Virus record (IMG/VR): IMGVR_UViG_3300022173_000064
Location: 624 to 64,623 of that record
Direction: 5' to 3' (one strand)
Length of the DNA stretch: 64,000 bases
From: a virus
Taxonomy: Duplodnaviria; Caudoviricetes
Part shown: in pieces, positions 1 to 64,000 of the stretch
Position numbering within the stretch: the first letter of the stretch is position 1
Layout of the letters: every line of letters begins with the position of its first letter
Translations under genes and position numbers: made by a program
Notes under the pieces: generated by a model
The model's input: only the letters and a program-made list of their open reading frames with translations
Databases searched by the model: none
What the model was told of the DNA's origin: nothing

Positions 1-144
1 GTGCTTGGTATTCCAAATCTTCCACGACCGCTCGTCCACAAAATGGCCGCGAGGGCGAGTTTTCCAGCGCAAGACGCCCGTTCTCTTGCTGTAAGAGAAA
101 CACTGGCGAAGAAACTCGACATCTGGCAAGGTTTTAGCAGCCAT
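1..144 (-). CDS. HNH homing endonuclease, N-terminal part (runs off window edge)
   Basis: Not in ORF track. Minus-strand ATG at 144 preceded by GGAG; reads MAAKTLPDVEFLRQCFSYSKRTGVLRWKTRPRGHFVDERSWKIWNTKH, typical of the N-terminus of phage HNH(-AP2) endonucleases; TATAAT on minus strand at 213-218. Confidence 0.7.
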   Translation of the reverse strand, partial: MAAKTLPDVEFLRQCFSYSKRTGVLRWKTRPRGHFVDERSWKIWNTKH

Positions 145-246
145 TGGCTTGTCTCCATACTGGCCAAGGTTAGGGGCGCTCAGTCTGTGACTAGCAGGCA
201 GGGCGTCCCGGCATTATAGGGGCAGGAGGCAAAAATCGCTACGCCT

Positions 247-3200
247 GTGATACAAACGGCATTCGTCACGGGCGAGGTCTCGCCTGCGCTGTTCGGCCAC
301 GTCGATTTGGTGCGCATGCACGCCGCAGCATCGACGATGCGCAACCTGTGGCCATCGTACCGCGGCGGCGCCTATTCCCGCGCCGGAACTGAATTTGTAG
401 GGTTTTCCAAGCAGACCGGCCGCGCCTATCCTCCGCGCATGATCCCGTTCCAGTTTTCGATCAACCAGGGCCTCGCTCTGGAATTCGGCAACTATTACAT
501 GCGGGTGATTTTCGACGGTGGCTACGTCACCGAGGCCCCGTACATCATCAGCGGCGCGACGCAGGCCAACCCGTGCGTGCTCACCGTGACGGCCACGAGC
601 TCGCTCGATTCGGTGACCCCGATCAATTCGGCGGTGTCGGCCTCATACGTCCAAGGGGACACGATATCGCTGGCCGGGGGCACATTCTCGACCCGGGCGG
701 TTGTGACGGTCGGGCAGACCCTGCTTTCGAGTGTGGCGATCAACGCGCGGGGGCAGGGCTACAACGGCGGCGAGATCATCACCTTATCGGGCGGCAGCGC
801 GGTTGCGCGAGCGTCAGTCCAAGTCGTGACCACGCGCGTTGTGGCGGTTGATCCGGTACCGAAATATGTTGGCGCCGGCGGCACGCCAGGCGCTGCGGTC
901 CTGACCGGCACCACGGGGACCGGAACGAAATTCCAAGTCAATGTCACGATCGGCGGGCTTGGGAATATCACGGCGGTAGGGTCGATTGTCGCGGTTGGAT
1001 CCTATACGGCCAATCCGTCGACCGGGACTTTTGGCGCGTCAACGGACACGATGAGCGGGGGTGGATTTGGCGATCCTCCAATCCTCGGGCTGGCGATGGA
1101 GATCGCCACGATTTCGATCGTCAATCCGGGCCAATACCTCACCAACTCCGCCACGTTCACTCAATTTTCCACCACGGGCAGCGGGACAGGAGCGACGTTC
1201 CAGACGGTAATTTTCGGCGTCTACAACGCGACGGTGACGACGGCGGGAAATTACACGGTACTACCCACCAATCCGGTTGCGCAGTTTGCGACCAGCGGGA
1301 CCGGGGCTGGGGTGACACTAACTGCGTCGTGGTTGAGTTCGCCGACGCTTTCGACGGGAGATTGGGTCTATGTCGATGACGTCGGCGGCATGACGCAATT
1401 GAACGGGCGGACATTTGTCGCGAGCGTTTCGGGCAGCAACATTTCGCTGTTCGATGTCTACGGCAATCAGATCAATTCCTCGGCCTATGGGGCCTATACC
1501 TCGGGCGGCACGGCCTCGCGCATCTACACTCTCGCCACCCAATATTCCGAGGTCGACCTGCGGTGGATCAAGTTCACGGAATCCGCCGACACGATGTCGC
1601 TGTGCTGCGTCAATCAGTCGACGGGAACGGAATATCCACCGGTCGACCTGTCCAGATCTTCGGATACCGACTGGGCTTTCACGCCGGCGGTACCGGTGCC
1701 GTCCATATCCCCTCCCACGGGAACGTCGCTCTCGGCAAGCACTCAGCCGGCGAGCCCGACGACGGACGCGGGGTATTCCTACGTCGTGACCGCGATCGCG
1801 GACGACGGGACCGAAAGCATCGCGTCCAATATCGGCAGCCTCGCCGATGTGATCAACATCGGTTCGACGGCCGGAACGATCTATGTTTCATGGTCCGGAT
1901 CTGTCGGGGCAAACGAATATTTCATCTACAAGGCCACCCCGTCGGTAAACAAAAGCGGCTCGGGGACCGGAATTCCGTCGTCCGGCGCACTGTTCGGCTA
2001 TGTCGGGTCCGCCTATGGGCAGACGTTTTTTGACACGAATATCGTCCCGGACTTCTCTCAGGTGCCGCCTCTCCATCGCAACCCGTTCGCGCGTGGGCAG
2101 ATTCTTGCGGTTCGAACGACCGCCGGCGGCTCCGGTTACACTTCGGCCCCCACAGTGACCATAAACACATTCACCGGGGGCGGTGCGGTGATCCTGCCTA
2201 TTGTGCAGAGTGGCGCCGTGGTGGCCTACATCGTCAAGGACAACGGCTCCAATTACGCGCCAACGGATACCGTCACGATCTCGGGCGGCGGCGGCGCGAG
2301 CGCGACGGCTACGCTCACGATCGGAGCACAGACCGGCACCTATCCGGGCGTGGTCGCGTATTTCCAGCAGCGCCGATTCTACGCCTATACCCTGAACCAG
2401 CCCGATACCTATTTTGCGTCGCAGCCAGGGGCGTTCAACAATTTCGACCGGCGCATTCCGACGATCGACAGCGACGCATTCGACGGAACGCCGTGGTCGG
2501 TGCAGGTCAATGGCATCCAGTTCATGGTCCCGACCTCGGGTGGCCTGGTGGTTTTGACCGGCCTCGAGGCCTACTTCCTGACAGGCCAGGGCGGCAGCGC
2601 GTTCACTCCGCAGCCGGTCACGCCATCCAGTCAGTCCGCGGTGCCGCAGGGGTTCAACGGCTGTTCGGCCACGGTGCCGCCGATCCGCATTTACCAGGAT
2701 GTGCTCTATGTGCAGGCGAAAGGCTCGAAATATCGGGACTTCGCTTTCAACATGAACCAAAACACCTATACCGGCGACGACATCACGGAAAATTCCGCCC
2801 ATCTGTTCGACGGCCACACGATCGAGGAGCACGCATGGTGCGAGGAGCCGTATCGGTTGCTCTGGGCCGTGCGCAGCGACGGGATTTTGCTGTGCGATAC
2901 ATGGGTCAAGGCCGAGAAGGTTAACGGGTGGAGCCGACACGATACATTCGGCACGTTTGAAAGCGTGTGCTCGGTGACCGAGCCGCCGGTGGATGCCCTC
3001 TATTGTGCGACGCAACGGCTGATCGGATCGAATACGGCCTACGTCGTCGAGCGCATGAACGATCGGCTTTGGAAAACCGCAGAGGATCCGTGGTGCGTCG
3101 ATTGCGGTCTCTCCTACGCCCAAGATGAGCCGGACGCGACACTGGTCGCGAGCTCGTCTACCGGGCTCGGTTCGTTGACGGGCGTCACGAACCTGGTCGG

Positions 3201-4188
3201 CGGATCGGGCTACAGCGCGGGCACCACGGCGACCGTGGTCGACGATAACGGGCTCGGACCCGGCACCGGCGCCGTGGCAAGCGTGACCGTGGTCGCCGGC
3301 GTCATCACCGCTATTACCTTCCCCACGCCCGGCGCTGGCTATGTCAGCCCTGAGTTGGTCATCACCGATCCGGCCGGCAGCGCTGGGGGCACCGGGGCCT
3401 CGGCGGACGTCGTATTGAGCAACGTCGCGACCTTTACGGCCAGCGCCAGCGTGTTCGTGGTCGGCGATATCGGGCGCGTCATCCGCATGGGCGGCGGGGT
3501 CGCCACGATTACCGCGCGCACCAGCGGGACCGTCGTCACCGGCCAGCTTACCAGTCCGATTCGGACCGTCATTCCGAACAGCGGCGGCACCGCGGCGCCG
3601 GCCGCGTCGGGCACATGGACATTGAGCACCCCGACGACCACCGTTAGCGGCCTGTGGCCCTTGGTCGGCGCCACCGTGACCGGCATTGCCGATGGTGTGG
3701 AGATCGATCCGCAGGTGGTTTCCGCCACCGGTACGATCACGCTGGACGTCGCAGCCAGCCAGATCATCGTCGGCATGGCGTTCCTGCCCCAATTGCAGAG
3801 CGTCTACCTCGATGCCGGCGAGCCGACCGTTCAAGGGCAGCGCAAGAAGATCGCCGAAGTGACGGCGCGCGTGCAGGCGTCAGGGGATTTCACGATCGGG
3901 TCGAACCAGCCGGACGGATCGGTGCAAAGCCCGATGCAGAACGCTCCTCGATGGCAGAATATGACGGACGCGCCGAACCCGGCCAAAAATCCCTACAACA
4001 GCCGGACCAAGCCCCTGTTCACCGGCGACATCCGCATTCCGGTCCAGGGCGGCTATCAGAAGCCAGGGCAGGTCGCGATCGAGCAGCCGCATCCGTACCC
4101 GCTGCAGATCCTTGCGTTTATTCCTGAGGTATTGTCGGGCGACAAGCCATCGCAGGCGGCGCCGGAGAAACGAGGTCGCAATGGCTGA
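247..4188 (+). CDS. Tail tubular protein B / nozzle (T7 gp12, P22 gp10-like) with FCCH-like and Gly/Thr-rich inserts
   Basis: N-terminal QTAFVTGEVSP and RGGAYSRAGT, central YPGVVAYFQQRRFY, C-terminal VNGWSRH, FESVC, QPHPYPLQIL motifs; precedes internal virion genes. True start may be ATC at 235. Confidence 0.85.
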   Translation: MIQTAFVTGEVSPALFGHVDLVRMHAAASTMRNLWPSYRGGAYSRAGTEFVGFSKQTGRAYPPRMIPFQFSINQGLALEFGNYYMRVIFDGGYVTEAPYIISGATQANPCVLTVTATSSLDSVTPINSAVSASYVQGDTISLAGGTFSTRAVVTVGQTLLSSVAINARGQGYNGGEIITLSGGSAVARASVQVVTTRVVAVDPVPKYVGAGGTPGAAVLTGTTGTGTKFQVNVTIGGLGNITAVGSIVAVGSYTANPSTGTFGASTDTMSGGGFGDPPILGLAMEIATISIVNPGQYLTNSATFTQFSTTGSGTGATFQTVIFGVYNATVTTAGNYTVLPTNPVAQFATSGTGAGVTLTASWLSSPTLSTGDWVYVDDVGGMTQLNGRTFVASVSGSNISLFDVYGNQINSSAYGAYTSGGTASRIYTLATQYSEVDLRWIKFTESADTMSLCCVNQSTGTEYPPVDLSRSSDTDWAFTPAVPVPSISPPTGTSLSASTQPASPTTDAGYSYVVTAIADDGTESIASNIGSLADVINIGSTAGTIYVSWSGSVGANEYFIYKATPSVNKSGSGTGIPSSGALFGYVGSAYGQTFFDTNIVPDFSQVPPLHRNPFARGQILAVRTTAGGSGYTSAPTVTINTFTGGGAVILPIVQSGAVVAYIVKDNGSNYAPTDTVTISGGGGASATATLTIGAQTGTYPGVVAYFQQRRFYAYTLNQPDTYFASQPGAFNNFDRRIPTIDSDAFDGTPWSVQVNGIQFMVPTSGGLVVLTGLEAYFLTGQGGSAFTPQPVTPSSQSAVPQGFNGCSATVPPIRIYQDVLYVQAKGSKYRDFAFNMNQNTYTGDDITENSAHLFDGHTIEEHAWCEEPYRLLWAVRSDGILLCDTWVKAEKVNGWSRHDTFGTFESVCSVTEPPVDALYCATQRLIGSNTAYVVERMNDRLWKTAEDPWCVDCGLSYAQDEPDATLVASSSTGLGSLTGVTNLVGGSGYSAGTTATVVDDNGLGPGTGAVASVTVVAGVITAITFPTPGAGYVSPELVITDPAGSAGGTGASADVVLSNVATFTASASVFVVGDIGRVIRMGGGVATITARTSGTVVTGQLTSPIRTVIPNSGGTAAPAASGTWTLSTPTTTVSGLWPLVGATVTGIADGVEIDPQVVSATGTITLDVAASQIIVGMAFLPQLQSVYLDAGEPTVQGQRKKIAEVTARVQASGDFTIGSNQPDGSVQSPMQNAPRWQNMTDAPNPAKNPYNSRTKPLFTGDIRIPVQGGYQKPGQVAIEQPHPYPLQILAFIPEVLSGDKPSQAAPEKRGRNG

Positions 4189-4654
4189 ATTCCGCGTCAT
4201 CGAAGCCCGGGAGCATCATTGCGGCGCCATCGTCCGGCGGCTGCGAGAGGGGCAACGCACCGCCCTGATCGGCCTTGGGGTCAACCCGCACCGGGAGATC
4301 AGGACGAATTTCGATACGTCGGCATTCCGGCGCGCGTGGATGGTCGACGGCCGGCTGGGGGCGCTGTTCGGGGTCACCGGACCTCTGCTGGCGGCGCGCG
4401 GCTATTGCTGGCTCGCCATGTCTCACGAGGGGACGAAATACCCCGTGGAGATTGTGAAAGAGACGCGACGGCAATTTGGCGCTATCATGCAGACGAAACG
4501 GGAGCTTTACACCACGCTTTTGCCGGAGGACGGGGCCGCGTTGCGATTTGCGGACTTTCTCGGGTTTGAGCAGGCGCACACGGCGCCGGTTCCCTATGGC
4601 ACGGGGCGTGTGATAGCGGTTCGTTATAGGCCGGATTTGGCGAGGGCAGCATAA
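4181..4654 (+). CDS. Putative GNAT-fold protein, T7 gp13-like
   Basis: ATG overlaps nozzle stop (ATGGCTGA); GALFGV..GYCWL and ALRFADFLGF motifs; position between nozzle and internal virion proteins. Confidence 0.6.
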   Translation: MAEFRVIEAREHHCGAIVRRLREGQRTALIGLGVNPHREIRTNFDTSAFRRAWMVDGRLGALFGVTGPLLAARGYCWLAMSHEGTKYPVEIVKETRRQFGAIMQTKRELYTTLLPEDGAALRFADFLGFEQAHTAPVPYGTGRVIAVRYRPDLARAA

Positions 4655-4656
4655 CC

Positions 4657-5229
4657 GTGGCATTCGTGGCAGCAGCATTGCCGGTTTTGAGCGCGATCGG
4701 CGCCGGCGTCGGCGCCGTGAGCACCGTCATGGGCGGCATTTCATCGCGCAACCAGGCGAACTACCAAGCGGAAATCGCCAAGAACAACCAGACCATCGCC
4801 ATCCAGAACGCCGCGCGCGCGGAGCAGGCAGGCAACGTGCAGGCCGAGGCGCAGGGCCGCAAGGGAGCCGCGCGGCTCGCCGGGATCAAGGTAGGGCAGG
4901 CGGCAAGCGGGATCGACGTGAACAAGGGAACGCCAGTCGACGTGCAGGCTGGGCAGCGCGAGATCAATCAGCTGGACACCGAGACGGTGCTGAGCAACGC
5001 CCAGCTCCATGCCTACGGCTACCGGACTCAGGCGATGAATTTCGAGGCCGAGGAGCGGGCGCAGCGATCCAAAGCGGACAATGCCGTCCCCGCGGCGCTG
5101 TTGAAGGCCGGCGGCGGCCTGCTCGCCAACGCATCATCGCTCAGCGGAAAGTGGACGACGGGAGGTGGATTCGGCGCCGATCAAAGCACGGAAGCCGAGG
5201 ATTTAGCCTCCGGCATCAGGCCGGTATGA
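4657..5229 (+). CDS. Internal virion (ejection) protein, T7 gp14-like
   Basis: Ala/Gly/Gln-rich helical protein with hydrophobic N-terminus and ASGIDVNKGTPVDV motif; synteny. Confidence 0.65.
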   Translation: MAFVAAALPVLSAIGAGVGAVSTVMGGISSRNQANYQAEIAKNNQTIAIQNAARAEQAGNVQAEAQGRKGAARLAGIKVGQAASGIDVNKGTPVDVQAGQREINQLDTETVLSNAQLHAYGYRTQAMNFEAEERAQRSKADNAVPAALLKAGGGLLANASSLSGKWTTGGGFGADQSTEAEDLASGIRPV

Positions 5230-5232
5230 TCC

Positions 5233-7683
5233 ATGGCGCAGAACGAATACACCGAGGGCGTCCCGACGGTTTCCCCGTCAACGGAGGGTGGCGCTTCGTA
5301 CCAGAGCGGACGCGGCGCGGACGCCGAGGCGTTCGGCGCGGGCCTCGCACATGGCGGCGAGCAGCTGGGCCAAGGCATGGTCACCGCTGGCAAGTTTTTC
5401 GGCAAGGTAGCCGCCGACGACGCCAGTAACCAGTTCCAGGACTTTGCGTCGAAACTGCTCCATGGCGACCCGAACCGGATGTCCAAGGGGCCCGACGGGA
5501 CCGACGTTCCGGATACCGGGTATCTCGGGCTCAAGGGCCGCGCCGCGCTGGATCAGCGCCCGGCGGTGCAAAAACAGATCGACGATCGGATCAAGGAATT
5601 ACGCTCCGGGCTGCAGACGCCCGAGCAACAGCTGGAATTCGACAATTTCTCCCGGCGGTATCGAACCGGCGTGGTCGAGCGGGTGGGAAACCATGCCGAC
5701 CAGCAATCCACAGGCTGGTATGCCTCGGTCAACACCGCGACTGCCAAACTGGCGATGGATCACATCTCGAACAATTGGGACAAACCGAACGAGGTCGCGG
5801 CCGGCGCGGCTGATCTCACCGCGGCTTATGTCCGAAATGCCCAGATCAAGGGCGGCAGCGAACTCGAAATCCGCCAGGCCATGAACGATGCGCGGCGGGA
5901 CGCGCTCGGGGCGCAGCTGGACGCGATGGCGGTCAAGGATCCGGCGCGCGCAATGAGTGTGCTGGATAAAAACCGGGATATCGCCGGGGTAAAATACGAC
6001 GAAATGTCGAATAAGTTCCGCACGCGCGCCGAGCAGCAGCAAGGCATCGGTGCGGGCCTCGAGGCGATCAAAAGGACATACCAGCCGGGGCTGGGGCAAA
6101 AGACGGTCTACACAGAGGTCCAACTTTCTACCGCGGGAGCACCCTATGGGATTTCCGGCTCCTATCTGTCACGGGTGCATGCGCTCGAGGGTGACGGGGT
6201 GAGCCCGACCGGCGCCAAGGGACCGTTCCAGTTCGTCGATTCCACCGCAAAGCAGTACGGCCTCAAAGACCCGTTCAATCCGGAGGAAGCGGCCGCCGCC
6301 GCCGCGCGTCTGGCGGCAGACAACAAGGCCGGCCTGACGCGGCAACTCGGCCGCGCGCCGACGGACGCCGAGCTCTATCTGGCGCATCAGCAGGGCGCCG
6401 GCGGCGCGGCCGCGCTGCTCTCAAACCCCACCATGACGGCTCAACAAGCGCTGATGACGCTGCCGAGATATGCCAACGATCCCGCGGCGGCAGCTCGAGC
6501 AATCCGGGTAAATGGCGGCGACCCGGAAGCGTCGGCGGCGCAGTTCGCCAACATGTGGACGACGAAGTTCAACGGCGCGCCGGGGATGGCGACCGCGCAA
6601 CGGCGGGCGAGCGCACTGCAGGCGGTGCTGGAAAACCCCAACCTGACGCCGCAGGCGCAGGCGCACGCCATTACCTACGTCAACCAGCAGATGGCGGCAC
6701 AAAAGATCGCCATGGAGGAGGACGACAAGGCCAAGAAAACAGCAAACGATCAGGTCCAGGCGGAACTCACGCGCCAGATCATCGCCGGCAACGACCCTAA
6801 TATCATCGGGAAGATTGCCAATTCCGGGCTCGGCGCCACCGAGATCCAGAACCTCTATAATTTTGCCACGAGCCGCGGCGGGGTGCAGGATGACTTGCAA
6901 TATGGACCCGGATACCCGCAGGCGTTCAAGGCCATCTTGGCGCCGGATAACGACCCCTCGAAAATCACCGACGTAGCGTCGATTATCGCGCGCGGCGGGC
7001 CCGGCGGCGATCTGAGCAAGCGCGGCGTCGCCGAACTCGTCAACGCCCTGACCGCGATCAGGAAGCAGCCGGATCAGGCCGGCGTCTCCATGGTGAAGTC
7101 GAAGCAGCTTGAATATTACCTCGGCCAGTTCTCGCCAGAGCCGGAATACAAGGGCATGCCCCGCAACCAGAAGGGGCTCGACCGGTACAATCGCGAGTTC
7201 ATTCCGGCCTTTGAATCGGCCTATGCCCAATGGATCAAGGCCGGAAAGGATCCGATCGCATTCTTGCAGGACACGAAGCAGATGGACGCGATCGCAAATC
7301 GCATCTATCCGCCCGATCAACGGCGCATGGACATGCTGTTTTCCAGCGGTGCCGCGCCAACCGCGCCGCCGGTGCCGCCGCCGCCCGCTCCAGCCGGCGT
7401 CGATCAGAAGGCGTGGGACCGGTTCATGGTCGCGCCGCCGAACAGCGCGGCCGGAAAGCCGTGGACGACCGAAAATTGGGCGAAGGCGATTGAGAAATTG
7501 CGAGCCAATCCGTCCGAGGACATGAAAAAGGCGTTCGACAAGCATTTTGGCCCGAGCGGCTATACCGCCAAGGACATTTTGAGTAGGCTCCCGCCGTCGA
7601 ATGCCGTGAAGCGTCCGAACGTCGTGGCTGCACCGCCCTTTGCGCCCAATGCCGAAAGGGCTGAGGTTGGGATTAGTCAATAA
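5233..7683 (+). CDS. Internal virion protein with lytic transglycosylase-like domain
   Basis: YLSRVHALEG..GAKGPFQFVDSTAKQYGL..ELYLAHQQGAGGAAALL (about 6150-6430) is an SLT/lysozyme-like signature inside a helical ejection protein. Confidence 0.75.
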   Translation: MAQNEYTEGVPTVSPSTEGGASYQSGRGADAEAFGAGLAHGGEQLGQGMVTAGKFFGKVAADDASNQFQDFASKLLHGDPNRMSKGPDGTDVPDTGYLGLKGRAALDQRPAVQKQIDDRIKELRSGLQTPEQQLEFDNFSRRYRTGVVERVGNHADQQSTGWYASVNTATAKLAMDHISNNWDKPNEVAAGAADLTAAYVRNAQIKGGSELEIRQAMNDARRDALGAQLDAMAVKDPARAMSVLDKNRDIAGVKYDEMSNKFRTRAEQQQGIGAGLEAIKRTYQPGLGQKTVYTEVQLSTAGAPYGISGSYLSRVHALEGDGVSPTGAKGPFQFVDSTAKQYGLKDPFNPEEAAAAAARLAADNKAGLTRQLGRAPTDAELYLAHQQGAGGAAALLSNPTMTAQQALMTLPRYANDPAAAARAIRVNGGDPEASAAQFANMWTTKFNGAPGMATAQRRASALQAVLENPNLTPQAQAHAITYVNQQMAAQKIAMEEDDKAKKTANDQVQAELTRQIIAGNDPNIIGKIANSGLGATEIQNLYNFATSRGGVQDDLQYGPGYPQAFKAILAPDNDPSKITDVASIIARGGPGGDLSKRGVAELVNALTAIRKQPDQAGVSMVKSKQLEYYLGQFSPEPEYKGMPRNQKGLDRYNREFIPAFESAYAQWIKAGKDPIAFLQDTKQMDAIANRIYPPDQRRMDMLFSSGAAPTAPPVPPPPAPAGVDQKAWDRFMVAPPNSAAGKPWTTENWAKAIEKLRANPSEDMKKAFDKHFGPSGYTAKDILSRLPPSNAVKRPNVVAAPPFAPNAERAEVGISQ

Positions 7684-10600
7684 TGGACGACGGGGCCCTG
7701 CTTCCTACCGAAGATCCATTTGCCGACCTTGATCCGGAGCGCGCAGCCGCGCCAGCACCCACTGCGCCGGCCGGTAAGCCCCAGGTGCCGATCTCGCTGC
7801 CGGATGGCGTCGTGGCGCCGGTGGCCAACGATAACGAGCAGGGTAACCCTTTCGCCGAGTTCGGCGACGTCGGGCTGAGCGAAACGACCGCCAAGGGGGC
7901 ATTCGCCCGCGGCGCCGAGCGCGCGGCTCTCCCGGCGGCCGCCAGCCTCGTTGGTGCCGGCGCTGGCGCGGCGGGTGTGGTGGCGGGCGCGGCGGCTCTG
8001 GGGACGACCATCGGCCCATGGGGAACCGTCGGCGGCGCGATCGTCGGCGGCCTGGCTGCGGGCTATGGCGGGCAGGTAGCGCAAAGCTGGGTTTTGTCCA
8101 AATTGCCGGATTCGTGGGTCGATACCCTCGGGCTGGATGACCGGATGCAGCGGCTGGACGAGGCACAGCACGGCACCGCGTCGTTCCTTGGCGGTCTGGT
8201 CCCGTACACCTTGGCCATGCGCCCCGGCTCACAGCCTCTTATTGCGCTGCCAGAAAACGCTACCGCGATGCAGCGGGTGATGTCGAACAAGGCCACATCG
8301 GCCGTGTTCGGCGGCGCCATCAACGGCGGCATGGAACTCGGGCAGGAATACATCCAGGGCGAGGTCGACTGGCAAAAGGTCGGCATCGCGACCGCATTCG
8401 GGATGGTGTGGAACCAGCCGACGAAGTTCGGCCAGGCGCTGACATCGGTCGGAGAGCGGCCATTCCGCGCCCCGACTGTCCGGGCGCCAACCGTGGCCGA
8501 GGCCGGCGATCTCAAGGTGATGGGCCCGGGCGTCACGGAATCGGTGTTTCAGGGCACACAGGAGCAGGCCCCGAGCGCTGCGATGACAGCGCAGGAAACC
8601 GCGCGCGCCGAACGGATGGCGCTTGGTGAGACGCCGGAGCCCGATCTGCACGGCATCGCGCGGCAGATGGAGCCGGAATTATTCGCGGCCTATGACGACT
8701 TGCAGCGCCAGCGGGACACCTTTGCGGCGTGGCACGGCGAGGGCGGCGGTCATCCGGCCACAGAGGCGCACCTGGCTGCGACCGACGCGCAACTCAGGGA
8801 ATTGTCGCCGGAGATCGCGGCGGCGTACCGGCGGGCCGAGGAGACGCTGGGCCCGGTCGTCGACGAGCCAGCGCCGTTCCGGTCCTTTGCCGAGATGCTG
8901 GCGGCGCGAGAGAATGAAACAGGGAGGCCACCCGATGCAGGACAAATCCAAGCGCCGCAAGAAACCGCACCCGGCGGAGGACCGGGCATTCCGGATGGCG
9001 GTAAAATACCAAATCCCGTCGTCGGCGCTGGATCAGTTGCGGATGCTGGCGTTCCTGGCCCTCAACGAACCATTGGTGAACAACGGGCGAGTATCGCCAA
9101 CGATGTTGCAGAAAAGCTGATCGCGGCCGGCCGGCCGGAGGACGAGGCGCGCGCGGCTGGGCAGTTGGTTGCGGCGCGGTATGTCACCAGGGCCAGCCGG
9201 TTCGAGGGCAAACTTGGCACGCCCGAGGAGCTTTATGCGCGGGAAGGTGCCGCGATCGCGGGCCCGGAAGGTCGCCCGCGGCCGCCAGCGCAGGTCATCA
9301 GGGAGGTCGCGGCGCGCGGCGCGCAACAGAACGAGGCCGCACGCGCGGCGGACACTGCGGCGGTCGAGACAGCCGCGAAACCCCATGAGCCCGGCCTGAT
9401 CTCGCAGGACTTCGACACGTCCGATCGGATCAAAAACGAGTGGCGCAAGGCTGCGACGTTCACCGAGACGGAACCGTTTGTTGCTGCGTCGTGGCACAAC
9501 CAGCGGGCGCTCGGAGGGGTTGGAGATCAGATCGCCGCCGCGGTCGGCGTCGAATTCAAAAATCCCGGCATCAAGGCGCGGTCGACCGAGGATATCGCCA
9601 CGATCAAGGACGAGGGAAAGCGCAAACTGGCCGAGGCCAGCCGGCGCCGATTGGAAACCAAGGCCAAAAAGCACGGCATCGGCGGCGTCACGGACCAGGT
9701 TCGCGGCGGGTTCGACGTCCAGACGCCGGCCCAGGCCGACCAGGTAATTGCCGAACTGTCGAAGCATTTTCCTGTGGTCGACGAGGGTTGGCAAACCACG
9801 GCTGCGGGGTATTTCGACCGAAAGGCTTATGTCCGGTTCCCGGACGGCATGATCGGCGAGGTGCAGATTTGGCCGCCCGGCATGTTCCCGGTCAAGGATC
9901 GCGCGCACGGGCTTTATGAGGGCGTGCGGGAATTGCCGTCGTGGCACCCGATGGTGCCGCAGATCAACAAATCAGCCGCAGAGGTTTACGCCCCCGTGCG
10001 TGCCGCGCTCTCGGACGAGTGGAAGGCGGTTTTGGGCAGCGGCGGCAGCGAGCCGAACCGCTTGCCGAACGCGCCGGCCGAAAGCACCACGGCATCCGAG
10101 GCGTCTGCGGCATTGACCTCGGACCATTTTCCGCCGGAAAGCACCCAAGCCTCCGAGGGCGTCCAGAAACAGGGTTCGCCGTCCAGCGAACAGGATTTAA
10201 CTTCTGACATGTTTGGGACTCCTGCTGAGAATGTAGGGCCTCACGCCGAACCTGTCAACTCCGCGATTGACGCCGCCGACAAGATTAACTCGCTTTCGCC
10301 GGGAGAGCAAAAGCGAGAATTGCCGAAATACACAGCGACCGCAGAGCAGCCCGCAGGCGTCGACCAGCCGGCCGGCGTGTTCATGTTCGATCCGACCGCG
10401 ATCAACGTCGACGCCAAGCGATTCCAGTTCAAGAGCGGCGGCGACGAATACGGGGTGACGGGGGCGCTGCGGAGCGTCACCAAATGGAATCCGGCGAAAG
10501 CGCAGGCAATCATCGTCTGGGAGCAGACCGACGGCAAATTGTTCGTGGCCGACGGCCATCAGCGCGCGGGCCTGGCGCGGCGCCTGACCGAGCAGGGCAA

Positions 10601-13600
10601 AGCCAAGGGCATCGAATTGCCGGGCATCCTGTACCGGGAAAAGGACGGGGTTTCGGCGGACGATATCCGCGCCATCGCCGCGGTGACGAACATTGCGAAC
10701 GGGTCCGGGTCGGCGATCGACGGCGCCAAGGTGCTGCGGGCGCGGCCGGACCTGATGGATGGTTCCCTGCCGTTGTCGGTCGGCAAGGGCAAGCAGGCTG
10801 CGGCGCTGGCGCGGCTGGGCGATGAACCGTTCAAAATGGTGGTGAACGACGTCGTTCCCGAGCATTACGGGGCCGTGGTCGGGGAATTGATCCCGAACGA
10901 CCCGGCGCGGCAAGAGGCGGCGATCAAGGCCATCGCCCGGTTCGAGCCGAAGAATGCCGACGAGGCAGCGGTGCTGACCCAGCGGGTTGCGCAGGCCGAA
11001 CTCGCCAAGGCCGAGGAGGGCGCGCAGGGGTCGATGTTCGGCGACCTCGAGACGGTGGAATCGACCGCCGGCGAGGAGATGAAGATCGTCGGCCGGGCGA
11101 TCGCGGACCTGAAAAAGGACAAGGGGCTATTCCGCCGCGTTCTGGCGAATGCCGAGCGGATTGAGCAGACCGGTTCACAGATTGAGCGCGGCGCGGCGGA
11201 ATCCATCGCTTCGGACGCGGAAGTGTTTGCTAAAACGCTATCTTCGGATGCATATTCTGCGGGACCGATCCGGGACGAACTTGTTACCGCTGCAAGGGAT
11301 CTGAAAAATGGAAAATCCAGCCTCGCCGACGCTTCGGAGAGAATTGTCGCTGCCCTCCGGACCCAGGTTGAAGCGCATGGCCTTAATCGGCCTCGGGATA
11401 TCGGAGGCGTTGAACCGCAAGCCGCAAAAGAGTTCGCGCAAAACAAAACCGTCGCAGAACTCGAATCCGAATACCACCGCGCCCAAGAAGTAACGCGCGA
11501 AGCTTATCAGGTCGACGAGCCCAACCCCGACACGAAGGCGGCCGCACTGGCTGCCGAGAAGGCCGCGCGCGAGGCGTGGCTTTCTGCCTCTCGCAGCGAT
11601 TCGCTGTTCGAGCCCGGCGCCGAGGGCAAACCCCAACAACTGATCCCCGGCGTCGCGCCAGTCACGCAGCGCGACCTGATCCAAGCCGCAGCGAACAAGC
11701 CGCTCAAGCCCCGCGTCGCACAGAAAGATGCCGGCGGCCTGTTCGGCGATTCGATGGATCAGAAAGAACTGTTCCAGATCGCCCGCGGCAAGATCACCAT
11801 CTCCCCGAACAAGCGGCCGATCATCCGCCTGCTCAAGGATGCAAATGCCAGTACTTTTGTCCACGAATCTGGGCATCAGTACCTTGAGGAGATGATGCGC
11901 GACGTGGCGCACAAGGACGCGCCGGACGTCATCAAGAAGGACGCCAAGACGGTCCGCGACTGGTTCGGGATCGGCGCCGACGACGAGATCAAGACCAAGC
12001 ACCATGAGAAATTCGCCCGCGGTTTCGAGCAATACATCCGGGAGGGTGTCGCACCGTCGAAGGAACTGGCGGGCGTGTTTTCCAAGTTCCGGGACTGGCT
12101 GCTTTCGATCTACCAGAGCATTCGCGGCCTCGGGCAGGAGATCAACCCGGACATCCGCGCCGTGTTCGATCGGCTGCTGGAAATGGAGCCGCAGCGAACC
12201 GTGGTTGCGCGGCCGCAGGACCAGCCGTCGCTCCTGCACGATATCCATGAGGCGGAAGCCCGCACCATCGAACCGCACGAGGCCGAGCCGGCAATGGACC
12301 GCGTTCTGGCCGAGCATCAGCGTTATACGACCGAATTCCCGCCGGAGGTCTCCCGTGAGCTCGAAACCGCAAGAGCCGAAATCCAAGCCGAAGATGCTAT
12401 CGCTGCCGGAGAAGGTGGCGCTGGCGGAATCGGAGTTCAACCTGTGGAGCCGGGTGGCAGCCCGCCCGGGGCTCAGCCCGAAGGCGGCGCTGGCGGCGCG
12501 GAACGCGGCCCGGTCAAGCCGAGCGGCGATGCAACTCGGGCAGAAGGCGTTAAGCCTGTCACCGACCGCCGATCCGGCCTTGGCGACCATGCTTCAACCG
12601 CCCTTGCACCCGGGCCTGCAGACCTCTTTGGCCCCAGAGAGTCCCAGTTCACCGACCGAGCCGGGAACATCCGCATAGAGAACCTGACCACGAATGACGA
12701 CGTTGCGCAGGCGATCCGGGATTCGGCGGCGGAGAACAACGATTTCATCGGGGACCGCCGCGGCGTCATTACCGACGGCCAGGTGGTGGAGTTGGCGGAC
12801 GCGCTCGGGATGGACGCCGCGAAGTTGAACCAGCGCCATGTCGGGCAGGCGTTTAACGCCGAGCAGATCGTGGCGGCGCGCAAGTTGCTGATCGAATCGG
12901 CGACAGATGTCTCCGCGGCGATGCGCCGGGCCGCCACGGGCACGGACGAGGACGTCATGGCCTATGCACAGGCCAAGGACCGTCATCAGATGATCCAGGC
13001 GCAGGTGTCCGGGATCACTGCGGAAGCCGGCCGCGCTCTCCGCGCATTCCGCTCGCTGGCCGGGCAGGAAGCCGCAAAGGGCGTCGACCAATTCATCCGC
13101 GAGGCGACAGGCAAAACCCTGTTCCAGCTTCGCCAGGAGGCCCAGCTTGGGCTCTCGCTCGAAACCCCGCAGCAGGTGTCCAAATTCATGATGGACGCCC
13201 AGAACCGGTCCTTTGGCCGGATGGTGTTCGAATTCTGGATCAATTCCATCCTGTCCGGCCCGTCAACGCACGCCACGAACATCATCGGCAACGCCATTTT
13301 GGCGGCGCAGCATTTCGGACCTGAGACGGCGATCGCCGCGCTGCTCGGCCGCGTGCGAAGCGGGATGGGACGCGAGGGGCAGACGGTGCGGTTCGGCGAG
13401 ATCGGCGCAGCGGTCCGGGGCGCGCGCAGCGGCATGGCGCCGGCGCTCATGGCGACTGGCGAGGCGGCCAAAAAGGGCGCCGCGGTGCTCCTGCCGGGCG
13501 AGAAGGTTCACGTCCCGATGGATGTGCAGCCCCACGATGCGCTGGCGATGCGCGGGACGCTGGACGAGGCCGCCAAATACTCGGACCTGGTTCAAGGTAC

Positions 13601-15128
13601 GTTCGGAGCCATGCAGGGGCTCAAGGACGCCATGCTATCGGTTGGCGTGCTGCTCAAGGGCGGCGTCGAGGGATCCCCGCTGATCGGGACGCAGTTTTCG
13701 CACCTTGGGGCCATCCCGGATATTCAGGTGCGAGGCGTCACCGTGGCGCCGATCGGAACAATTGTTCGCGCGCCCGGGCGATTTCTCGCGACTGCCGACT
13801 CGTTTTTCCGCTCGCTCAACTATTCGATGGCAAAGAACGCGCTTGCTTACCGCACTGCGGCGGGTGAGGGGCTGCGCGGGACCGAGTTCGACGCGCGCGT
13901 GGCGGAACTGCGGAGCAGCCCGCCCGAGGCTATGATGGAGGAGGCGCGCGGCGTGGCCGTGTCCGCCACGCTCATGAGCCGCGGCGGTCAATTCGTGCAG
14001 GCTATGAACCGCCTGACATCGGCGACGGTGGACCTCCCGCTGGCCGGCGAGATTGCGCCCCTTAAATTCGTGGCCCCGTTCGTCAACATCGCGGGGCAAA
14101 TCCTCAACCAGTCGATCATCCAGCGCAGCCCAGTCGGACTGCTCTCCAAGGAACTCCGGGCCGATCTGGCTGGCAAGAATGGCTCCGTCGCGCAGGACAT
14201 GGCGACGGCACGCATGCTGCTCGGGACGGCGATCACGGTCGGCGTCGGCATGCTGGCCGCGGAGGGGTTCGCCACGGGCTCGGGGCCGAAAAAGCCTGAG
14301 GAAAATTCGATGTGGCGGATGGCCGGCAACCAGGCGCACAGCGTCCGGATCGGCTCCCTCTGGTACAAGGTGGACAAGCTGGGTCCGCTCGGCTTGCTGA
14401 TGGGCATGGCCGCGGACCTTTACGAGGTTTCGCAGAAGGCATCCGCCGGCGAATACACCAAGGCCGCGGCCTTCCTGCATCACGCATTCGTGCAGAACAT
14501 CCTCGATCAGTCGTTCATGAAGGGGCCGGCCGACCTGATCCAAGCCGTCAGTGACCCCGACCGGTACGGCGAGCGCTATATCCGCAATTTCCTCTCCAGC
14601 TATGTCCCGAACGTCCTGGCGCAGCACGCGCGGCGGGAGGATCCATATATGCGGGAAACGCGGACGGTGATCGACGCGATGAAGGCGCGCATCCCCGGCG
14701 TTTCCGAATCGCTTGCGCCAAAGATCGACATTTGGGGCGAGCCGATGCCGAACCAGGAAGCACTCGGCGGCAAGGGTGTTACCGGCATCTATGTGAAGAA
14801 GATGAACGACGACCCCGTGAACAAGGCGATGCTCGCCTTGGGCGTTACCCCGGGAGCGGTCGAGAAGAAGATTCGCGGCTTTGAGCTCTCGCCAGAGCAA
14901 TACGAGTTTTACGCCCGCACAGCCGGCCGCATGACCAAGATGCGGCTCGATACGATCGTCAAATCCCCGGATTTTGAACGGTGGCCGCGCGAGGCCAAGG
15001 TGAGCGTGATCCAGGAGGTTATCAACGGCTGCCGTGAGACGGCCCGCGGCGCCACCATGGCGAAGTGGCCGAACATCCCGCGCGACGCCGCCGATCTGAA
15101 ACTGAAAAAACTGAGGGGCGAAAAATGA
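7683..15128 (+). CDS. Giant polyvalent ejection protein (RelA/SpoT-like, ParB-like, zincin-like HExxH domains; gp16/LPD38-like C-terminus)
   Basis: 2481 aa; DQVRG..GYFD..GEVQIW..HGLYE (about 9490-9975); VADGHQR (about 10540-10565); STFVHESGH..HEKFARGFEQY (about 11850-12040); helical C-terminal region ending ..PKIDIWGEP..; last gene of ejectosome cluster. Confidence 0.85.
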   Translation: MDDGALLPTEDPFADLDPERAAAPAPTAPAGKPQVPISLPDGVVAPVANDNEQGNPFAEFGDVGLSETTAKGAFARGAERAALPAAASLVGAGAGAAGVVAGAAALGTTIGPWGTVGGAIVGGLAAGYGGQVAQSWVLSKLPDSWVDTLGLDDRMQRLDEAQHGTASFLGGLVPYTLAMRPGSQPLIALPENATAMQRVMSNKATSAVFGGAINGGMELGQEYIQGEVDWQKVGIATAFGMVWNQPTKFGQALTSVGERPFRAPTVRAPTVAEAGDLKVMGPGVTESVFQGTQEQAPSAAMTAQETARAERMALGETPEPDLHGIARQMEPELFAAYDDLQRQRDTFAAWHGEGGGHPATEAHLAATDAQLRELSPEIAAAYRRAEETLGPVVDEPAPFRSFAEMLAARENETGRPPDAGQIQAPQETAPGGGPGIPDGGKIPNPVVGAGSVADAGVPGPQRTIGEQRASIANDVAEKLIAAGRPEDEARAAGQLVAARYVTRASRFEGKLGTPEELYAREGAAIAGPEGRPRPPAQVIREVAARGAQQNEAARAADTAAVETAAKPHEPGLISQDFDTSDRIKNEWRKAATFTETEPFVAASWHNQRALGGVGDQIAAAVGVEFKNPGIKARSTEDIATIKDEGKRKLAEASRRRLETKAKKHGIGGVTDQVRGGFDVQTPAQADQVIAELSKHFPVVDEGWQTTAAGYFDRKAYVRFPDGMIGEVQIWPPGMFPVKDRAHGLYEGVRELPSWHPMVPQINKSAAEVYAPVRAALSDEWKAVLGSGGSEPNRLPNAPAESTTASEASAALTSDHFPPESTQASEGVQKQGSPSSEQDLTSDMFGTPAENVGPHAEPVNSAIDAADKINSLSPGEQKRELPKYTATAEQPAGVDQPAGVFMFDPTAINVDAKRFQFKSGGDEYGVTGALRSVTKWNPAKAQAIIVWEQTDGKLFVADGHQRAGLARRLTEQGKAKGIELPGILYREKDGVSADDIRAIAAVTNIANGSGSAIDGAKVLRARPDLMDGSLPLSVGKGKQAAALARLGDEPFKMVVNDVVPEHYGAVVGELIPNDPARQEAAIKAIARFEPKNADEAAVLTQRVAQAELAKAEEGAQGSMFGDLETVESTAGEEMKIVGRAIADLKKDKGLFRRVLANAERIEQTGSQIERGAAESIASDAEVFAKTLSSDAYSAGPIRDELVTAARDLKNGKSSLADASERIVAALRTQVEAHGLNRPRDIGGVEPQAAKEFAQNKTVAELESEYHRAQEVTREAYQVDEPNPDTKAAALAAEKAAREAWLSASRSDSLFEPGAEGKPQQLIPGVAPVTQRDLIQAAANKPLKPRVAQKDAGGLFGDSMDQKELFQIARGKITISPNKRPIIRLLKDANASTFVHESGHQYLEEMMRDVAHKDAPDVIKKDAKTVRDWFGIGADDEIKTKHHEKFARGFEQYIREGVAPSKELAGVFSKFRDWLLSIYQSIRGLGQEINPDIRAVFDRLLEMEPQRTVVARPQDQPSLLHDIHEAEARTIEPHEAEPAMDRVLAEHQRYTTEFPPEVSRELETARAEIQAEDAIAAGEGGAGGIGVQPVEPGGSPPGAQPEGGAGGAERGPVKPSGDATRAEGVKPVTDRRSGLGDHASTALAPGPADLFGPRESQFTDRAGNIRIENLTTNDDVAQAIRDSAAENNDFIGDRRGVITDGQVVELADALGMDAAKLNQRHVGQAFNAEQIVAARKLLIESATDVSAAMRRAATGTDEDVMAYAQAKDRHQMIQAQVSGITAEAGRALRAFRSLAGQEAAKGVDQFIREATGKTLFQLRQEAQLGLSLETPQQVSKFMMDAQNRSFGRMVFEFWINSILSGPSTHATNIIGNAILAAQHFGPETAIAALLGRVRSGMGREGQTVRFGEIGAAVRGARSGMAPALMATGEAAKKGAAVLLPGEKVHVPMDVQPHDALAMRGTLDEAAKYSDLVQGTFGAMQGLKDAMLSVGVLLKGGVEGSPLIGTQFSHLGAIPDIQVRGVTVAPIGTIVRAPGRFLATADSFFRSLNYSMAKNALAYRTAAGEGLRGTEFDARVAELRSSPPEAMMEEARGVAVSATLMSRGGQFVQAMNRLTSATVDLPLAGEIAPLKFVAPFVNIAGQILNQSIIQRSPVGLLSKELRADLAGKNGSVAQDMATARMLLGTAITVGVGMLAAEGFATGSGPKKPEENSMWRMAGNQAHSVRIGSLWYKVDKLGPLGLLMGMAADLYEVSQKASAGEYTKAAAFLHHAFVQNILDQSFMKGPADLIQAVSDPDRYGERYIRNFLSSYVPNVLAQHARREDPYMRETRTVIDAMKARIPGVSESLAPKIDIWGEPMPNQEALGGKGVTGIYVKKMNDDPVNKAMLALGVTPGAVEKKIRGFELSPEQYEFYARTAGRMTKMRLDTIVKSPDFERWPREAKVSVIQEVINGCRETARGATMAKWPNIPRDAADLKLKKLRGEK
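8935..9120 (+). CDS. Nested +1-frame small ORF (61 aa) in giant gene
   Basis: SD AGGGAGG at 8921-8927; MQDKSKRRKKPHPAEDRAFRMAVKYQIPSSALDQLRMLAFLALNEPLV..; most codons end in G/C in this frame. Confidence 0.45.
   Translation: MQDKSKRRKKPHPAEDRAFRMAVKYQIPSSALDQLRMLAFLALNEPLVNNGRVSPTMLQKS
9986..10210 (-). CDS. Nested antisense gene (74 aa), candidate antitoxin for the RelA/SpoT-like domain
   Basis: SD AGGAG 8 nt upstream of ATG; own TTGACA-N17-TACATT promoter; W/F/C-containing globular-looking product where the sense frame is an S/T/A/P/E linker. Confidence 0.65.
   Translation of the reverse strand: MSEVKSCSLDGEPCFWTPSEAWVLSGGKWSEVNAADASDAVVLSAGAFGKRFGSLPPLPKTAFHSSESAARTGA
10230..10258 (-). 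promoter_or_regulatory. Sigma70-type promoter TTGACA-N17-TACATT for antisense gene
   Basis: Minus strand GTTGACAGGTTCGGCGTGAGGCCCTACATT; resembles the early promoter at 26863-26891. Confidence 0.65.
11308..11493 (+). CDS. Possible nested +1-frame small ORF (61 aa)
   Basis: AGGGA about 9 nt upstream; RLKRMALIGLGISEALN segment; lies in an atypical-codon stretch of the giant gene. Confidence 0.3.
   Translation: MENPASPTLRRELSLPSGPRLKRMALIGLGISEALNRKPQKSSRKTKPSQNSNPNTTAPKK
12394..12678 (+). CDS. Nested +1-frame ORF (94 aa) in giant gene
   Basis: MLSLPEKVALAESEFNLWSRVAARPGLSPKAALAARNAARSSRAAMQLGQKAL; about 27 of the first 30 codons end in G/C, while the main frame is a G/P linker with A/T-ending codons. 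Weak SD. Confidence 0.45.
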   Translation: MLSLPEKVALAESEFNLWSRVAARPGLSPKAALAARNAARSSRAAMQLGQKALSLSPTADPALATMLQPPLHPGLQTSLAPESPSSPTEPGTSA

Positions 15129-15298
15129 CCGTTCCGCCGCCGATGCCGCCACAGTCGGCCCAGAAGCCGGAACGCCCGCGCGTCGCGCCGATATTGACGC
15201 CGGCTATCCGCATCGTTACGGCGCGCACCACGCGCCATATGTTGAAGCCGTCGGATGATCCACCGCCACAGGTTGATAATCCCGCCGAACCGTCCTAG
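15125..15298 (+). CDS. Hypothetical Pro-rich small protein
   Basis: ATGA overlap with giant gene stop; no recognised motif. Confidence 0.3.
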   Translation: MTVPPPMPPQSAQKPERPRVAPILTPAIRIVTARTTRHMLKPSDDPPPQVDNPAEPS

Positions 15299-15389
15299 GA
15301 TGTGACATATACAGCACACGGGGCCCGTCAACTATGGCATGGACGTTGCGAGATGCAGGCTATGCCAAGATGCGGGGCAAGTCCTGATC

Positions 15390-16634
15390 ATGGCGCGCCT
15401 CGCAAACTGCCTTGTTACGTTGCGCGCCCAGATCGACGCTCGCTGGCCGAACCGCAGCAAGTCTAACGATGGATGGATCGGAGACGCGGATCATCAGACG
15501 CGCCCGTCAGACCATAATCCGGGCGATGACGGCGTTGTCGAGGCAATCGACGTCACGCACGATCCGGCCGGCGGGTTCGACAGCTACGTGTTCGCGGAAT
15601 TGCTGCGCAACAAGCGTGATCGCCGTATCGAGTATGTGATCTCGAACGGGCGCATCTTCTATGCTGGCGGCGCGATGCCGTGGCAGTGGCAGAGCTATTC
15701 GGGCGCCAGCCCGCACACGGCGCACGTCCATATCTCCTGTCAGCCTTCAGCCTCGGTTTATGACGACGCATCGGCGTGGGACATCGAGAGTGCGCCGGAG
15801 CGCCCCGGCGTGCATCGCGGCATCGTGGCGACGTATTTCGGCGGGCCGTCCGACGCCATGTCAGGAACCAAGACTGCCTATGGAAGCCTGATTGCGCCGG
15901 GCTGGTGGGACCGTCCAGGCGTTGCCCTGCCGGCGCGCATCAACGACCGTCCATTGCCGTTGGTCAGGGTCACCTACAACGGCAAGTCCGTCATCTGCCC
16001 GGTGATTGACGTGGGTCCATGGAACACCAAGGATCCGTACTGGGCATCCGGAACACGGCCGCAAGCGGAGACCGGCTTCGATATGACCGGCCGCAAAACC
16101 AACCTCGCCGGCATCGACCTCACACGAGCAGCAGCCAATGCCATCGACCTTCCCGGAAAGGGATTGGTTGATTGGGAATTCATAAAGGAAAACGGAATGT
16201 CTGAACCTACCGACGATCTGGTCACGCAAATTCAGAGCCTGCGGGCCGAACTCGCACAGTTGCCGGCCGCTATCGTGGCCGCGCTCAAGGGTACTGCGCC
16301 CGCGCCTGTGCCACCTTCCGCGCCGCTACCGCCCGATCCAGCGCCATCGCCTGTTCCGCCGGTGGTGGTGGTGCCGCCCTCGACAACACCGATCCTCGAA
16401 AAGCCGGGCGTCGGCTTGGGCGTACTCGGCGCTATCCTGACTGGAATACTGAGCAGTTCCGGCTACATCGGGCCAGTGACGGGCGAAGAAGCTGCGTCTA
16501 CGGGGCAGCTGCCGCTACTCATTTCGGCCGGCGTTGCCGCCTTGGGTGCGACTGGCATGTTTGGATCATGGGGCACTGCACTGAAAGCCGTCGGGCCGCT
16601 ATTGGTGAAGCTGCTGGGAGGCAAGCCGCAGTGA
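15390..16634 (+). CDS. Endolysin: M15/LAS-like peptidase + RlpA-like DPBB domain + C-terminal hydrophobic helices
   Basis: GWIGDADH..SDHNP..AIDVTH..HTAHVHIS; then ATYFGG..VICPVIDVGPW..GIDLTRAAA; Pro-rich linker; two hydrophobic segments at the C-terminus. Confidence 0.8.
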   Translation: MARLANCLVTLRAQIDARWPNRSKSNDGWIGDADHQTRPSDHNPGDDGVVEAIDVTHDPAGGFDSYVFAELLRNKRDRRIEYVISNGRIFYAGGAMPWQWQSYSGASPHTAHVHISCQPSASVYDDASAWDIESAPERPGVHRGIVATYFGGPSDAMSGTKTAYGSLIAPGWWDRPGVALPARINDRPLPLVRVTYNGKSVICPVIDVGPWNTKDPYWASGTRPQAETGFDMTGRKTNLAGIDLTRAAANAIDLPGKGLVDWEFIKENGMSEPTDDLVTQIQSLRAELAQLPAAIVAALKGTAPAPVPPSAPLPPDPAPSPVPPVVVVPPSTTPILEKPGVGLGVLGAILTGILSSSGYIGPVTGEEAASTGQLPLLISAGVAALGATGMFGSWGTALKAVGPLLVKLLGGKPQ

Positions 16635-17077
16635 CCGACGAGGGGCGCGGACTTTTGTTGGTCGCCGCGCTCTTGGTGGGCATTGGCTTCGTCGGCGGCC
16701 GGATGACCGCGCCTGTCCCGCCGGTGGAAGTGCGCTGTGTGACGATCGATGTGCCGTCTGCGGTTCCGGTTCCGCCGGTGGCTGTGGCTCCGATCGATCC
16801 CGTGCCGCCCGCCGAGCCGATCAATGCACCGGCCACGATCGATGCACCCGACGATGTCGCACCGCTGCCGACACCGCGGCCGAAAGTTGAAGCCAAGCCA
16901 AAACCAAAGCCCGAAAAGGCCGGCGCGAAGAAACCTCGCGCCGCCGTGAACCGGCAGCGAAAGCCGACCGCCAGGGAATGCGACCTGATGCGCAAGTCTG
17001 ATCGATCTACTGCCAAAGCCTGGAGCAGTTATTCCGCCGCTCAAATTGATCAAGCCTTTAGAGATTGCGGACTCTGA
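16631..17077 (+). CDS. Membrane-anchored Pro-rich protein (i-spanin-like candidate)
   Basis: GTGA overlap with lysin stop; N-terminal TM LLLVAALLVGIGFVGG, Pro-rich then basic region. Confidence 0.45.
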   Translation: MTDEGRGLLLVAALLVGIGFVGGRMTAPVPPVEVRCVTIDVPSAVPVPPVAVAPIDPVPPAEPINAPATIDAPDDVAPLPTPRPKVEAKPKPKPEKAGAKKPRAAVNRQRKPTARECDLMRKSDRSTAKAWSSYSAAQIDQAFRDCGL

Positions 17078-17108
17078 AATACATCTACCACCAACGAGGA
17101 GAACGACA

Positions 17109-17294
17109 GTGAACTTTCTGACCAACTGGAAAACCACCGGTAGCGGCATCATCATGATCGTGCTCGGCATCGGCGGGCTGCTCGGCATCAAGGGCGGTAC
17201 CGACCCCAGCGTAGCCGTCACGTCGATCGTGGGCGGCCTCGGCCTGATCTTTGCCAAGGACAAGAACGTCACGGGTGGCACCACGCGGCAGTGA
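17109..17294 (+). CDS. Small two-TM holin-like protein
   Basis: GAGGAG SD, GTG start; NWKTTGSGII..GLGLIFAKD; two TM segments, charged C-terminus. Confidence 0.55.
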   Translation: MNFLTNWKTTGSGIIMIVLGIGGLLGIKGGTDPSVAVTSIVGGLGLIFAKDKNVTGGTTRQ

Positions 17295-17331
17295 CGACAT
17301 CTGCGGCCAAGAGATAGGGTGGGAATTTGGA

Positions 17332-17652
17332 ATGTCGGATGATCCTGGATTACTGGTGCAGATCGGGGTGAGGCTGCAGGACTTGATCGCCGGCCTTATG
17401 GGCGGCGTGGTCAATGCGTTCGTTTTTAGCAGGTCCGACCCATGGTCCATCATTGGTTCCATGGTGGTGGGGGCGCTCACGGCGAATTACCTGAGCGATC
17501 CGATTGGCCGAATGATCGGAACGTCAGGGGGTGCCACCGCGTTCATCGTTGGTCTGGCCGGGATGGCCATTTGCCAAGGGATCGTGGAGGCTGCGAAGAA
17601 TTGGCACCCGACCAGCAAAGGAGCGTCCGATGTTACTCGACCGCCTACTTGA
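17332..17652 (+). CDS. Putative holin (about 3 TM)
   Basis: LIAGLMGGVV, MVVGALTANYL, AFIVGLAGM hydrophobic segments typical of holins; lysis cluster. Confidence 0.6.
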   Translation: MSDDPGLLVQIGVRLQDLIAGLMGGVVNAFVFSRSDPWSIIGSMVVGALTANYLSDPIGRMIGTSGGATAFIVGLAGMAICQGIVEAAKNWHPTSKGASDVTRPPT

Positions 17653-17992
17653 GGTTTCGCCAATGGCACAGGTTTTGTTCGTGCTTTCTGTCGCGTATGG
17701 CGTCGTGATTTCAATAGTTCTGATGCAATTGACGGAAAGTTCACAGTCCATTGCGGGGGACAATTATTTGATGAGATCCGCGCGGCGCGCATCCCTCGCA
17801 GCTGTTGCGATCGCCTTTTTGTGGTGCCTGAGTTATTCCGTCGCGAAAGATTGGGAACCGTGGCCGCCTATGGTTGGCTTGATCTGGGCATTTAATTTCA
17901 ACCTCACCATGCGAGCAATAACAACAAGGATGCGGGAGCGGGCGCTATCAAGATCGCATAAATCTGTTGTTTCGACCAATGGCGCACATTAG
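17630..17992 (+). CDS. Multi-TM membrane protein of lysis cluster
   Basis: AAGGAG SD; three hydrophobic segments; overlaps holin. Confidence 0.5.
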   Translation: MLLDRLLEVSPMAQVLFVLSVAYGVVISIVLMQLTESSQSIAGDNYLMRSARRASLAAVAIAFLWCLSYSVAKDWEPWPPMVGLIWAFNFNLTMRAITTRMRERALSRSHKSVVSTNGAH

Positions 17993-17994
17993 CG

Positions 17995-18384
17995 ATGCGG
18001 CTTTTTCTGGCTGTGGTTATGGCTTACTCCGCCATGATAGGCGTCATCAACGCCAGCACCTTCGGTGATCTTTGGCTAACCAGAATCAAGCCTGAGCCGC
18101 ACGGCGGGATAGCTACCCAATTCACAGACCGGATCGGGGCATGGGGAAACCGGATCAAGCCAGGGTCTTTTGTCTGCGCTCACCTTCTTGAACCACGAGG
18201 CCAGCGCCTGCGCGTGACCAATATCGCGAATGGCCGATCGGCCGTCTGCGAAGTCCAAGACCGTGGTCCGGATCGGCACAAAAGGTTTTGGCCCCGCCGC
18301 GAAATCGACATGACGCCAGCGGTTAATCTGGCGATAGGTTGCGGGGGGTATTGTCGCGTAACGATCGAGAGGATGAAGAAATGA
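17995..18384 (+). CDS. Secreted RlpA-like DPBB lytic transglycosylase-like protein
   Basis: Signal peptide; CAH..LRVTNIANGRSAVCEVQDRGP..REIDMT RlpA signature. Confidence 0.7.
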   Translation: MRLFLAVVMAYSAMIGVINASTFGDLWLTRIKPEPHGGIATQFTDRIGAWGNRIKPGSFVCAHLLEPRGQRLRVTNIANGRSAVCEVQDRGPDRHKRFWPRREIDMTPAVNLAIGCGGYCRVTIERMKK

Positions 18385-18587
18385 AATTTCTGATGCTCTT
18401 GGCCCTTAGTGCCACGCCGGGCGCGGGAGAAAACCCGGTCCGGCTTAATTCGATGTTCTGCGAAATCGTCAATGGATATGTCGATATATACGGAGAGAAG
18501 GCTGCGGCGACTTGGGCCAAATCTCACAAGTGGAGCGCGGCCAGAATTGCCGAAGCAAAAGGGTGTCGCGGGGTCAGATCGTCCTGA
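18381..18587 (+). CDS. Small secreted hypothetical protein
   Basis: ATGA overlap, hydrophobic N-terminus, two Cys. Confidence 0.45.
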   Translation: MKFLMLLALSATPGAGENPVRLNSMFCEIVNGYVDIYGEKAAATWAKSHKWSAARIAEAKGCRGVRSS

Positions 18588-18622
18588 TGTCGTCTATTCA
18601 AGCGCTGTTTGGCCAACAGTGG

Positions 18623-18856
18623 TTATGTGAGGCTACCCCAAGTCTTGCAGCCCGGCGCGTGCAGAACGCTGCCGTAGCAGCACCTGGGCGGCGGTTCGAC
18701 GATCTTCCCCGCGTCGTCTAGCTCAACCACTTCGAAGCCGTTGCCGCGCGCCCGCAGCGCCGTCCGTTGCGGCTTTCGGATAGGGCCGCAGATCGCCGCG
18801 AACAGTTCGGCCTCCATCTGCTTGGCCAGCTTTTGCATGATGTCGGCCATTGTCAT
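18623..18856 (-). CDS. Hypothetical protein
   Basis: GGAGG SD; last gene of leftward operon. Confidence 0.45.
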   Translation of the reverse strand: MTMADIMQKLAKQMEAELFAAICGPIRKPQRTALRARGNGFEVVELDDAGKIVEPPPRCCYGSVLHAPGCKTWGSLT

Positions 18857-18893
18857 CCTCCGTGTTCGCTTAAGACTTGTGCGGCGTTTCAGT

Positions 18894-18912
18894 TGTCAAG
18901 GATTCCTTGACA
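18894..18912. promoter_or_regulatory. Perfect palindrome TGTCAAGG-ATT-CCTTGACA (back-to-back TTGACA)
   Basis: 8-bp arms in an intergenic gap; possible operator/promoter. Confidence 0.45.
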
Positions 18913-18924
18913 GGTGGTGGCTGT

Positions 18925-19173
18925 TTAGGAGCCGCGAAGTGCGGCCAGCACCTCGTCCGGCCCAGTGGTTCGCTCAAGAATTTCCTCGGTCAGTTCGACG
19001 TAGCGATCAATCGCAGCCAGCGGCGTCAACGGCGAACCATAGATCACGCTGCGGCCGAGCAACAGAAACTCGGTCCCGTTCGGATCGGTCCCGCGCCAAA
19101 GCCGGTACTTGCCTGGGTCGCCCGAGATCGTGACGCCGACGCCGGTATCCTCGATTGTCAGCTTTAACGGCAT
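18925..19173 (-). CDS. Hypothetical protein
   Basis: GGGAG SD; compact ORF in leftward operon. Confidence 0.5.
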   Translation of the reverse strand: MPLKLTIEDTGVGVTISGDPGKYRLWRGTDPNGTEFLLLGRSVIYGSPLTPLAAIDRYVELTEEILERTTGPDEVLAALRGS

Positions 19174-19186
19174 GGTGTCTCCCTGT

Positions 19187-19405
19187 TTAGGACTGAGGGT
19201 GCGCGGCTAGCGCCGCCTCTGCTGCTTTTAGGTCGGCGTCGAATCCAGACTCCCAGCTACTATTGGGCATCACGCCTTGCTTGCGGATTACGAATAGGGC
19301 GAGTTTTGCTGCCCTTATAGCTGCCTCCAAGCCATCTCGTTTTCGTTCAACCTCTGCCAGTATCACCCCTCGGTGATCGTGGGCGTCACCCGCGTAGTCG
19401 GCCAA
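19187..19405 (-). CDS. Hypothetical helical protein (start uncertain)
   Basis: Amphipathic LEAAIRAAKLAL..DLKAAEAAL pattern. Confidence 0.4.
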   Translation of the reverse strand: MADYAGDAHDHRGVILAEVERKRDGLEAAIRAAKLALFVIRKQGVMPNSSWESGFDADLKAAEAALAAHPQS

Positions 19406-19537
19406 CCACTCGCCCGGCGCCCTTCGTGCTGTCCTCGGCCCGCTGATGGGCGGACTTGATTTGTTCGATTGTCTGCATTTTTGCTCAACCTGACTGTGTT
19501 CTCTGGGCCAATTGTAAACCGCTCATGCACTGCCTGC

Positions 19538-19738
19538 TCAAGACCGGGGACGCGATTTATCCATGTGCATCGTGTCGTCATCATCCAGTCGGTCGAAAAA
19601 GGCCCTAACGTCCTCAATCGAGAGGTCGGCGGGGAGGCCAAGAGATTTTGGCGGTCGCGTCGCGCCACAGCGCGCACAGTGGCTTACTATGCCAGTAAAG
19701 AACGAATGCGTGTGAGTGCAGATCATGTTCTCCTCCAT
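19538..19738 (-). CDS. Small Zn-binding-like protein
   Basis: CTHTH..HCARCG motif; GGAG SD. Confidence 0.45.
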   Translation of the reverse strand: MEENMICTHTHSFFTGIVSHCARCGATRPPKSLGLPADLSIEDVRAFFDRLDDDDTMHMDKSRPRS

Positions 19739-20017
19739 GGTGTTCGGTCAGCAGTCAGTAACACGCGCGACGGTAGGCCTGGTGCGGAGCCGGCTTGTTT
19801 GCCGGGAATGGTCGCTTCATCTTCCGTGGCGTCCGGCGCTGCTCTGCTAGCCAAAATTCCGTAGGGTCTGGCAGCAAATTGAAGTCGAACGTAGGCTCTC
19901 GCACATAGCTCAGAACTATCATCTGGCGCGGACAGTTCGGATTCCAGCACTGCAAAGCGGGGCATCCCGTCGAGCAACCAATATCGAAGCTCGTTGTGGT
20001 GCCGCCGCTCCAAAGCA

Positions 20018-20203
20018 TCATCCTCGATCTCCATTCGGAAGTGAAACTGCTTCAACGAGCACCATACGCGACCACGCCCCATCGATCAGTTCATAGACCC
20101 CGGCGTCTGTCGCAACGAGAACTCGCTCCTTGAAGTTGAGCATAGAAACGATCCGCTCGGCTCCAGGCGGGAATGGCATTGCTCGGAATGCTGGCTGTGT
20201 CAT
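20018..20203 (-). CDS. Hypothetical protein
   Basis: Coupled ORF; RVLVATDAGVYEL beta-rich motif. Confidence 0.45.
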   Translation of the reverse strand: MTQPAFRAMPFPPGAERIVSMLNFKERVLVATDAGVYELIDGAWSRMVLVEAVSLPNGDRG

Positions 20204-20219
20204 GCTCGATTCCTACTGA

Positions 20220-20534
20220 TCAGCGCTGGAGACGGATATCGGCGGCAACGTCGTCAGGATAGCCGACCGCACGATAAGTGATCTTGTGGCCGTCCTGGCA
20301 GAGCGCGTCGGCGATCTGCTCCAGCATGTAGCCGCCAAGCGCTTTCGTGAGGGCTGGGCTGGCGTAGGCTTTGACGGCGGCCCATTTGACTTGCTGCCGG
20401 GCGCCCCACATCTGCGCCTCCCAGAGCTTGCAGCCGCCCATCCCGGACCGGTTGAAGTCGGTAGCCGTCGCGAGCACGTCGCCATCCGGCGCCGTCATGA
20501 TGGCGATAATTCCCTGCGGTTCCTTGTCGCTCAC
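20220..20534 (-). CDS. Hypothetical protein
   Basis: AAAGGAG SD; GTGA coupling with upstream frame. Confidence 0.5.
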   Translation of the reverse strand: MSDKEPQGIIAIMTAPDGDVLATATDFNRSGMGGCKLWEAQMWGARQQVKWAAVKAYASPALTKALGGYMLEQIADALCQDGHKITYRAVGYPDDVAADIRLQR

Positions 20535-20751
20535 TTGCGCTCTCCTTTGGATAGTGCGGACAACTCCGCGACGGACTGGCCGATAGCCTTTTCCAGCCGG
20601 CGGCGCTGATCGGCGTCGGTGGACTTGGCCAGGTTCTCAAGCTGTTCGAGGAGGTTCGAGCAGCGGTGCCCGGCCGGGTATCGGCGCCGAGTTCCTTGCG
20701 GAGTTTGAGCAGCGACGTGCGGGCGGCCGGAATGTCAAAATCGTTAGTCAC
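20531..20751 (-). pseudogene. Small protein with apparent 1-bp frameshift
   Basis: Adding one base at the GGG run 20676-20678 gives ..KELGADTPAGHRCSNLLEQLENLAK..KGERK* whose stop overlaps the next start (GTGA). Confidence 0.55.
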
Positions 20752-20754
20752 TTT

Positions 20755-21063
20755 TCACCTCGGCCCGTTAACCGGATGTGATGCCGGAGCCCACGGCTCC
20801 CGACGCAGGTCCGCCAGAGCGCCGACCTTTCGCTCAATCCGCTCCAGTCCGGCTAGGAGTGGATTGTAAGCCGCGCAAAGCCGGATCGAAAGTATTTCCG
20901 ATACTGCGGCGCGAAGCAGGGCCTCCTCATATTGGAGGCGCGGCCGGGGCGCGATGCTGTTGAGGCGCAGGTCGGCGAATGCCTCGCTAACGGTCTTGCG
21001 CCAGTTGTCGCGAGCGGTTCCGATGGTGACCAGTCCAACAGTCTGACCATGCTGGTATTTCAT
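20755..21063 (-). CDS. Hypothetical protein
   Basis: ATGA coupling with upstream ORF. Confidence 0.45.
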   Translation of the reverse strand: MKYQHGQTVGLVTIGTARDNWRKTVSEAFADLRLNSIAPRPRLQYEEALLRAAVSEILSIRLCAAYNPLLAGLERIERKVGALADLRREPWAPASHPVNGPR

Positions 21064-21275
21064 GAGACGTCCCCCCTCTTGAATGGCAAAGATTCCACGA
21101 ACGCGGCCCGGTGCTGCGAAACCAAGGCGCTGATATTGTCCCGGCGCATGCCTGCAGCTTTGAGCGATGCGGTGAATACGACCTCGGAGAACTCACCCGC
21201 GCGCCATCTGGCGACAAGGCCTGCGACTTTCTCAGATCGTTCCTCGGGATCGTGGGTCATGAACGCCCCTTCCAC
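21060..21275 (-). CDS. Hypothetical protein
   Basis: Coupled small ORF in leftward operon. Confidence 0.45.
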   Translation of the reverse strand: MEGAFMTHDPEERSEKVAGLVARWRAGEFSEVVFTASLKAAGMRRDNISALVSQHRAAFVESLPFKRGDVS

Positions 21276-21565
21276 ACAGCCAAATCCCGACGATATTTCT
21301 TCGCTGCCAGCATCGCCGCGGCGCGCGTGATCGACTGCTCAGCGTTCACGTCGCTGTCCGGAATATCCATCCGCCGGAAGGCCGGGTCGTCGATCGGCCC
21401 GAACTTTGCCACCAAGCCATCGCGGGACAGGTCCAGCAGCACTCGCTTGATGGTGTTGCGAGAATATTGATCCATCAAGGCGTACACCTGCTTGGACGTG
21501 ACCCAGGCTGGCGGCAGCGGCATCGCCCGTAGAACCGCCAGCTTCATTTGGTCGGCCGCCGTCAT
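21257..21565 (-). CDS. Putative winged-helix DNA-binding protein
   Basis: VTSKQVYALM..SRNTIKRVLLDLSRDGLVAK wHTH-like pattern. Confidence 0.5.
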   Translation of the reverse strand: MTAADQMKLAVLRAMPLPPAWVTSKQVYALMDQYSRNTIKRVLLDLSRDGLVAKFGPIDDPAFRRMDIPDSDVNAEQSITRAAAMLAAKKYRRDLAVWKGRS

Positions 21566-21918
21566 GCTCCAGGCGCGATCATTGGACGGTCGATCCTGAT
21601 TTCCGCGCGATCGACGCCCATGACCTCGCGCGCGCAGTCCTGCCAGCCCTGCAGGCGACCATAGGACCGCTCGACATCACTAAGGCGCTGGGCAGTCAGA
21701 ATATGCTGCATGCCGTAATTGTGGTGATCCGATTTTAATTTGGTGCATTCCTCCATGTAGGAATCGCGTTGCCGCACCAACTCAGCACACCGCTGAGTGA
21801 GATTATGCACGTCCCGACGCAGGTTTCCGATGGTGATGCCCGCCGGCTCACCCCTTGGCTTGCGCGGCGGGCTAACTCGCGCGGGCTTCCTTGTCTTTGG
21901 CATCGAAGTATTCTCCAA
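21562..21918 (-). CDS. Coiled-coil hypothetical protein
   Basis: Basic N-terminus and heptad region; coupled to neighbours. Confidence 0.45.
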   Translation of the reverse strand: MENTSMPKTRKPARVSPPRKPRGEPAGITIGNLRRDVHNLTQRCAELVRQRDSYMEECTKLKSDHHNYGMQHILTAQRLSDVERSYGRLQGWQDCAREVMGVDRAEIRIDRPMIAPGA

Positions 21919-22687
21919 TCTGTCGTTCGAGGGATTTTCGGGTCTCGGTTCGGACTTTCAGGTCCAGACGCATTTTCTGATGCACGGGACCGTTGAAATA
22001 ATCGAATGCGGCGTGGCGCGCGTCGGCTGGCTGCTTCTTGAGCCACGACAGGCACGCCGCGACATACTCCGCCTCGTTGGTGGGAGCCGAGCGGGGCGGA
22101 CTACCGGGTTCCTTCCCCTCATCCGCCCGCGCCGCTGCTTCACCCCCTTTCGGTGGATCGGACGCCTCGGCCTGCGGCGTGGTGGCCTTGGCGTCCGATT
22201 TCTTGGCCCGGCTGGCGCGCGGCTTCGGCGCCGGGTCCGGCGTGTTGTCGACGCCGACCATGGCCTCGATCTCGGATTTCAGCACATTGCGATCCATCCC
22301 CGGCAGGAACTTCATTACCACGACGTCGGTCACTCGCCGGAGCAGACGAACCCAGGTATCCGCGCTCAGCCCGGAGATCGACTTCGGCTTGACCTCGGTC
22401 TTGTTGCGAAGGCTGTCGACGATCACCTTGAAATGCCTCGCCTCGAGCAGGATACGGTCGGCGCAATCCTGTTTGTCCAGAAACCCGTCCGGCGAGTTTT
22501 CGGTGACCTTGCCGACCAGCGCCCAGAAGAATTTCAGATATTTCAAATTCGCTGGGACGGTGCATTCGGCCTTGACGTCGGCATCCATCGGGAGGCTGGA
22601 AAACTCCTCGCGAAATACCTCGGTGTCGAGGAATAGCCCGATCTCGCCGGGTTGCGCCTTGCGCTTCTTGAAAACGATCTCAACCAT
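21872..22687 (-). CDS. NinB/DUF1367-like recombination accessory protein with disordered C-terminal half
   Basis: NLKYLKFFWALVG..KPKSIS pattern resembles NinB-type proteins; lies just downstream of recT. Confidence 0.45.
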   Translation of the reverse strand: MVEIVFKKRKAQPGEIGLFLDTEVFREEFSSLPMDADVKAECTVPANLKYLKFFWALVGKVTENSPDGFLDKQDCADRILLEARHFKVIVDSLRNKTEVKPKSISGLSADTWVRLLRRVTDVVVMKFLPGMDRNVLKSEIEAMVGVDNTPDPAPKPRASRAKKSDAKATTPQAEASDPPKGGEAAARADEGKEPGSPPRSAPTNEAEYVAACLSWLKKQPADARHAAFDYFNGPVHQKMRLDLKVRTETRKSLERQIGEYFDAKDKEARAS

Positions 22688-22820
22688 GGGGTTTGCTTTC
22701 GCACGCGCGGCATTCGATGCGGCGCTGTTCGACTGGGCACTGGAATGATTGGCCGCATTTGACGCATAGCGTCGTAACGTACCGCTCGCCGGCGAGCCAT
22801 TTTCCGTTACTGCTCGGCAT
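22680..22820 (-). CDS. 46-aa Zn-ribbon protein (below ORF-track cutoff)
   Basis: MPSSNGKWLAGERYVTTLCVKCGQSFQCPVEQRRIECRACESKPHG*; fills the recT gap exactly and its stop overlaps the next ATG (ATGGTTGA). Confidence 0.6.
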   Translation of the reverse strand: MPSSNGKWLAGERYVTTLCVKCGQSFQCPVEQRRIECRACESKPHG

Positions 22821-22822
22821 GG

Positions 22823-23953
22823 CTACTCATCCGCGTTCAAAATGTTGATCCGGCGCGTGTAGGCGTCGGTCAGATCCGAAAAATCCGACGGGAACACGGT
22901 TTCGCGGTGCGGCTCAATCTCCTCGTTGAAAAACGATTCCAGCGCGCCGCCGTCATCGGATTTGGTGATCTGATCCAGAGCCCAAGAGAACCAGCCATCG
23001 TACTCGTTTTCGATGCTCGGCACGCCGGCGCGCTTGGCCTTCGGCGGCGGGCCCGAGGAGATCGGGTCGGCCTTGGCGCCGGACACGTCCACCACGTCGC
23101 CGGGGCGGTACTTGTCGGAGCCGTGGTCGGGATCGTCGCGGCCCTCCGGCGGCTCGGGCGAATTCTCGATTTCGGCCGGGCTTGGGACGCGCAGCCGCGG
23201 CGGCATCGGCTCGATCGTGTGGGCGTCGACATGCTCAGCCTCGTCCTCGATCTGGATGGCGCGCACGAGCTCGGGGGATTGATCCTGCCGCTTCATCAAG
23301 CGGCGGAGCGCCGTCTTTTTCGACATCTCGGACTCGTCGGTCGCCCACGGGGTCGATTTGATCTTGCCTTCCTTGAACGCCTTCCATGCGTCGGATCGAT
23401 CGCGGATATCCTGGCACTGCTTGACCGACATCGGCTCGAAATCGAACGTGCCGTCCTTGAATGCGACGAGCGCAACATAGCCGATGATATCGCCGCGATC
23501 GCCGAACAGTTTTGGCCTGTGGTGAAATACCTTCGGGAATCCCAAGTCACACTCTACGTCATCCAGCGCGTGGACCTCGTGAGCATAGATGCCGGCCACG
23601 TTGCCGGCCTGCCGGGCGAGTTTGTTCATTCCCTTGTAGCCGACGCGCAGCTGCGGTTCTACCTTGCGGGTTTTGTAGTTGTAGGCCGTGACGATGTAGC
23701 CTTCGCCGAGCAATGGATCGAGCAACAGCCCGAGGCCGGCGGCCTTCGACACTTCACGGAAGATCAGGCGCGGGTCGAAGTCCATCAGGGACGGATTCGC
23801 CATCAGCGCATTGACGAGGTTTCGCTCGAACACGGCGGGTTTGATGTGCGTCGGGAGCGACTGATACAGGTCGCGGGCGCGCTCCGGCGGAAGCACCTGC
23901 ACCCGGTATTCGTCCAGCCTCGACGGGCGCTCGGCTATGGTAACTTGGTTCAT
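22823..23953 (-). CDS. recT: RecT-family single-strand annealing recombinase
   Basis: AAGLGLLLDPLLGEGYIV..QLRVGYKGMNKLARQAG..W..D..EMSKKTALRRLMK motifs; GGAGG SD. Confidence 0.88.
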   Translation of the reverse strand: MNQVTIAERPSRLDEYRVQVLPPERARDLYQSLPTHIKPAVFERNLVNALMANPSLMDFDPRLIFREVSKAAGLGLLLDPLLGEGYIVTAYNYKTRKVEPQLRVGYKGMNKLARQAGNVAGIYAHEVHALDDVECDLGFPKVFHHRPKLFGDRGDIIGYVALVAFKDGTFDFEPMSVKQCQDIRDRSDAWKAFKEGKIKSTPWATDESEMSKKTALRRLMKRQDQSPELVRAIQIEDEAEHVDAHTIEPMPPRLRVPSPAEIENSPEPPEGRDDPDHGSDKYRPGDVVDVSGAKADPISSGPPPKAKRAGVPSIENEYDGWFSWALDQITKSDDGGALESFFNEEIEPHRETVFPSDFSDLTDAYTRRINILNADE

Positions 23954-23976
23954 CGGTCGTCCTCCAATGTCGCGCC

Positions 23977-24006
23977 AATATGGCGCAACGCAATTCGTAA
24001 TGTCAA
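23977..24006 (-). promoter_or_regulatory. Putative promoter TTGACA-N18-CATATT upstream of recT
   Basis: Minus-strand hexamers in intergenic gap. Confidence 0.45.
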
Positions 24007-24015
24007 TCGGATTGT

Positions 24016-24240
24016 TTACCCGCCGAACGGCAGGTGTTTTTTATTTTCTTGGTGCCGCGCAACGCACATCCGGACACGCTCCACAATTCGGAGGTCAAAG
24101 CATTGGGTGCTGGTCGGGTCCGTGCGAAACTCGGCGTCGATCAGGTCAAGCAATTCCATCGCTTCTTTCCGGTTCGTTATGTCATCCTCAATGGCGCGTT
24201 CCGTGCGGGCATTGTACCGCAGTTCCGTCCGGTCCCTCAT
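24016..24240 (-). CDS. Hypothetical protein
   Basis: ATGA coupling; DLIDAEFRTDP..CFDLRIV. Confidence 0.5.
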   Translation of the reverse strand: MRDRTELRYNARTERAIEDDITNRKEAMELLDLIDAEFRTDPTSTQCFDLRIVERVRMCVARHQENKKHLPFGG

Positions 24241-25274
24241 CGAACAACACTCCTCTCCTCGGTGGTAGCGCCCGGAACCTGGATGCCGGCCCGGATGGCT
24301 TTCTGCGCCAGCGTGGTCAGCAGCGCGACCAGATCGGGGTTGCCCTTGAATTGGGCAAAGACCTTTTCCTCGTCGATCGCGGTGACGAACGTCTCGCCCT
24401 TGACGCTGGCCGCGCGCCCGGCGCCGCCCCTGATCTGGGCAGCCGGCGGCGGGACGTTCGATTTGGCCGGTTCCGGCGGTGGCGGGGCGGGCTCGTTGGC
24501 TTTGGCGGCCGCCGCGACCTGTTCGGCATGCTCCCGCGCGGCCTTCTCAGCGGCCTCCGCAGCGAGCTTGGCGGCCTTGCGCTTCTCGTCCTCCCAAGCC
24601 CCCATGGCCGTCCGCAGCGTCCCGGCGGCGGCGTCCGCGTCGTCCCGGAGCGGGAACCAGACCTCCCGCAGCTTTTTCTGCTGTTCCAGCAACGGCCGGT
24701 TCGCCGCCTCGTAATGCTTCCCGGCCTCCGAGCGCAGGTCCAGAAACCGGTTCTGCAGGGACCGCGCCTTGGACGCCAGTTCGTCCGAATCGATGGCGGC
24801 ATATTTGGGCAGAAGCGCCTTGGCCTCGGCTATGCCAGCCGCGACCTTGGTCGACGGTTGTGCGTCCTCCTCGGCGTTGCGGCGGTCGTCCTCGGCAATG
24901 AATGCCTGCTCTGTCGCAGCCTCAGCCCCGGGGTTGCGCTTGGCCTTCGGCTTCTCCTCATGACTGTCCGGCCATTGGGCGCCCTGCTCCGCGACCGCCC
25001 GGTACGTCTCCTCGCTGATCGGATATGCCGCACAGTAGGACCAAATCTCGTTGATCTTGTCGCGGTCGGTGATGGCGTCGCCGCCGACTACCGCCGCGAG
25101 CTCGGCCTGGTTCATGAAGATCGCCACCGGCGACCAGCCGACCCGCTTGCGGGCTTTGTTCTCCTGCTTTTCGTAGACCCCGCGCCGGTAAAATCCCGGC
25201 TGCGGGTCGTCGACGAACATCTTCGGCTTCTCGCCGGCGAGCGCGGCCTTCCAGTAGGCGTATGGATTGGTCAT
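24237..25274 (-). CDS. Conserved phage early protein, coiled-coil (Gam/Gp157-like region possible)
   Basis: YWKAALAG..PQPGFYR N-terminus, long heptad region, IRAGIQVPGA C-terminus. Confidence 0.5.
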   Translation of the reverse strand: MTNPYAYWKAALAGEKPKMFVDDPQPGFYRRGVYEKQENKARKRVGWSPVAIFMNQAELAAVVGGDAITDRDKINEIWSYCAAYPISEETYRAVAEQGAQWPDSHEEKPKAKRNPGAEAATEQAFIAEDDRRNAEEDAQPSTKVAAGIAEAKALLPKYAAIDSDELASKARSLQNRFLDLRSEAGKHYEAANRPLLEQQKKLREVWFPLRDDADAAAGTLRTAMGAWEDEKRKAAKLAAEAAEKAAREHAEQVAAAAKANEPAPPPPEPAKSNVPPPAAQIRGGAGRAASVKGETFVTAIDEEKVFAQFKGNPDLVALLTTLAQKAIRAGIQVPGATTEERSVVR

Positions 25275-25552
25275 TTTTCGTCCTTCGATATGATGATCGG
25301 CGCCATCGGCTGGGCTTTCATCGCGGTCATGGATTGATCGAAATAGTGGGTGGCGACCGATTGGTGAACGTGTTGCTGGGTCATCACCATGTCTCGGAAC
25401 AGGCTCATCAGTTCGCCTGTGAATTCCCAGCGCTCGCGCGGATTATCCGGCGACCATCGCTTTACGAAAACCTCGGCGCGCTGCGCAAAGATGGTGTGAT
25501 CGCGTTCGTTTTTGAGTGCAGCGAGCATATCAGCATCACGCATTGTCGATTT
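25271..25552 (-). CDS. Hypothetical protein
   Basis: AAGGGA SD; ATGA coupling downstream. Confidence 0.45.
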   Translation of the reverse strand, partial: KSTMRDADMLAALKNERDHTIFAQRAEVFVKRWSPDNPRERWEFTGELMSLFRDMVMTQQHVHQSVATHYFDQSMTAMKAQPMAPIIISKDEK

Positions 25553-25606
25553 CCCTTTTTTCGATCCGCGCCAGTTCCGCCTCAAGCAGGCATTCCAGCG
25601 CGCCGA

Positions 25607-26080
25607 TCACCCAAGCTTGGATGGCCGCCGTCCCGTCGAGCCCGCGGTGCTTGCGGATTTCGAGGAGCCCGGTGACTTTCGATTTGGTATTTTCCTGCTG
25701 CCCTTCGGTGGCCATGCGCTCGTCCTCGCTGTGATGCCGAAACCCTTCGGCTTGATGGTGGCGCGCGGCTTGCGCTTTTTCCTCGGCTTTCCGCCGGTCC
25801 CGCCATATTCCGCATAGAGGCGCGCGGCGATCGCGAACGGGTCCATATTGCGCACGGCCCAAAACCGCTTCTCGTTCTTGTGCTGGCTCTCAGGCCCGTC
25901 GAGATGGCACCATTGGTTGAGCGGGACAGCGAATCGGTCGTCCGGCTTCTTTCCCATGGTGAGGAACCCGATCCGAATGTGAGCCGCCTGACTTCGCGGC
26001 GGACGCCCGCACCCGCAGCAACACGGCTTCTGACGCAGAAATTCAAGAAAACCGTCATCGTGCAGGCGCGGGCGACTCAC
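25607..26080 (-). CDS. DUF968-like HNH/Zn protein
   Basis: FLEFLRQKPCCCGCG..QAAHIR..MGKKPDDRFAVPL..CH..SQH signature; GTGA coupling. Confidence 0.7.
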   Translation of the reverse strand: MSRPRLHDDGFLEFLRQKPCCCGCGRPPRSQAAHIRIGFLTMGKKPDDRFAVPLNQWCHLDGPESQHKNEKRFWAVRNMDPFAIAARLYAEYGGTGGKPRKKRKPRATIKPKGFGITARTSAWPPKGSRKIPNRKSPGSSKSASTAGSTGRRPSKLG

Positions 26081-26205
26081 CCCAGCCATCCCGTTGCAAT
26101 GCCGAAGCCGATGACGGCCGCGACCAAGATGGTGTAAGAGCCATATTCGGCGACCTTGCAGCCGACATAGGCCAGCGCGTCGAGCGCGTTCGGTTCTCGG
26201 TTCAT
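26077..26205 (-). CDS. Small single-TM protein
   Basis: GGGAGG SD; C-terminal hydrophobic helix. Confidence 0.45.
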   Translation of the reverse strand: MNREPNALDALAYVGCKVAEYGSYTILVAAVIGFGIATGWLG

Positions 26206-26216
26206 GTCGTCCTCCC

Positions 26217-26816
26217 TCATGCGTAGGTGCTGAAATTGTCGGAGCCGTAGACCGGAACGGTGCCGATCATCTTCTCCGGCTTGAGGTAGTAGGCGCGGCC
26301 GCCGCGCGCCCACGGTTGGACCCGGATCGAACCGTCGCCAGCGAGGCAGCGCTTGGCCTCCTCGCGTTCGATGAACTTGCCCGGCAGCGGAATGCAGCGT
26401 CCCGTCATCGTCGATCCGTTTTCGATGGCCTTCGATTTGATCTCGCGGACGGTGACATAGCGGCCCTTCGATTCGATCACTTCGAAATAGTTGACGTTGG
26501 TCTGGTCGTATCCCCACGTCCACTTGAACAGGTCGCCGACCTTGTAAGCGTTGGTGACGGCGGAGCGCTTGGCGCGCTGCTCGGCCTTGGTCGCGAGGTA
26601 GGCCCGGCGGCTCTCGAATGCCACCTTGATCGACTTCTCGCGTTGACCGGCATCGCGGAAGTAGCAGGCAATGATCGCCTTGTTGCACTTGCCGTAGAAC
26701 ACGCGGGCGCAGAGTTGGCCGACGCGATTGGTATAGACAAAGGCGACGGCATCGGACTGCTTGTCGGCGACCTTGATCGCCTGCTTTGGAACCTGCATTT
26801 CTCGGGGAAGCCTCAT
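26217..26816 (-). CDS. First leftward early gene, WGYDQTN-motif protein
   Basis: VGDLFKWTWGYDQTNVNYFEV motif seen in phage/plasmid early proteins; AGGAG SD behind strong promoter. Confidence 0.6.
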   Translation of the reverse strand: MRLPREMQVPKQAIKVADKQSDAVAFVYTNRVGQLCARVFYGKCNKAIIACYFRDAGQREKSIKVAFESRRAYLATKAEQRAKRSAVTNAYKVGDLFKWTWGYDQTNVNYFEVIESKGRYVTVREIKSKAIENGSTMTGRCIPLPGKFIEREEAKRCLAGDGSIRVQPWARGGRAYYLKPEKMIGTVPVYGSDNFSTYA

Positions 26817-26862
26817 TTTTATCTCCTCTCGGGGCGAGCCACAATCGGCTCCGACAATTCAA

Positions 26863-26891
26863 AATCTAGGGGCGGTTTTTCGACCTGTCAA
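26863..26891 (-). promoter_or_regulatory. Leftward early promoter TTGACA-N17-TAGATT
   Basis: Near-consensus hexamers followed by hairpin leader and SD. Confidence 0.75.
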
Positions 26892-26899
26892 CAACAAAG

Positions 26900-26928
26900 T
26901 TGACGCCGGTTGAAAATATGTTTAAGAC
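26900..26928 (+). promoter_or_regulatory. Rightward promoter TTGACG-N17-TAAGAC, probably giving a leaderless mRNA
   Basis: ATG at 26934 lies 5 nt after the -10; no SD; -35 is one arm of the GTCAAC-N6-GTTGAC palindrome. Confidence 0.55.
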
Positions 26929-26933
26929 GGCGC

Positions 26934-27263
26934 ATGGCAAAAAAACAGACCAATTTCGAGCGGGTTATGGCGGCGGTCGCAGCCAAATACCGGGAGGAGC
27001 GCGGGACCGAGGTCGGTGTGATGACCTGGCTCGCCACGGGAATCGGCGTGCAGAAGCAGGCCATGACCAATTTCAAGAACCGGGGCCGGTTCCCCGACGG
27101 CTATCTGGCAAAGATCAGCAAATTCACCAAGATACCGGTTCCGGAACTGCAGGGCGACCCGACGGACGAAATCGTGGATTTGTCCCGGAGGTGGCGCATG
27201 TCGGTCCGGGATACCGAGATCGCGCTGATCCGCGTCGGGCTCGACCACACCATCAGGAAGTGA
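26934..27263 (+). CDS. Cro-like HTH regulator
   Basis: WLATGIGVQKQAMTNFKNRGRFP..LAKISKFTKIPVPEL; first rightward gene at the divergence point. Confidence 0.65.
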   Translation: MAKKQTNFERVMAAVAAKYREERGTEVGVMTWLATGIGVQKQAMTNFKNRGRFPDGYLAKISKFTKIPVPELQGDPTDEIVDLSRRWRMSVRDTEIALIRVGLDHTIRK

Positions 27264-27284
27264 ACGCCAGCAAAAGGAGCACCC

Positions 27285-27947
27285 ATGGCGAAGGCAGCGA
27301 AGAAGGCAAAACCGACGGCACCGAAAGGGCCGAAGAAAGAGCGAAAACCCCGGGAAAAGAAGGCTGACGCGGCGGCTCCGGCTAAAATGCCCGCATCTGC
27401 GATCGGTCACAATCTGGGCGTCGATCCCGACAAGCGCGAGTTATTCCTGTCCGACCTGCGCAAATGGCAGGCGCTGGACAAGGCCGCAAAGAGCGCCAGC
27501 GCCAAGCGCCGCGCGTTCGAGAAGGAGATCAAGTCGGACGGTTTCCTGCTCGACCAGATCCACCTTGCGGACAAGCTGGGGACACCGGAGGGCGAGGAAG
27601 AATTCCGGATGCACACCGCCAACATGCTTATTGCGGCGCAATACGTCGGCGCCGAGATCGGCACCCAGCTCAGCCTGTTTCTCGAACCGTCGCGCGTTCC
27701 GGCCGTAGATTTGGCATATGACTCCGGTGTTCAAGACAGTATCGAGGGAAAAACCGCGAAGCCTGGCTTCGATCCATCGACCGAGCAGTTTCGCCGGTAC
27801 ATGGCCGGATATAACGACGAAACCGAGCGCCGGATCAAAAAGGGCATCGGATCGGACGTGAAGCCGAACCCGAAGCGCGAGGACGTGCTGGCGGCCGCCC
27901 GTGAAGCGAATGAATTGCCGGTCCCGCCGGCCGCAAAGTTCAACTGA
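27285..27947 (+). CDS. GapR/DUF2312-like DNA-binding protein with RMF-like C-terminal motif
   Basis: IGHN then helical ..EKEIKSDGF..; later AYDSG..G....P..YMAGY; Lys-rich N-tail. Confidence 0.5.
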   Translation: MAKAAKKAKPTAPKGPKKERKPREKKADAAAPAKMPASAIGHNLGVDPDKRELFLSDLRKWQALDKAAKSASAKRRAFEKEIKSDGFLLDQIHLADKLGTPEGEEEFRMHTANMLIAAQYVGAEIGTQLSLFLEPSRVPAVDLAYDSGVQDSIEGKTAKPGFDPSTEQFRRYMAGYNDETERRIKKGIGSDVKPNPKREDVLAAAREANELPVPPAAKFN

Positions 27948-28444
27948 TGGACCTGATGGCCGCCGATCCAGGTTTGAGCGGCGGCCTGTGCTTTGTTCGG
28001 GATGGGAAGGTGGTCGAATTGCTCGACATGCCGACCCTCCCGGACGGGTCCAATCGTCAGGTCGACGTCAACGCGGTTTGTCGGCGGATCGACAAGTGGA
28101 AGCCGCGGCACTGCATCATCGAGAACGTGCAGCCCATGCCGTCTATACCTGGCGCCAATGGCGTCCGGCGCGGGATGGGCGCTGCGTCGTCTTTCCGGTT
28201 TGGCTTCGCTGTGGGGCAAATACGGGCCGTGGCGGTATGCTACGGGATGGAGGTCCGGCTGGTCCACCCTCAATCCTGGAAGCGATGGGCGGGGCTGAAA
28301 GGCTCCGACAAAGAGCAATCGCGGATGAAGGCGCTGGAACTGGTGCCGTCGGCGGTGCCGTGGCTGGGGCTGAAAAAACATCACAACAGGGCCGAGGCGC
28401 TGCTGCTGGCGCTGTACGGGCTGGATTCTATAGGAATGCTTTGA
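27947..28444 (+). CDS. RuvC-like Holliday junction resolvase
   Basis: ADPGLSGG, IIENV, SSFRFG, PQSWKR, NRAEALL catalytic motifs. Confidence 0.85.
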   Translation: MDLMAADPGLSGGLCFVRDGKVVELLDMPTLPDGSNRQVDVNAVCRRIDKWKPRHCIIENVQPMPSIPGANGVRRGMGAASSFRFGFAVGQIRAVAVCYGMEVRLVHPQSWKRWAGLKGSDKEQSRMKALELVPSAVPWLGLKKHHNRAEALLLALYGLDSIGML

Positions 28445-29034
28445 TGGGCGATTTGGCATCCGGCGCCGGCGACAAGCGGCACGCGGTAAAGGTCCGCAAG
28501 GATGACCTATACGAGACGCCGCCGGAGGCCGTCCGCGCACTGCTGCGGGCTGAGGATTTGCCGGACGTGATCTGGGAGCCTGCATGCGGTCCGGGATCAA
28601 TCGTGCGTGTGCTGCGCGCCACCGGGCGGCAGGTTTACGCCACGGATCTGGTCGACTACGAATCGCAGGACCAAGACGCGGCCGGATGGGATTTTCTGAT
28701 GGAAACCCAATTGCCGATCGGCGTGCAGGCGATCGTATCTAACCCGCCGTTCAAAAACGGAGCGGAATTCGTCGCCAAAGGACTCGCGTTGTGTCCGCGG
28801 GTAGTGATGCTGCTGCGGTTGGCGTTTCTCGAAAGCGCAGCGCGGTCCGATATCCTCGACGGCGGCCAGCTTGCGCGCGTTCATGTGTTCCGAAACCGGC
28901 TGCCCATGATGCACCGGGACGGCTGGGATGGCCCGAAATCGACGAACACGATGGCGTTCGCTTGGTTTGTCTGGGATCGAAACTGCATCGGGCCGACGGT
29001 GCTAAACCGTATCTCGTGGGACCGGGAGCCGTAG
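28444..29034 (+). CDS. Orphan DNA N6-adenine (amino) methyltransferase
   Basis: DDLYETP, WEPACGPG (motif I), IVSNPPF (motif IV), LLRLAFLES, FAWFVW. Confidence 0.8.
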   Translation: MGDLASGAGDKRHAVKVRKDDLYETPPEAVRALLRAEDLPDVIWEPACGPGSIVRVLRATGRQVYATDLVDYESQDQDAAGWDFLMETQLPIGVQAIVSNPPFKNGAEFVAKGLALCPRVVMLLRLAFLESAARSDILDGGQLARVHVFRNRLPMMHRDGWDGPKSTNTMAFAWFVWDRNCIGPTVLNRISWDREP

Positions 29035-29052
29035 CCGCTACCGGTTGCGGTA

Positions 29053-29120
29053 TTGACTCCTAGCCCGACTCGCTCGTACAAAAAGCAACGGCCCCCGCGA
29101 CTGGACGAAGCGGAGGCCGT
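29053..29120 (+). promoter_or_regulatory. Putative promoter TTGACT-N18-TACAAA followed by GC-rich hairpin
   Basis: Hairpin ACGGCC..CCGC/GCGG..GGCCGT at 29088-29120 in a long non-coding stretch. Confidence 0.4.
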
Positions 29121-29463
29121 AAACTAAAGACCGAGATACCTTGCACGGGATCGGTCAGGAATTGAGAAATAGGCAATTTACGCCGTTTCGTCAACCCACC
29201 TGACAATCCCGCCACAGCATTTCGGTTCCATAGGCCAGCCCGTCCACCGGGACTGGACCCTGCGAGCCTAGCCATGGTTGTTGCGGGTGTTCCAAGCCAA
29301 AATTCACCAAAAGGAAGCTGGCAGTCCGCTGACCAGCACGAACGGTCCCTTTGCCCGATCAGGGGGATTCGATCCACCGCCGCATGAGGCCAGAGAGTGT
29401 CCCGACAGAGCGACCCCGGGACGATACTCCTAGATCGGGTGCCGACGATCGGTACTTTTTCCG

Positions 29464-29781
29464 GTGGGTGAGGTGCCTCTGCTCGGTAGCTTTTTTGCCA
29501 AGAGGCAAAAAACCCACGTGTGTAAGAAAGGAAGGGCTAGGCAGATGAAGGAAGATGAACTCAAGGCCGCCACATCGCGGCTTAGTCGAGCGGCCAAGGA
29601 GGAAATGGCCAAGTGGAAACGGGAGAAGGGGATAAAGGCGATCTTGCCAAAGACAGCAAACCAGAAGGCTGAAATGCGTCGATACAATCGGACCGCGCGA
29701 ACCCTTGATAGGCACGAAATGCGGAAAATATCGCACGGTGCCGCGAGCGAGGTGCGCGTAATTAAACCGGAGGATTTGTGA
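29464..29781 (+). CDS. Basic hypothetical protein (start uncertain)
   Basis: Lys/Arg-rich helical ORF; stop coupled to next gene. Confidence 0.45.
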   Translation: MGEVPLLGSFFAKRQKTHVCKKGRARQMKEDELKAATSRLSRAAKEEMAKWKREKGIKAILPKTANQKAEMRRYNRTARTLDRHEMRKISHGAASEVRVIKPEDL

Positions 29782-30011
29782 TGCGCGAACGAAACGAGGA
29801 TTACCTGGCCCGGAAGCGATACCGCGACAACAAGCGGAAGCGGGAGAATCGCGCCAAGGAACGGGCTGCGAGGGCGCCGGTCGCGGCTCCGGTGACGTTC
29901 AAGCCGAACCGCCACACGATGGTATTCCGCCGTCCGGTCGAGATGACGAAGGCGGAGATGTACGAGATGTTCGCCACGGCGGCGGCAAACACGGCGGCGC
30001 TGGCCACATGA
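29778..30011 (+). CDS. Basic hypothetical protein
   Basis: GGAGG SD; coupled to dnaB (ATGA). Confidence 0.5.
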   Translation: MMRERNEDYLARKRYRDNKRKRENRAKERAARAPVAAPVTFKPNRHTMVFRRPVEMTKAEMYEMFATAAANTAALAT

Positions 30012-31429
30012 AGGTCGGCGAGGACCATAATTTGGAGTGCGAGCAGGCCCTGCTCGGCGCCATCCTGTTGAACAATGACGCCTATCACCGGATTGAGGAT
30101 ATCCTGGAGCCGAGACATTTTTTTGAGCCGATCCACAGGACAATATGGGAAATCTGCGGGCAATTGATCTCGGCCGGGAAACTGGCTGACCCGATTACGA
30201 TGCGGACATTCTTGCCGGCGGACGTGAAGATCGGCGACATGACGGCCCGGGTGTATCTGGCGCAGCTGGCGGCCTCGGCGGTGACGATCATCAACGCGCC
30301 GGACTTTGCCAGGGTGATTCGCGACCTCGGGGACCATCGGGACATTGCAGACCTCGCCCGGCAGGTGCAGGAGCAGGATGGGACGGCGGACCCGTCTGAC
30401 CTGGCGGCATGGGCGATCGATGGGCTGGACGGCATCGTGGCGGCGCGGACGATCGGGCAAGTGCCATCCCTGACCCTGCAGGCGTCCGTGGTGCGCGCGG
30501 TCGACGCGGCCGCCAAGGCCTACCAGAGCGACGGTGCGCTAACCGGGATGAGCTATGGGCTGCGGGATCTGGACCGCAAGACGTCCGGACTATCCAAAGG
30601 GGAGTTGACGATCCTCGCTGGCCGGCCGGGGATGTTCAAGACCGGTGCCGCGCTGAATTTCTCCCGGGCGCTGTGCCAGGATGGACACAAAGGGGTGTTT
30701 TTCAGCCTCGAGATGGGCGACGTTTCGCTGAGCCGGCGGCTGATCTCGGATATGCTTTTCAATCAATACGAACTGCCGCACTTTCGGATGAAGTCCGGAA
30801 AGATCAACGAGAGCGATTTTACGCGGATTCGGGACGCCTCGGACGATCTGGCAAAACTGCAGTTGCGGATTGAACAGCAATCGGGGCTTTCGATCTCCCA
30901 AATATCCGCTCGATCTCGACAAATGAAGCGGCGCCACGGGCTGGATTTCATCGTGGTCGACCACATGGGCCACGTCCAGGCGAGCGACCGGTACCGCGGC
31001 AGCAAGGTCAATGAGGTTGGGGAAATCTCCTCGGGACTGCTGAGGCTGGCGCGCGAGCTCGACGTGGCGGTGGTCGCGCTGGCGCAGTTGTCGCGGGGTG
31101 TGGAAAGCCGGGAGAACAAGCGGCCGACCATTTCCGACCTGCGGGATTCCGGTAACATCGAGCAGGACGCCGCGACGGTGCTGCTGCTGTACCGGGAAGC
31201 CTACTATCTGCAAAACGCGGAGCCGCGCGTCGGCACGGCCGAATACGAGGTTTGGCAGATGCAGATGGAGAAGTGCATCAACGATCTGGAAATCATCATC
31301 GGCAAGCAGCGGGACGGCGCGACCGGGACGGTGCGGTGCCATGTCGACGTGACGTGCAACGCGGTGCGCGATCAGGGATGGTCGCGCGAGACGTGGCCGG
31401 ACGCAATGGATGAACGATTCGCATTCTAA
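30008..31429 (+). CDS. dnaB: DnaB-like replicative helicase (variant Walker A GRPGMFKT)
   Basis: EQALLGAILLNN, FSLEM, FIVVDH, LAQLSRGVESRENKRPTISDLRDSGNIEQDA, KQRDG. Confidence 0.93.
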   Translation: MKVGEDHNLECEQALLGAILLNNDAYHRIEDILEPRHFFEPIHRTIWEICGQLISAGKLADPITMRTFLPADVKIGDMTARVYLAQLAASAVTIINAPDFARVIRDLGDHRDIADLARQVQEQDGTADPSDLAAWAIDGLDGIVAARTIGQVPSLTLQASVVRAVDAAAKAYQSDGALTGMSYGLRDLDRKTSGLSKGELTILAGRPGMFKTGAALNFSRALCQDGHKGVFFSLEMGDVSLSRRLISDMLFNQYELPHFRMKSGKINESDFTRIRDASDDLAKLQLRIEQQSGLSISQISARSRQMKRRHGLDFIVVDHMGHVQASDRYRGSKVNEVGEISSGLLRLARELDVAVVALAQLSRGVESRENKRPTISDLRDSGNIEQDAATVLLLYREAYYLQNAEPRVGTAEYEVWQMQMEKCINDLEIIIGKQRDGATGTVRCHVDVTCNAVRDQGWSRETWPDAMDERFAF

Positions 31430-31443
31430 ACAGGGAGCATCAC

Positions 31444-31875
31444 ATGACCGCCATGCTATTCGAATTCCCCGAGCCTGCCCGCCGCCGTCCCGCAAAGCCA
31501 AAGAAGGAACCGGCCAGCACCTACACCGAGGAGTTTGAGGCATTCTGGATGGGCTACCCGCGCAAGCTGAATTGCTCAAAGTTCGAGGCGTCGAAATCAT
31601 GGGCAAAGTTGCCGGCTGAGATGCAGGCCCAGGCGCTGGCGGTGCTGCCCATATTCGCCCGTATGATGTCCGGAAAGGACGAGCAATTCATCTGCCACGC
31701 CGCGACATGGCTCAATCAGCGGAGATTTGAGACGATCGTGGTGCCGCCGACGGTACCCTCTGCACCCATGCAGATCGATTGGCCGGCCGCGCTGAAAATC
31801 TACCGGGCGACGGGACGATGGAATCGGGAATTCGGGCCGGAGCCGGGGCAACCGGGATGCAGGGCTCCGACATGA
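31444..31875 (+). CDS. Replication initiator C-terminal-like domain protein
   Basis: EFEAFWMGYPRK..SWAKL..CHAATWLNQRRFE motif of phage replication organiser C-termini. Confidence 0.65.
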   Translation: MTAMLFEFPEPARRRPAKPKKEPASTYTEEFEAFWMGYPRKLNCSKFEASKSWAKLPAEMQAQALAVLPIFARMMSGKDEQFICHAATWLNQRRFETIVVPPTVPSAPMQIDWPAALKIYRATGRWNREFGPEPGQPGCRAPT

Positions 31876-32723
31876 AACCGCTGGCGATCGACCTTTTCTG
31901 CGGCTTGGGCGGCTGGACTGACGGCCTGATTGCCGAAGGCTACGACGTGATCGGGTTCGATATCGAGCGGCATGTCTACGGCGACCATAGATACCCGGCG
32001 CAGCTCGTGGTGCAGGACGTGACCACCCTGCACGGCTCGCAATTCAAGACGGCAGACCTGATCGTCGCCTCCCCGCCCTGCCAGGAATACAGCTACATGG
32101 CGATGCCGTGGTCGCTTGCGAAGGCCAAGGCCGCCGCGATCCGCGCGGACACGACAGGGAAGGCGCTGGCTGATCTAAACCGGCTGTTCGACGCATGTTT
32201 CCGCATCCAGAAAGAGGCCAGCATCGCGGCCGGGAGGCATGTCCCGATGGTGGTCGAGAACGTCCGCGGCGCGATCCCGTGGGTCGGGCGCAGCCGGTGG
32301 AATTTTGGCAGCTTTCACCTTTGGGGCGACGTGCCGGCATTGATGCCGGTGACGGCCAAGGCTATCAATGTTCCGACGATGGGCGCGGGCTGGTATCCGC
32401 CTGGGCACCCAAAGCACGTTCCCGGGCTCGGGTTCAATACGCACGCCGAGCGGCACACCAAAAACAACGGCGGATCGTGGTTCAACATCGCTCACAACAC
32501 CACAAGCGGGAAGGGGCAAAATCCTGATGGGAGAAAGCTACCCGGACGTGGGAAAGAGGGTTGGTTTGGTGACTATTCCGAGCAGAAGGCAAATGGGACG
32601 GTTTCGCCAGGGAGATTACACGGGAAAAATCACCCCGGCCGCAAGATGGCCAGCGCCATGATCGCAAAAATACCGCTGCCGCTATCCCGCCATATCGCGG
32701 CGACTTTTCTTCGGGGTGCGTAA
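31872..32723 (+). CDS. Orphan C5 cytosine DNA methyltransferase
   Basis: IDLFCGLGG (I), SPPCQEYS (IV), VVENV (VI), MIAKIPLPLS (X-like). Confidence 0.85.
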   Translation: MKPLAIDLFCGLGGWTDGLIAEGYDVIGFDIERHVYGDHRYPAQLVVQDVTTLHGSQFKTADLIVASPPCQEYSYMAMPWSLAKAKAAAIRADTTGKALADLNRLFDACFRIQKEASIAAGRHVPMVVENVRGAIPWVGRSRWNFGSFHLWGDVPALMPVTAKAINVPTMGAGWYPPGHPKHVPGLGFNTHAERHTKNNGGSWFNIAHNTTSGKGQNPDGRKLPGRGKEGWFGDYSEQKANGTVSPGRLHGKNHPGRKMASAMIAKIPLPLSRHIAATFLRGA

Positions 32724-32732
32724 ATTAATCAC

Positions 32733-32760
32733 TTGACATAGCTAAAACCGCCATTAGATT
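32733..32760 (+). promoter_or_regulatory. Promoter TTGACA-N16-TAGATT for accessory operon
   Basis: Consensus hexamers followed by a hairpin leader similar to that at 26817-26862. Confidence 0.75.
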
Positions 32761-32808
32761 GAGGTTGTCAGGAGCCGGTAGCGGCTCGCTCAGAGAGAGG
32801 ATGACAAA

Positions 32809-33189
32809 ATGACGTTCCAGACAGAATTCCCGGATTTCCCCGCCGCCGACATGCCGAAGATGCCCGCCGGGTTCAGGGACGATTCGTTCCGGAACGATAC
32901 GTGCCCGTCGTTCGGGAGCGATGTCTTGTGCGTATCTATCTTCGTTGACTATGCCGACGTGGCCATGCGGGAATTCAGCGAAGGCAGCCGGTTCGTCGTC
33001 AAGGCTCTGGATGAAGATGGTTGCTTCACGGAGGACGACGCGCTGATCGCTTCCGACGACTGGAAGGCGGTTCTGGAATTCCTCATCGAACGCGCGCAGG
33101 CCATGATCGCGGCCGAAACCGGATCGGACCAGCCCAAGCTGGACGCGCTCAATATAACTCTCGAACCCATGTTTGAGATGGTGGGCTGA
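32809..33189 (+). CDS. Hypothetical early protein
   Basis: GAGAGG SD; EFPDF..SFRNDTCPSF..FVDYAD motif. Confidence 0.6.
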   Translation: MTFQTEFPDFPAADMPKMPAGFRDDSFRNDTCPSFGSDVLCVSIFVDYADVAMREFSEGSRFVVKALDEDGCFTEDDALIASDDWKAVLEFLIERAQAMIAAETGSDQPKLDALNITLEPMFEMVG

Positions 33190-33193
33190 TCAC

Positions 33194-33394
33194 ATGACCG
33201 CAGTATTCATCGCTCCGACCGAGATCATCGTTTCCGCGATGGCGCCGTCGAAGTATGACCGGCACATTCAGGATTTTCGCTGGCACGCTCGTATGACGGC
33301 GTGGTGTGCCCCGGATTACCTCGCCGATATCGCGGCGCGGCAGGCTGCGAAGCGCGCGGCTGGGATTGGACCGGAGGGGCGGTGCCATGCGTAA
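33194..33394 (+). CDS. Hypothetical protein
   Basis: Coupled small ORF. Confidence 0.4.
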   Translation: MTAVFIAPTEIIVSAMAPSKYDRHIQDFRWHARMTAWCAPDYLADIAARQAAKRAAGIGPEGRCHA

Positions 33395-33731
33395 GATCAC
33401 GGCGGTTGCCGCATTGAGCTTTGCAGGAGGATTTTTCAGCCATTGGCTGGTATCGCTTGCGCTTTTAACCCCGCCCCCGCCCCCACCTTCGGTCGGCAGC
33501 GCCGAAGTATCAGATTTAGTCCGTCGGCTGCTGCCTTTTGTGCAGGATGAAAAATCGGAATATTCGGGCGTCGCCGTTACGTACAGCGGCGGTGGCGTTT
33601 CGATCCGGCTGCGGTTGAAGAATAGGAATGAGTACAACGCCAAATCGGGCACTCTTTCTGGTGCGGTAATGATGCTCACAGCGCCGTCGGACGAAATCAA
33701 GCAAGCCCTCAGCGGGTGGAAATCTCCATGA
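33387..33731 (+). CDS. Membrane-anchored/secreted protein
   Basis: GGAGG SD; hydrophobic N-terminus, Pro6 linker; lower GC. Confidence 0.5.
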   Translation: MRKITAVAALSFAGGFFSHWLVSLALLTPPPPPPSVGSAEVSDLVRRLLPFVQDEKSEYSGVAVTYSGGGVSIRLRLKNRNEYNAKSGTLSGAVMMLTAPSDEIKQALSGWKSP

Positions 33732-33931
33732 GCCGATCATCCATCGAAATGGCGATCGCCGATCGCGTCGGCGCCGCCGAAAAGATCACCTTGGCCGCGC
33801 TCGGCCACGACAACCTGGACGTCGCCATGATGGGCTTTGCCGCCTACTGCGGCGTGATGCTGATTGCGGTCGAGCCGGAGCGGTCGACGATATGGCCGCG
33901 CACCGATACAACCGTGACGGGGCGGAGATGA
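33728..33931 (+). CDS. Hypothetical protein
   Basis: ATGA coupling on both sides. Confidence 0.45.
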   Translation: MSRSSIEMAIADRVGAAEKITLAALGHDNLDVAMMGFAAYCGVMLIAVEPERSTIWPRTDTTVTGRR

Positions 33932-34197
33932 GCCAGAACGGCAGAGCCACCATGACGCCGAACGAGTTCCGAAATATCCGGAAGAAACTCAACCTGACCA
34001 TGGACGATTTCGCCATTGAACTCGGTTACGAGGGAACGCGAACCGGAAACCGGAACACGATCGCCAGGTTTGAGCGCAACAAGCGCCCGATCCCGTTGCC
34101 TGTGGCAAAATTGGCGTGGATGATGGAGCTGCACGGGATTCCGCGGTGGCCGAGGCACCTCGAGGCCGCGCCGGCGCAAGAGACGGTTGATGGATAG
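33928..34197 (+). CDS. XRE-family HTH protein
   Basis: MTPNEFRNIRKKLNLTMDDFAIELG..TIARFERNKRPIP. Confidence 0.75.
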   Translation: MSQNGRATMTPNEFRNIRKKLNLTMDDFAIELGYEGTRTGNRNTIARFERNKRPIPLPVAKLAWMMELHGIPRWPRHLEAAPAQETVDG

Positions 34198-34241
34198 GCA
34201 GTGCTGAAGGGCAACTGAGTACGACAACCAAGGGAGAGTGA

Positions 34242-34463
34242 ATGATGACACGGCAACAACATTTGGATTGGTGCAAGCAGCGCGCAAGCGAATATCTCGC
34301 CAGCGGTGACGTCCAGAACGCCTATGCATCGATGGCGGGCGACCTCAACAAACACCCGGAAACGGAAGGCCACCCGGCCATCCAACTCGGAATGATGATG
34401 ATGATTTCCGGTCATCTGTCATCGGTGCCGGAAATGCGGAAATTCATCGACGGGTTCAACTGA
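34242..34463 (+). CDS. Hypothetical protein
   Basis: GGGAG SD; HLDWCKQRASEYL..SDL/GDLNKHPET pattern. Confidence 0.55.
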   Translation: MMTRQQHLDWCKQRASEYLASGDVQNAYASMAGDLNKHPETEGHPAIQLGMMMMISGHLSSVPEMRKFIDGFN

Positions 34464-34515
34464 CACCCCCGCTCCGGCAACCACACTAGCGAAGACAACC
34501 GACAGGAGAGACACC

Positions 34516-34899
34516 ATGTCTAACTACGATCTCGATCTCATCAACGCCGAGCGGCGCCGCAAGGGAAAGCCGCCTATCACGCCGGCACAGGCACGCACGG
34601 CCGTCAGCACCGGACCTGGCAGCGGCTTCGACATGACCCACTTCCTGATCGGCTACGCGACGGGCATTCCGATGCCGTCAGGCGCCGGGATCGTGGGCGC
34701 GATGCTGCACCCATCATCCTCCACGGCCGCCGCCTCGCCATCCTCATCGAGCGACGACAGCTTCAGCGGTGGTGGCGGATCATACAGCGGCGAGGGTGCC
34801 AGCAGTTCCTGGGACTCGTCGTCAAGCTCCAGTTCGTCCGATAGCTCGTCGTCTTCGTCGTCGGATTCCGGTTCGTCGTCTTCAGGTAGCAGCGAATGA
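34516..34899 (+). CDS. Protein with Ser-rich low-complexity C-terminus
   Basis: AGGAG SD; tail SSSDDSFSGGGGSYSGEGASSSWDSSSS... Confidence 0.6.
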   Translation: MSNYDLDLINAERRRKGKPPITPAQARTAVSTGPGSGFDMTHFLIGYATGIPMPSGAGIVGAMLHPSSSTAAASPSSSSDDSFSGGGGSYSGEGASSSWDSSSSSSSSDSSSSSSSDSGSSSSGSSE

Positions 34900-35558
34900 C
34901 CGCGCCTCGTCCCCACTCCCAGCCAGTGGCCGACGAATTAAAGAAGCGAGCCCCAGCCATGACCTCCCCTACCTCCCCTGAACAAGATGAACTGCTGGCC
35001 GCTGTTGCAAGGCTGCGCGCTTTTACGAGTGGCCACGATTCCGACGAGAACGCGGACAATTCAGAACCGAACTTTCACCAGGACGTTGAAGTTTTGGCTG
35101 CCTCCGCCCTTCGCTCGCCGCAACCTCAGTGCGGGGTGCATACTGTGGACGCAATCATCAAGGCCGCGCGTGAATGCGTTCATGATTACTACGTGGCCAG
35201 CGGAATCGTTCACACGGCAGAGGGCGACGGCTACGGGGCGCTGCGAGCGCTCCGCGTGGCCCTAGAGCTGCATGACGAAGCCGCCCTCTCCCCTGATACG
35301 GCAAGGGGGCGGGAGTGGCAGCCGATCGAGACGGCGCCGCGGGACGGAACGCCGATCGAGGTTTGCAACACCAGGCATCCGTCGCGCCCGCCGGTTATCG
35401 TTCGATGGACCGACGAGGGTCTGTCGGAAGATTTGCTCGATCCGCACTGGACCGATGCAGCCACGGCAGACGGGTCAGCGCTCTATTACAACCAGAACTA
35501 TTTCGATTTCTGGAAGCCCACCACCCCGCTTCCATCGGCAGACGGAGGAAGCAAATGA
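34896..35558 (+). CDS. Hypothetical protein with DUF551-like WQPIETAPRDGT domain
   Basis: C-terminal WQPIETAPRDGTPI..W..P motif. Confidence 0.6.
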   Translation: MTAPRPHSQPVADELKKRAPAMTSPTSPEQDELLAAVARLRAFTSGHDSDENADNSEPNFHQDVEVLAASALRSPQPQCGVHTVDAIIKAARECVHDYYVASGIVHTAEGDGYGALRALRVALELHDEAALSPDTARGREWQPIETAPRDGTPIEVCNTRHPSRPPVIVRWTDEGLSEDLLDPHWTDAATADGSALYYNQNYFDFWKPTTPLPSADGGSK

Positions 35559-35725
35559 GGTACGTCACCTTGGCAGTTGCGCTTGCCGCCGCTAATTTTG
35601 GGTATCGATATTTTGGCGATGCCAACTGGGCGATTGCAATTGATAGAACGTGGTTTCAGACGTGCGCGATTGCGGCGTGCTGGATGACTGACGCGATCTC
35701 CTCACCCGACCGGGTGCAAAAATGA
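35555..35725 (+). CDS. Small membrane protein
   Basis: GGAGG SD, two hydrophobic segments. Confidence 0.45.
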   Translation: MRYVTLAVALAAANFGYRYFGDANWAIAIDRTWFQTCAIAACWMTDAISSPDRVQK

Positions 35726-35872
35726 GCCTTCTATCCGAAGCCATGCGCCTCATCCAGAACCGTCAGGCCGAGAAGGACAACCGGCGCCGGGGTGACGAGT
35801 CGTCGCGCCAGCGCGAGGTCGAGGTGCTGGAGCGGATTGCATCGCGGATTTCCTCCACGGAGTGCAAGTGAC

Positions 35873-36157
35873 ATGAAACGCTGGCGCGAATTACACGACA
35901 AAAGCATTGTCCACGCCGAAAGCGCGGGCGGCGTAGACTATACGCTTTGCGGGGATGCCCTAGAAGGCGAGAACGGCGACACTCCGATGGAGTTGACGCG
36001 CGATCTAATCCGCTGCGGGCGATGCGAAGCCATCATTCTGCATTGCAAGATGATCAAGCCGGCAGAGATAAACAAATTCAGCCGGCGGAGAATTGAAGCT
36101 GCGCGCACTGTTCGCGGCACTTCACGGCTCTCTTCGCATCACGGAGGAAGCAAATGA
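35873..36157 (+). CDS. Hypothetical protein (H..C..CxxC)
   Basis: IVHA..TLCG..RCGRC motif. Confidence 0.5.
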   Translation: MKRWRELHDKSIVHAESAGGVDYTLCGDALEGENGDTPMELTRDLIRCGRCEAIILHCKMIKPAEINKFSRRRIEAARTVRGTSRLSSHHGGSK

Positions 36158-36384
36158 AATGGGTTGTCGCATACTTGGTTGCCGGCGTTCTGCTGACGCA
36201 CGCTTGGAACATCCAAGTGCAACATGCTTGCGGCCGGCCGATGCCGTTTGCGGGGCTTGTGACGGCGCCAGCGGTGATGCCGATCTTTGCGCCATTCATC
36301 ATCTGGGACGATATGAAACCGACGTGTGATCGCATGAAGCTTTCATCGCGAGTCCTTTTGCAACACTCGGGAGGCGAGAAGTGA
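36154..36384 (+). CDS. Small membrane/secreted protein
   Basis: GGAGG SD; hydrophobic N-terminus. Confidence 0.45.
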   Translation: MKWVVAYLVAGVLLTHAWNIQVQHACGRPMPFAGLVTAPAVMPIFAPFIIWDDMKPTCDRMKLSSRVLLQHSGGEK

Positions 36385-36809
36385 TCCTCTGGCTTGACCA
36401 TAAAATTTTCGGGAATGGGCACGGCCTCGGCTCGCCATACTTCGACAACAAATTCTATTGGCTGAGCGGCCAACTGTACACGTTCATGCACGGCTTCGGC
36501 GCTCAGCTGCACAGCATCCAATGGCGGCACCCGTTGGCCGGAGAGCGCCGCGAACTGTTCGGGTATCGATTTGAGGTGCTGCACAGCACACGGCAATTTA
36601 TGTGGCTGTGGCCCGATAAGGTTTTTGCAATGCCTACGCCGATATGCAGGGTGATGGTTGCCTGGGGGCGCGTCGATCTGCCGAAGGAAATTGACGAGGC
36701 CAACGCCGAAATACGGCACATGGCAACGCAGGTTGGTCTGTCGCACCCAGACAAGCGCCGTTGGCCCGCCCCGCCAGTCACGTCGCGACACCAGTTAGGA
36801 GGCGAGTGA
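36381..36809 (+). CDS. Hypothetical protein
   Basis: GGGAGG SD; GTGA coupling. Confidence 0.5.
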   Translation: MILWLDHKIFGNGHGLGSPYFDNKFYWLSGQLYTFMHGFGAQLHSIQWRHPLAGERRELFGYRFEVLHSTRQFMWLWPDKVFAMPTPICRVMVAWGRVDLPKEIDEANAEIRHMATQVGLSHPDKRRWPAPPVTSRHQLGGE

Positions 36810-36908
36810 TGCCAATCGAGATGATCTTGTATTTCGCCGTTGGAATGTTCGCCGTCTGGCTGTTCGTCCGGTGGATTTTTAGTCACTGACCAGAGGAGAA
36901 GCCAACCA

Positions 36909-37202
36909 ATGATTGCCGATTGCGAGACCTGCGACCGCAAGCAAGTGCCCTGCAAATCCTGTCAGGAGAGCCAACGCGCTATTTGCTACGTCTGTCGGGG
37001 CGACATTGCCGATCCTTACGGAGAATCAGAGGACATGGACCCGGAGGCAGAAATGCACCTGGCCATTAAGGCTTGGCTCAAGTGTCCGGCAGACAAGCGC
37101 CCGACGCCAGCCGCCCTCGGTCAACGAATTTCCGAGATTGCATCGTCGCTTTCGACCGCAGGACGGCCACTTCAAACCTATGAACCAGCGAGGCGCAAAT
37201 GA
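36909..37202 (+). CDS. Cys-rich Zn-finger protein
   Basis: CETC..CKSC..CYVC; GAGGAG SD. Confidence 0.55.
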   Translation: MIADCETCDRKQVPCKSCQESQRAICYVCRGDIADPYGESEDMDPEAEMHLAIKAWLKCPADKRPTPAALGQRISEIASSLSTAGRPLQTYEPARRK

Positions 37203-37384
37203 GCCGAGAAATTGATTTGAATAAGCAGTCCGACCGCCGCCGAGGTTTCCGAGATTCAAGGGATGGTAAGCCCTACTACTGCAAAACTTGCGGCATTGGT
37301 TGGAACGAAATGATGGCCTGCGAGGAAGGCGATTGCGTCGAAGAAACCGAGGGCGACGCAATGAAGCGATACGAGCCCGCCTGA
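37199..37384 (+). CDS. Small Zn-finger protein
   Basis: YYCKTCG..CEEGDC; ATGA coupling. Confidence 0.5.
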   Translation: MSREIDLNKQSDRRRGFRDSRDGKPYYCKTCGIGWNEMMACEEGDCVEETEGDAMKRYEPA

Positions 37385-37532
37385 TGATAGTCATTGACGA
37401 AATAGCGGCCCGTAACAAGGTGATCGACGCGCTACAGGAAAGCGGTGCCCTGGGCGTCAAGACCCGCCCTGACAACGGTTAGCGGGGCCATGAGATGCCA
37501 AGGAACCGCTTAAATTAAATGGAGGAAATAAG

Positions 37533-37685
37533 ATGCTGACGATGAGATGCGCTAGATGCGCCGGCAAGCTGTACCCGAATGAAATGAACGTTTGCTCGGC
37601 TTGCTATGCACGGCCCCACTTTCAGCCGATTCCTGCGCCGCCTGTCATACCCGTTTCGGTGGTCACGTCGCGAGAGCAGTCATGA
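37533..37685 (+). CDS. 50-aa Zn-ribbon protein (below ORF-track cutoff)
   Basis: GGAGG SD; MLTMRCARCAGKLYPNEMNVCSAC; ATGA coupling to next gene. Confidence 0.5.
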   Translation: MLTMRCARCAGKLYPNEMNVCSACYARPHFQPIPAPPVIPVSVVTSREQS

Positions 37686-38047
37686 CAAAAAGCAAAGAAC
37701 GCCCTTACGTCTATATCGATTCCGGCGACTTGGATTTCCGAGACATCGATAGCCCGAAGTTGCCGCCCGGAATCATCGTCTGTTTCTCCTGCCTGGGAAA
37801 CGGCAAGAAGGTCCAGCGCTACTGCGACGCGCCGACGATGACAGGACCATGTGACAGCCATCTCTGCGGCGGCAGCGGGTTCATGTATGCCGAGACATGC
37901 CGCGGCGCCCCGACGAGCGTCACCAACCAGATTGCCGGCATGAACGGGCTGGAGCAGGCAATGCCATGGCAGGCCGTTTCGATGTACGGGCTGCGGTGGA
38001 AGCGCAGTCGCACTGGCGCTGTTGTGGGAACAGGGAGCAAGACATGA
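37682..38047 (+). CDS. DnaJ-type Zn-finger-like protein
   Basis: CFSCLGNG..C..CGGSG repeats. Confidence 0.55.
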   Translation: MTKSKERPYVYIDSGDLDFRDIDSPKLPPGIIVCFSCLGNGKKVQRYCDAPTMTGPCDSHLCGGSGFMYAETCRGAPTSVTNQIAGMNGLEQAMPWQAVSMYGLRWKRSRTGAVVGTGSKT

Positions 38048-38367
38048 GCAAAGTTTCAGCGGGGCGATTTATCGAGCTTGACGATAATCGGCTGGTGTTC
38101 GTTGGCGACCTCCTCGACAAGGATGGCTACGGCATCGGATTCCGCAATAAGGATGGTGATGTCACTAAGTTTGCCCTCAGCGCCGAGGCCGCGACCGCGC
38201 TTGTCAGTCTCCTTACCAGCCCAGATGCAGGCACATTCACGGAAGAACCGACGTTCCTCGTCAATAAGGCAGAGGAAATGGTCTACCGCTGGCGGGCCAT
38301 CGTTACCAAGGACGGGGCCGTCATCCCCGATGGGGATGTCGGATCAGTCACGGGGGAGCGGACATGA
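38044..38367 (+). CDS. Hypothetical protein
   Basis: GGGAG SD; coupling on both sides. Confidence 0.5.
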   Translation: MSKVSAGRFIELDDNRLVFVGDLLDKDGYGIGFRNKDGDVTKFALSAEAATALVSLLTSPDAGTFTEEPTFLVNKAEEMVYRWRAIVTKDGAVIPDGDVGSVTGERT

Positions 38368-38594
38368 GCGACGATCACCGCGAGGCGATGCTTGAAATGG
38401 GAGAGCAGCCCGACCCGATCAAGGAAGCATTGCGGCGCATGATAGCCGAGTTCGGAGACTACCATTATCATACATGCCCAGCCGACAACGATACCGGCCT
38501 GTGTGACTGCTTTGCGGGCCATCTTCTGAACGATGCCAGGAGAGCCATCGACCTGTCATCCCCACTCCCTCCGTCGAAATGCGAGGGCGAATGA
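38364..38594 (+). CDS. Hypothetical protein
   Basis: GGGGAG SD; H..TCP..CDC motif. Confidence 0.45.
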   Translation: MSDDHREAMLEMGEQPDPIKEALRRMIAEFGDYHYHTCPADNDTGLCDCFAGHLLNDARRAIDLSSPLPPSKCEGE

Positions 38595-38652
38595 GCCGAG
38601 CGCAGCCACCATCCTCTTGACGCCAACCTATTGACGGGACGATATTTCCAGA

Positions 38653-39156
38653 ATGCCGAGCAATTCCAAGCCGAAACACCCAGGCGGCCGACCGACCGTA
38701 TTCAAAAACGAGTATGTCGATCAGGCCCGCGCACTATGCCAACTCGGCGCGACCGAAACCGATCTGGCCAACTTCTTCAAGGTGACGACCGTCACCATTT
38801 GGCGCTGGCGAACGCGATACCCAGAGTTTTGTAGTGCCCTAAAGGTCGGTCGAGACGTAGCTGACGATCGCGTGGAGAGCAGCCTGTACCACCGGGCGAA
38901 CGGCTACACCTATGATGCGGTTAAGATTTTTCCGCCCTCTGGGAAGCGCGACAAGCCGCTGCTGGTGCCTTACAAAGAGCACGTTCCGCCCGACACCACG
39001 GCGGCGATCTTCTGGCTCAAGAACCGCCGGCGCCTGGAGTGGCGCGAAAAGCCGGACGTGGAGTTCAATGTCTCGGTCAATCTGCTGGACCTGGTGCTGG
39101 CGAGCTATCCCGAGCCGGTGGCACCGAAGCTGATCGAGCACGACAAGGACGAATAA
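38653..39156 (+). CDS. terS: Terminase small subunit
   Basis: GGRPT, HTH region, YPEFCSALKVG, SLYHRANGY, HVPPDTTAAIFWLKNR. Confidence 0.85.
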   Translation: MPSNSKPKHPGGRPTVFKNEYVDQARALCQLGATETDLANFFKVTTVTIWRWRTRYPEFCSALKVGRDVADDRVESSLYHRANGYTYDAVKIFPPSGKRDKPLLVPYKEHVPPDTTAAIFWLKNRRRLEWREKPDVEFNVSVNLLDLVLASYPEPVAPKLIEHDKDE

Positions 39157-39203
39157 TGCCAAGTAACGCTTGGTAACGCGCGTTACCTGTGCTAGGTAAC
39201 GCC

Positions 39204-39446
39204 ATGGACGGAATTTCACAGACCATCAGCCGAGTGCGCCGCGCGATGCCGCGGAACCAGGACGTGATGGCTGTGTGCGACTACGCCGAGCAATCATTGG
39301 CGCGTAGCTCAGCCGGATCAGAGCATCCGCCTTCTAAGCGGCAGGTCGCCGGTTCGAGTCCGGCCGCGCCAGCCAAGCCAAAACTGAGCCGGGCTGAGAT
39401 CCAGCGGAACTATCGCTTGCGGAAGAAGGTCAAAAAAAATGGATAG
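39204..39446 (+). CDS. Hypothetical protein containing an in-frame tRNA gene
   Basis: RRAMPRNQDVMAVCD N-terminus, EIQRNYRLRKK C-terminus; stop overlaps next start. Confidence 0.55.
   Translation: MDGISQTISRVRRAMPRNQDVMAVCDYAEQSLARSSAGSEHPPSKRQVAGSSPAAPAKPKLSRAEIQRNYRLRKKVKKNG
39298..39375 (+). tRNA. tRNA-Arg(UCU)
   Basis: Acceptor TGGCGCG/CGCGCCA, D-arm GCTC/GAGC, anticodon loop CTTCTAA, T-arm GCCGG-TTCGAGT-CCGGC, G73, encoded CCA. Confidence 0.88.
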
Positions 39447-39825
39447 GCCAATTTGGTATGTCTACGGGCTTATCGCTCCTGAGGACAATTGGGTGTTTTA
39501 CGTCGGCATCACCACCAATTTGAAGAAGCGGCTCGGGCAGCACATGACCAATCGAGATTCGGCGGCTTACGAGGCGTGTCGGCAAATATTGCGCCAAGGC
39601 GATATCCCGCGCATGTGCTGCTTCATGGGGACATACGACAAAGATGCGGCCCTGCAATTAGAGCGGCATCTGATCATCGGCATTCCTCAGACTTACAATC
39701 GGACATTCTTCAAGGAGGGTTTTAAGTTCTGGGAGTCCACACGCGATCGCATGTTTGCCAAGTACACCGCCGACGAAATGGTGGAGATGGGCCATGGCCG
39801 CAAGGCCGAGGGGAAACAGCCGTGA
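39439..39825 (+). CDS. GIY-YIG nuclease-family protein
   Basis: YVYGL..FYVGIT.NLKKRLGQH..LE signature. Confidence 0.75.
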   Translation: MDRPIWYVYGLIAPEDNWVFYVGITTNLKKRLGQHMTNRDSAAYEACRQILRQGDIPRMCCFMGTYDKDAALQLERHLIIGIPQTYNRTFFKEGFKFWESTRDRMFAKYTADEMVEMGHGRKAEGKQP

Positions 39826-41941
39826 CACCAACGGTCGAGATGTCATTCAACGCGCTCAAGGTCCGTTTTGGCAGCATGACGCATTTACGGATCGACGTCA
39901 CGAAACTGATCGGTTTTCAGTCTTGGCGGGAGGGGTACGGCAATCGAAAGTTTGTCATTGAGTACACCATGGTCGGCGGCCAGATCGTCTGCGAATACGA
40001 TACCGAGGACAATTGGAAGGCGATCTTGGATGGGCTTGATAAAGCCTTGGATCAGCCTAACCGCGGGGATGGGACGAAGCCGTGAGTGAGATTGATCACC
40101 GGATGGTGGATGATTTTGTGGCTGCCCTGCAGATGCCAGGCGCCGACCGCGAGATTGCCTTGGACGCGATGGCCGAGCATCTTCCGGAATCGATGGCCGC
40201 ATTCACCAAGATTGAGAGAGCGGTAAACATATTGCGGGGCGACGTGATAAAGCGCGCCGCTGAGAAGGAAAAACAATGAGCCGCGCCGAACGCCGCCGCG
40301 CCACGCTCGCCCAGAGCCAGGGCAACGCGCAGATGATTTTCTCGGTGCTGCAGACCGAGCCGACGCCGCGGGACGCGATGGCGACGCTGAGCGCGGTGCA
40401 TGCGGCGATGATCTGGACGCAGGAGCAGAGCGACGAGGCGCGCGCTCGGGCGCTGGCGATCGAGGCTGTGGACGGGATCATTGAGCTGTGGCGCGTCAAC
40501 CGCGACGCGACGGCCGAGACGAAGCAATGAAGCCGAGCGTCACAGTCAGTTTTGACCCCGACATCCAGCCGCAGATCGAATCGCGGCCGGGGATGAAATT
40601 CATCTGTCGGGCATGCTGTGCGCTGAGCCAGCTGCGTCCGGCGGTCGGCGGCGGGATCGTTACGTGGTGCCCGGCCGGCCACCCGCAGATCATGGTGAGC
40701 GCGGACGGCAAGGTCGTGGGGACGAGCGCGTGAGGGAGCTTGCTACATTCGTGATGCTGTCAGTCGCGGCCGTGGTCCTGTTCACCATCCTTGGGATATA
40801 CCTCGGCGACCCGCTGCCGCCTGCAGGAGATTTCTGGCAATGATCCAACTCTCATTTAATCTCAGATCGTTTCCGCGCACGATCGGCCGCAAGGAGTGGC
40901 GCGAGATTTGGCGGTGGAAGCGATGCACCGAGAAGGAACTTGCCATCCATGCCAAGCGGCAGATGGAGGATTTTGTCACTTTCGGATCCACGATGCCAGC
41001 CACCACGCGCGCCGACATCATGAACAAGATGGTAAATCCCCCAATCCTGATGCACGAGAGGTCAATGGATTGGCATTTCCATGGAGGCATGGTGAGAAAA
41101 TGACCGCATCCCCGGCGCGCATCGCGGAGATTCGCCGCCTCGTCGACGACCCTGCGCTGGAGCCGATCAAGGCCCTCGCCCGCATGAGCAACGCAATCAT
41201 GGATATCATCGCGACGTCGCGCCAGGGCGAGCTCGAGGCCGCGCTGATTGCCAAGGGCTTCTCGATCGGCGACATCAAGCGGGATCTGCCGTCGGCGCTG
41301 TGCTTCATCGACGAATTCGGGAAGGTTGGTAAATGATCCGCGCATTCCGCCGCTGGTTCGGGTTAAAGTGCTGGCTGCGCATGTGCGGCGGCAGGATCGG
41401 GTTCACCTGCGACGACGGGATTTGCTGGCGCTGCGCAAGCTGCGGGAAGGAGATGGAGTGATGCCAAAGCCTCGTTTCATCGCGTGGATGGATTGGATAC
41501 TTGATGGCGATGCCGTGAGTTATTCAACTGCTGGATATGGCTCTGCCGAGTCTCCCTCAGGATGTCTGTGGATCGTGCCCGGAACCTACCGCGCATGACC
41601 GAAGGCGCCGAAGCGGGCGGCAGGATTGGCTTCGCGTCCGACGACGAGATATGCTGGCGCTGTGCGCAATGCGGAAGGGATGTGGAATGACGATCAAGAT
41701 GCGATGCACCCGCACAAACGGCCGGACTGCGATCGTTCATGCGAAGGATCTCGGCGCTCGTGTTTTTCGAGGCCAGGAGGTCTACACCACCGCACTCTGG
41801 TTCAAGAACGGGCCGCGTCGCTATTCTCGCGTTGACCGCGCTATGGTGGACAAGCGCGGACTCACCTATCGCCTTGAGATAGACGAGACCGTGCTGGATA
41901 GCATGGGCGCGATTGGCCCATTTGAAATAATGTGGAAATGA
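39822..41941 (+). other. Chain of translationally coupled small hypothetical ORFs (39822-40085, 40082-40279, 40276-40530, 40527-40733, 40840-41103, 41100-41336, 41687-41941)
   Basis: ATGA/GTGA overlaps and SD sites; 40527 carries CxxC..C..H; no recognisable families. Confidence 0.5.
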
Positions 41942-41966
41942 CCGAAGGCGCAGGGAGGGAGATGGA

Positions 41967-42173
41967 ATGAGCACCTTGGGCGATGATCTTCCGAAGGAAA
42001 TGGCACGTATCCGTGACGTGGTGATGCCGGCCTATCAAGAAATAGGCCCGGCGGGTGGGTTTGCGCTCGCATTCATGAGGCGTGATCTGGATGCAGCTGC
42101 ACGCGCGATGGCAGATGGTGATCTCCCCGGCATGATCGCAGCCTACAAGGCGCTGAAAGACTACAAACTGTGA
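41967..42173 (+). CDS. Hypothetical protein
   Basis: GGGAG SD; LPKEMARIRD..Y..IGPAGGFA motif; coupled to terL. Confidence 0.55.
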   Translation: MSTLGDDLPKEMARIRDVVMPAYQEIGPAGGFALAFMRRDLDAAARAMADGDLPGMIAAYKALKDYKL

Positions 42174-43693
42174 CCGTCGAAGGTGCCGAATCCACCGCGG
42201 CCGAGCAGCGGGAAGCAATCCGCCGCGGCGGCCAGCAGATCGCCCGATGGCGCGCATCGCCTCTCGCGTTCGTCCGGGAGGAGTTCAAGGTTGAGCCGGA
42301 CCCGTGGCAGGCGGACGTGCTCGAGCAATTCCCGAGCAATCCGATGGTCGCGCTCACCGCGTGCAAGGGCCCGGGCAAGACCTGCGTGCTGGCGTGGCTC
42401 AACTGGAATTTCCTCGCGACCAGGCCGTTCCCGAAAATGGCGGCCACGTCGATCTCGGGCGACAACCTGCGGGACAACCTATGGGCCGAAATGGCCAAAT
42501 GGCGCGATCGCTCGGCCATGCTCAAGAACGAGTTCGAGTGGACCAAATCCCGCATCTACAATCGAAAGGCCGAGGAGACGTGGTTTCTGTCTGCGCGGAC
42601 ATGGCCACAATCGGCCGATCCGCAGAAGCAGGCGGACACGCTGGCCGGACTGCACGCCGATTACATCATGTTCACGCTGGATGAATCGGGCGGCATCCCC
42701 GACGCGGTGATGGTCGCGGCCGAGGCGGCGCTGTCGTCCTGCATCGAGGGCCATATCCTGCAGGCCGGCAACCCGACCCAGCTGTCCGGGCCGCTCTACC
42801 GCGCCAACCGGTCGCGCAAGGAAAAGGGCGGCCTGTGGCTGGTCATCAACATCACCGGCGATCCGGACGACCCGAAGCGGTCGCCGCGAGTGAGCGTCGA
42901 ATGGGCCCGGAACCAGATCGATACCCACGGCCGCGATAACCCCTGGGTATTGGTGAACGTGTTCGGCCAGTTCCCTCCGAGCTCATTCAACTCGCTGATC
43001 GGCGTCGACGAGGTACGCGAGGCGATGAAGCGGATGTACCGGGAATGGGATTACCGGGATGCGGCCAAGGTGCTCGGGGTCGACGTCGCCCGGTACGGCA
43101 ACGCGGCCAGCGTGGTCTACAAGCGCCAGGGCCTGCAATCCTTCCCGATGCGCAAGGTCCGCGGGGTGAATAGCGTCCAAGGCGCCGGCATCGTGGCGCG
43201 GGCGTGGGACGATTGGGCCGCGGATGCGTGCTTTGTCGACGCTACCGGCGGTTTCGGCGCCGGTTGGATTGACCAATTGATCCAGATCGGCAAAGCGCCG
43301 ATCGGCATCCAGTTTTCTCAGGAAGCGCACGAAAAGACCAAATACGCCAACAAACGCGCGGAAATGGCATTTGACGCGGTGCAGTGGATCAAGCGCGGCG
43401 GCGCGCTGGTCGAAAGCGAGGAATTGCTGCGGACCCTGACCGAGACGACCTACACGTTCCAGAAAGACCGGATCCTGCTCGAGCCGAAGGACGATATCGA
43501 AGCGCGGCTGGGCTTCACCCTGGACGAGTTCGACGGGCTGATCCTGACATTCGCCGAGCCGGTGAGCCCGAAGGCGCGGCAGGTATTCCGGCCGAAGAAC
43601 ATGGCGGATTACGATCCGCTGTCGGATCAGAAGGTGCGGGCCGATGTGGGGCTGGCGAGCGCGATCGATTCGAGTTATGATCCGTTTAAGTGA
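42170..43693 (+). CDS. terL: Terminase large subunit
   Basis: Walker A ACKGPGKT, Walker B MFTLDE, AGNPT coupling motif, nuclease LGVDVARYG and FVDATGGFG. Confidence 0.92.
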   Translation: MTVEGAESTAAEQREAIRRGGQQIARWRASPLAFVREEFKVEPDPWQADVLEQFPSNPMVALTACKGPGKTCVLAWLNWNFLATRPFPKMAATSISGDNLRDNLWAEMAKWRDRSAMLKNEFEWTKSRIYNRKAEETWFLSARTWPQSADPQKQADTLAGLHADYIMFTLDESGGIPDAVMVAAEAALSSCIEGHILQAGNPTQLSGPLYRANRSRKEKGGLWLVINITGDPDDPKRSPRVSVEWARNQIDTHGRDNPWVLVNVFGQFPPSSFNSLIGVDEVREAMKRMYREWDYRDAAKVLGVDVARYGNAASVVYKRQGLQSFPMRKVRGVNSVQGAGIVARAWDDWAADACFVDATGGFGAGWIDQLIQIGKAPIGIQFSQEAHEKTKYANKRAEMAFDAVQWIKRGGALVESEELLRTLTETTYTFQKDRILLEPKDDIEARLGFTLDEFDGLILTFAEPVSPKARQVFRPKNMADYDPLSDQKVRADVGLASAIDSSYDPFK

Positions 43694-44163
43694 GGATAGA
43701 GATCAATTGTGAGCACGCTCAAGCGCCGCGGGCAGGATCGACGCGAGCCCCTCGCCTATGTGCGGTTCGAAGTCGCTTGCGATGACGGTGGCGGCTTTCG
43801 CGGTGTGGCCGAGGCACTGGCCCTGTCGGCTCGGGGCGAGCGGATGGACCTTGAATTGCGCACCGGTAGCGCCCCACGATATCTCCGATGATGGCGAGGC
43901 TATGCGGCTGTTCCGCCGCCGCTGCGTCTACAACAATTCGATCCACGGCTACGGCAATTGGTGCTGGAGGGCCTACGACATCCCCATGCCAGACGCCGCA
44001 TGGCTCCTGCACCACGCAATCCGCGGCGAGAAGTTTTCATGCACGGGGGCGTCTGGCAACAACGCTTGCCGGCTATCCGATGCTCTCGACGAGAATGCGA
44101 GCCTGAGTGAGGTGACCTTGTACCTCGGTCTATTTGGCTGCTGACCGATCCCCGCCCCACACC

Positions 44164-44192
44164 TAGACATTTCCGCCGCCCCGCCATACCAT
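44164..44192 (+). promoter_or_regulatory. Putative head-operon promoter TAGACA-N17-TACCAT
   Basis: Hexamers with 17-nt spacer, followed by CCATCC/GGATGG hairpin. Confidence 0.5.
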
Positions 44193-44453
44193 CCGAGCCG
44201 ATTTCACCCTCGGCAGGGATGGTTTGCTCGTGGCCACAAAGGCAATCGCGCCCTTAGTCCCAATCCCGCGTGGCCCAACGCCGGAGCTTGTCGCCCCGCC
44301 CATGGTTGTGGTCGTGCCCGACGGCTTCCTGCTCGTAAACGCCCGGCCTTTGGCGGACGATAGCGTTCGGCTTCAATTTCGTGCATTGTCAGCCCTGACG
44401 GACAACACGCCGATTTCTCTTTCCATCACCGCCATGCGATAGGGTTGCTCATC

Positions 44454-44669
44454 ATGTCGTTTCTTACCCCCGAAGCGCCAGCCGCTCCGACACCCCCGCC
44501 GCCCCCGCCCGCACCGCCGACATTTGCAGACGCGGGCGCAAAGACCGCTGGCGCCGCGCAGCGGGCCGCAGCTGCAGCGGCCGCCGCCGGCGGGACGACC
44601 AAGACCAGCAGCCAGGGCAGCCCGGACCCGACCACGACGAAGGGCAGCAAGTCCCTTTTTGGCCAGTGA
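44454..44669 (+). CDS. Small Pro/Ala-rich virion-associated protein preceding portal
   Basis: PPPPPP..TSSQG..KSLFGQ pattern typical of the gene upstream of podovirus portals. Confidence 0.6.
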   Translation: MSFLTPEAPAAPTPPPPPPAPPTFADAGAKTAGAAQRAAAAAAAAGGTTKTSSQGSPDPTTTKGSKSLFGQ

Positions 44670-44670
44670 G

Positions 44671-45426
44671 ATGCCAAGAATCCCGCCCGTAAAGAAGCCG
44701 GTCAATATCTCTGGGCGCAGGTTCGGCGCCCTTGAGGCGATTGATTATCGTGTCACCGACAATAAGTGGCGGTGCCTATGCGATTGTGGGAATGAGGTTT
44801 ATCGACGATTTTGCGATCTCAATTCCAACATTCGGCGCGGCAGTCGAAATAGCTGCTCCAAATGCGGAGTGCGAAAACCAACCCGAGGGTCAACAGGGTG
44901 TAAATTCCCCGGGCGCGGAATTGACCTCGTGGGCCAAGAGTTCGGCCGGCTTACTGTCGTTTCTCTTATCGAGAGAACTCCGAGCGGGTCGCTATGGCTT
45001 TGTGCCTGCTCCTGTGGCAGCGAGGGCCACGTAAAGAGAACGACCAGCAATCTGAAAAATACATCCGAGCCTGGATGTAAGGATTGTGAAACCGAGCGCC
45101 GGGCGGCAGCCAAGGTAACGCACGGGGGGGCTCATAAAGGCGTTACGCGTCTTTACTCAATTTGGAAGGGAATTCTTAAACGGTGTCGCGACATGTCTAA
45201 CCCGCACTACGGCGGAAAGGGCATCAAGGTTTGTAGGGAGTGGGAAGATTTTCCAACTTTCCGCGCTTGGGCTCGTGCGGCTCGTTACGACAACACCCTC
45301 ACAATCGACCGGCTCGACCCTTCCAAAGGATATATGCCGTCAAATTGCGAATGGGTGACACAAGAAGAAAACTCCCGGCGCGTCTATCATCCTCGTATCC
45401 TTGATATGAATGGAATTCGCGCATGA
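44671..45426 (+). CDS. Freestanding HNH homing endonuclease
   Basis: Two GxxFGxL..WxCxCxCG repeats; RLYSIWKG..RC; TIDRLDPSKGYMPSNCEW; lower GC. Confidence 0.8.
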   Translation: MPRIPPVKKPVNISGRRFGALEAIDYRVTDNKWRCLCDCGNEVYRRFCDLNSNIRRGSRNSCSKCGVRKPTRGSTGCKFPGRGIDLVGQEFGRLTVVSLIERTPSGSLWLCACSCGSEGHVKRTTSNLKNTSEPGCKDCETERRAAAKVTHGGAHKGVTRLYSIWKGILKRCRDMSNPHYGGKGIKVCREWEDFPTFRAWARAARYDNTLTIDRLDPSKGYMPSNCEWVTQEENSRRVYHPRILDMNGIRA

Positions 45427-47252
45427 ACGCCCCGGTTCTCGAAAAGGACGTGGCCGCCGCGACGCCGGCTTATATCCAAATGGGCCCGTCGCTTCTGGCG
45501 CAGCAGCCGGTGACGACGCAGACGAAGATCGACGCCAACCCCGATTTCAAGTGGACGACGATATTCTCCCACCTCGAGGCGCGGCTGGCTTCGCTCCGAA
45601 CCTGGCGCTATTCGTGGTGGGCGTATTGGGCCCGGCTCGCAGAGTTTTTCAACCCGCGGCGCTATCACTGGCTCGTTGTGGCCAACCGCATGTCGCGCGG
45701 CAACGCCCTCAACGACGCGATTATTGATTCGACCGGCTTGCTCGCGGTCGAGACCTGCGCCAGCGGCATGTGGACCGGCCTCACCAACCCGGCCCGGCCG
45801 TGGATCAAGATGGAGAGCGGCCTGCCGTGGGTGAAGTTGGACGCCGACGGCAAGGAATGGATCGAGGACACCGAGCAGCGGCTTTACACGGTGCTGGCAC
45901 AGTCCAATTTCTACACCGTGCTCGCCCAGGCGTTTCAGGATCTGACGGTGTTCGGCACGGCGCCGTTCGTGATCTATGAGGATTTTGAGGACGTCATCCG
46001 GCTTTATCTGCCGTGCGCGGGCGAATACTATCTCGGGACCGGGGCGCGGCTGTCGGTCGATACGTTCTATCGGGAATTCACGTTCACGGTCGCCCAGATC
46101 GTGGAGCAGTTCAAAGTCGCGAATTGCCCCGAGCAGGTAACGAACCTGTGGAACACCGGCGGATCGTCGCTGGACCGTGAATTTGTGGTCGCCCACGCGA
46201 TCGAGCCCAACTTCGCGCTCACCGAGCGGGGCACCAACAAGACCGTGCGCGTGGTGCCGGGATCGTTCATTTACCGGGAGGTCTACTGGCTCAAGGGCAT
46301 CCAGACCGCGCGGCCGCTGAGTGTGGCGGGCTTCCGGACCAAGCCGTTCATGGCTCTCCTGTGGTCCAGGGTCTCGAACGACGCCTATGGCCGGTCACCG
46401 TGCATGGATGCGCTGGGCGATTCGAAGCAGGTCCAGCTGGAGACCAGGCGCAAGGCCGAATTCATCGAAAAGCTGGTGCGGCCGCCGATGGGCGCCAATC
46501 CAGAGATGAAAAACGAGCCGTCGTCGATCGTGCCGGGCAACATCACCTATACGAACACCGAGGGCACCAAGAAGGGCTTTTGGCCCCTGTTCGAGGTGGC
46601 GCCGGCCGCTCTGGCCCCGATGGTGCAGGATATAGCCCAGGTCAACGCGCGGATCGAGAAGGCGCTATTTGTCGACGTGTTCATGGCCATTACCCAGATG
46701 CAGGGCGTACAGCCGCGGAACGAGCTCGAATTGACCAAGCGCGACCTCGAGCGCCTGCAGAAGCTGGGCCCGGTCATTACGCTGGTCGAGGAGGAGCTGC
46801 GCCAAGCCCTGACCCGGATTCTGGACATCATGGAGCGGCGCCGGATGCTCAAGCCGAAGCCGGCCGCGCTCAAGGACGTGCCGCTGCGGATCGACTTCCT
46901 GTCCTTGATGCGGATTGCCCAGCGATCGGCCACGGCGGTTTCGATGAAGGACTTCATGGCCACGATGGGCGGCATGTCGAGCGCGGCGAAGGCGGCCGGC
47001 ATCCCCGATCCGCTGCGCAAGGTGAACCTGGACAAGACCGCGGAGAAGTTCGCCGACGTCACCAATTTCCCGTCCGATTGCCTCTACACCGATGATGAGG
47101 TGAAGGAACACGACAAGATCAGGGAGCAGGCCTCGCAGGGTGCGCAGGCTCCGGAGCAGATGACCGCGGCCGTGAACGCTGCCAAGACCCTGAGCGAGAC
47201 GAACACCGGCGGCCAGACGGCGTTATCGCAGCTGCTCGGGACGCCTCAATGA
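45423..47252 (+). CDS. Portal (head-to-tail connector)
   Basis: IIDSTG..ASGMWTGLTNPARPW, QSNFY, YGRSPCMDALGD..LQ, LERLQKLGPV, LAQRS motifs of T7 gp8/BPP-1-type portals. Confidence 0.92.
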   Translation: MNAPVLEKDVAAATPAYIQMGPSLLAQQPVTTQTKIDANPDFKWTTIFSHLEARLASLRTWRYSWWAYWARLAEFFNPRRYHWLVVANRMSRGNALNDAIIDSTGLLAVETCASGMWTGLTNPARPWIKMESGLPWVKLDADGKEWIEDTEQRLYTVLAQSNFYTVLAQAFQDLTVFGTAPFVIYEDFEDVIRLYLPCAGEYYLGTGARLSVDTFYREFTFTVAQIVEQFKVANCPEQVTNLWNTGGSSLDREFVVAHAIEPNFALTERGTNKTVRVVPGSFIYREVYWLKGIQTARPLSVAGFRTKPFMALLWSRVSNDAYGRSPCMDALGDSKQVQLETRRKAEFIEKLVRPPMGANPEMKNEPSSIVPGNITYTNTEGTKKGFWPLFEVAPAALAPMVQDIAQVNARIEKALFVDVFMAITQMQGVQPRNELELTKRDLERLQKLGPVITLVEEELRQALTRILDIMERRRMLKPKPAALKDVPLRIDFLSLMRIAQRSATAVSMKDFMATMGGMSSAAKAAGIPDPLRKVNLDKTAEKFADVTNFPSDCLYTDDEVKEHDKIREQASQGAQAPEQMTAAVNAAKTLSETNTGGQTALSQLLGTPQ

Positions 47253-47387
47253 CGCCCCGACAGAACGATATCGTCGAAATCTGCCTCATTTCGATGCTGC
47301 CGATAGGCGGCGCGGCCATCCTCTTTTGGATGTGGTGGTCGATCGGGTAATCCGCGCCGGCGGTATCCGGCATTTGAGAGGACGAAG

Positions 47388-47675
47388 ATGATTAAACCCT
47401 CAATTGGTCGCATCATGTGGTACTGGCCTGAGAAGGTGTCACGAGGCGATCAGCCTTGGCCGGCTATCGTCAGTTATGTCCACGGCGACAACATGGTGAA
47501 TCTCAGTGTTTGGAATGCTGAGGGCCATGCCCAGAACGGGAAAACCTCCGTTCCGGTCGTGCAGGACGGCTCACCGTACACCGCCGGAGATAGCCCATAT
47601 GTCGAATGGATGCCTTTCCAAGTCGGGCAGGCAAAGCGGCACGAGGCCGAAGTCAAGCCGGCCCACGGTTTCTGA
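47388..47675 (+). CDS. Conserved phage hypothetical protein
   Basis: MIKPSIGRIMWYW..AIV..V..VNLSV..WMPFQVGQ; GAGG SD. Confidence 0.6.
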   Translation: MIKPSIGRIMWYWPEKVSRGDQPWPAIVSYVHGDNMVNLSVWNAEGHAQNGKTSVPVVQDGSPYTAGDSPYVEWMPFQVGQAKRHEAEVKPAHGF

Positions 47676-47815
47676 CGGGAACAATCCAGCCCCTTGCGAA
47701 TTGGCCATGGCATTCACAGGAGAGCGCCATGGCCACGCGGGAGATCGCCGAGCGGGAGGAGCGCGAACAGCGCCGGATTCGCGACGAGGATCGCCAGGCG
47801 GCCGAGGTCTGAGCC

Positions 47816-47965
47816 ATGTCCCTCGGTCTTATTTTCTGGATACTGATGCTGCTCTGGCTGATTTTCGGCTGGGCGCTGTACTACGGCCGGGTCGGCACTT
47901 ACGGCCCGGTAGGTAGCACGCTCCTGCTGTTTATCCTGCTATCGCACCGGGGATGCCGTCGATGA
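47816..47965 (+). CDS. Small membrane protein, possibly C-terminally truncated
   Basis: MSLGLIFWILMLLWLIFG..LLLFILL then an abrupt basic tail that is the antisense of the converging ORF. Confidence 0.45.
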   Translation: MSLGLIFWILMLLWLIFGWALYYGRVGTYGPVGSTLLLFILLSHRGCRR

Positions 47966-48221
47966 TGCGGACCGGAATGCCGCGAAACGACGGTGACGGC
48001 AGGCCAGCAGCGTCATCCAAGCACAAGAGTACATTGCAATCTCTGATGGACTGAATATCCAGATAATAGCGGATCACCCGGTTGCGGTAGAATTCCGTGA
48101 TGATTGCCCTTTCTGGCGGCATCATCTTCACCGGCATCAAGGATCCGGCCCGCACGATAGCGGGCGCGGCGACGAGCGAGATCAGCCCAGTGATGAAGCC
48201 TCGGCGGGATGTCTCGATCAT
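47931..48221 (-). CDS. Small protein with Tat-like N-terminus
   Basis: SRRGFITGLISLVAAPAIVRAGSLMPV; GGAGG SD. Confidence 0.55.
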   Translation of the reverse strand: MIETSRRGFITGLISLVAAPAIVRAGSLMPVKMMPPERAIITEFYRNRVIRYYLDIQSIRDCNVLLCLDDAAGLPSPSFRGIPVRIIDGIPGAIAG

Positions 48222-48776
48222 ACGTCGCCCTCCAAATCAGCCGTCGCAGAGATAGCCCAGACCGCCAAACAGAACATGGCGACCATGACCAGAAATATCA
48301 GGAACACAACGCCGATGGCGGCCAGCACATAGGTCATATTTTGGTCCTCGGCTCTATTTTGACGAAGATGCACTTGCCGTCGGCGCCGACCACGGCATCC
48401 ACAATGCGGTGATCCACCCGGTAACCCCGGTAAAGCTCCCAGAGGCGGCCGCCGCGCTCTCCGACGATCTCGTACCCCTTGGCCGTGAGATCGCGGTTTT
48501 GCCGACGGAAGGCCAAATGCTCTTTCGCGACGGGGCCCATTTTCATTTCATAGCCTCGTCGATCATCTCCTGCCATATTTCCCGTTTCTCCTCTTGGGAG
48601 AGGAAATAGCCCCTCTCCCCGAGGTCCAAGCTGATTTCGAGACGCAGCATATCCTCGGTAGGCTCGCGCATTGCCTTCATGATACCGACGTGGATGCTGT
48701 CCCAAGCTGAACGTCTGATGATCGGAGCGATGCGCTTTGCCATCGGAGGGATGCGTTTTCGTCCCGGACTATTCAT
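48218..48776 (-). other. Three coupled small ORFs (48218-48337 TM peptide, 48334-48546, 48543-48776)
   Basis: ATGA overlaps chain them to the Xis-like gene. Confidence 0.5.
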
Positions 48777-48988
48777 CCCACCCTCTCGATCCGTTTTGCC
48801 GCCCAAGCGTCAAGATCAGCTTTTGCATAGCGAACGTGTTTCCATCCGATCCGCGTAAAGGGAGGGCCTTTGCCCTTGTTGTTGTTGGACGCTAACTTGC
48901 CAAGGTTCTCCGCCGTCATGGGATAACCGAGGTCCGACAGGTACGCTGCGGCCTCTTTCCTTGTGATCCCGAAGTCCTTGACCGCCAT
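48773..48988 (-). CDS. Excisionase-like / HTH_17 DNA-binding protein
   Basis: TRKEAAAYL..LGKLA..GPPFTRIG..VRYAKADLDAW. Confidence 0.75.
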   Translation of the reverse strand: MAVKDFGITRKEAAAYLSDLGYPMTAENLGKLASNNNKGKGPPFTRIGWKHVRYAKADLDAWAAKRIERVG

Positions 48989-49055
48989 ATATGGTATCTC
49001 CGTTTATCTTAATTATGCGGGATATTACCCCGTCATGTCCAGATGACATTGCGGA

Positions 49056-49580
49056 ATGTTCAAAGCCCATGCACAAAATCGTTCCAACATGGGCGCACTC
49101 ACAGAATCCGAGATTTTCGACTGCCTGAGCACGAATTTTCGGCTCGCGGCGGAGGATTGTGAGAAACTGGCCCGATCCCCCCGCCGAGGAGCCAACTATG
49201 CTGCGCTGAGGGAAAAACTCGAATTGCTGGAGGGCGCGTGCCGCCAGGCCAGCGTATGGCGGCAGGACACCCGCTGGCTGCAGATCGGGCTGGCCATGGC
49301 CGAAGCCCACAAGCGCGCCGGCGAATGGATTCGCGGCATCAAGATTGCCGGTGTCCCGGGCCGCGTGAAGGTGGCCGAGGGCCACATGCACCCACTTTTC
49401 AAGAAACTGGCCGAAAACCTCAGGTTGGCGCATGCCCGCGCCGAGGAAATTCGGACCAAGCGCACCGGTAAGGTCGGCATGATTCTGCCGGCGACCGGCC
49501 GCGCGCCGCTGCGCGACACCAAGCCGACCGGCTGGCGTCGACCCAGCGGCATCATTGTCCCGAGCGCAGAGTTCGCATGA
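49056..49580 (+). CDS. Hypothetical protein
   Basis: Helical ORF coupled (ATGA) to head genes; start may be 49089. Confidence 0.55.
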   Translation: MFKAHAQNRSNMGALTESEIFDCLSTNFRLAAEDCEKLARSPRRGANYAALREKLELLEGACRQASVWRQDTRWLQIGLAMAEAHKRAGEWIRGIKIAGVPGRVKVAEGHMHPLFKKLAENLRLAHARAEEIRTKRTGKVGMILPATGRAPLRDTKPTGWRRPSGIIVPSAEFA

Positions 49581-49969
49581 GCGATGACGATGATATTGAA
49601 CAGGATCAGCCCGAGCCGCTCGAAACCGAGCAGCCGACGGTCGATGCTGGCAATCCAGCGGCCATCAAAAAGCGGAAACTCACCCAGAAAATCCTCGATC
49701 GCGAGGAAGCCAGGTTCTGGCAAGGCGTGTTCGAGAACGAGATCGGCCGCCGCTGCATGTGGAAGCTCCTCAACGAGGGACATCCTTTCGAGGAGCGCTT
49801 TGCCTGCGGCCCGAACGGCTTTCCGCAGACTGAGGCGACATGGTTTCATGCAGGTGAGCAGGCCCTTGCCCTCCGCCTGTACCAGACATGGCTCGCGCGC
49901 TTCCCGCTTGCCGTCATGGCAATGCACCAAGAGCACGACCATCGATTTCGGACGAAAAAGGACGAGTAA
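49577..49969 (+). CDS. Bbp19-like head-region protein
   Basis: VFENEIGRRCMWKLL..T.FHAGEQALAL pattern; position between portal and scaffold. Confidence 0.65.
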   Translation: MSDDDDIEQDQPEPLETEQPTVDAGNPAAIKKRKLTQKILDREEARFWQGVFENEIGRRCMWKLLNEGHPFEERFACGPNGFPQTEATWFHAGEQALALRLYQTWLARFPLAVMAMHQEHDHRFRTKKDE

Positions 49970-50847
49970 TGGCTGACGAACCGATTGCAGCTCCTCCCGG
50001 AGGCACAGCGCCGGAGCCCGTAGCGGCGGCATCGTCCCCGCCCGCTGCGGCTCCGGCTGCGGCGCCGGAACCGGTTGCTGCGGCACCGGAGCCCGCGCCG
50101 GCGGCTGTTGAGCCTGCCGCGCCCGCTGCCCCGGCCGGCCCCGAGCCGACGCTGCTCCAGAAGCATGACGCCGAGGCTGCGGCCGCAGCTCCCGCCGATC
50201 CGGCCAAGCCTGCGGAGCCCGCAAAACCGGCCGAACCCGCCAAGCCTGTTGCCGAGCCGGCCGCACCGGTTGAGGCCTCCAAGCCTGCGGACGCCGACGC
50301 CTCCACGCCGGCGCCCGCAGCGCCTGCTCCGCTGGAGCTGGTCGAATACGCCTATGAGTTGCCGGAGACGATCAAGCTCGACGACGCAACGCGCAGCACC
50401 TTCCACACCGCGCTCGACGCCTTCCGGACCGATCCGACCAAGGGCGCGCAGGGCCTGATCGACCTGCACAACCAGACCATGACCGACTACGCCGCGCACG
50501 TCGCCGACGAGCAGCAGCGCGTCTGGAATGACACCCGCAAGGGATGGCAGACCCAGGTGATGGCCGATGAACAGCTGGGCGGGTCCGGCTTCCAGACCAC
50601 CATGGGCGCGGTGGCGCGGATGCGCGACCTGCTCGTGCCCGAATCGCACCGCGCCGCCTTCGACAGTTTCTTGACGACGACGGGAGCCGGCGATCATCCG
50701 GAATTCCTTCGCATCCTCCACAACGCCGCCCGCCTGTTCGACGAAGCGCCGTTGCCGCCGCCGGATCCGCGTCCCGCCCCGAACGGCGGAAAGCCGCCGA
50801 GCGGACGGCTGCGGGATATGTACAAATCGACCCAACCACGGGGCTGA
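49969..50847 (+). CDS. Capsid scaffolding protein
   Basis: Long Pro/Ala N-terminus with PAKPAE repeats, helical core, GAGDHPEFLRIL, immediately before MCP. Confidence 0.75.
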   Translation: MADEPIAAPPGGTAPEPVAAASSPPAAAPAAAPEPVAAAPEPAPAAVEPAAPAAPAGPEPTLLQKHDAEAAAAAPADPAKPAEPAKPAEPAKPVAEPAAPVEASKPADADASTPAPAAPAPLELVEYAYELPETIKLDDATRSTFHTALDAFRTDPTKGAQGLIDLHNQTMTDYAAHVADEQQRVWNDTRKGWQTQVMADEQLGGSGFQTTMGAVARMRDLLVPESHRAAFDSFLTTTGAGDHPEFLRILHNAARLFDEAPLPPPDPRPAPNGGKPPSGRLRDMYKSTQPRG

Positions 50848-50873
50848 GGCCCGTTTATTGAGAGGACACCACC

Positions 50874-51920
50874 ATGGCGACCGGTTCTTGGCCCACCATT
50901 GCAGACGTAGCGAGCCGTTCGGACCCGACCGGCAAGCCGAAGATCATCGCGGAAATGCTTTCGCAGTCCGTGGCGCTGGCCAAAGACCTCTACATGGTCG
51001 AGGCGAGCGAGTTCGGCGGTCACGAATTCGTGTTCCGCACGTCGATCCCGGCCGGCTCTTGGCGCCAGATCAACCAGGGCGTCCCGTACAGCAAGTCGAC
51101 CACCGCGAAATCCCGCGTCGGCCTCGGCACGCTGGAGGATTATTCGCAGGTCGATCGGCTGCTGGCCGAAATGACCGGCGACGTCGAACGGTTCCGTGAA
51201 ACCGAGGACGTGGCCTTCCTGGAAGGCATGGGCCAGACCATCGAACAGACCACCTGGTACGGCAACACCGCCGCGACCCCGGCGGAGTTCATGGGTCTTT
51301 CGACCTTCTACAACACCCTGACTGCGGCAACTGCGCAGAACGGGCAGAACGTGCTCAATGGCGGCGGCGTCGGATCGTCGAATGCGTCGATCTGGCTGCT
51401 TTGCCACGGTGCGCGCACCTTCCATGGCCTCTATCCCCGCAGCTCCAAGGCTGGCCTCGCGATGGAGGACAAGGGCGACACCGTTCCGGGCTATGATTCG
51501 CTCGGCAACCGGTTCGAGGCTTACACCTCATGGTTCCGGCAGATGATCGGCATCGTCCCGATCGACTGGCGGTATTGCGCCCGCATCGCGAATATCGACG
51601 TCACCACCGCGGGCCTGGCCGGGCCGAACGCCTACGACATCTTCGCCGGCCTGCGCCAGCTGATGCTGCTGCCGCCGACCCTGACCTCCGAATCGTCCGC
51701 CATCACCGAGACCGATGCGCCCGACGAGCCGGCGCCGGGCATCCGCCCGGTCATCTACTGCAACCGCACCGTCCGTCACTGGATGGACGTGCAGGCGATG
51801 CGCGACCGCAACGTGCTGCTGACCATCAACGACTATGCGGGCAAGCCCGTGACCGGCATCAACAATATCCCGGTCAAGGTCTCGGATCAGCTGCTCATCA
51901 CCGAGGGCGCGGTTTCCTGA
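50874..51920 (+). CDS. Major capsid protein (HK97 fold, BPP-1 Bbp17-like)
   Basis: FRTSIPAGSWRQINQGV..SKSTT, ETEDVAFLEGMGQ, DWRYCARIANID, IPVKVSDQLLITE. Confidence 0.88.
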   Translation: MATGSWPTIADVASRSDPTGKPKIIAEMLSQSVALAKDLYMVEASEFGGHEFVFRTSIPAGSWRQINQGVPYSKSTTAKSRVGLGTLEDYSQVDRLLAEMTGDVERFRETEDVAFLEGMGQTIEQTTWYGNTAATPAEFMGLSTFYNTLTAATAQNGQNVLNGGGVGSSNASIWLLCHGARTFHGLYPRSSKAGLAMEDKGDTVPGYDSLGNRFEAYTSWFRQMIGIVPIDWRYCARIANIDVTTAGLAGPNAYDIFAGLRQLMLLPPTLTSESSAITETDAPDEPAPGIRPVIYCNRTVRHWMDVQAMRDRNVLLTINDYAGKPVTGINNIPVKVSDQLLITEGAVS

Positions 51921-51978
51921 TCTGATCGCCGAACACGGAACCAAGGCCCGCGGGCCGTAGACCAAAAGGACAAAGACC

Positions 51979-52533
51979 ATGATTATCGACAGCCAGCTTT
52001 CCTTCGTTCCGATCGGCGCTCCGCTCTCGCTTGTGGCCGGCGCGGGTATCGACGTCCCCTCGACCAACGTCATCGACTTGCTCGGCATCGGCGCGGGCAA
52101 CCCGCCGACCTCGAGCATTATCGGCAATGTGACCAACTTCGGCGCCCCGGATGCGATGGGCGTCGGCGGGCTGCGGCCGGAATTGCTCGTCAATATCGGC
52201 GACGCGTTCACCACCGGCACCTCGGCCACCCTCAATGTGGCGCTGCAGGCGGCGGCGGATGCCGGCACCCCGACGTGGCAGCCCGGCACTTGGCAGACCA
52301 TCGCCGAAACGGGCGAGCTCACCGCGGCGCAGCTGACCGCGGATCAGACCATCATGCGGCTGCCCTGGCTGCCGCCGTTCCCGGCGAACCTCCGCCCGCG
52401 GTTCCTGCGCCTGCTGTTCCAGGTTCCGGCCGCAACCCTGTTCACCGCCGGCACCATCTCGAGCGCGCTCGTCGTGCCCTGCCGCGACGATCAGTTCAAC
52501 AAATACGCGGCGAAGAACTACAGCGTCGCATAG
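51979..52533 (+). CDS. Capsid cement/decoration protein (Bbp16-like)
   Basis: MIIDSQL..STNVIDL..RFLRL..GTISSAL; follows MCP. Confidence 0.75.
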   Translation: MIIDSQLSFVPIGAPLSLVAGAGIDVPSTNVIDLLGIGAGNPPTSSIIGNVTNFGAPDAMGVGGLRPELLVNIGDAFTTGTSATLNVALQAAADAGTPTWQPGTWQTIAETGELTAAQLTADQTIMRLPWLPPFPANLRPRFLRLLFQVPAATLFTAGTISSALVVPCRDDQFNKYAAKNYSVA

Positions 52534-52604
52534 GCGGACCTCCCAGCCTGCGGCGCGCATCATCCGGTGCGCGCCGGCCTTTTACCCGAAACAAGGACGA
52601 AACC

Positions 52605-53357
52605 ATGACCGAAGCCGCCACCACCGAACGCAGGAAGCCGGGCCGCAAGCCGCGCCCGCCGCTGACCGACACCCCCGAATTTCAGGCCGCCGTGGCGCGC
52701 GTCGCCAATGAGGCCGTGCAGGCCGCCCTGTCCGGCCTTGCGCCCAAGGTCGCGGCCGCCGGCATCGAGCCGACGGTTGGCTCCCAGGACTGGATGCAGA
52801 CCCTCGCCGTGACACTGGCCGAGATCGGCAGCCAAGGCACCGGCCGCAAGACGGTCGCACCGCACATCCTCAAGCAGCGCGAGAATGCGCGCGACCGGAT
52901 GGTGGACCTGATCGTGGCCGCGCGCGCGGAGAAGCGGGCGCCGAAGTACCAGCTTCGCAACAAGGTGGTGCTGGCCGAGCGGGTCATCGAACCGTTTTGG
53001 ATCACGTCGGACAAAAAGACCAAGCCGACCGAAATCGACTGGTACGGCGTGCCGAACGAGGTCATGGTGCCGATCAACGACACCGCCAAGGAGATCCACG
53101 GCGCGTTCATGGATTCCATCGGCACGGTCGAGCGCGTCGCGCCCGAGGATCGCCTGGGCGTGACGCCCGGCGGCCTTGTGGTCCGCAACGCCGCGGTGAC
53201 CGACACGATGTCCAAGCGCACCAACGGCGAGGCCCCGCACGTCGGCGACGGCAAGAGCGACGAGGGCCTTGTCATTCACCACGAGAACGAGCCGGGCCGT
53301 TACAAGTCCGTGAACGTGCTCGGGACCATCCAGGAACCCGCTCGGCAGTCGATCTGA
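52605..53357 (+). CDS. Hypothetical head-region protein
   Basis: AAGGA SD; typical codon usage. Confidence 0.55.
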   Translation: MTEAATTERRKPGRKPRPPLTDTPEFQAAVARVANEAVQAALSGLAPKVAAAGIEPTVGSQDWMQTLAVTLAEIGSQGTGRKTVAPHILKQRENARDRMVDLIVAARAEKRAPKYQLRNKVVLAERVIEPFWITSDKKTKPTEIDWYGVPNEVMVPINDTAKEIHGAFMDSIGTVERVAPEDRLGVTPGGLVVRNAAVTDTMSKRTNGEAPHVGDGKSDEGLVIHHENEPGRYKSVNVLGTIQEPARQSI

Positions 53358-53369
53358 GGGAGATAGCGC

Positions 53370-53663
53370 GTGGCGGATTGTTACATCTCGGAGCATATGA
53401 GTGCGGCGTCGGCGATCGGCACCGCGAATCCGCCCGTGCTGCCCCAGCCGGCGCTCGCCGTGCAGAAGATCGCCATCGGCGCGACCACGCAATCCAACGC
53501 CTTCAGCGACAAGACGCGCGCGATCATGATCGTGGCGGATGGCCCGTGCCATTTCTCCATCGGCGAGAGCCCGACCGCGAGCACGTCGACGATGCTATTG
53601 CCTTCCGGGGTGCCGATGGTTTTCGGCGTCCCGCCCGGCTACAAGATCGCAGTTTCGACCTGA
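53370..53663 (+). CDS. Small beta-rich virion protein
   Basis: GGGGAG SD; QSNAFS..IVADGPCHFSIG..PTA..MLLP..GYKIAV. Confidence 0.55.
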   Translation: MADCYISEHMSAASAIGTANPPVLPQPALAVQKIAIGATTQSNAFSDKTRAIMIVADGPCHFSIGESPTASTSTMLLPSGVPMVFGVPPGYKIAVST

Positions 53664-53675
53664 TCGGAGAGACCC

Positions 53676-53981
53676 ATGACCGCATCTACTGGCCAAATCA
53701 AAACCTCCCCCGTGGTCGTCAGCGGGTCGATCCCGTTCGATGGTGGCCCGCAGGTGAGCGCCGTCAACGCCAACGGCGGGACGTTCACAGCCAACAGCGG
53801 GACGCCCGTCACGGTGACAAACTCCAATATCACGGCAGATTCCGTGATCTGGTTCGGCCTCAAGACCCCGGGCGGCACGCCGGCGGCACCGTTCCAAGTC
53901 ACGGTAACGCCCGGGACCGGGTTCACCGTCAACAGCGGCGGTAGTGACACATCGACTTATAATTACGTCATCTTCGGCTGA
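53676..53981 (+). CDS. Small fibre-tip-like beta protein
   Basis: VTVTNSNITADSVI..TPGTGFTVNS..DTSTYNYVI resembles tail-fibre terminal domains. Confidence 0.55.
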   Translation: MTASTGQIKTSPVVVSGSIPFDGGPQVSAVNANGGTFTANSGTPVTVTNSNITADSVIWFGLKTPGGTPAAPFQVTVTPGTGFTVNSGGSDTSTYNYVIFG

Positions 53982-54009
53982 TCGCGGCCACACACAGGAG
54001 GGGCTACCC

Positions 54010-54492
54010 ATGAAGAAATTCGCTCTTATCGCCGGTGCCGCGCTGGCAGCCTTCGCGGCCAGTTTTGCGGTGGCGCAGACCATCAGCGTCCCGAAGGTGG
54101 CCATCATCGGCCCTACCGATCTGATCCAGGTGCTCCCGGGCGGCGTGCCGTCGGCGCAGAGCAAGTACGCCTACCCGAATCAGATCACGTCGCAGATGGG
54201 CTACCAGAAGAAATCGCCGGCGACCGGTTTCACCTACAGTTTCGGCAATTCGGACAGTCTGATCGCCCTGAGCCATTCGACCACACTGGCCTCCGGCACG
54301 ATCACGTTCGCGGCGGCGCCGTCGGACGGTGCGCAGGAGTGCATCTACGCGCAGAACATCGTCACCACGCTCAACCTGGCGGCCGGCGCCTCGACGCAGA
54401 CCATCGTCAACGCGGTGACCACGATCGGCGCCGCGGCGCAAGTCTGCTATCTCTACTCGCTGTCGGACCAGACCTGGACCCGATCGCATTGA
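54010..54492 (+). CDS. Signal-peptide-bearing beta-rich virion-module protein
   Basis: MKKFALIAGAALAAFAASFAVA|Q; two Cys; AGGAGG SD. Confidence 0.65.
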   Translation: MKKFALIAGAALAAFAASFAVAQTISVPKVAIIGPTDLIQVLPGGVPSAQSKYAYPNQITSQMGYQKKSPATGFTYSFGNSDSLIALSHSTTLASGTITFAAAPSDGAQECIYAQNIVTTLNLAAGASTQTIVNAVTTIGAAAQVCYLYSLSDQTWTRSH

Positions 54493-55682
54493 GTTGGCTG
54501 GCCGCCCATAGGGTCGGGGTCTGGGCTTTCCTGGTTACGGTTGCCTTCGTCCCCGGCATTATGTCAGCGGCCATCGTCCCGCGATGGGCAGTCATTGCCC
54601 TTGGAATTCCGCTGGTGTCGCAGATCAGGTGGCAGATACCGACCGGGCTTCAACTCGCCGTCGCCGCGGGCGTGGCGTGGTCGGCGGCATCGATCATCCA
54701 CGCGCCGGATCAACTGGACAGCCTGCTCCAGTTCTTTTTCATGCTGTGCCTGATCTGCGTGATGGGCGTCGCATCCCAAGTCGACGACCTGACCGAGGCC
54801 TTGTCCGGCATGTGCTGGGGGCTTGGGCTTTCGTCCTTGGTATGCCTCATCGCATGGCGCCACGGGCACTTTCTGGCGACGTCCCACCCCGAGCTATTCC
54901 CCGGACTGTTCTACAATGCCGAGGTGCTGGTTGAGCTCTGCGCGCCGTTGCTGGTTTGGGCGGCGGTGACGCGCCGGTGGCATTTCGTGGCGATCGCCGC
55001 GGTGCCGATCCTGCTCAACAACTCCCGAATCCCTATCGTCGCCGTCATGATCGGGCTGATGTTCGCGTTCTGGCCGAAGGATTGGCGCGCGCGCCTCGCT
55101 CTCGGCATGGCTGGGATCGTGCTGGCGTGCTCCGTAGTGGCCTACATGACCTTCGGCCACTTCAAGCTGGGCAGCGCGGCGGGGCGAATTGTGTCGTGGC
55201 TCACCGCGGCCTATGCCATCACGCCGTCCGGCCAGGGGTTCGGCTGGTTCCGGGCGACGCACGGTGGCGACGAATTCGCCCATAGCGACATTCTCCAGGC
55301 ATTTGCGGAGATCGGGATCGGGGCGCTACTTTTTGCGCTGATTCCGGTCTATGCTCTGCGAAACAGGAGGGCTCATGCCGAGCGCGCCGCATTTGTCGTC
55401 ATCTGCACGGAATTGGCGGTTTCTTTCCCGATCCATGTCCCTGCCACGGGATTTCTGGCAGCCCTACTTGCGGGGTATCTGGTTCGTGATCGCCTTGGCG
55501 TTCGCGGGCTTCAATATGGCGGCCGAGATTCGGTTGGCGATCGCGATGGATGGTATCCCGCGGCTGCCGGAGCAGTTATTGGCGGAGGTCGACGGCGCAG
55601 TTTCTACCTTCCCCTTGGACCTGAGGCTGAGGAGTTATCAGCGGTGGGTCTATCGGGAAGTCGCGCGGCGGGAGCAAGATAA
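54489..55682 (+). CDS. O-antigen ligase / Wzy_C-like polytopic membrane protein
   Basis: About 10 hydrophobic segments; NSR, GRIVSW, GQGFGWF, AHSDILQAFAEIGIG motifs; TTGA and TAATG couplings to neighbours. Confidence 0.75.
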   Translation: MSWLAAHRVGVWAFLVTVAFVPGIMSAAIVPRWAVIALGIPLVSQIRWQIPTGLQLAVAAGVAWSAASIIHAPDQLDSLLQFFFMLCLICVMGVASQVDDLTEALSGMCWGLGLSSLVCLIAWRHGHFLATSHPELFPGLFYNAEVLVELCAPLLVWAAVTRRWHFVAIAAVPILLNNSRIPIVAVMIGLMFAFWPKDWRARLALGMAGIVLACSVVAYMTFGHFKLGSAAGRIVSWLTAAYAITPSGQGFGWFRATHGGDEFAHSDILQAFAEIGIGALLFALIPVYALRNRRAHAERAAFVVICTELAVSFPIHVPATGFLAALLAGYLVRDRLGVRGLQYGGRDSVGDRDGWYPAAAGAVIGGGRRRSFYLPLGPEAEELSAVGLSGSRAAGAR

Positions 55683-55858
55683 TGCCGACCGTATCGCCAA
55701 AGCAGGGGAAATTCATGAGGGCGGTAGCCCACAACCCTGAATTTTCGGCAAAGACTGGCGTTCCGCAGTCGGTAGGCAAGGAATTCGTGGCCGCAGACAA
55801 GGCGGTAGGCAAGAAGCGGATGCGGGATCTGTACCGGGGAAAGGGTCAGAAGGACTGA
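55682..55858 (+). CDS. 58-aa basic protein (below ORF-track cutoff)
   Basis: MPTVSPKQGKFMRAVAHNPEFSAKTGVPQSVGKEFVAADK..RMRDLY; fills the gap exactly. Confidence 0.7.
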   Translation: MPTVSPKQGKFMRAVAHNPEFSAKTGVPQSVGKEFVAADKAVGKKRMRDLYRGKGQKD

Positions 55859-55859
55859 A

Positions 55860-56339
55860 ATGGACCTCAGCACTTCGATGAAAGCCGCATTGGCGGAAAC
55901 GTGGGTTTGGGGCTTTAAGTCCCACGTTTTTCATTGGAATGTGCGCGGACCGATGTTTTCCCAATATCACGAGTTTTTCGGGGATATCTACAAGGACGCG
56001 GATGGCGCCGTGGATGATCTTGCGGAGCAAATCCGGGCACTGGATGAGGCCGCCCCGAGTTCGATCGATGAGATCACCGGTCCGGCGAGGATCATTTTTT
56101 CCCACGCTGACGACGCCGAACAGATGCTCGAGCAATTGTCGTCCGACAACAAGACGGTCATTGATGCCCTGACCGCGGCGCAGACCTCCGCCGAGGAGGC
56201 TGGGAAGAAGGGGCTGGCCAACTTCCTCCAGGATCGCCTCGACAAGCACGCGAAATGGGGCTGGATGCTGACGGCCTACACCAAGAAGGACGACGCGCCC
56301 CCGCGCCGCATGCGCAGCCTGTATCGAGCGAGGGCATGA
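55860..56339 (+). CDS. dps: Dps / ferritin-like protein
   Basis: HVFHWNVRGPMFSQYHEFF..DDLAEQIRAL..HAKWGWML ferroxidase-centre motifs. Confidence 0.88.
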   Translation: MDLSTSMKAALAETWVWGFKSHVFHWNVRGPMFSQYHEFFGDIYKDADGAVDDLAEQIRALDEAAPSSIDEITGPARIIFSHADDAEQMLEQLSSDNKTVIDALTAAQTSAEEAGKKGLANFLQDRLDKHAKWGWMLTAYTKKDDAPPRRMRSLYRARA

Positions 56340-56542
56340 TGGCCGACTGGATCAAAAAGGGAGCCAAGAAGCATCCCGGGCTTTTCCGGCGCAAGGCCGA
56401 GGCCGCCGGCGAGACGACGCGCCAGTTTGCGGCAGAGCACAAGGATTCGCCCGGGAAGCTGGGGAAGCAGGCCCGTTTCGCGATCAATGCGATGGGCGCG
56501 GCCAAGAAGCACCGATCGAAGCTCTACAACCACAAGGATTGA
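56336..56542 (+). CDS. Small basic protein
   Basis: WIKKGAKKHPGLF..GKLGKQARFA; ATGA coupling. Confidence 0.6.
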   Translation: MMADWIKKGAKKHPGLFRRKAEAAGETTRQFAAEHKDSPGKLGKQARFAINAMGAAKKHRSKLYNHKD

Positions 56543-56546
56543 GGCC

Positions 56547-56948
56547 ATGGCCGAAGACAAGAAATCCCGCCGCAGCGTTATGTACGACAAGGGCAAGAAG
56601 CCCGAACCGAAGGCCGAGGAGAAGAAGCCCGCGGCACCGGCGGAGCCTGCTGCGCCCGCATCTGCCGATCCCGCCAGCGCCGCGCCGGCCGCGCCGAACA
56701 TGGGCGAGACGCAATCCAAGGCCCGCACCGAGCTCCACAAGCGCCACGAGGGCGAGCGGAGGGACTTCCATGGCAACCAGCGCGACGCTCTCCGGAAGAT
56801 GGTCGCGAGGCACGACAAGGAGATCAAGGCGCTCCAGGTGGCTCATGAAGCCGAGATGGCCGGCGCTGCGGCAGTGCCTGGCGAGGGTAATGCGGCGGCG
56901 GCCGAAGGGGCTGGCGCGGTGTCTGCGGCTCCTCCGGCGGAGGCGTGA
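56547..56948 (+). CDS. His-rich coiled-coil hypothetical protein
   Basis: GAGG SD; LHKRHEGERRDFH..ARHDKE. Confidence 0.55.
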   Translation: MAEDKKSRRSVMYDKGKKPEPKAEEKKPAAPAEPAAPASADPASAAPAAPNMGETQSKARTELHKRHEGERRDFHGNQRDALRKMVARHDKEIKALQVAHEAEMAGAAAVPGEGNAAAAEGAGAVSAAPPAEA

Positions 56949-56949
56949 G

Positions 56950-57291
56950 ATGTTCACCAAGCTCGTAGACATGGAATTGGACGACGAGGAGAAGGTGGAC
57001 TTCTGCGCGCCGATCGCGTGCGCGATGCCCGATTTTCCCTACGGTCTGCGTCTGTGTCTTTCGGAAAAGGAACTCAAAAAGCTGGGCTTGCCAGTTCCCG
57101 AGGTTGGCGACTATCTTGATCTGCGCGCGTTCGCCTGCGTCAAGTCCGTTTCCTGTGATTCAAACGACAGGGGCGAGACCTGCCGGGTGGAATTGCAGAT
57201 CGAGAAGATCGCGGTTGAAAACGAGGACGATGAACCCGAGGAGATCAAGGATGCCCCCAGACGACGTTTATCTTACGGACGCTCAGGTTGA
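56950..57291 (+). CDS. Capsid staple-like protein
   Basis: FPYGLRLCL..LKKLGL..VGD..VELQIEKI pattern. Confidence 0.6.
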   Translation: MFTKLVDMELDDEEKVDFCAPIACAMPDFPYGLRLCLSEKELKKLGLPVPEVGDYLDLRAFACVKSVSCDSNDRGETCRVELQIEKIAVENEDDEPEEIKDAPRRRLSYGRSG

Positions 57292-57430
57292 GCAGATCGC
57301 CCAACGGGTGGTCGCGGTGATCGTGAAGAAGATGACCGCGCCGGATTGGCGCACCGACATCGAGCGCGAGGCGGATGAGCAGGCCGCTCTGGCGCGGTCT
57401 GAGATTGCTCGCAGGGCTATTTCCCAATGA
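57251..57430 (+). CDS. Hypothetical protein
   Basis: Overlaps upstream gene by 41 nt; ATGA coupling downstream. Confidence 0.4.
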   Translation: MPPDDVYLTDAQVEQIAQRVVAVIVKKMTAPDWRTDIEREADEQAALARSEIARRAISQ

Positions 57431-57918
57431 GGCGCATCGCGATCATTCTTGCCGCCATCGCAATCTGGATGCCCGCCGCGGCGTTCGGCCAGAACGCCTT
57501 GCTGCAGGGCGGGAGCTGGACGCTGGGGCGCTTGCCGGCCTATGTCACCCAAGGCGGCCAGCCGATCGTGGTAGACAGCGGCCCGGCTCGAGGCGGCAGT
57601 GTCGGCACCGGCGTTTCCGAGATCGGGATGATCGCGCGCGGCACTGGAGCGGCGCCGTACAGCGGGCAGGCGACCGGCGCATTCGGCTCCGCGTTCTGCA
57701 TGTATGACGCGCCGATCGACAACGCGACCGGATACCACTACCTCTGCCTCTCTCCAAACGCGACCGGAGGGAAGGCCCTGATATCGGTCGGCGCCGTCGG
57801 CGCGAGCCCAATCGGTCTGAATTTCAACATTGACGGTACGTCCATCGTCGGCGTGACGTGCTCGGGCACGCCCACGAGCAGTTTTGCAACGGTGAACGGC
57901 ATCGTCACCCACTGCTGA
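57427..57918 (+). CDS. Signal-peptide protein paralogous to tailspike N-terminus
   Basis: MRRIAIILAAIAIWMPAAAFG|Q; LQGGSWT, DSGPA, FCxYDAP..NATGYHYxC shared with 57930. Confidence 0.7.
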   Translation: MRRIAIILAAIAIWMPAAAFGQNALLQGGSWTLGRLPAYVTQGGQPIVVDSGPARGGSVGTGVSEIGMIARGTGAAPYSGQATGAFGSAFCMYDAPIDNATGYHYLCLSPNATGGKALISVGAVGASPIGLNFNIDGTSIVGVTCSGTPTSSFATVNGIVTHC

Positions 57919-57929
57919 GGGTGCATCAC

Positions 57930-60900
57930 ATGCTGCGGATTGCTGCGGGCCTGCTGGCCCTTCTGGTTTCGTCGGCCGCGTTTGGCCAAGGCACCGTCTT
58001 GCAGGGCGGCAGCTGGACGGCAGGCCGAGCCCCGATGTACGTCGGGACCGGATCCGGCCAAGCTGTTGTACAAGATTCGGGTCCAGCCGGCGGCGGCACT
58101 ACGGGGCTCGGCCTCAAGGAATTGCTCCTGACGGCCCGCGGCACCGGCACCCCGCCCTTTGTGGCGCAGGGGACCGGCCCAGGCGGGACGAACTTCTGCA
58201 ATTACGACGCCCCGACAACGAACGCGACGGGATACCATTACATTTGCATGAGCCCGAACGCCACCGTTGCGGGCGTCACGGGGTCGATCATTACGGCCGG
58301 ATCTGGCGGAGCGACGTCCGCGGTCCCGCTGTATCTTTGCTCAAACGGGACGTGCGTCACCCCGAGCGGCACTATTGCCGGCCTCACGGTCGGCACCACG
58401 ACCATAGCCGGCGGCGGCAACGGTGGCGTGCTTTACGACAACTCCGGAATTCTGGGCGAAGTAGCGGCGCCATCCGTCGCATTGAGAATGATGCAGTCGG
58501 GAGCGAGTGCGGCCCCGAGTTATTCCACGTCGACATGGCCGGCGACCACGACGATAAACCAGATTTTGTATTCCAGCGCCGCGAACACGGTAAGCGGCCT
58601 CGCCACGCAAGCCAGTTCCATATTGGTCACGGATGGCTCTGGCGTTCCGTCGCTTTCGACTACCGCTCCGAGCGGAATCAACTTTCCTCTGACTGTCGGC
58701 ACAACCACAATCGCCAGCGGCACATCGTTGGGGATGCTCTACAACAACGCGGGTGTTCTCGGGAACACCGCGTCTCTCGCAAATGCGGTTCTCGTCACGA
58801 ATGCGTCCAGCGTTCCGGCCTTCTCCACGTCGATTCCGAGCGGCGTCGTGGGGAACGCTCTCGGATGGTACATAGTCGGGTCGGCTGAGTACCCTACGGC
58901 AGCATCAGCTATTACAGCTGCGAATACCGCGGGTGGTGGCATCGTATACTTTCCTTGCAAGCCCCCTATCAATTCAACCATTTTACTTGGGTCTGGAGCT
59001 ATTGGCCTCGATATGCGCAACATGCGCAATGTGCGGTTGATCGGTGGGGCGAGTCTCAATTCTGGTGGTTCGATTTGCACCTATTTAAGTTACACTGGTA
59101 CAGGTACAGCCATTGATATTTCAGGCTCTACCGGTACTGAAATCGCAGGGCTTGAAATATGGGGACAATCTGCTGATTACGTTATTCGTGCGTCAGGTGC
59201 TACGCAGGCGGCTTATGCGCGAATCCACGACAACACGATCTTCGGCAAGACCACTGCGACAGGCATCGGTATCAGCTTCGACAATATCATTGTCTCGTCG
59301 GTTACCTCGAACGTAATTAACGCATACATCGGCATGCGCGGCATTGACTCGGTCGGTGCTACTCATACCTCCAATGTCATCCAGATCGAAAAGAATTCCT
59401 TCACTTCAGGCAACACGATCCATCTCCAGAACGCCACCCTTTGGAGCGTAGACAAGAACACCTTCACAGGCAGCGTCTCTGGTGTTGCTTACGGACAATC
59501 AGCAGGCGTTGCCGGATGTTCTATAATCAATTTCAGCAACAACGACTTTGATGATCCACAGGCTGGTACGCTGCTTATCAACACCGACTGTAAGCAAGTA
59601 AACAGTTGGGGCAATGTCTTCTCGACCATGGCTGGCGGTACGGTCTTCACCCTCACTGCCGGCACCGATGCGGTACTGAAATCCGATGGTGATTATTACA
59701 ACCTCAGCGGCACCGGCATTAATATCAACACAGGAAACTGTGCCCAACTAATCAACCCACGACTGCATGCATTGGTATCCCCAGCGATTGCTGGGACGCA
59801 AGGCTGCACCCAAACGAATCTGATCTACCAAAACTCTCAGCAATCGGGTATTCACTACGGAAACCTGAACACCGCATCACCACCGACGGCTGTTACGGGC
59901 ACTATGTTGCAGCTTAGCCAAGCTGATAGTGTGTCGACACGCCTTGGAATGTACGCCTTTGGCACGGCAAATGCTGGCGTGCTGGATATGTATAAATCCC
60001 GTGGGACTAAGGCGGCGCCTACAGCAGCACAGACTGGTGATGCTCTTGCTGCATGGATTGGCACCGGTTATGGTGCGACCGGTTACGGTGCAGCCTCTGG
60101 TGCAATCCAGATGTCGGCCGCCGAGAATTTCACCGACACCGCCAAGAGCTCCTATTGGGGAATTTTCACTGCCACCACCGGCGCGACAACCTCTGTAGAG
60201 CGTATGCGCGTAGGTCAGGGAGTTGCGATTCCAGCATCTGTCACCGGTGGTGACAAAGGCGCTGGCACGATCAACGCGACCACGATTTACCAAAACAACG
60301 TTGCGCTGGGCGCGCTGGCAACGGTCACACCTGGAACCGGTGTAGCGACGGCGCTCGGCGTGAATGTCGGTACTGCTGGATCGTTTGTGGTGAATGGCGG
60401 TGCCCTTGGCTCACCGTCATCAGCAGGTACGCTCCCCGCCCATACTCTGGGCGGGACGATCTCCGGCGGCGGAAACCAGATCAATAACGTCATCATCGGT
60501 ACGTCAACGCCACTCGCTGGCAGTTTTACGCAGCTTGGTGCCACTACTCAGATGCTGGTGGGAAACCAGAGCGCAACCGACACCATTTTGACGGTCAACG
60601 CCAACAACGGAACCCCGGATACGGACTCGTTCGGCACTAACATTGCGCACTTCATATGCCCAGACACTACGTTGTGCGGCATTTTCATGGATAGTTACGG
60701 CACTTCTGCAAGCCAAAATTTCTTGGCCAGTCGCATGGCTGGAGGGACAAGAGCATCAAAAACTGCACTAACTGCGGGAGCGGGATTTAGCTTCTTCGCT
60801 CAAGGTTGGGACACAGCTGCTTACGGGTCGATGGGGGCAATTGATATTCTCGCCAATGGCACTCAAAGCCCAACAGACCACGCTGGATACGTGCAGATAA

Positions 60901-61166
60901 GAACGGTCCCGACCGGTTCCACCACCTTGACGTTCTCCGCCCGGTTTCACCCAAGCGGAGGGCTGTCTATCGGCACGTCATCGGACCCCGGTACTGGTAT
61001 GATCTACACCAATGCCGCGACCTTCATGCATCGCACTAAAACATCATGGACCAATGGCGCCGCCGCTGGCGCTGGCACGATCACCAACGCTCCTTCAGCC
61101 GGCAACCCAACAAAATGGATACCCGTCGATGACAACGGCACGACTCGTTACATTCCTGCTTGGTAG
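57930..61166 (+). CDS. Tailspike / tail fibre with beta-helix depolymerase-like region and N-terminal signal peptide
   Basis: MLRIAAGLLALLVSSAAFG|Q; SAITAA..GGIVYFP start of a pectate-lyase-like beta-helix, Asn-ladder repeats, fibre repeats; more AT-rich codon usage. Confidence 0.8.
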   Translation: MLRIAAGLLALLVSSAAFGQGTVLQGGSWTAGRAPMYVGTGSGQAVVQDSGPAGGGTTGLGLKELLLTARGTGTPPFVAQGTGPGGTNFCNYDAPTTNATGYHYICMSPNATVAGVTGSIITAGSGGATSAVPLYLCSNGTCVTPSGTIAGLTVGTTTIAGGGNGGVLYDNSGILGEVAAPSVALRMMQSGASAAPSYSTSTWPATTTINQILYSSAANTVSGLATQASSILVTDGSGVPSLSTTAPSGINFPLTVGTTTIASGTSLGMLYNNAGVLGNTASLANAVLVTNASSVPAFSTSIPSGVVGNALGWYIVGSAEYPTAASAITAANTAGGGIVYFPCKPPINSTILLGSGAIGLDMRNMRNVRLIGGASLNSGGSICTYLSYTGTGTAIDISGSTGTEIAGLEIWGQSADYVIRASGATQAAYARIHDNTIFGKTTATGIGISFDNIIVSSVTSNVINAYIGMRGIDSVGATHTSNVIQIEKNSFTSGNTIHLQNATLWSVDKNTFTGSVSGVAYGQSAGVAGCSIINFSNNDFDDPQAGTLLINTDCKQVNSWGNVFSTMAGGTVFTLTAGTDAVLKSDGDYYNLSGTGININTGNCAQLINPRLHALVSPAIAGTQGCTQTNLIYQNSQQSGIHYGNLNTASPPTAVTGTMLQLSQADSVSTRLGMYAFGTANAGVLDMYKSRGTKAAPTAAQTGDALAAWIGTGYGATGYGAASGAIQMSAAENFTDTAKSSYWGIFTATTGATTSVERMRVGQGVAIPASVTGGDKGAGTINATTIYQNNVALGALATVTPGTGVATALGVNVGTAGSFVVNGGALGSPSSAGTLPAHTLGGTISGGGNQINNVIIGTSTPLAGSFTQLGATTQMLVGNQSATDTILTVNANNGTPDTDSFGTNIAHFICPDTTLCGIFMDSYGTSASQNFLASRMAGGTRASKTALTAGAGFSFFAQGWDTAAYGSMGAIDILANGTQSPTDHAGYVQIRTVPTGSTTLTFSARFHPSGGLSIGTSSDPGTGMIYTNAATFMHRTKTSWTNGAAAGAGTITNAPSAGNPTKWIPVDDNGTTRYIPAW

Positions 61167-61380
61167 TCTTATCGTCACTTCGGCTGCGGCGCAGACGCAG
61201 CCGCCCGACGCGGCATTTATGCAGCGCGCGGTGTCTGCATTGCAGGCGCAGCGGAACGCGGCGCAGGACGCGGCTGCAGTAGCGGAGGCTAGGGCGGCGG
61301 GGTTGGCGGATGATCTCGTCAAAGCGCGCGCGCGCATCAAGGAACTTGAGCCAAGCCCGGCCGAAAAGCCCAAGGAGTGA
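61129..61380 (+). CDS. Signal-peptide coiled-coil protein (fibre chaperone candidate)
   Basis: MTTARLVTFLLGSLIVTSAAA|Q then heptads ALQAQRNAAQDAAA..LVKARARIKEL; directly after tailspike. Confidence 0.6.
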   Translation: MTTARLVTFLLGSLIVTSAAAQTQPPDAAFMQRAVSALQAQRNAAQDAAAVAEARAAGLADDLVKARARIKELEPSPAEKPKE

Positions 61381-61383
61381 CTG

Positions 61384-61971
61384 TTGACCTCTCTCACGTC
61401 GACCGACGTCGTTAACCAGGCAATCAACATCATCGGCAACGATATTCCGCCGGTGACGGGGGTTGCGCCGACGTTCGACGACTCGACGGCGGGGAAGGCG
61501 GCGCAGCAACTCTATGGGCTGTGCGTCAACGCGGTCGGCAGGCAATTCGGGTGGGACTTTGCGCGCAACCAGGTGACGCTCACGGCGTCGGGAAACGTCG
61601 CACCGTTCCCCATGGGTTTCATCGGGGAATACCTCTACCCGACGAACGGCATCCAGGTTTGGCAACTGTTCGGCGATCTCGCGGCGGTGGGGGTGGATGC
61701 GAACAACCCCACTCCGGCGAATTGGTCCGTCGGAAATACGCTGGTGACCGGGGTCCAGAAAAAGGTCATCTGGACGAACATCACGGCACCGCGGGCGATC
61801 TACAACAACGCTCCGAACGAGAGCACATGGGATCCGCTGTTCCAGATGGCGGTGGTTCGCCTGCTGGCGAGCGCGATGGCGATGGCGATCGCCGGGAAGC
61901 CGGATGTGGCTCAATCCATGTTGGAGTCGGGAAGTGCGTTCGAATCACTCGCTGAGAGCCGGGAGGATTAG
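61384..61971 (+). CDS. Tail tubular protein A / adaptor ring, paralog 1
   Basis: DVVNQAI..IG, WDFA, EYLYP, WDPLFQMAVVRLLAS. Confidence 0.75.
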   Translation: MTSLTSTDVVNQAINIIGNDIPPVTGVAPTFDDSTAGKAAQQLYGLCVNAVGRQFGWDFARNQVTLTASGNVAPFPMGFIGEYLYPTNGIQVWQLFGDLAAVGVDANNPTPANWSVGNTLVTGVQKKVIWTNITAPRAIYNNAPNESTWDPLFQMAVVRLLASAMAMAIAGKPDVAQSMLESGSAFESLAESRED

Positions 61972-61973
61972 CC

Positions 61974-62591
61974 GTGGCATCCGTCATCACAACGGTCCCG
62001 GACGTCGTAAACCTTGCCCTCGCCGGCATCGGGCGCCGGGACCGCATTGCTTCGATTTACGAGGGCTCGGCGGCTGCTAAAGCCGCTCTGGACATCTACA
62101 GCCAGACCCGCGACGAGATGATGCGGACGGTCGACTACGGCTTTGCCGAGCGCAACGTGAACCTGACCGTGCTCAAATGGGCCAATGCAAACGGCTATTT
62201 CCCGCCGAACCAGTGGGACGGGACGTTGAACCCGCCGCCGGGCTGGCTGTTTTCGTACACCTATCCGACCGACTGCCTGAAGGTCCGCGCCATCAAGGCG
62301 CAGCCCCTTTTCCCGCTCAATTACGATCCTCAGCCGGTGGTTTTCAAGATCGAAAACGACAATTATTACACCCCGGCCCGCAAGGTGATCCTGTGCAATA
62401 TCGAGAGCGCGCAGATGGTCTACACGGGCCAGGTCACCGACCCGTCGACATGGGAGGCTTCATTTACGGAAGCCTTTGCGGCAGAGTTGGGACGGAGATT
62501 GGCACCAGCGTTGGCCACCATGGACGCAGCCAAATTTTCCGCAGCGGTTGCGGCTAAGGCCACGGACGAGGCTGATCGAACAGAGGGGTAG
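61974..62591 (+). CDS. Tail tubular protein A / adaptor ring, paralog 2
   Basis: DVVNLALAGIG, YGFA, YTYPTDCLKVR, WEASFTEAFAAELG. Confidence 0.8.
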   Translation: MASVITTVPDVVNLALAGIGRRDRIASIYEGSAAAKAALDIYSQTRDEMMRTVDYGFAERNVNLTVLKWANANGYFPPNQWDGTLNPPPGWLFSYTYPTDCLKVRAIKAQPLFPLNYDPQPVVFKIENDNYYTPARKVILCNIESAQMVYTGQVTDPSTWEASFTEAFAAELGRRLAPALATMDAAKFSAAVAAKATDEADRTEG

Positions 62592-62686
62592 ATTTTTATC
62601 TAAAAATCGCTCAAAAATGAGCAGGGGCCGAAGCTGTTGTGGCAGCGACGACCCCTTAACCGAAACCAGATGTTGGGCATCCGGAT

Positions 62687-63250
62687 ATGGCTGACGCCGT
62701 TCTACCAGAATTAATCAAGGCATGCACGTCATGCGGGACTCAACTTCCATTGAGCGGGTTTTATTTGAGCGGACGCGGCTCAGGAAAGCGGATGGCTAAA
62801 TGCATAGCATGCATGCGCGCCCTGGCTACGGGCCGGGAGAAATCGGCGGGATATAAGCTCCGAAAGTTGGAGCGACAAAGGATTCGCAGGGAGGGACCGG
62901 AAGAAAGAGCAAAGACCAATGGATGGAGGGGTAATAATCTGGAAAAAGCCAGGGCGTCCGAAAGAAAATCCCAACTCATCACTAAATACGGTTTGACCGT
63001 AGAGCAATTCGAGAAAATGATGGCCGATCAAGGATATCGGTGCCCAATATGTCAAGGCGACATCTCCGGCAAGACGAGTAGGGCGGCAAAACGCAGGGCG
63101 GCAGTAGATCATGACCACGACTCCGGAAAAGTCAGAGGCATCCTTTGCAGCCCATGTAATTCGGGCATCGGGTATCTGGCAGACGATGCAGATCGTCTGG
63201 AAGCCGCTGCCGTATATATCAGGAGGCACAAGGCGGACGCTCGGGGGTGA
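62687..63250 (+). CDS. Endonuclease VII-family homing endonuclease
   Basis: KYGLT..Q.YRCPIC..VDHDHDSGKVRGILCSPCNSGIG; N-terminal CxxC..CxxC; lower GC. Confidence 0.88.
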   Translation: MADAVLPELIKACTSCGTQLPLSGFYLSGRGSGKRMAKCIACMRALATGREKSAGYKLRKLERQRIRREGPEERAKTNGWRGNNLEKARASERKSQLITKYGLTVEQFEKMMADQGYRCPICQGDISGKTSRAAKRRAAVDHDHDSGKVRGILCSPCNSGIGYLADDADRLEAAAVYIRRHKADARG

Positions 63251-63253
63251 TCC

Positions 63254-64000
63254 ATGAGCGGCTATCTTCCTCAGGACGTGGCAAACCAGGCGCTTGATGC
63301 GGCTGGGATCGAGCACACGCTGGGCGACCTGCAGGAAGGCACCCGGCCGGCGCAAGTGATCCTGCGGGCCTACGACCAGAGTATGCGGCAGCTTATGAGG
63401 GCGGCGCACTGGAATTGGTGCCGCAAGACGGCGCCGCTCGTGCTGCTCGCCGACGCCACCGGCCAGACCGCGAACGTCGGCACCGCCGTACCGATTCCGT
63501 GGACCTATGAATATGCGTGGCCGATCGACTGCCTCAAGGTCCGCTTCATTCCGTGGAATTACTACCAGACCCCCACGGTGCCGAGCGGCAACATCGCAAT
63601 CCCGACGACGCCGCTGACCACCGGATTCAATGCCGCGCCACTCACGGGCCAGCGGCTGATCCCGTCGCGGTTCGTGATTGCGACCGATCCGAACTACCCC
63701 CCGCCCCCGGGCCAGCTTATTTTCGACACCCCGGGGGAAAGCCCGATCGCGCGCACGGTCATTCTGTCCAATGTGCAGAATGCGCAGTGCGTCTACACCG
63801 CCTTCAACCCATATCCGAGCGTCTGGGATCCGCTGTTCCGCGAGGCTTTCGTGGCGATGCTGGCGCAGAAGATTGCGCTGCCGCTGGCGAAGGACAAGAA
63901 ATTCGGCATGCAAATGCGCAAGGAGAACATCGAGATCGCGAAGGCGAGCATCAAGGCCGCGCGGGTGGCGGATGGCAACGACGGCTGGTTCTCGAGCGCC
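63254..64000 (+). CDS. Tail tubular protein A / adaptor ring, paralog 3 (3' end outside window; not in ORF track)
   Basis: DVANQALDAAG, HWNWCRK, EYAWPIDCLKVR, WDPLFREAFVAMLAQKIA; open to window end. Confidence 0.8.
   Translation, partial: MSGYLPQDVANQALDAAGIEHTLGDLQEGTRPAQVILRAYDQSMRQLMRAAHWNWCRKTAPLVLLADATGQTANVGTAVPIPWTYEYAWPIDCLKVRFIPWNYYQTPTVPSGNIAIPTTPLTTGFNAAPLTGQRLIPSRFVIATDPNYPPPPGQLIFDTPGESPIARTVILSNVQNAQCVYTAFNPYPSVWDPLFREAFVAMLAQKIALPLAKDKKFGMQMRKENIEIAKASIKAARVADGNDGWFSSA

Follow-up and report, generated by a model that had tools for sequence, protein, structure and literature searches.

Tas1/Apk1 (PDB 6OX6) of Pseudomonas aeruginosa is a T6SS PAAR effector that acts as a (p)ppApp synthetase and has the immunity protein Tis1, and T7 gp16 and the N4 virion RNA polymerase are large internal capsid proteins that are ejected ahead of or with the phage DNA. 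The toxicity of the (p)ppApp synthetases Apk1 and Apk2 is neutralised by small immunity proteins that bind them (PMC10083569, PMC12226406), the Apk2 enzymes being MuF-fused phage proteins accompanied by IapK and Aph1 immunity (PMC10083569; PMC12226406; Bartoli 2023). The EAS enzymes (SaEAS, PDB 8VX3; VpEAS; AaEAS) are secreted via Sec, T7SS, T3SS or eCIS, and relatives within the Apk1-like branch yield (p)ppApp, (p)ppGpp or both (PMC12691689). [quoted passage not shown] The role of phage-borne RSH toxins during infection is still open (PMC10083569, PMC12226406).

The window, i.e. the whole stretch of 64,000 nucleotides analysed here, belongs to a complete phage genome of 64.6 kb (CheckV 100%), and the phage is podovirus-like with a T7-like virion module. 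The region of interest contains the following features:

4112–7683, plus strand: upstream ejection-protein genes, for an 816-aa protein that contains a transglycosylase region, preceded by two small internal virion proteins (phrog_308, phrog_418, phrog_4067 and others)
7683–15128, plus strand: 2481-aa polyvalent ejection protein in the gp16/internal virion protein D position, assigned from ORF, PHROG, tblastn and gene order
10365–11432, plus strand: ParB-like (DdrB-ParB type) domain with ADGHQR motif, residues ~895–1250 (phrog_10691)
11691–12362, plus strand: HExxH module (HESGH), residues ~1337–1560 (phrog_9880, E 2e-53)
12570–15125, plus strand: gp16-like internal virion protein D region, residues ~1630–2481 (phrog_6651)

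The genes run from a tail protein through the two small internal virion proteins and the 816-aa transglycosylase protein to the 2481-aa ORF, and in tblastn searches against T7-like phages residues ~1630–2450 of the latter matched the annotated internal virion protein D of many. The initial annotation had placed an RSH domain inside an ejection protein, and this placement was borne out by the T7-like virion gene order and by the homology of residues ~1630–2480 to T7-type internal virion protein D; since the C-terminal third is homologous to that protein, the label of ejection protein holds. Similarities to T7 gp16 thus include the C-terminal homology and the position after the gp13–15 equivalents and downstream of the tail genes, and both gp16 and the N4 virion RNA polymerase are likewise ejected proteins on which enzyme domains ride. 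Unlike the protein found here, gp16 bears a transglycosylase rather than an RSH domain, the transglycosylase of this phage lying in the preceding 816-aa protein.

The giant protein consists of separable domain blocks, which are encoded elsewhere as solo genes. An ortholog (P0002) shares 58% identity with the giant protein over its full length. The ParB-like block had no Pfam match in the window protein, while relatives carry PF18763 (ddrB-ParB), and in 60 of 85 related viral loci a ParB-like homologue and the RSH domain share one ORF. The HExxH module, which T7-like phages of Pseudomonas and Xanthomonas encode as a gene of its own, is a possible metallopeptidase judging from its motif; it had no Pfam or PDB sequence match, and PDB sequence searches with this and the ParB-like block yielded chance matches only. 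Nor did the Pfam polyvalent-protein models or Phage_Mu_F match the window protein. In the relative L001, frame breaks split the giant gene, RSH domain included, and an ART-PolyVal domain (PF18760) replaces part of the ParB-like region with the HExxH block kept. A +1-frame overprinted ORF at 8935–9120 was set aside, as it is not conserved in L002. Beyond the giant gene, a Pfam scan of the 90 ORFs of the genome detected no HD hydrolase, known immunity family, RNA polymerase or integrase, and no lysogeny module apart from an HTH protein; a (p)ppApp hydrolase (HD_4) was likewise absent from the genome, also in a six-frame search. The architecture appears similar to that of the polyvalent proteins of PMC5512222, which are multi-domain, are delivered with the DNA and combine RelA/SpoT, DdrB-like ParB and metallopeptidase-type modules in one polypeptide, but neither gp16 nor internal virion proteins are mentioned there, and no antisense partner gene is described.

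The RSH domain lies upstream of the ParB-like block, and its features, all in frame in the 2481-aa ORF, are:

9399–10049, plus strand: conserved family block around the RSH domain, from the homologue alignment
9459–10007, plus strand: predicted Tas1/Apk-like RSH synthetase (pyrophosphokinase) domain, residues ~593–775, the Tas1-aligned core being model residues 21–203
9693–9707, plus strand: DQVRG motif of the RSH domain
9693–9704, plus strand: syn2-type motif D671-Q-V-R674 therein, with the predicted Mg2+-binding Asp and ATP-binding Arg
9807–9818, plus strand: GYFD motif of the RSH domain
9807–9824, plus strand: syn3-type acceptor loop G-Y710-F-D-R-K, with the stacking Tyr and a family-specific invariant Asp-Arg
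9858–9869, plus strand: EVQI motif of the RSH domain
9858–9866, plus strand: syn4-type motif E726-V-Q728 therein, with the predicted catalytic Glu and Gln
9906–9920, plus strand: HGLYE motif of the RSH domain

The four motifs DQVRG, GYFD, EVQI and HGLYE had been noted in the initial annotation, and their co-occurrence is far beyond chance expectation. The fold core aligned to Tas1 proved slightly wider than the earlier boundaries of 9490–9975. The RelA_SpoT HMM search proposed at that stage gave a negative outcome, as PF04607 did not match the whole protein (E ≤ 1), the isolated domain even at E ≤ 10, or the genome in a six-frame search. NCBIfam and single-sequence PDB searches with the domain were equally without a match, as was tblastn against 50,697 deposited phage genomes. 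Recognition of the domain required a family profile and a structure model. When the 217-aa family block was searched against 1.84 billion representatives, 598 protein clusters were matched at E ≤ 1e-3, and the profile built from the family alignment matched two enzymes of the PDB, Tas1 (6ox6_A, E 2.1e-19) and SaEAS (8vx3, E 9e-7), an exported alarmone synthetase; it had no other sequence-profile match there.

The AlphaFold model of the domain (pLDDT 94.5) displays the SYNTH fold, a pol-beta-type nucleotidyltransferase sheet with flanking helices. Foldseek gave 8vx3 and 6ox6 as best matches, with a probability of 1.00 also to SAS1, RelP, RelQ, Rel and SpoT. In the VIA comparison the best structural match was again Tas1 (Z 14.6, rmsd 2.7 over 160 residues), followed by SaEAS (Z 13.7) and by SAS1, RelP and RelQ (Z ~13); across Tas1, SaEAS, SAS1, RelP, RelQ, Rel and SpoT the scores ranged from 14.6 to 12.5 with ~160 residues aligned. 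CapRel (Z 11.3) and FaRel/FaRel2 (Z 6.4–6.6) scored below Tas1 and the SAS enzymes. Tas1/Apk1 is consequently closest by both sequence and structure, but tied within ~1.5 Z units with SaEAS and the SAS enzymes. The profile and the model together indicate that residues ~593–775 are an RSH synthetase domain, and the earlier RelA/SpoT-like assignment is upheld by both.

The kind of domain is already known, since RSH domains have been reported in phage polyvalent proteins (Iyer 2017; PMC5512222), as the initial annotation had also noted, and in MuF proteins (Apk2). What is new is the clade of 598 clusters, which is unannotated and missed by the Pfam RelA_SpoT and NCBIfam models tested. Relatives of the domain are found in fusion proteins of the portal, MuF, DdrB-ParB and tail-lysozyme kinds, MuF occurring in some homologues only (Phage_Mu_F in P0031, for example). 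Four homologue accessions and two family names were absent from the supplementary lists of Apk1 homologues in PMC12691689, which is weak evidence because identifiers may differ. The few source annotations of clade members that were seen carried no RelA/SpoT name.

Conservation within the family was assessed in an alignment of 38 diverse sequences (A1). Invariant columns, which coincide with the motif residues, were R102, Y138, D140, R141, E154, K166 and Y173, and near-invariant ones D99 and Q156. In the HMM alignment, D99 and R102 fall opposite the D121A position and R124 in SaEAS and opposite the DLAR motif in Tas1, while E154 and Q156 align with E382 and the Gln of Apk1 and with E182 and Q184 of SaEAS, so that the catalytic residues map onto D121, R124, E182 and Q184 of SaEAS and R330 and E382 of Apk1. 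The residue roles are taken from PMC12691689, with the FaRel2 D90G mutant as a further source (bioRxiv 2021.04.30.441581). In the window protein, the Mg-binding Asp, the Arg, the stacking Tyr and the Glu-x-Gln of the class are kept as D671, R674, Y710, E726 and Q728. In the helix that follows the PGxK motif, the window copy has 16 inserted residues that are missing from the ortholog P0002.

The acceptor loop is different. At the syn3 site, Apk enzymes have GxN and (p)ppGpp synthetases SxH (PMC12226406), and the loop GYFDRK aligns with GYSGVN in Tas1 and GYKGLN in SaEAS. The adenosine-type signature GY-GxN is absent from the family, which has GYFDRK in its place with D and R invariant. As read from the alignment, this acceptor-site signature is a new one, distinct from those of Apk and (p)ppGpp enzymes and unlike that of every characterised enzyme. 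Because GYFDRK differs from both the Apk GxN and the SxH of the (p)ppGpp synthetases, the acceptor may be something else. One candidate is tRNA, with the domain acting as a toxin like FaRel2, PhRel2 or CapRel; most toxSAS subfamilies target tRNA, no sequence signature sets these apart from the nucleotide-directed enzymes (bioRxiv 2021.04.30.441581), and CapRel is still matched at Z 11.3. Against this stand the profile searches, in which the only PDB matches were the nucleotide pyrophosphokinases Tas1 and SaEAS, and the structural scores, which at 13–14.6 for Tas1, SaEAS and SAS exceed those of CapRel and FaRel/FaRel2, and we regard a tRNA-directed toxin as improbable. The initial annotation had not decided between alarmone synthesis and tRNA modification, and rightly so, the nearest relatives being nucleotide pyrophosphokinases but the acceptor signature unlike that of any characterised enzyme. 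A pyrophosphokinase of the Tas1/Apk1–EAS branch is the preferred reading, and the gene found at the end of the domain bears on how its activity could be controlled.

This gene is a small ORF on the opposite strand, with its own putative expression signals:

9986–10210, minus strand: 74-aa antisense ORF embedded in the giant gene, candidate immunity/inhibitor protein
10223–10219, minus strand: Shine-Dalgarno sequence AGGAG upstream of the antisense ATG
10258–10230, minus strand: sigma70-like promoter TTGACA-N17-TACATT upstream of the antisense ATG

The antisense ORF overlaps the last ~7 residues of the RSH fold core (~21 of the wider family block) and an S/T/P-rich linker. In 85 of 86 loci a homologous small ORF adjoins the RSH domain, nearly always in antisense, and its size (~65–90 aa) and start are kept across loci that are just 20–40% identical. 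An ATG with a Shine-Dalgarno sequence was found in 32 of 42 unique small-ORF copies compared to 4.4% in the background (p ~5e-35), and a promoter-like motif upstream of 18 of the 42 module genes compared to 2.4% of background windows; both promoter hexamers are conserved in six related loci, with variable flanks. When the overlap was read antisense, difference rates were 0.193 (a1) and 0.157 (a2), and for the RSH domain read in sense 0.221 (s1) and 0.145 (s2); by this measure it is the antisense frame that is under codon-position constraint (position 2) in the overlap. The small ORF is also found free of any overlapping sense ORF, and in some cases it shares its strand with an annotated gene: a convergent free-standing small gene is present in L011, L018 and L026, and a same-strand downstream one in L068 and in Mesorhizobium L087. 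Orphan small genes adjoin prophage repressor/M78 pairs, and in L028 four tandem copies of the module form a 537-aa minus-strand ORF, the plus frames there being broken. A small ORF adjoining the RSH domain, mostly in antisense, is a new observation, and comparative sequence analysis makes a conserved antisense protein-coding gene nested in a bacterial-virus ORF a well-supported interpretation.

The model of the 74-aa protein (pLDDT 78.7) has four strands and two helices. The protein had no Pfam or PDB sequence match, haemoglobin rows (E > 0.05) being due to chance, and no significant Foldseek or VIA match (best Z 3.4 among 48,161 chains). Tis1 was found at Z 2.1, among just 24 of the 48,161 chains with Z ≥ 2, which is suggestive but not evidence, and neither the fold nor the sequence of the 74-aa protein showed significant similarity to Tis1 or another known immunity protein. 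By analogy with the Apk systems, the small ORF most likely encodes the cognate immunity protein of the RSH domain.

With this partner, the locus resembles Tas1/Apk1 in the layout of catalytic Asp, Arg, Tyr and Glu-x-Gln and in coupling a toxin domain, here predicted to be delivered, with a small partner protein of ~75 aa. It differs in its carrier, a phage ejection protein instead of a PAAR/T6SS spike, in the acceptor loop, GYFDRK instead of GYSGVN, and in the partner gene, which is antisense and embedded here and downstream in Tas1. Apk2 is similar in that a phage RSH toxin domain is joined to a virion protein which presumably enters together with the DNA, with a small binding-type immunity partner (here a candidate). 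In contrast to Apk2, the window protein is a 2481-aa gp16-type fusion without MuF, the genome has no Aph1-type HD hydrolase, the immunity candidate is of a different family and on the opposite strand, and the syn3 signature differs. The EAS enzymes come second by both profile and fold, fall within the same Apk1-like branch and likewise have modular delivery domains, although the phage ejection-protein class is absent from those listed in PMC12691689.

In the reading that we consider somewhat more probable than its alternatives taken together, the protein is a gp16-type ejection protein with a competent RSH pyrophosphokinase of the Tas1/Apk1–EAS branch, which is injected, drains ATP and is blocked by the 74-aa antisense protein. 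A few copies of the giant protein would be packaged in the capsid and enter the cell with the DNA, and the RSH domain would move pyrophosphate from ATP onto the 3'-OH of a purine nucleotide. The product would be (p)ppApp and/or (p)ppGpp, and the drained ATP would lead to a brief shutdown of host transcription, metabolism or defence. Delivery at entry and an effect on the host, both proposed in the initial annotation, would follow from this scheme. The antisense protein, expressed from its own promoter and ribosome-binding site, may bind and block the RSH domain in the manner of Tis1 or IapK on Apk, which would switch the toxin off after entry, guard the producing cell during assembly, or guard lysogens against related phages. 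Several points speak against this reading: Pfam RelA_SpoT does not match the domain, the acceptor loop diverges, the window copy bears the 16-residue insertion, the small protein resembles neither Tis1 nor other immunity proteins, HD_4 is absent from the genome, and the giant gene of L001 is broken. In addition, a very fast ATP-draining enzyme, once injected into the host, could impair the phage's replication if it were not tightly limited.

A related possibility, to which we give even chances, is that a whole toxin–immunity cassette has been absorbed into the ejection-protein gene, with the toxin in sense and an immunity gene of ~70 aa nested in antisense under its own promoter. The sense "linker" would then be the back-translation of the antisense immunity gene, and the opposed transcription would serve as a timer, the toxin being injected and the immunity protein subsequently made from the entering DNA. 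Lysogens and relatives would in that case be immune to injected RSH toxins, and the multi-module array proteins would extend this immunity.

The RSH domain and the small ORF could also constitute a polymorphic-toxin/immunity cassette that serves mainly in phage–phage or lysogen conflict and not in takeover of the phage's own host, either by killing or excluding cells without the immunity protein or by shielding lysogens from relatives. The modular, shuffled architecture (portal, MuF and ParB fusions) is consistent with such a role, as are the ART-PolyVal swap in L001, the orphan module genes next to prophage repressor/M78 pairs and the multi-module array proteins, and the same question is open in the MuF-toxin literature (PMC10083569). 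However, the Pfam scan revealed no integrase or lysogeny module beyond the HTH protein, and the RSH domain would enter every infected host because homologues of its carrier are required for DNA ejection, which makes a function mainly in conflict rather unlikely. Finally, it is very unlikely that the RSH domain lacks activity and serves as a structural or spacer module while the antisense ORF is a productless shadow frame of GC-rich DNA, for although long antisense ORFs are common in GC-rich genes (the giant gene itself holds several of 300–500 aa), the three database proteins most like the antisense ORF (two contexts inspected) are contig-end calls with the sense gene cut, and the frame breaks of L001 run through the RSH domain, the catalytic residues are all invariant across the 38 diverse sequences, ATG, Shine-Dalgarno and a length of 65–88 aa are kept at 20–40% identity, the small ORF occurs without an overlapping sense ORF and as the four tandem copies, and position 2 is constrained on the antisense frame, so that the shadow-frame reading was dropped after the tests of loci, start/Shine-Dalgarno, constraint, free-standing forms and promoter.

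For the preferred reading of an injected, antisense-controlled pyrophosphokinase, the wider setting is an active field in which RSH toxins are studied as T6SS effectors, in TA modules and in MuF proteins. The idea of an injected alarmone synthetase is directly testable, because the domain sits in a protein that must enter every infected cell. The antisense gene bears on gene annotation, because such nested ORFs are systematically missed. If it encodes an inhibitor, it would represent a new immunity family and a new mode of packaging toxin and immunity together, and such an inhibitor, if real, would also bear on superinfection exclusion.

The RSH (RelA/SpoT homologue) domain is part of a single giant ORF. 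The viral record that contains it measures 64,623 bp, has a completeness rating of 100% and is spanned almost entirely by the window. The features of the locus are as follows:

7683-15128, plus strand: giant ORF of 2481 aa, holding the RSH domain
9986-10210, minus strand: 74-aa ORF, overlapping the end of the RSH domain and an S/T/P-rich linker
10365-11432, plus strand: ParB-like block of the giant ORF (residues 895-1250), with an ADGHQR motif
Residues ~1337-1560 of the giant ORF, plus strand: HExxH block, with that motif

The motifs on which the initial annotation had based its RelA/SpoT-like call (DQVRG, GYFD, EVQI and HGLYE) are all in frame at 9693-9920, and their residues are exactly the invariant columns of the family. 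The domain was not seen by Pfam RelA_SpoT, NCBIfam or a single-sequence PDB search, and no BLAST-level relative was found in deposited phage genomes. Thus, the RelA_SpoT search by which the call was to be checked gave no Pfam match, while the RSH fold was recovered by a family profile and an AlphaFold model. An exhaustive HMMER search with residues 573-789 yielded 598 related clusters, in most of which the domain is internal to a protein of 500-5000 aa, and a 38-member alignment showed R674, Y710, D712, R713, E726, K738 and Y745 to be invariant, with D671 and Q728 nearly so. The corresponding profile matched only two PDB families, the T6SS (p)ppApp synthetase Tas1/Apk1 (E 2.1e-19) and the exported alarmone synthetase SaEAS (E 9e-7). 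The model of the domain is confident (pLDDT 94.5, pTM 0.89), and its best structural match is likewise Tas1. The RSH assignment is secure.

PDB structural matches to the modelled RSH domain, ranked by Foldseek and VIA-align
Tas1: VIA Z 14.6, rmsd 2.7 over 160 residues
SaEAS: VIA Z 13.7
SAS1, RelQ and RelP: VIA Z ~13
CapRel: VIA Z 11.3
Long Rel, SpoT and RelA: VIA Z 8-10
FaRel and FaRel2: VIA Z ~6.5

The active site within this fold is intact. In the HMM alignment, D671 falls on the position of D121A in the SaEAS crystal variant, R674 pairs with R124/R330, and E726 and Q728 pair with E182/Q184 (E382/Q in Apk1); the residues matched by these four are included in the published list of conserved SaEAS active-site residues (PMC12691689). 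Mutation of the equivalents of the family Asp and Tyr inactivated FaRel2 (bioRxiv 2021.04.30.441581). Within the Apk1-like branch, Apk1 and Apk2 produce (p)ppApp only, SaEAS produces both alarmones, and VpEAS and AaEAS produce (p)ppGpp only. The syn3 acceptor loop of adenosine pyrophosphokinases reads GY-GxN and that of (p)ppGpp synthetases SxH (PMC12226406), whereas in the present family it reads GYFDRK, with the Asp-Arg invariant, and is followed by a syn4 of E-V-Q-x-W. This makes a third signature; a purine nucleotide is the most likely acceptor, and tRNA-CCA is the chief alternative. A 16-residue insertion in the helix after the PGxK motif (here PGIK; residues ~635-650, window 9585-9632) is specific to the window copy: AlphaFold places it in a confident helix, and neither ortholog P0002, at 58% identity, nor other family members have it.

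The placement of the domain in an ejection protein also held. Upstream of the giant ORF come genes for a tail protein of 1313 aa, a pair of small internal virion proteins and a protein of 816 aa that has a transglycosylase region, and the final third of the ORF matches phrog_6651. By tblastn, this third also aligns with genes that carry the annotation internal virion protein D in many phages of the T7-like group. The giant ORF thus takes the place of gp16, and its C-terminal part shares homology with gp16-type proteins. Elsewhere, the genome encodes a T7-type portal, a GP7-type capsid protein, DnaB helicase, RecT, an exonuclease and a methyltransferase; Pfam detected neither an RNA polymerase nor an integrase. 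The HExxH block, judging from its motif, might release the units of the polyprotein by cleavage, in line with a proposal made for polyvalent proteins. Short [DS]-[LM]-F-[GE] motifs, read by eye, repeat in the linkers at domain-block borders (e.g. residues ~850, 1110, 1295, 1352 and 1640) and could be processing or docking sites. Two further ORFs are overprinted in the +1 frame: one of 94 aa (12394-12678) is open and 55-66% identical in the related loci L001 and L002, where the sense frame is conserved too, and one of 61 aa (8935-9120) is partial in L001 (39 aa). The latter, having no counterpart in L002, is probably not a gene.

Among database relatives with precomputed Pfam domains, the RSH domain is fused to phage portal (PF06381), Phage_Mu_F, ddrB-ParB (PF18763), ADP-ribosyltransferase, Hint and tail lysozyme domains, the same pattern as in the polyvalent proteins of Iyer et al. 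2017. RelA/SpoT and DdrB-ParB were already listed there among phage-type polyvalent domains, and alarmone production at entry was proposed (PMC5512222). MuF-fused RSH toxins (Apk2) make (p)ppApp and are neutralised by IapK and Aph1 (PMC10083569, PMC12226406). In light of that listing and the characterised Apk2, the kind of system is already known. The ParB-like block and the RSH domain occur together in one ORF, in either order, in 60 of 85 related loci (80 from IMG/VR), which suggests that two nucleotide-directed effectors are functionally paired; only in close relatives was the domain seen fused to the gp16-like region. In the 86%-identical L001 (4462-12416), the giant gene appears as five ORFs (598, 228, 135, 1011 and 647 aa), with one break inside the RSH domain; the 1011-aa ORF has an ART-PolyVal ADP-ribosyltransferase in place of part of the ParB-like region, and L001 keeps the HExxH block. 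Sequencing frameshifts, decay or cargo exchange could account for this split. L006, a prophage remnant in a bacterium, has a stand-alone 283-aa version located 3' of a portal gene. On the contig of the family protein P0053, a NUDIX hydrolase gene (3294-3941) directly precedes a stand-alone RSH gene (4001-4780); by analogy with Aph1, it may encode a product-degrading immunity enzyme.

The 74-aa antisense ORF stays open in four relatives, at 62-95% identity, and is recognisable (35-44% identity) opposite RSH genes only ~37% identical to that of the window. HMM searches of six-frame translations located this module where the RSH domain ends in 53-55 of 86 loci, typically within -39 to +45 nt and antisense in all but one. 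A second, 66-aa subfamily occupies the same place and strand in the other 32, so that 85 of 86 loci carry one or the other; full-length hhalign similarity (probability 58%, E 1e-4) is only suggestive of kinship between the two.

A shadow-frame reading of the ORF was rejected on the grounds of its other arrangements, its start signals and its codon constraint. Where the RSH ORF ends right after the domain (L006, L011, L018-L020, L026), the module is a free-standing convergent gene of 65-78 aa, and in L068 and a Mesorhizobium chromosome (L087, annotated 'hypothetical protein') it lies downstream on the same strand. Orphan 86-aa module genes occur with no RSH gene within 4 kb (L088-L090), and orphans neighbour an HTH_3 repressor and M78 peptidase pair (prophage regulators) in at least 24 contigs. 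Four tandem modules occur in a 537-aa ORF of L028 (4863-6476, minus strand), opposite broken plus-strand frames, and two each in L034, L035 and L054 (~4772-6370); these separate, convergent proteins, with a unique ~110-aa N-terminal region before the modules, look like multi-specific immunity proteins.

GGAG or GAGG lies 4-16 nt upstream of the ATG in 32 of 42 unique module copies (ORFs of 65-88 aa), compared with 4.4% of 2142 background antisense ATGs (p about 5e-35). Between close pairs, per-site difference rates at positions 1, 2 and 3 are 0.193, 0.157 and 0.493 in the antisense frame of the overlap, and 0.221, 0.145 and 0.437 in the RSH domain's own frame; in its sense frame, the overlap therefore differs less at position 1 than at position 2, opposite to what the RSH domain itself shows. 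Upstream of the window ORF lie TTGACA-N17-TACATT, both hexamers of which are kept in six relatives, and an AGGAG 8 nt away from its ATG. Of 42 modules, 18 have promoter-like motifs of this kind ahead of them, compared with 2.4% of control windows. The results show that the module is a real gene with its own expression signals, strictly linked to the RSH domain. Its predicted fold comprises four strands along with two short helices (pLDDT 78.7). The module matched no Pfam family or solved structure, and similarity to Tis1, the immunity protein of Tas1, reached only Z 2.1.

By analogy with gp16, the giant protein would be packaged and then ejected, whereupon the RSH domain would refold inside the cell and pyrophosphorylate a nucleotide, draining ATP and yielding (p)ppApp or (p)ppGpp. 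Binding by the small protein would block the domain; this role is proposed by analogy with Tis1/IapK and because the module's genetics, orphan and arrayed copies included, are those usual for toxin-immunity pairs. With transcription convergent and overlapping, the arrangement could separate late toxin synthesis from early (or in-lysogen) inhibitor synthesis. The initial observation is confirmed, and its interpretation as a RelA/SpoT-like domain inside an ejection protein is supported; if delivered with the DNA, the domain could alter the host nucleotide or translation state. The RSH domain represents an unannotated clade, new in itself and in its fusion context but of a known kind, and the nested antisense partner gene is the least expected feature of the locus.

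Follow-up and report, generated by a model that had tools for sequence, protein, structure and literature searches.

The minus strand of the gene for a giant phage virion protein very probably carries a genuine gene at 9986-10210(-). It lies directly behind a sense-strand domain of the RelA/SpoT synthetase fold, and we consider it rather likely that the small protein which it encodes is an inhibitor of that domain, in the manner of an immunity or antitoxin-like protein. One stretch of DNA seems to code for both a toxin and its antidote. The features on which the argument rests, numbered within the window (the whole stretch of 64,000 nucleotides that was analysed), are the following.

7683-15128, plus strand: gene of the giant polyvalent virion (ejection-type) protein, a single ORF of 2481 aa
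9450-10034, plus strand: predicted Tas1-like RelA/SpoT-fold synthetase (toxSAS-like) domain, sense residues ~590-784 (AF2, Foldseek and profile against the PDB)
9986-10210, minus strand: antisense gene P0002, 74 aa plus stop codon, of an unannotated phage protein family of ~70 aa
10035-10210, plus strand: sense-frame "shadow" linker (residues 785-843), where the giant gene is translated across the small gene in reverse complement
10219-10223, minus strand: Shine-Dalgarno AGGAG, 8 nt 5' of the ATG, seen in the sequence
10230-10258, minus strand: sigma-70-type promoter-like site TTGACA-17-TACATT, the best site in 9 kb
26863-26891, minus strand: sibling promoter-like site TTGACA-17-TAGATT (context, outside the gene)
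32733-32760, plus strand: sibling promoter-like site TTGACA-16-TAGATT (context, from an unbiased scan)

The giant protein and its synthetase-like domain

The giant gene immediately follows a gene for a transglycosylase or lytic tail-type protein (5233-7683). No Pfam family matched the whole giant protein at E <= 0.1 and megablast of the gene against phages gave no match; the C-terminus of the protein has a PHROG match to an internal virion protein, and its homologues carry ART-PolyVal, LPD38, ddrB-ParB, Zeta-toxin, GNAT or RelA_SpoT modules. It belongs to the polyvalent-protein class of Iyer et al. 2017 (PMC5512222), who described phage-type proteins with RelA/SpoT, ParB-like, metallopeptidase and LPD modules and proposed that they are delivered with the DNA. 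In the text of that paper there are 0 occurrences of "antisense" or "overlapping" genes.

The RelA/SpoT domain announced by the sequence-only reading is recovered by fold, through Foldseek and a Tas1 profile match, and is invisible to Pfam, whose RelA_SpoT family (PF04607) matched none of 11 domain sequences at E <= 10. The AF2 model of the domain (pLDDT 86.9, pTM 0.81) has as its best Foldseek match in the PDB the exported SAS 8VX3 (E 6e-8, TM 0.62), followed by Tas1 (6OX6_A, E 1e-7) and then by SAS1, RelP, Rel and SpoT; all 46 PDB matches listed at E <= 1e-3 are RSH/SAS synthetases. Tas1 is also the best sequence-profile match in the PDB (E 8.7e-4). The motifs D..R, GY, E.Q and H..Y are invariant in 11 homologues (D82, R85, G120, Y121, E137, Q139, H153 and Y156 in the numbering of alignment A5) and align with those of Tas1. 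The domain is a divergent RelA/SpoT branch, detectable only by profile-to-PDB and fold comparison. Its modelled fold is that of a RelA/SpoT synthetase, nearest to the exported toxins 8VX3 and Tas1, and an alarmone-synthetase toxin activity is predicted for it.

AF2 confidence falls to 41 where the shadow linker begins. This linker is rich in S/T/A/E/P/G/Q; within it, GSGG, TQASEG and GSPS correspond, on the complementary strand, to the small-family motifs PPLP, SEAW and DGEP.

The antisense gene and its start signals

The elements first noticed on the minus strand, TTGACA-N17-TACATT, AGGAG and a 74-aa ORF containing W, F and C, are all present where they had been placed: TTGACA at 10258-10253, a 17-nt spacer, TACATT at 10235-10230, the ATG at 10210-10208 and the stop codon at 9988-9986, for a peptide with 3 W, 4 F and 2 C. 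The 3' end of the ORF had been said to abut the end of the domain, which is correct to within ~15 codons, the stop codon lying inside the last domain helices (sense residue 768-769).

The promoter pattern reported as shared with 26863-26891, TTGACAGGT...CCTA(C/G)ATT, does occur exactly twice in the window (10230-10258 and 26863-26891, against 0 expected), for a pattern that had been picked post hoc. An unbiased scan of both strands (-35 of at least 5/6, -10 TAnnnT, at least 10/12 overall) retrieved 3 sites in 64 kb, namely 10258-10230(-), 26891-26863(-) and 32733-32760(+), against 0.9 +/- 0.95 expected from a Markov-1 simulation. By its sequence, the antisense promoter-like site groups with the two other strong promoters of host type predicted in this phage. 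Among the leftward genes downstream of the 26863-26891 site are those for an exonuclease and a RecT-like annealing protein. At 10191-10174, 20-45 nt inside the antisense ORF, there is a weak hairpin that has a short T run.

Conservation across loci and selection on the antisense frame

The sequence-only reading had made conservation of the ORF together with the domain a test of its proposal, and the ORF does follow the domain through different architectures, down to ~36-44% identity. At 15 of the 15 related loci for which junction DNA was available, a gene of the same family lies on the opposite strand directly behind the synthetase-like domain. It is embedded at 14 of them, each time with a promoter-like site (-35, 17 nt, -10), a Shine-Dalgarno sequence and a start codon; at the one exception, L021, it is convergent without overlap and ends 1 nt past the stop codon of the domain ORF. 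The antisense start, frame and stop are kept in 10 close homologues, and also in L012, L017, L019/L020 and L022.

The start signals are themselves under selection at the nucleotide level. The -10 TAnnTT is kept in 11 aligned loci, and its "TA" in 12/12 examined, through rare xTA sense codons that make up 4.5% of V/I/L codons in the background; in the case of L012, the CTA at the -10 is the sole CTA among 113 Leu codons. In L009 and L003, an 18-nt insertion provides a new TTGCCA at 17-nt spacing, so that the -35 is recreated. The Shine-Dalgarno core AGGA/GGAG is kept in all close homologues, mostly via the uncommon sense codon CCT, and reads GGAGG in L012, L017, L019 and L022.

For the selection counts we wrote a pairwise method ourselves and applied it to an alignment of related sequences; the only control is the comparison with other windows taken from it. 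Over the ORF, the antisense frame has dNN/dNS 0.45 and dSN/dSS 0.28; elsewhere in the gene the two values are 0.83 and 1.00. The dSN/dSS of the ORF (bootstrap 0.15-0.45) was reached in 0/5000 random samples and 0/981 contiguous windows. In the same region (residues 768-843) the sense frame is relaxed, with dN/dS of 0.86 and 0.54 versus 0.31 and 0.37 elsewhere. Purifying selection acts on the antisense peptide across the ORF. Synonymous-site conservation over the ORF is modest (z 1-2); a stronger signal is hardly expected, because the antisense third codon positions coincide with those of the sense frame, as had been pointed out from the start.

The small-protein family and its predicted fold

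A profile built from 10 embedded peptides only retrieved 435 proteins, 81 of them at E <= 1e-10, mostly of 65-100 aa. Over 87 sequences (alignment A4) the near- or fully invariant columns correspond to A21, W22, W29, P56 and P59 of the window peptide, which has the hallmarks of the family: EAW, a second W, LPPLP..AF and a length of 65-80 aa. Some members are ordinary genes. Those of L015 and L021 are not overlapped by another gene; the former is free-standing and translationally coupled in an operon of small genes, with no opposite-strand ORF spanning it, and another free-standing member sits in a lambda-like head module. The small-protein family probably predates its overlap with the giant gene. 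Near the free-standing members, no synthetase-like domain was found in the ~9 kb examined around that of L015 or in the provirus fragment L014 (a record 38% complete), so the small protein may have a domain-independent function.

Annotation resources contributed little. Pfam, PHROGs, NCBIfam and PADLOC gave nothing for the small protein and its relatives, save one marginal PHROG match at E 0.0075; tblastn against cultured phages (two family members) and plasmids (one member) gave no match, and a first scan of genome contigs returned nothing.

The AF2 model of the small protein (pLDDT 79.8 overall, 82-90, about 85, over residues 1-60) predicts a beta-rich protein of four strands and a helix, with an SH3/Tudor-like fold of the generic binding-module type. 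Foldseek against the PDB and BFVD gave no match at E <= 1e-3, and the best VIA-align Z was just 3.0-3.3. The comparison with Tis1 (6ox6_B), named beforehand, gave Z 2.2 with an rmsd of 3.8 A over 54 aligned residues. Of the 48,161 chains compared, only 44 reached Z >= 2; Tis1 stood 22nd in that list, with the same score as SH3, Tudor and PWWP entries, a likeness at noise level. 6ox6_B was absent among the matches listed in a second structural comparison, and the small-family profile run against the PDB did not find Tis1, so that no sequence-level likeness was detected there.

Linkage of the small gene to the domain

A profile of the sense "shadow" allowed the antisense gene to be detected from proteins alone. 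It replaced a backward translation of homologues, with X at ambiguous sites, which proved too weak (known positives at E 0.004-23); the weak matches of that procedure were all located directly behind the domain. With the profile, the shadow was found behind the domain in 34/49 domain-bearing polyvalent proteins and in 0/41 proteins without it. Furthermore, in P0240 and the fragment P0107 the same small domain stands behind the synthetase-like domain in frame. In all, three arrangements of the pair are seen: antisense and embedded, convergent, or joined in one reading frame. The tight genetic linkage of the small gene to the domain is an observed fact; their co-inheritance may be partly hitch-hiking, because the small gene is embedded beside the coding DNA of the domain.

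Other traits of the family recall immunity proteins. Tandem copies are present in 15 of the best 150 family matches, one of them with five copies, and an orphan, probably membrane-anchored copy adjoins AbiU2 and an XRE regulator.

Proposed model

In the model that we propose, host RNA polymerase would transcribe the antisense gene from its own sigma-70-type promoter (10258-10230), and translation would start from AGGAG-N8-ATG. Translation of the giant late gene would run on across the small gene, in reverse complement, and so produce the low-complexity linker behind the Tas1-like domain. The small protein would be the cognate inhibitor of this alarmone-synthetase domain. Made independently of the late polyprotein, from a promoter that would be of an early or constitutive type, it would hold the enzyme inactive in the virion-producing cell, or silence the injected enzyme shortly after the phage DNA has entered a new cell, or do both. 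We infer the transcription from this promoter, its timing, the binding and the neutralisation.

A different function for the product of a real antisense gene is the most serious alternative, and we regard it as somewhat unlikely. The small protein could be an independent early protein with a part in taking over the host or countering its defences; it could also serve the domain, as a cofactor, a chaperone or an aid to packaging. In either case its gene would sit where it does because its stop-free shadow makes a convenient linker. The family members that stand alone in the L015 small-gene operon, in a head module and in a provirus fragment where no synthetase-like domain was detected point this way, as does the generic character of the SH3/Tudor-like fold, and the in-frame fusion P0240 suits a cofactor as much as an inhibitor. 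Against it stands the strict position of the small gene behind one domain, in different architectures and three arrangements, with 0/41 proteins lacking the domain showing it; moreover, expression from a promoter separate from the late polyprotein is more readily understood for an antidote than for a folding partner. Also found here are copies in tandem and orphan copies, both typical of immunity proteins.

It is quite improbable that the promoter and an antisense RNA are the functional element, damping the giant late gene or setting its timing, whether through transcriptional interference or by pairing of the RNAs, with the peptide as a by-product. The promoter-like site is indeed kept at the nucleotide level in all loci examined, head-on transcription into the late gene would plausibly damp it, and the weak hairpin with its short T run speaks for this reading too. 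Yet such a function leaves unexplained the conserved Shine-Dalgarno sequence and start codon, the constant ORF length, the purifying selection on antisense amino acids, and the 435 protein homologues, some of them non-overlapping, together with the in-frame fusions. Since selection acts on the peptide, an RNA acting alone is not needed; a secondary effect of the RNA or of transcriptional interference may exist.

The starting expectation, from the frame statistics, was coincidence: a GC-rich gene casting a shadow ORF, next to a string that resembles a promoter by accident. The antisense frame has just 38 stops in 2482 codons and eleven longer open stretches across the giant gene, so that 74 codons are an ordinary length and no evidence by themselves, and the first promoter comparison had been made post hoc. 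This reading is now barely credible and was dropped after conservation, selection and the 435-protein family had been established; what contradicts it most are the homologues free of overlap, the selection specific to the antisense frame and the insertion that recreates the -35.

Returning to the inhibitor model, an even case can be made for its broader form, in which a toxin domain and its immunity protein occupy opposite strands of the same nucleotides, are maintained in this way across many phage lineages, and the immunity gene came first. We conjecture an order from convergent genes (L021) through overrun by the tail of the toxin ORF (L019) to the embedded polyprotein linker (the window), with fusion in some cases (P0240).

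Relation to known systems

Toxic SAS enzymes that make (pp)pApp are neutralised by small Tis1-like domains (PMC11782079). In Pseudomonas aeruginosa, Tas1-Tis1 (PDB 6OX6) pairs a type VI (p)ppApp synthetase effector with its immunity protein, and toxSAS modules of the FaRel type have Tis1-like antitoxin domains (PMC11782079). The present pair shares with Tas1-Tis1 a domain of the RelA/SpoT fold, predicted here to be a delivered toxin, that is genetically tied to a small protein (~75 aa). In Tas1-Tis1 and FaRel-type systems, inhibition comes about through binding of the small protein to the enzyme; here, binding is putative. The differences are that the putative toxin is a module of a virion polyprotein, neither a T6SS effector nor a TA toxin; that the small gene is nested in the gene of the toxin domain, in opposite orientation and behind a predicted promoter of its own; and that the small protein showed no sequence similarity to Tis1 and matches it structurally only at noise level (Z 2.2).

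The MuF polymorphic toxins of temperate phages include Apk2 (adenosine 3'-pyrophosphokinase) domains with immunity proteins, some of the MuF-toxin immunity proteins acting by partner-specific protein-protein interaction (PMC5576092, PMC12226406). They resemble our case as phage virion-associated proteins with a RelA/SpoT-type (p)ppApp synthetase toxin domain, and are set apart, by their descriptions, in that their immunity genes are separate, none being nested opposite the toxin gene. We found no published description of a small gene lying antisense inside a toxin-domain gene.

Bacterial antisense overlapping genes have been judged by selection tests of the OLGenie type (PMC7531306, PMC8850804, PMC9927249, PMC7457138). 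Like the genes so tested, ours is an embedded antisense ORF with its own expression signals and purifying selection in the alternative frame. Most of the reported cases are young genes, restricted to a lineage, that were overprinted on an older one (PMC7531306, PMC8850804, PMC9927249, PMC7457138), whereas here the antisense gene is of an old family found widely, and the reading that looks overprinted is the polyprotein linker on the sense strand.

Conclusion

The existence of functional antisense protein genes in bacteria and phages is still contested. The comparative support for this one is unusually strong, because its family also exists as ordinary, non-overlapping genes.

The pair adds a new candidate immunity family for toxins of the (p)ppApp type, and suggests how phages that package a self-toxic enzyme may spare the producer cell or silence the enzyme after injection. 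The orphan, tandem and probably membrane-anchored copies hint at a use by hosts or rival elements against incoming toxins. If the model is true, recombination could not separate toxin from antidote, because the two overlap, and an early promoter of host type could drive the antidote, whereas the toxin would be made late, packaged and injected. The low-complexity "linker" of a giant protein can be the shadow of an opposite-strand gene, which bears on the annotation of polyvalent proteins and on their growth by read-through. Could the "linkers" of polyvalent proteins hide whole genes missed by annotation? If the model is true, they can.

Results

A 74-codon ORF opposite the giant gene

The sequence-only reading had claimed a promoter, a Shine-Dalgarno element and a 74-aa minus-strand ORF inside the giant gene, and all of them are present in the window sequence:

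10258-10253, minus strand: -35 element, TTGACA
10235-10230, minus strand: -10 element, TACATT, 17 nt from the -35
10223-10219, minus strand: Shine-Dalgarno AGGAG, 8 nt ahead of the ATG
10210 (ATG) to 9986 (end), minus strand: antisense ORF, 74 codons

The ORF lies entirely within the 2481-codon plus-strand gene 7683-15128; as that reading stated, the two frames share their third codon positions. Across the giant gene the antisense frame holds 38 stops in 2482 codons and eleven open stretches exceed the 74-codon ORF, so that length alone carries no weight and an ordinary shadow ORF was the initial expectation. Immediately upstream of the antisense promoter, a 12-bp-stem hairpin with a T-containing tail (10289-10317, minus) could be a promoter insulator or a chance structure of coding sequence.

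The promoter-like site ranks first within the surrounding 9 kb. A scan of the 64 kb on both strands (-35 with at least 5/6 matches, -10 TAnnnT, total at least 10/12) yields three sites, 10258-10230(-), 26891-26863(-) and 32733-32760(+), against 0.9 +/- 0.95 expected from a Markov-1 simulation. The last two, with a perfect TTGACA and a -10 of TAGATT, are the window's only other strong sigma-70-type sites, and among the genes that follow the leftward one are those for an exonuclease and a RecT-like protein. The label "early-type" is fair for the antisense promoter, though inferred.

Conservation of the expression cassette

Ten close sequences (the window, L001, L003 and L005-L011; 66-87% identity in the region) were compared, with more distant DNA from L012 (38%), L017, L019/L020, L021 and L022. 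The antisense ATG and frame are kept in all ten close homologues, the ORF measuring 74-82 codons and its stop falling at the identical alignment column in eight. All 11 aligned loci have TAnnTT at the -10. At the -35, the close homologues have TTGACA or TTGACG, and L012 has TCGACA. An insertion of 18 nt in L009 and L003 moves the original -35 away from the -10 and contributes a TTGCCA of its own at 17-nt spacing. The "TA" of the -10 is encoded by sense GTA, ATA or CTA in 12/12 loci, codons that make up 4.5% of the Val/Ile/Leu codons in these giant genes; in L012 it is the sole CTA of 113 Leu codons.

Cassettes of the distant loci
L012: TCGACA-17-TAGATT, GGAGG, GTG, 74 codons
L017: TTGCCA-17-TAGAGT, GGAGG, ATG, 76 codons; family profile E 1e-22; giant protein of different architecture (ART-PolyVal, ddrB-ParB, LPD38)
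L019: TTGACA-17-TAAATT, GGAGG, ATG, 71 codons; genome much less GC-rich
L022: TTGACG-17-TATATC, GGAGG, TTG; weaker family profile match

Selection in the two frames

Single-base differences, possible and observed, were classed by their effect in both frames in our own OLGenie-type count on the ten close sequences; sequence pairs being non-independent, other windows of the same alignment served as control. Over the ORF region (sense residues 768-843), sense-silent, antisense-altering changes occur at 0.28 of the doubly silent rate (bootstrap 0.15-0.45), the remainder of the giant gene giving 1.00. A ratio of 0.28 or less was reached in 0/5000 random codon samples and in 0/981 contiguous control windows, whose minimum was 0.69. 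A second estimator gives 0.45 for the antisense frame over the ORF versus 0.83 elsewhere, while the sense frame gives 0.86 and 0.54 over the ORF versus 0.31 and 0.37 elsewhere in the gene, and thus looks relaxed there; a sense Arg-to-Leu change, for example, reads as CGG to AGG on the antisense side and is silent there. These counts indicate that purifying selection operates on the antisense frame of the ORF.

The strongest synonymous-site conservation in the giant gene (10 homologues), exceeding that of the antisense ORF, lies at 12414-12545, 11346-11420 and 8931-9005 (sense residues about 1578-1620, 1222-1245 and 417-440; z up to 4.4, 3.9 and 3.0). Two of these peaks match +1-frame overprinted ORFs noted from the sequence, at 12394-12678 and 8935-9120; all three could reflect additional embedded genes or sequence patches exchanged recently.

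A family of small proteins

Against a set of 1.84 billion representative proteins, the profile built on the ten embedded peptides has 435 matches at E <= 1e-3, of which 81 reach E <= 1e-10; most are 65-100 aa long. An 87-member alignment has the pattern (W/F)-(D/E)-G-x-P, EAW, G-x-W, LS..F...FG.LPPLP..AF, every invariant residue of which is found in the window peptide. The family has no name in any library searched. AlphaFold2 on ten sequences only predicts four strands and a helix (pLDDT 82-90, residues 1-60). Many of the 435 matches sit on very short contigs and could be embedded copies themselves, and genomic contexts were therefore examined. The L015 member is the final gene of a small-gene run, its start overlapping the preceding stop (ATGA), with no opposite-strand ORF across it; another is a lone gene within a lambda-like head module. 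To judge from these matches, the antisense peptide is a member of a genuine protein family.

In the provirus fragment L014, the small domain lies within a 355-aa ORF (2348-3415, plus) whose C-terminal part has, read by eye, hydrophobic stretches that are probably membrane-spanning. Its neighbours at 667-1290, 1996-2301 and 4185-4943 encode a resolvase, an XRE-type regulator and the abortive-infection protein AbiU2. The opposite strand bears no giant gene, and the 19-kb record yielded no synthetase-like domain; the small domain may here be an orphan or serve in defence. P0097 (425 aa), P0100, P0101 and other matches (15 of the 150 best, one with five copies) contain the small domain in two to five tandem repeats, and these proteins resemble immunity-domain arrays.

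Linkage to a synthetase-like domain

Pfam gives no match on the giant protein. Searched against the PDB, the profile of the domain next to the ORF (9450-10034, plus) reaches Tas1 at E 8.7e-4. The domain's AF2 model (pLDDT 86.9) is matched by 8VX3, an exported small alarmone synthetase (E 6e-8), and by Tas1 6OX6_A (E 1e-7), then by SAS1, RelP, Rel and SpoT. The catalytic motifs are invariant among homologues, and the domain as modelled is a Tas1-like synthetase. RelA/SpoT modules are known from phage-type polyvalent proteins in a paper that nowhere mentions antisense or overlapping genes (PMC5512222). The module ahead of the ParB-like domain is swapped among otherwise similar giant proteins: Tas1-like domain, Pfam RelA_SpoT (P0014), Zeta toxin/AAA (P0015 and others), ART-PolyVal or GNAT (P0007).

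Co-occurrence of the ORF with the domain, which the sequence-only reading had proposed to check, was borne out: the small gene lies on the opposite strand immediately behind the domain in 15/15 distinct loci with junction DNA. At the protein level, its sense read-through, or shadow (motifs GSGG, TQASEG and GSPS, complements of PPLP, SEAW and DGEP), stands behind the domain in 34/49 domain-bearing polyvalent proteins, regardless of the next module, and in 0/41 homologues without the domain. L012 is among the 15 shadow-negative proteins, yet its DNA carries the small gene, so the true fraction is above 34/49.

The embedded antisense arrangement is found in the window and 13 other loci. In L021 the genes are convergent and non-overlapping: a 647-aa protein (85-2028, plus) ends with the domain, and the small gene (2030-2254, minus; 74 codons, strong AAGGAG and ATG), last in a minus-strand operon, terminates on the other strand 1 nt past the domain ORF's stop codon. 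This layout is likely the ancestral one. L019, where the domain-bearing ORF extends across the small gene and terminates about 45 codons past it, looks intermediate, and P0240 and the fragment P0107 carry a same-frame fusion behind the domain. By AF2 confidence, the small protein's folded core faces a sense linker that is disordered, and the roughly 10-15 residues of low confidence at its C-terminus face the domain's last helices; the structured parts of the two overlapping products are thus predicted to avoid each other.

Discussion

The model we propose is that the small protein would inhibit the packaged enzyme as its cognate partner and would be expressed from a host-type promoter, separately from the late polyprotein. 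This reading draws on its linkage to the domain and on the analogy of the phage MuF-Apk2 toxins, whose partner-specific immunity proteins act through binding (PMC12226406); the tandem and orphan copies would be consistent with immunity-type proteins. Tis1 is among 44/48,161 chains with Z >= 2, at a Z of 2.2 that does not rise above the noise level for small beta-barrel folds, and the match to the modelled small protein is suggestive because the comparison had been named in advance.

The main alternative is a real gene with another role, whose product would be an early protein in its own right or would serve the domain as cofactor or chaperone; this alternative is favoured by free-standing family members where no synthetase-like domain is seen, in partial records. 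An RNA-only role of an antisense transcript cannot explain the data, leaving both the peptide-level selection and the protein homologues unaccounted for. A chance ORF can in practice be dismissed.

Toxin-immunity pairs and polyvalent proteins are already known, and antisense overlapping genes are known yet contested (PMC7457138, PMC8850804, PMC7531306); our literature search found no paper describing a nested opposite-strand arrangement of a toxin and a candidate immunity gene. Three features are new: the toxin-carrying gene holds a candidate immunity gene on its other strand, the growing polyprotein has overprinted an old gene and not the reverse, and this nested arrangement recurs across many lineages.

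Follow-up and report, generated by a model that had tools for sequence, protein, structure and literature searches.

In-frame nesting of a probably working tRNA gene in the loop of a small three-helix phage protein

Can one stretch of DNA be a tRNA gene and the coding sequence of a protein at the same time, read from the same strand and maintained in both capacities? In the literature that we searched, same-strand overlaps of a structured RNA with a protein gene, both under measurable selection, are very rare. The only bacterial precedent found is the C-terminal extension of SelB: selC, the gene for tRNA-Sec, is nested in the selB ORF of Alphaproteobacteria and was described as the first bacterial ORF-nested tRNA (Mukai, 2021; PMC8124441). 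Annotation pipelines usually delete ORFs that overlap a tRNA or mask the tRNAs, and nested cases would be lost in this way.

The question is raised here by a locus in the packaging module of a tailed phage (Table 1). The window, i.e., the whole stretch of 64,000 nucleotides that was analysed, lacks only the first 623 bases of a virus record of 64,623 bases with a completeness rating of 100%. The original prediction, made by inspection of the DNA, was that a complete tRNA-Arg(UCU) stands in frame as the linker between two protein segments, and ARAGORN, Rfam and the homologues of both flanks now bear this out. We consider it likely that positions 39204-39446 encode a real three-helix protein with a probably working in-frame tRNA in one of its loops, and that the transcript has alternative fates.

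Table 1. Coordinates of the features at the nested tRNA locus of the window.
Feature	Position	Strand	Basis
Terminase small subunit gene terS	38653..39156	+	phrog_309, E 1.1e-44
Four GTAACGC/GCGTTAC heptamers, with 16-bp palindrome at 39172-39187	39163..39202		repeat scan; function putative
Small-protein gene, 80 codons	39204..39446	+	30 homologues to E 4e-24; 117 representative matches; alignment; AlphaFold models
N-terminal coding part: helices 1 and 2, motif RVRRAMPRN.DVM..CD	39204..39296	+	codon model, third-position differences
tRNA-Arg(UCU)	39298..39375	+	78 nt including encoded CCA; ARAGORN, Rfam
C-terminal coding part with stop codon: basic helix KPKLSRAEIQRNYRLRKK	39376..39446	+	codon model; 62% of codon differences synonymous
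GIY-YIG nuclease gene	39439..39825	+	PF01541, E 1.8e-10
terL-like gene, end of the packaging module	42170..43693	+	phrog_5902, E 1.3e-35; similar to the L096 gene (28% identity over 498 aa)

The tRNA and the reading frame around it

ARAGORN, by which the prediction was to be checked, calls a tRNA-Arg with anticodon tct on the + strand at 39298-39375, and this is the sole tRNA in the 64-kb window. Rfam RF00005 matches 39298-39372 over the full model (1-71) with 64.2 bits (E 5.7e-13; gathering score 29). A structure of -35 kcal/mol at this locus may slow down ribosomes. In the Rfam alignment the tRNA ends in U1-A72 and the discriminator G73, followed by the encoded CCA, and its single non-standard pair is U27.C43 at the top of the anticodon stem. 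Both U1-A72 and the mismatch had been noticed from the start as atypical. They are indeed present, but U1-A72 is no mere oddity, the acceptor end being that of the tRNA-Gln nested in relatives (see below). The E. coli identity rules for ArgRS are A20, C35 and U/G36; the window's tRNA has an A directly after G18-G19, together with C35 and U36, and fits these rules. In the nested tRNA-Gln versions, G73, G2-C71, G3-C70 and a 1:72 pair that is weak or open fit the identity elements of E. coli GlnRS, and the G73 of a nested tRNA-Asn fits the E. coli identity nucleotides for Asn. Judged from its nucleotides, segment 39298-39375 is a complete and probably working tRNA gene.

The tRNA begins at base 2 of codon 32 and ends at base 1 of codon 58 in an ORF that stays open for 80 codons from its ATG to a TAG stop at 39444-39446, and the anticodon UCU coincides with exactly one in-frame codon (Ser). 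Openness alone says nothing about this ORF: counting those of at least 40 aa, 55 ORFs overlap the surrounding 4.5-kb region. That number would speak for an annotation artefact, in which the tRNA would lie between genes and the GC-rich DNA would merely happen to leave 80 codons open, as would the presence in databases of spurious tRNA-array ORFs (P0034, P0037, P0044) that match only the tRNA-coded residues. We give the artefact practically no chance, since about 70 proteins, tRNA-less ones included, share the conserved flanks outside the tRNA, and these flanks show codon periodicity and pN well below pS, score as coding in the ORF frame only, and fold at high confidence.

Full-length homologues of the 80-aa product number 30 (58-84 aa), and an exhaustive search among 1.8 billion representatives yielded 117 matches. 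The N-terminal motif recurs in the about 70 retrieved proteins and in 57 fetched DNA loci, 43 of which are distinct. The conserved columns of the alignment are in the flanks and the middle is variable, with the consensus I.QTIGRVRRAMPRN.DVM.ICD.LE in the N part and PAKPKLSRAEIQRNYRLRKK in the C part, where columns R63, A64, I66, Q67, Y70, R71, R73 and K74 are invariant. Family members differ in their basic C tail, of which there are three kinds, namely KPKLSRAEIQRNYRLRKK, KFDKRAYQRE.MRKRR and a CxxC-containing tail. When scored with a codon model that had been trained on long genes of the window (gene mean 0.287 per codon), the N flank reaches +0.22 per codon in the ORF frame, as opposed to -0.54 and -0.32 out of frame; the score of the C flank is +0.31 per codon in the ORF frame and negative in both others. 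The tRNA part carries no coding signal, its score being about -0.1 to -0.2 in all three frames.

AlphaFold predicts for a tRNA-less member of 58 aa (P0024; pLDDT 92) a helix at residues 3-14, a second at 19-33, an 8-residue loop and a third helix at 42-57. The same fold is predicted for the window's 80-aa protein, with residues 38-62 forming a low-pLDDT loop. In these models the position of the tRNA, which encodes residues 32-58, is the loop between helices 2 and 3; the loop-coded peptides SSAGSEHPPSK and QVAGSSPAAPAK would be diagnostic of the full-length product. On conservation, codon usage and modelling, ORF 39204-39446 is a real gene of a predicted three-helix phage protein, and not a chance frame.

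The artefactual proteins mentioned above serve as a control, since the tRNA-coded peptide alone retrieves artefacts and the flanks retrieve a family. Long spurious ORFs over tandem tRNA genes match query residues 27-65 only, often two or three times, whereas the flanks of the ORF studied here are conserved parts that score as coding. Note that P0034, P0037 and P0044, public proteins of 146-222 aa, are translated tandem tRNA genes composed of repeats of AFSSAGSEHLPYKQRVGGSNPS and represent a recognisable class of false proteins.

Neither Pfam nor PHROGs holds a named protein family for the 80-aa product, which matched no translation-related family, and a Foldseek search of the PDB returned nothing below E 3 for the small protein. 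In INPHARED phages terS or the tRNA was matched only separately, with no close relative of the nested arrangement. Scanning 185,579 reference genomes for the family gave one weak 17-residue match and no prophage. Such a stretch of 17 residues (82%, basic C helix only) is found on a contig of a Bathyarchaeia metagenome-assembled genome (L157:3453-3503), probably by chance or as a phage fragment. No close relatives appeared among viral contigs searched with the single ORF; the viral-contig relatives analysed here came from an alignment-based search.

Two kinds of selection on one stretch of DNA

The protein constraint (frame, absence of stops) and the RNA constraint (cloverleaf) can be read separately from one alignment. 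It comprises four distinct tRNA-bearing DNA sequences, L102 being the same contig as L083. Besides the tRNA-Arg(UCU) of the window, these loci carry tRNA-Gln(UUG) of 75 nt in L082 and in L098 (63.9 and 66.4 Rfam bits, respectively) and tRNA-Asn(GUU) of 75 nt in L083 (55.9 bits). All four nested tRNAs enter the ORF at the identical codon phase. The D loop of the window's tRNA exceeds that of the other three by exactly 3 nt, and in L082, L098 and L083 the family frame is the only one of the three frames without stops. The suggestion that homologues would keep both the cloverleaf and the frame is thus upheld in four DNA cases, by their common phase and their frame-keeping lengths.

For three of the tRNA-bearing loci (the window, L082 and L098), comparison of the N and C cores gives pN values of 0.10-0.20 versus pS values of 0.55-0.90. 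Over the four sequences, differences at codon positions 1/2/3 amount to 0.30/0.21/0.63 in the N flank (44% synonymous) and 0.18/0.11/0.41 in the C flank (62% synonymous); in the tRNA part the profile is flat (0.22/0.26/0.33, 18% synonymous). In the cloverleaf, 92.9% of the stem cells of this alignment pair, and in 8 of the 21 pairs both partners have been exchanged; these include the whole anticodon stem (five pairs) and two pairs of the T stem. Pairing of this degree was never reached in 500 shuffles, and slid controls pair at 31-46%. One T-stem pair is C-G in the window and U-A in L082 and L098, which changes the protein from Ala to Val and from Ala to Thr; it is here the peptide that follows the RNA. 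Within the sequences compared, the protein frame and the cloverleaf are shown to be held by selection simultaneously, and the DNA of the window's locus is very probably a tRNA gene and a coding sequence at once.

Two readings would assign only one of these roles to the locus. A real tRNA could have killed the small gene by insertion, the open frame being a leftover. Inactivation would agree with the expected cutting of the message by tRNA processing, with the TAG stop that exact removal of the tRNA leaves in the window, and with the small protein having no known function. Yet the tRNA-bearing lineages are saturated at synonymous sites while both flanks are under purifying selection, the frame has been kept through the 3-nt change in D-loop length, and the stop/start overlap with the next gene has been kept as well. 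We therefore regard insertional inactivation as very unlikely.

Alternatively, the protein gene could be real and the tRNA-shaped segment a relic or a cis-acting RNA structure, such as a translation brake or a stabiliser. This would account for the mismatches of the nested tRNAs, which comprise U27.C43 in the window, two stems in L083, and an unpaired 1:72 in L082 and L098. We consider it unlikely, as all four tRNAs score about twice the Rfam cutoff and compensatory changes occur in every variable stem. Moreover, each of the differing anticodons is canonical and has identity nucleotides to match, three of the four tRNAs have an encoded CCA (L083 is without it), and three near-complete phages, the window included, have no tRNA other than the nested one. 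A gene that is protein-coding and probably gives a working tRNA remains our preferred reading.

Occurrence of the nested tRNA, its neighbours and known counterparts

About 20 family members have an in-frame tRNA in the loop, of which four are confirmed in DNA; about 16 are predicted proteins only, a set that is findable only with an open frame and thus carries an ascertainment bias. These protein-only members are recognised by the tell-tale translation ARSS...GS.P, and their in-frame anticodon codon (L, V, H or P) suggests that they carry further tRNA types. The set includes one member each of the other two tail classes (P0042, P0075). Many family members, close relatives among them, have a short loop and no tRNA. 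Comparison of these genes shows a slot in which the tRNA varies from relative to relative or has been removed without loss of the frame. The acceptor stem of the window's tRNA is identical to those of the nested tRNA-Gln versions, which points to a common backbone in which the anticodon arm and the D loop have been changed.

At roughly 55 other family loci, ARAGORN found no tRNA within a few hundred bases of the gene. No tRNA follows terS at 80 loci that share only terS with the window, and the tRNA is therefore not a feature of the terS family. The near-complete genomes G001 and G002, which hold L082 and L083, contain one tRNA each, at the nested site, and the complete tRNA-less relatives G003 and G004 contain zero. 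Among the 1.8 billion representatives there was no protein with the N domain that breaks off inside a tRNA. On the family tree (45 columns), the presence of the tRNA needs 10 changes versus 12.1 in shuffles, figures that allow no claim of a single origin or of repeated gain. The putative portal protein of the window has no match in the genomes of L082, L083, L085 and L086 (a search without positive control); the cassette is common to the window and these genomes, and close kinship is not evident.

Three minor observations concern possible tRNAs elsewhere. The loop of L099 matches the 5' half of a tRNA at 62%, which is suggestive of a tRNA remnant but too weak to count as one. Near terS relatives, ARAGORN reports an 88-nt 'tRNA-Stop' with anticodon tta (L008:1086-1173, - strand) and a 95-nt tRNA with a two-base anticodon (L051:253-347, + strand), each of which is an odd tRNA or a false call.

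The neighbourhood of the gene is that of DNA packaging. In the window terS ends 48 nt upstream of the ORF start, and the gene order of L082 is the same (terS, then the small ORF). In relatives more generally, the family gene is situated in the packaging module after terS, represented by three PHROG families, or after an HNH nuclease gene, and it precedes terL genes of two families. The sole PHROG match of the window's gene at 42170-43693 bears the label 'unknown function'; its reading as a terminase relies on the identity to the L096 gene, which itself matches phrog_2 terL. About eight small, mostly overlapping-coupled ORFs, their function without assignment, lie between the nuclease and terL-like genes (39822-42173), and the 2.3 kb that they fill are an unusually long insert for a terS-terL module. 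The coupling of the ORF to the next gene, also part of the original prediction, is confirmed by an 8-nt overlap of its TAG stop with the ATG of the GIY-YIG nuclease gene at 39439. Stop/start overlaps with the next gene are found in the window, L082 and L098, and likewise in 7 of 14 distinct long relatives.

The adjacent nuclease raises the possibility that the tRNA belongs to a mobility device, either as an attP site for insertion into a host tRNA gene or as cargo of a GIY-YIG homing nuclease resembling SegB. The GIY-YIG gene does follow the ORF directly, the tRNA is patchily distributed on the family tree, and SegB of T4 is situated among tRNA genes, according to the available part of the source (PMC2330249). 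We nevertheless hold a mobility role to be highly improbable. GIY-YIG genes stand beside the tRNA-less L100, L110 and L120, and no GIY-YIG homologues were found beside the tRNA-bearing L082, L083 and L098; it follows that the nuclease goes with the 3' flank of the small gene and not with the tRNA. Tyrosine and serine recombinases (PF00589, PF00239) are absent from G000 and G001 and sub-threshold only in G002, and a role in mobility would leave the kept frame unexplained. An integration site (attP, tRNA-dependent lysogeny) was rejected for the want of an integrase in G000 and G001. The GIY-YIG genes that follow tRNA-less family genes have the coordinates L100:841-1122, L110:255-527 and L120:362-643 (38-41% identity).

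Among known systems, selB/selC resembles the window's locus in having a whole sense-strand tRNA inside a protein ORF whose stop overlaps the next start, and it resembles the family in that the tRNA length is mostly a multiple of 3 and that relatives have remnant or lost tRNAs. The two differ in three respects. In selB the tRNA codes for a C-terminal extension with nothing conserved after it, whereas in the window it is placed between two conserved parts that are predicted to fold. The nested tRNA of selB is always tRNA-Sec, functionally tied to SelB; the phage family offers a real gene and a conserved frame, but its tRNAs (Arg, Gln, Asn and others) have no evident functional tie to the protein. 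Lastly, selB/selC is found in a cellular genome, and the family described here in a phage packaging module. What is new in comparison with selC/selB is the position of the tRNA between conserved protein parts, its varying cargo and its location in phage packaging modules; the literature searched contained no report of an in-frame tRNA inside a phage protein gene.

Partial counterparts are known from other systems. The mitochondrial tRNA-Lys inside cox1 of Armadillidium vulgare (cited in PMC8124441) is, as far as that citation describes it, likewise an entire tRNA in direct orientation within a coding region, but in an animal mitochondrion under extreme compaction and as a reduced 60-nt tRNA. 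In mycobacteriophage Fionnbharth (subcluster K4), tRNA-Lys overlaps the 3' end of gene 37 (PMC10865867). There too a phage tRNA and a conserved phage ORF, tRNA-less in other clusters, have DNA in common; unlike in the window, the overlap is restricted to the 3' end and the tRNA serves tRNA-dependent lysogeny together with an integrase. The SegB region of T4 is similar to the window insofar as a phage tRNA gene adjoins a free-standing GIY-YIG nuclease gene, but the T4 tRNAs lie outside ORFs in the part of the source available (PMC2330249), and the nuclease of the window's type accompanies the small gene regardless of the tRNA.

Proposed expression of the locus and possible use of the tRNA

Of the nine copies of GTAACGC in the 64-kb window, four lie within the 40 bp directly before the ATG of the ORF, and a promoter-like pair overlaps the repeats (TTGGTA at 39170-39175, CTAGGT at 39192-39197). 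At 13 distinct loci of relatives, TTGAC is found 34-37 nt before the ATG and an xAxGGT hexamer at about -13 to -8, places that match those of the window's TTGGTA and CTAGGT. A stricter sigma-70 scan did not call the promoter-like pair before 39204. There is no Shine-Dalgarno sequence before the ATG, so a leaderless message fits. The arrangement could represent a weak sigma-70-type promoter with an operator in its spacer and with the transcript starting at or near the ATG. The single long terS-terL late mRNA that had been assumed at first is thus not required, as a promoter-like site is present at the ATG of the ORF itself and the terL-like gene begins 2.7 kb further on (42170).

The repeat word varies with the tail class of the protein: genes of proteins with the KPKL tail have GTAACGC, those with the KFDKRAYQRE tail have TCTAAC/GTTAGA, and those with CxxC tails have GTAACGTTAC-like words. 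Because of this co-variation and of the basic helix, we infer that the small protein binds the GTAACGC-type repeats. It would probably contact DNA through the basic helix, perhaps at the repeats before its own gene, and the repeats look like an operator that co-evolves with its binding protein, or like a packaging-site element next to terS. As in the window, the ATG of the family gene in L082-L133 is immediately preceded by short repeats, three or four in number and both direct and inverted.

RNase P cuts the 5' end of tRNAs, and it is plausible that tRNA processing would cut the mRNA and thus link tRNA supply to mRNA control, as the original prediction had it. In the mechanism that we propose, transcription from the gene's own promoter-like site, which overlaps the GTAACGC repeats, would give a leaderless mRNA. 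Ribosomes reading through this transcript would produce the 80-aa protein with a floppy 26-residue loop and pass on to the coupled GIY-YIG nuclease gene. If the transcript folded first, RNase P and 3' processing enzymes would release the phage's only tRNA; the message would then be destroyed, its 5' piece becoming a non-stop mRNA and its 3' piece being without a start. Protein and tRNA would therefore be alternatives for each transcript, since processing of the tRNA destroys the message. Another candidate was the tRNA as an intron: its exact excision and the joining of the ends would be in frame but yield the TAG stop in the window, and we know of no ligation pathway for excised-and-rejoined bacterial mRNAs. 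For selB/selC, tRNA processing and translation have been proposed as alternative fates (Mukai, 2021; PMC8124441), the same logic as suggested here and likewise on bioinformatic grounds only. The proposed message-or-tRNA switch would constitute a built-in either/or fate of a transcript that is directly testable, and it bears on why single-tRNA phages carry that tRNA and how it is expressed.

As to the use of the tRNA, the AGA codons that it reads had been reported in the endonuclease and spike genes. The spike gene does contain three, but the GIY-YIG nuclease gene has none. AGA is rare in the window (32 of 17,266 codons, spread over 26 genes) and is missing from the GIY-YIG gene, so the codon argument fits only in part. 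The tRNA might supply rare AGA/AGG codons, or else replace a host tRNA hit by defence nucleases, and both uses would agree with a cargo that varies among relatives (Gln UUG, Asn GUU, further types). That phages make up for host tRNAs cleaved by defence nucleases is a theme in the available portion of the phage tRNA literature.

A more far-reaching idea, which we put forward as speculative and would rather doubt at present, is that the locus is a portable, self-regulated cassette. It would consist of a leaderless promoter with clade-specific repeats, a repressor protein that binds these repeats, and a loop that serves as a docking slot for swappable tRNAs. Each transcript would become repressor mRNA or tRNA, the protein would set the tRNA dose, and the cargo would follow host codon supply or anticodon-nuclease defences.

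We also would like to point out a second inverted GTAACGC pair in the window, at 45115-45146, about 280 nt before the 609-aa ORF at 45423-47252 (the putative portal gene), which may be another site for the same binding factor.
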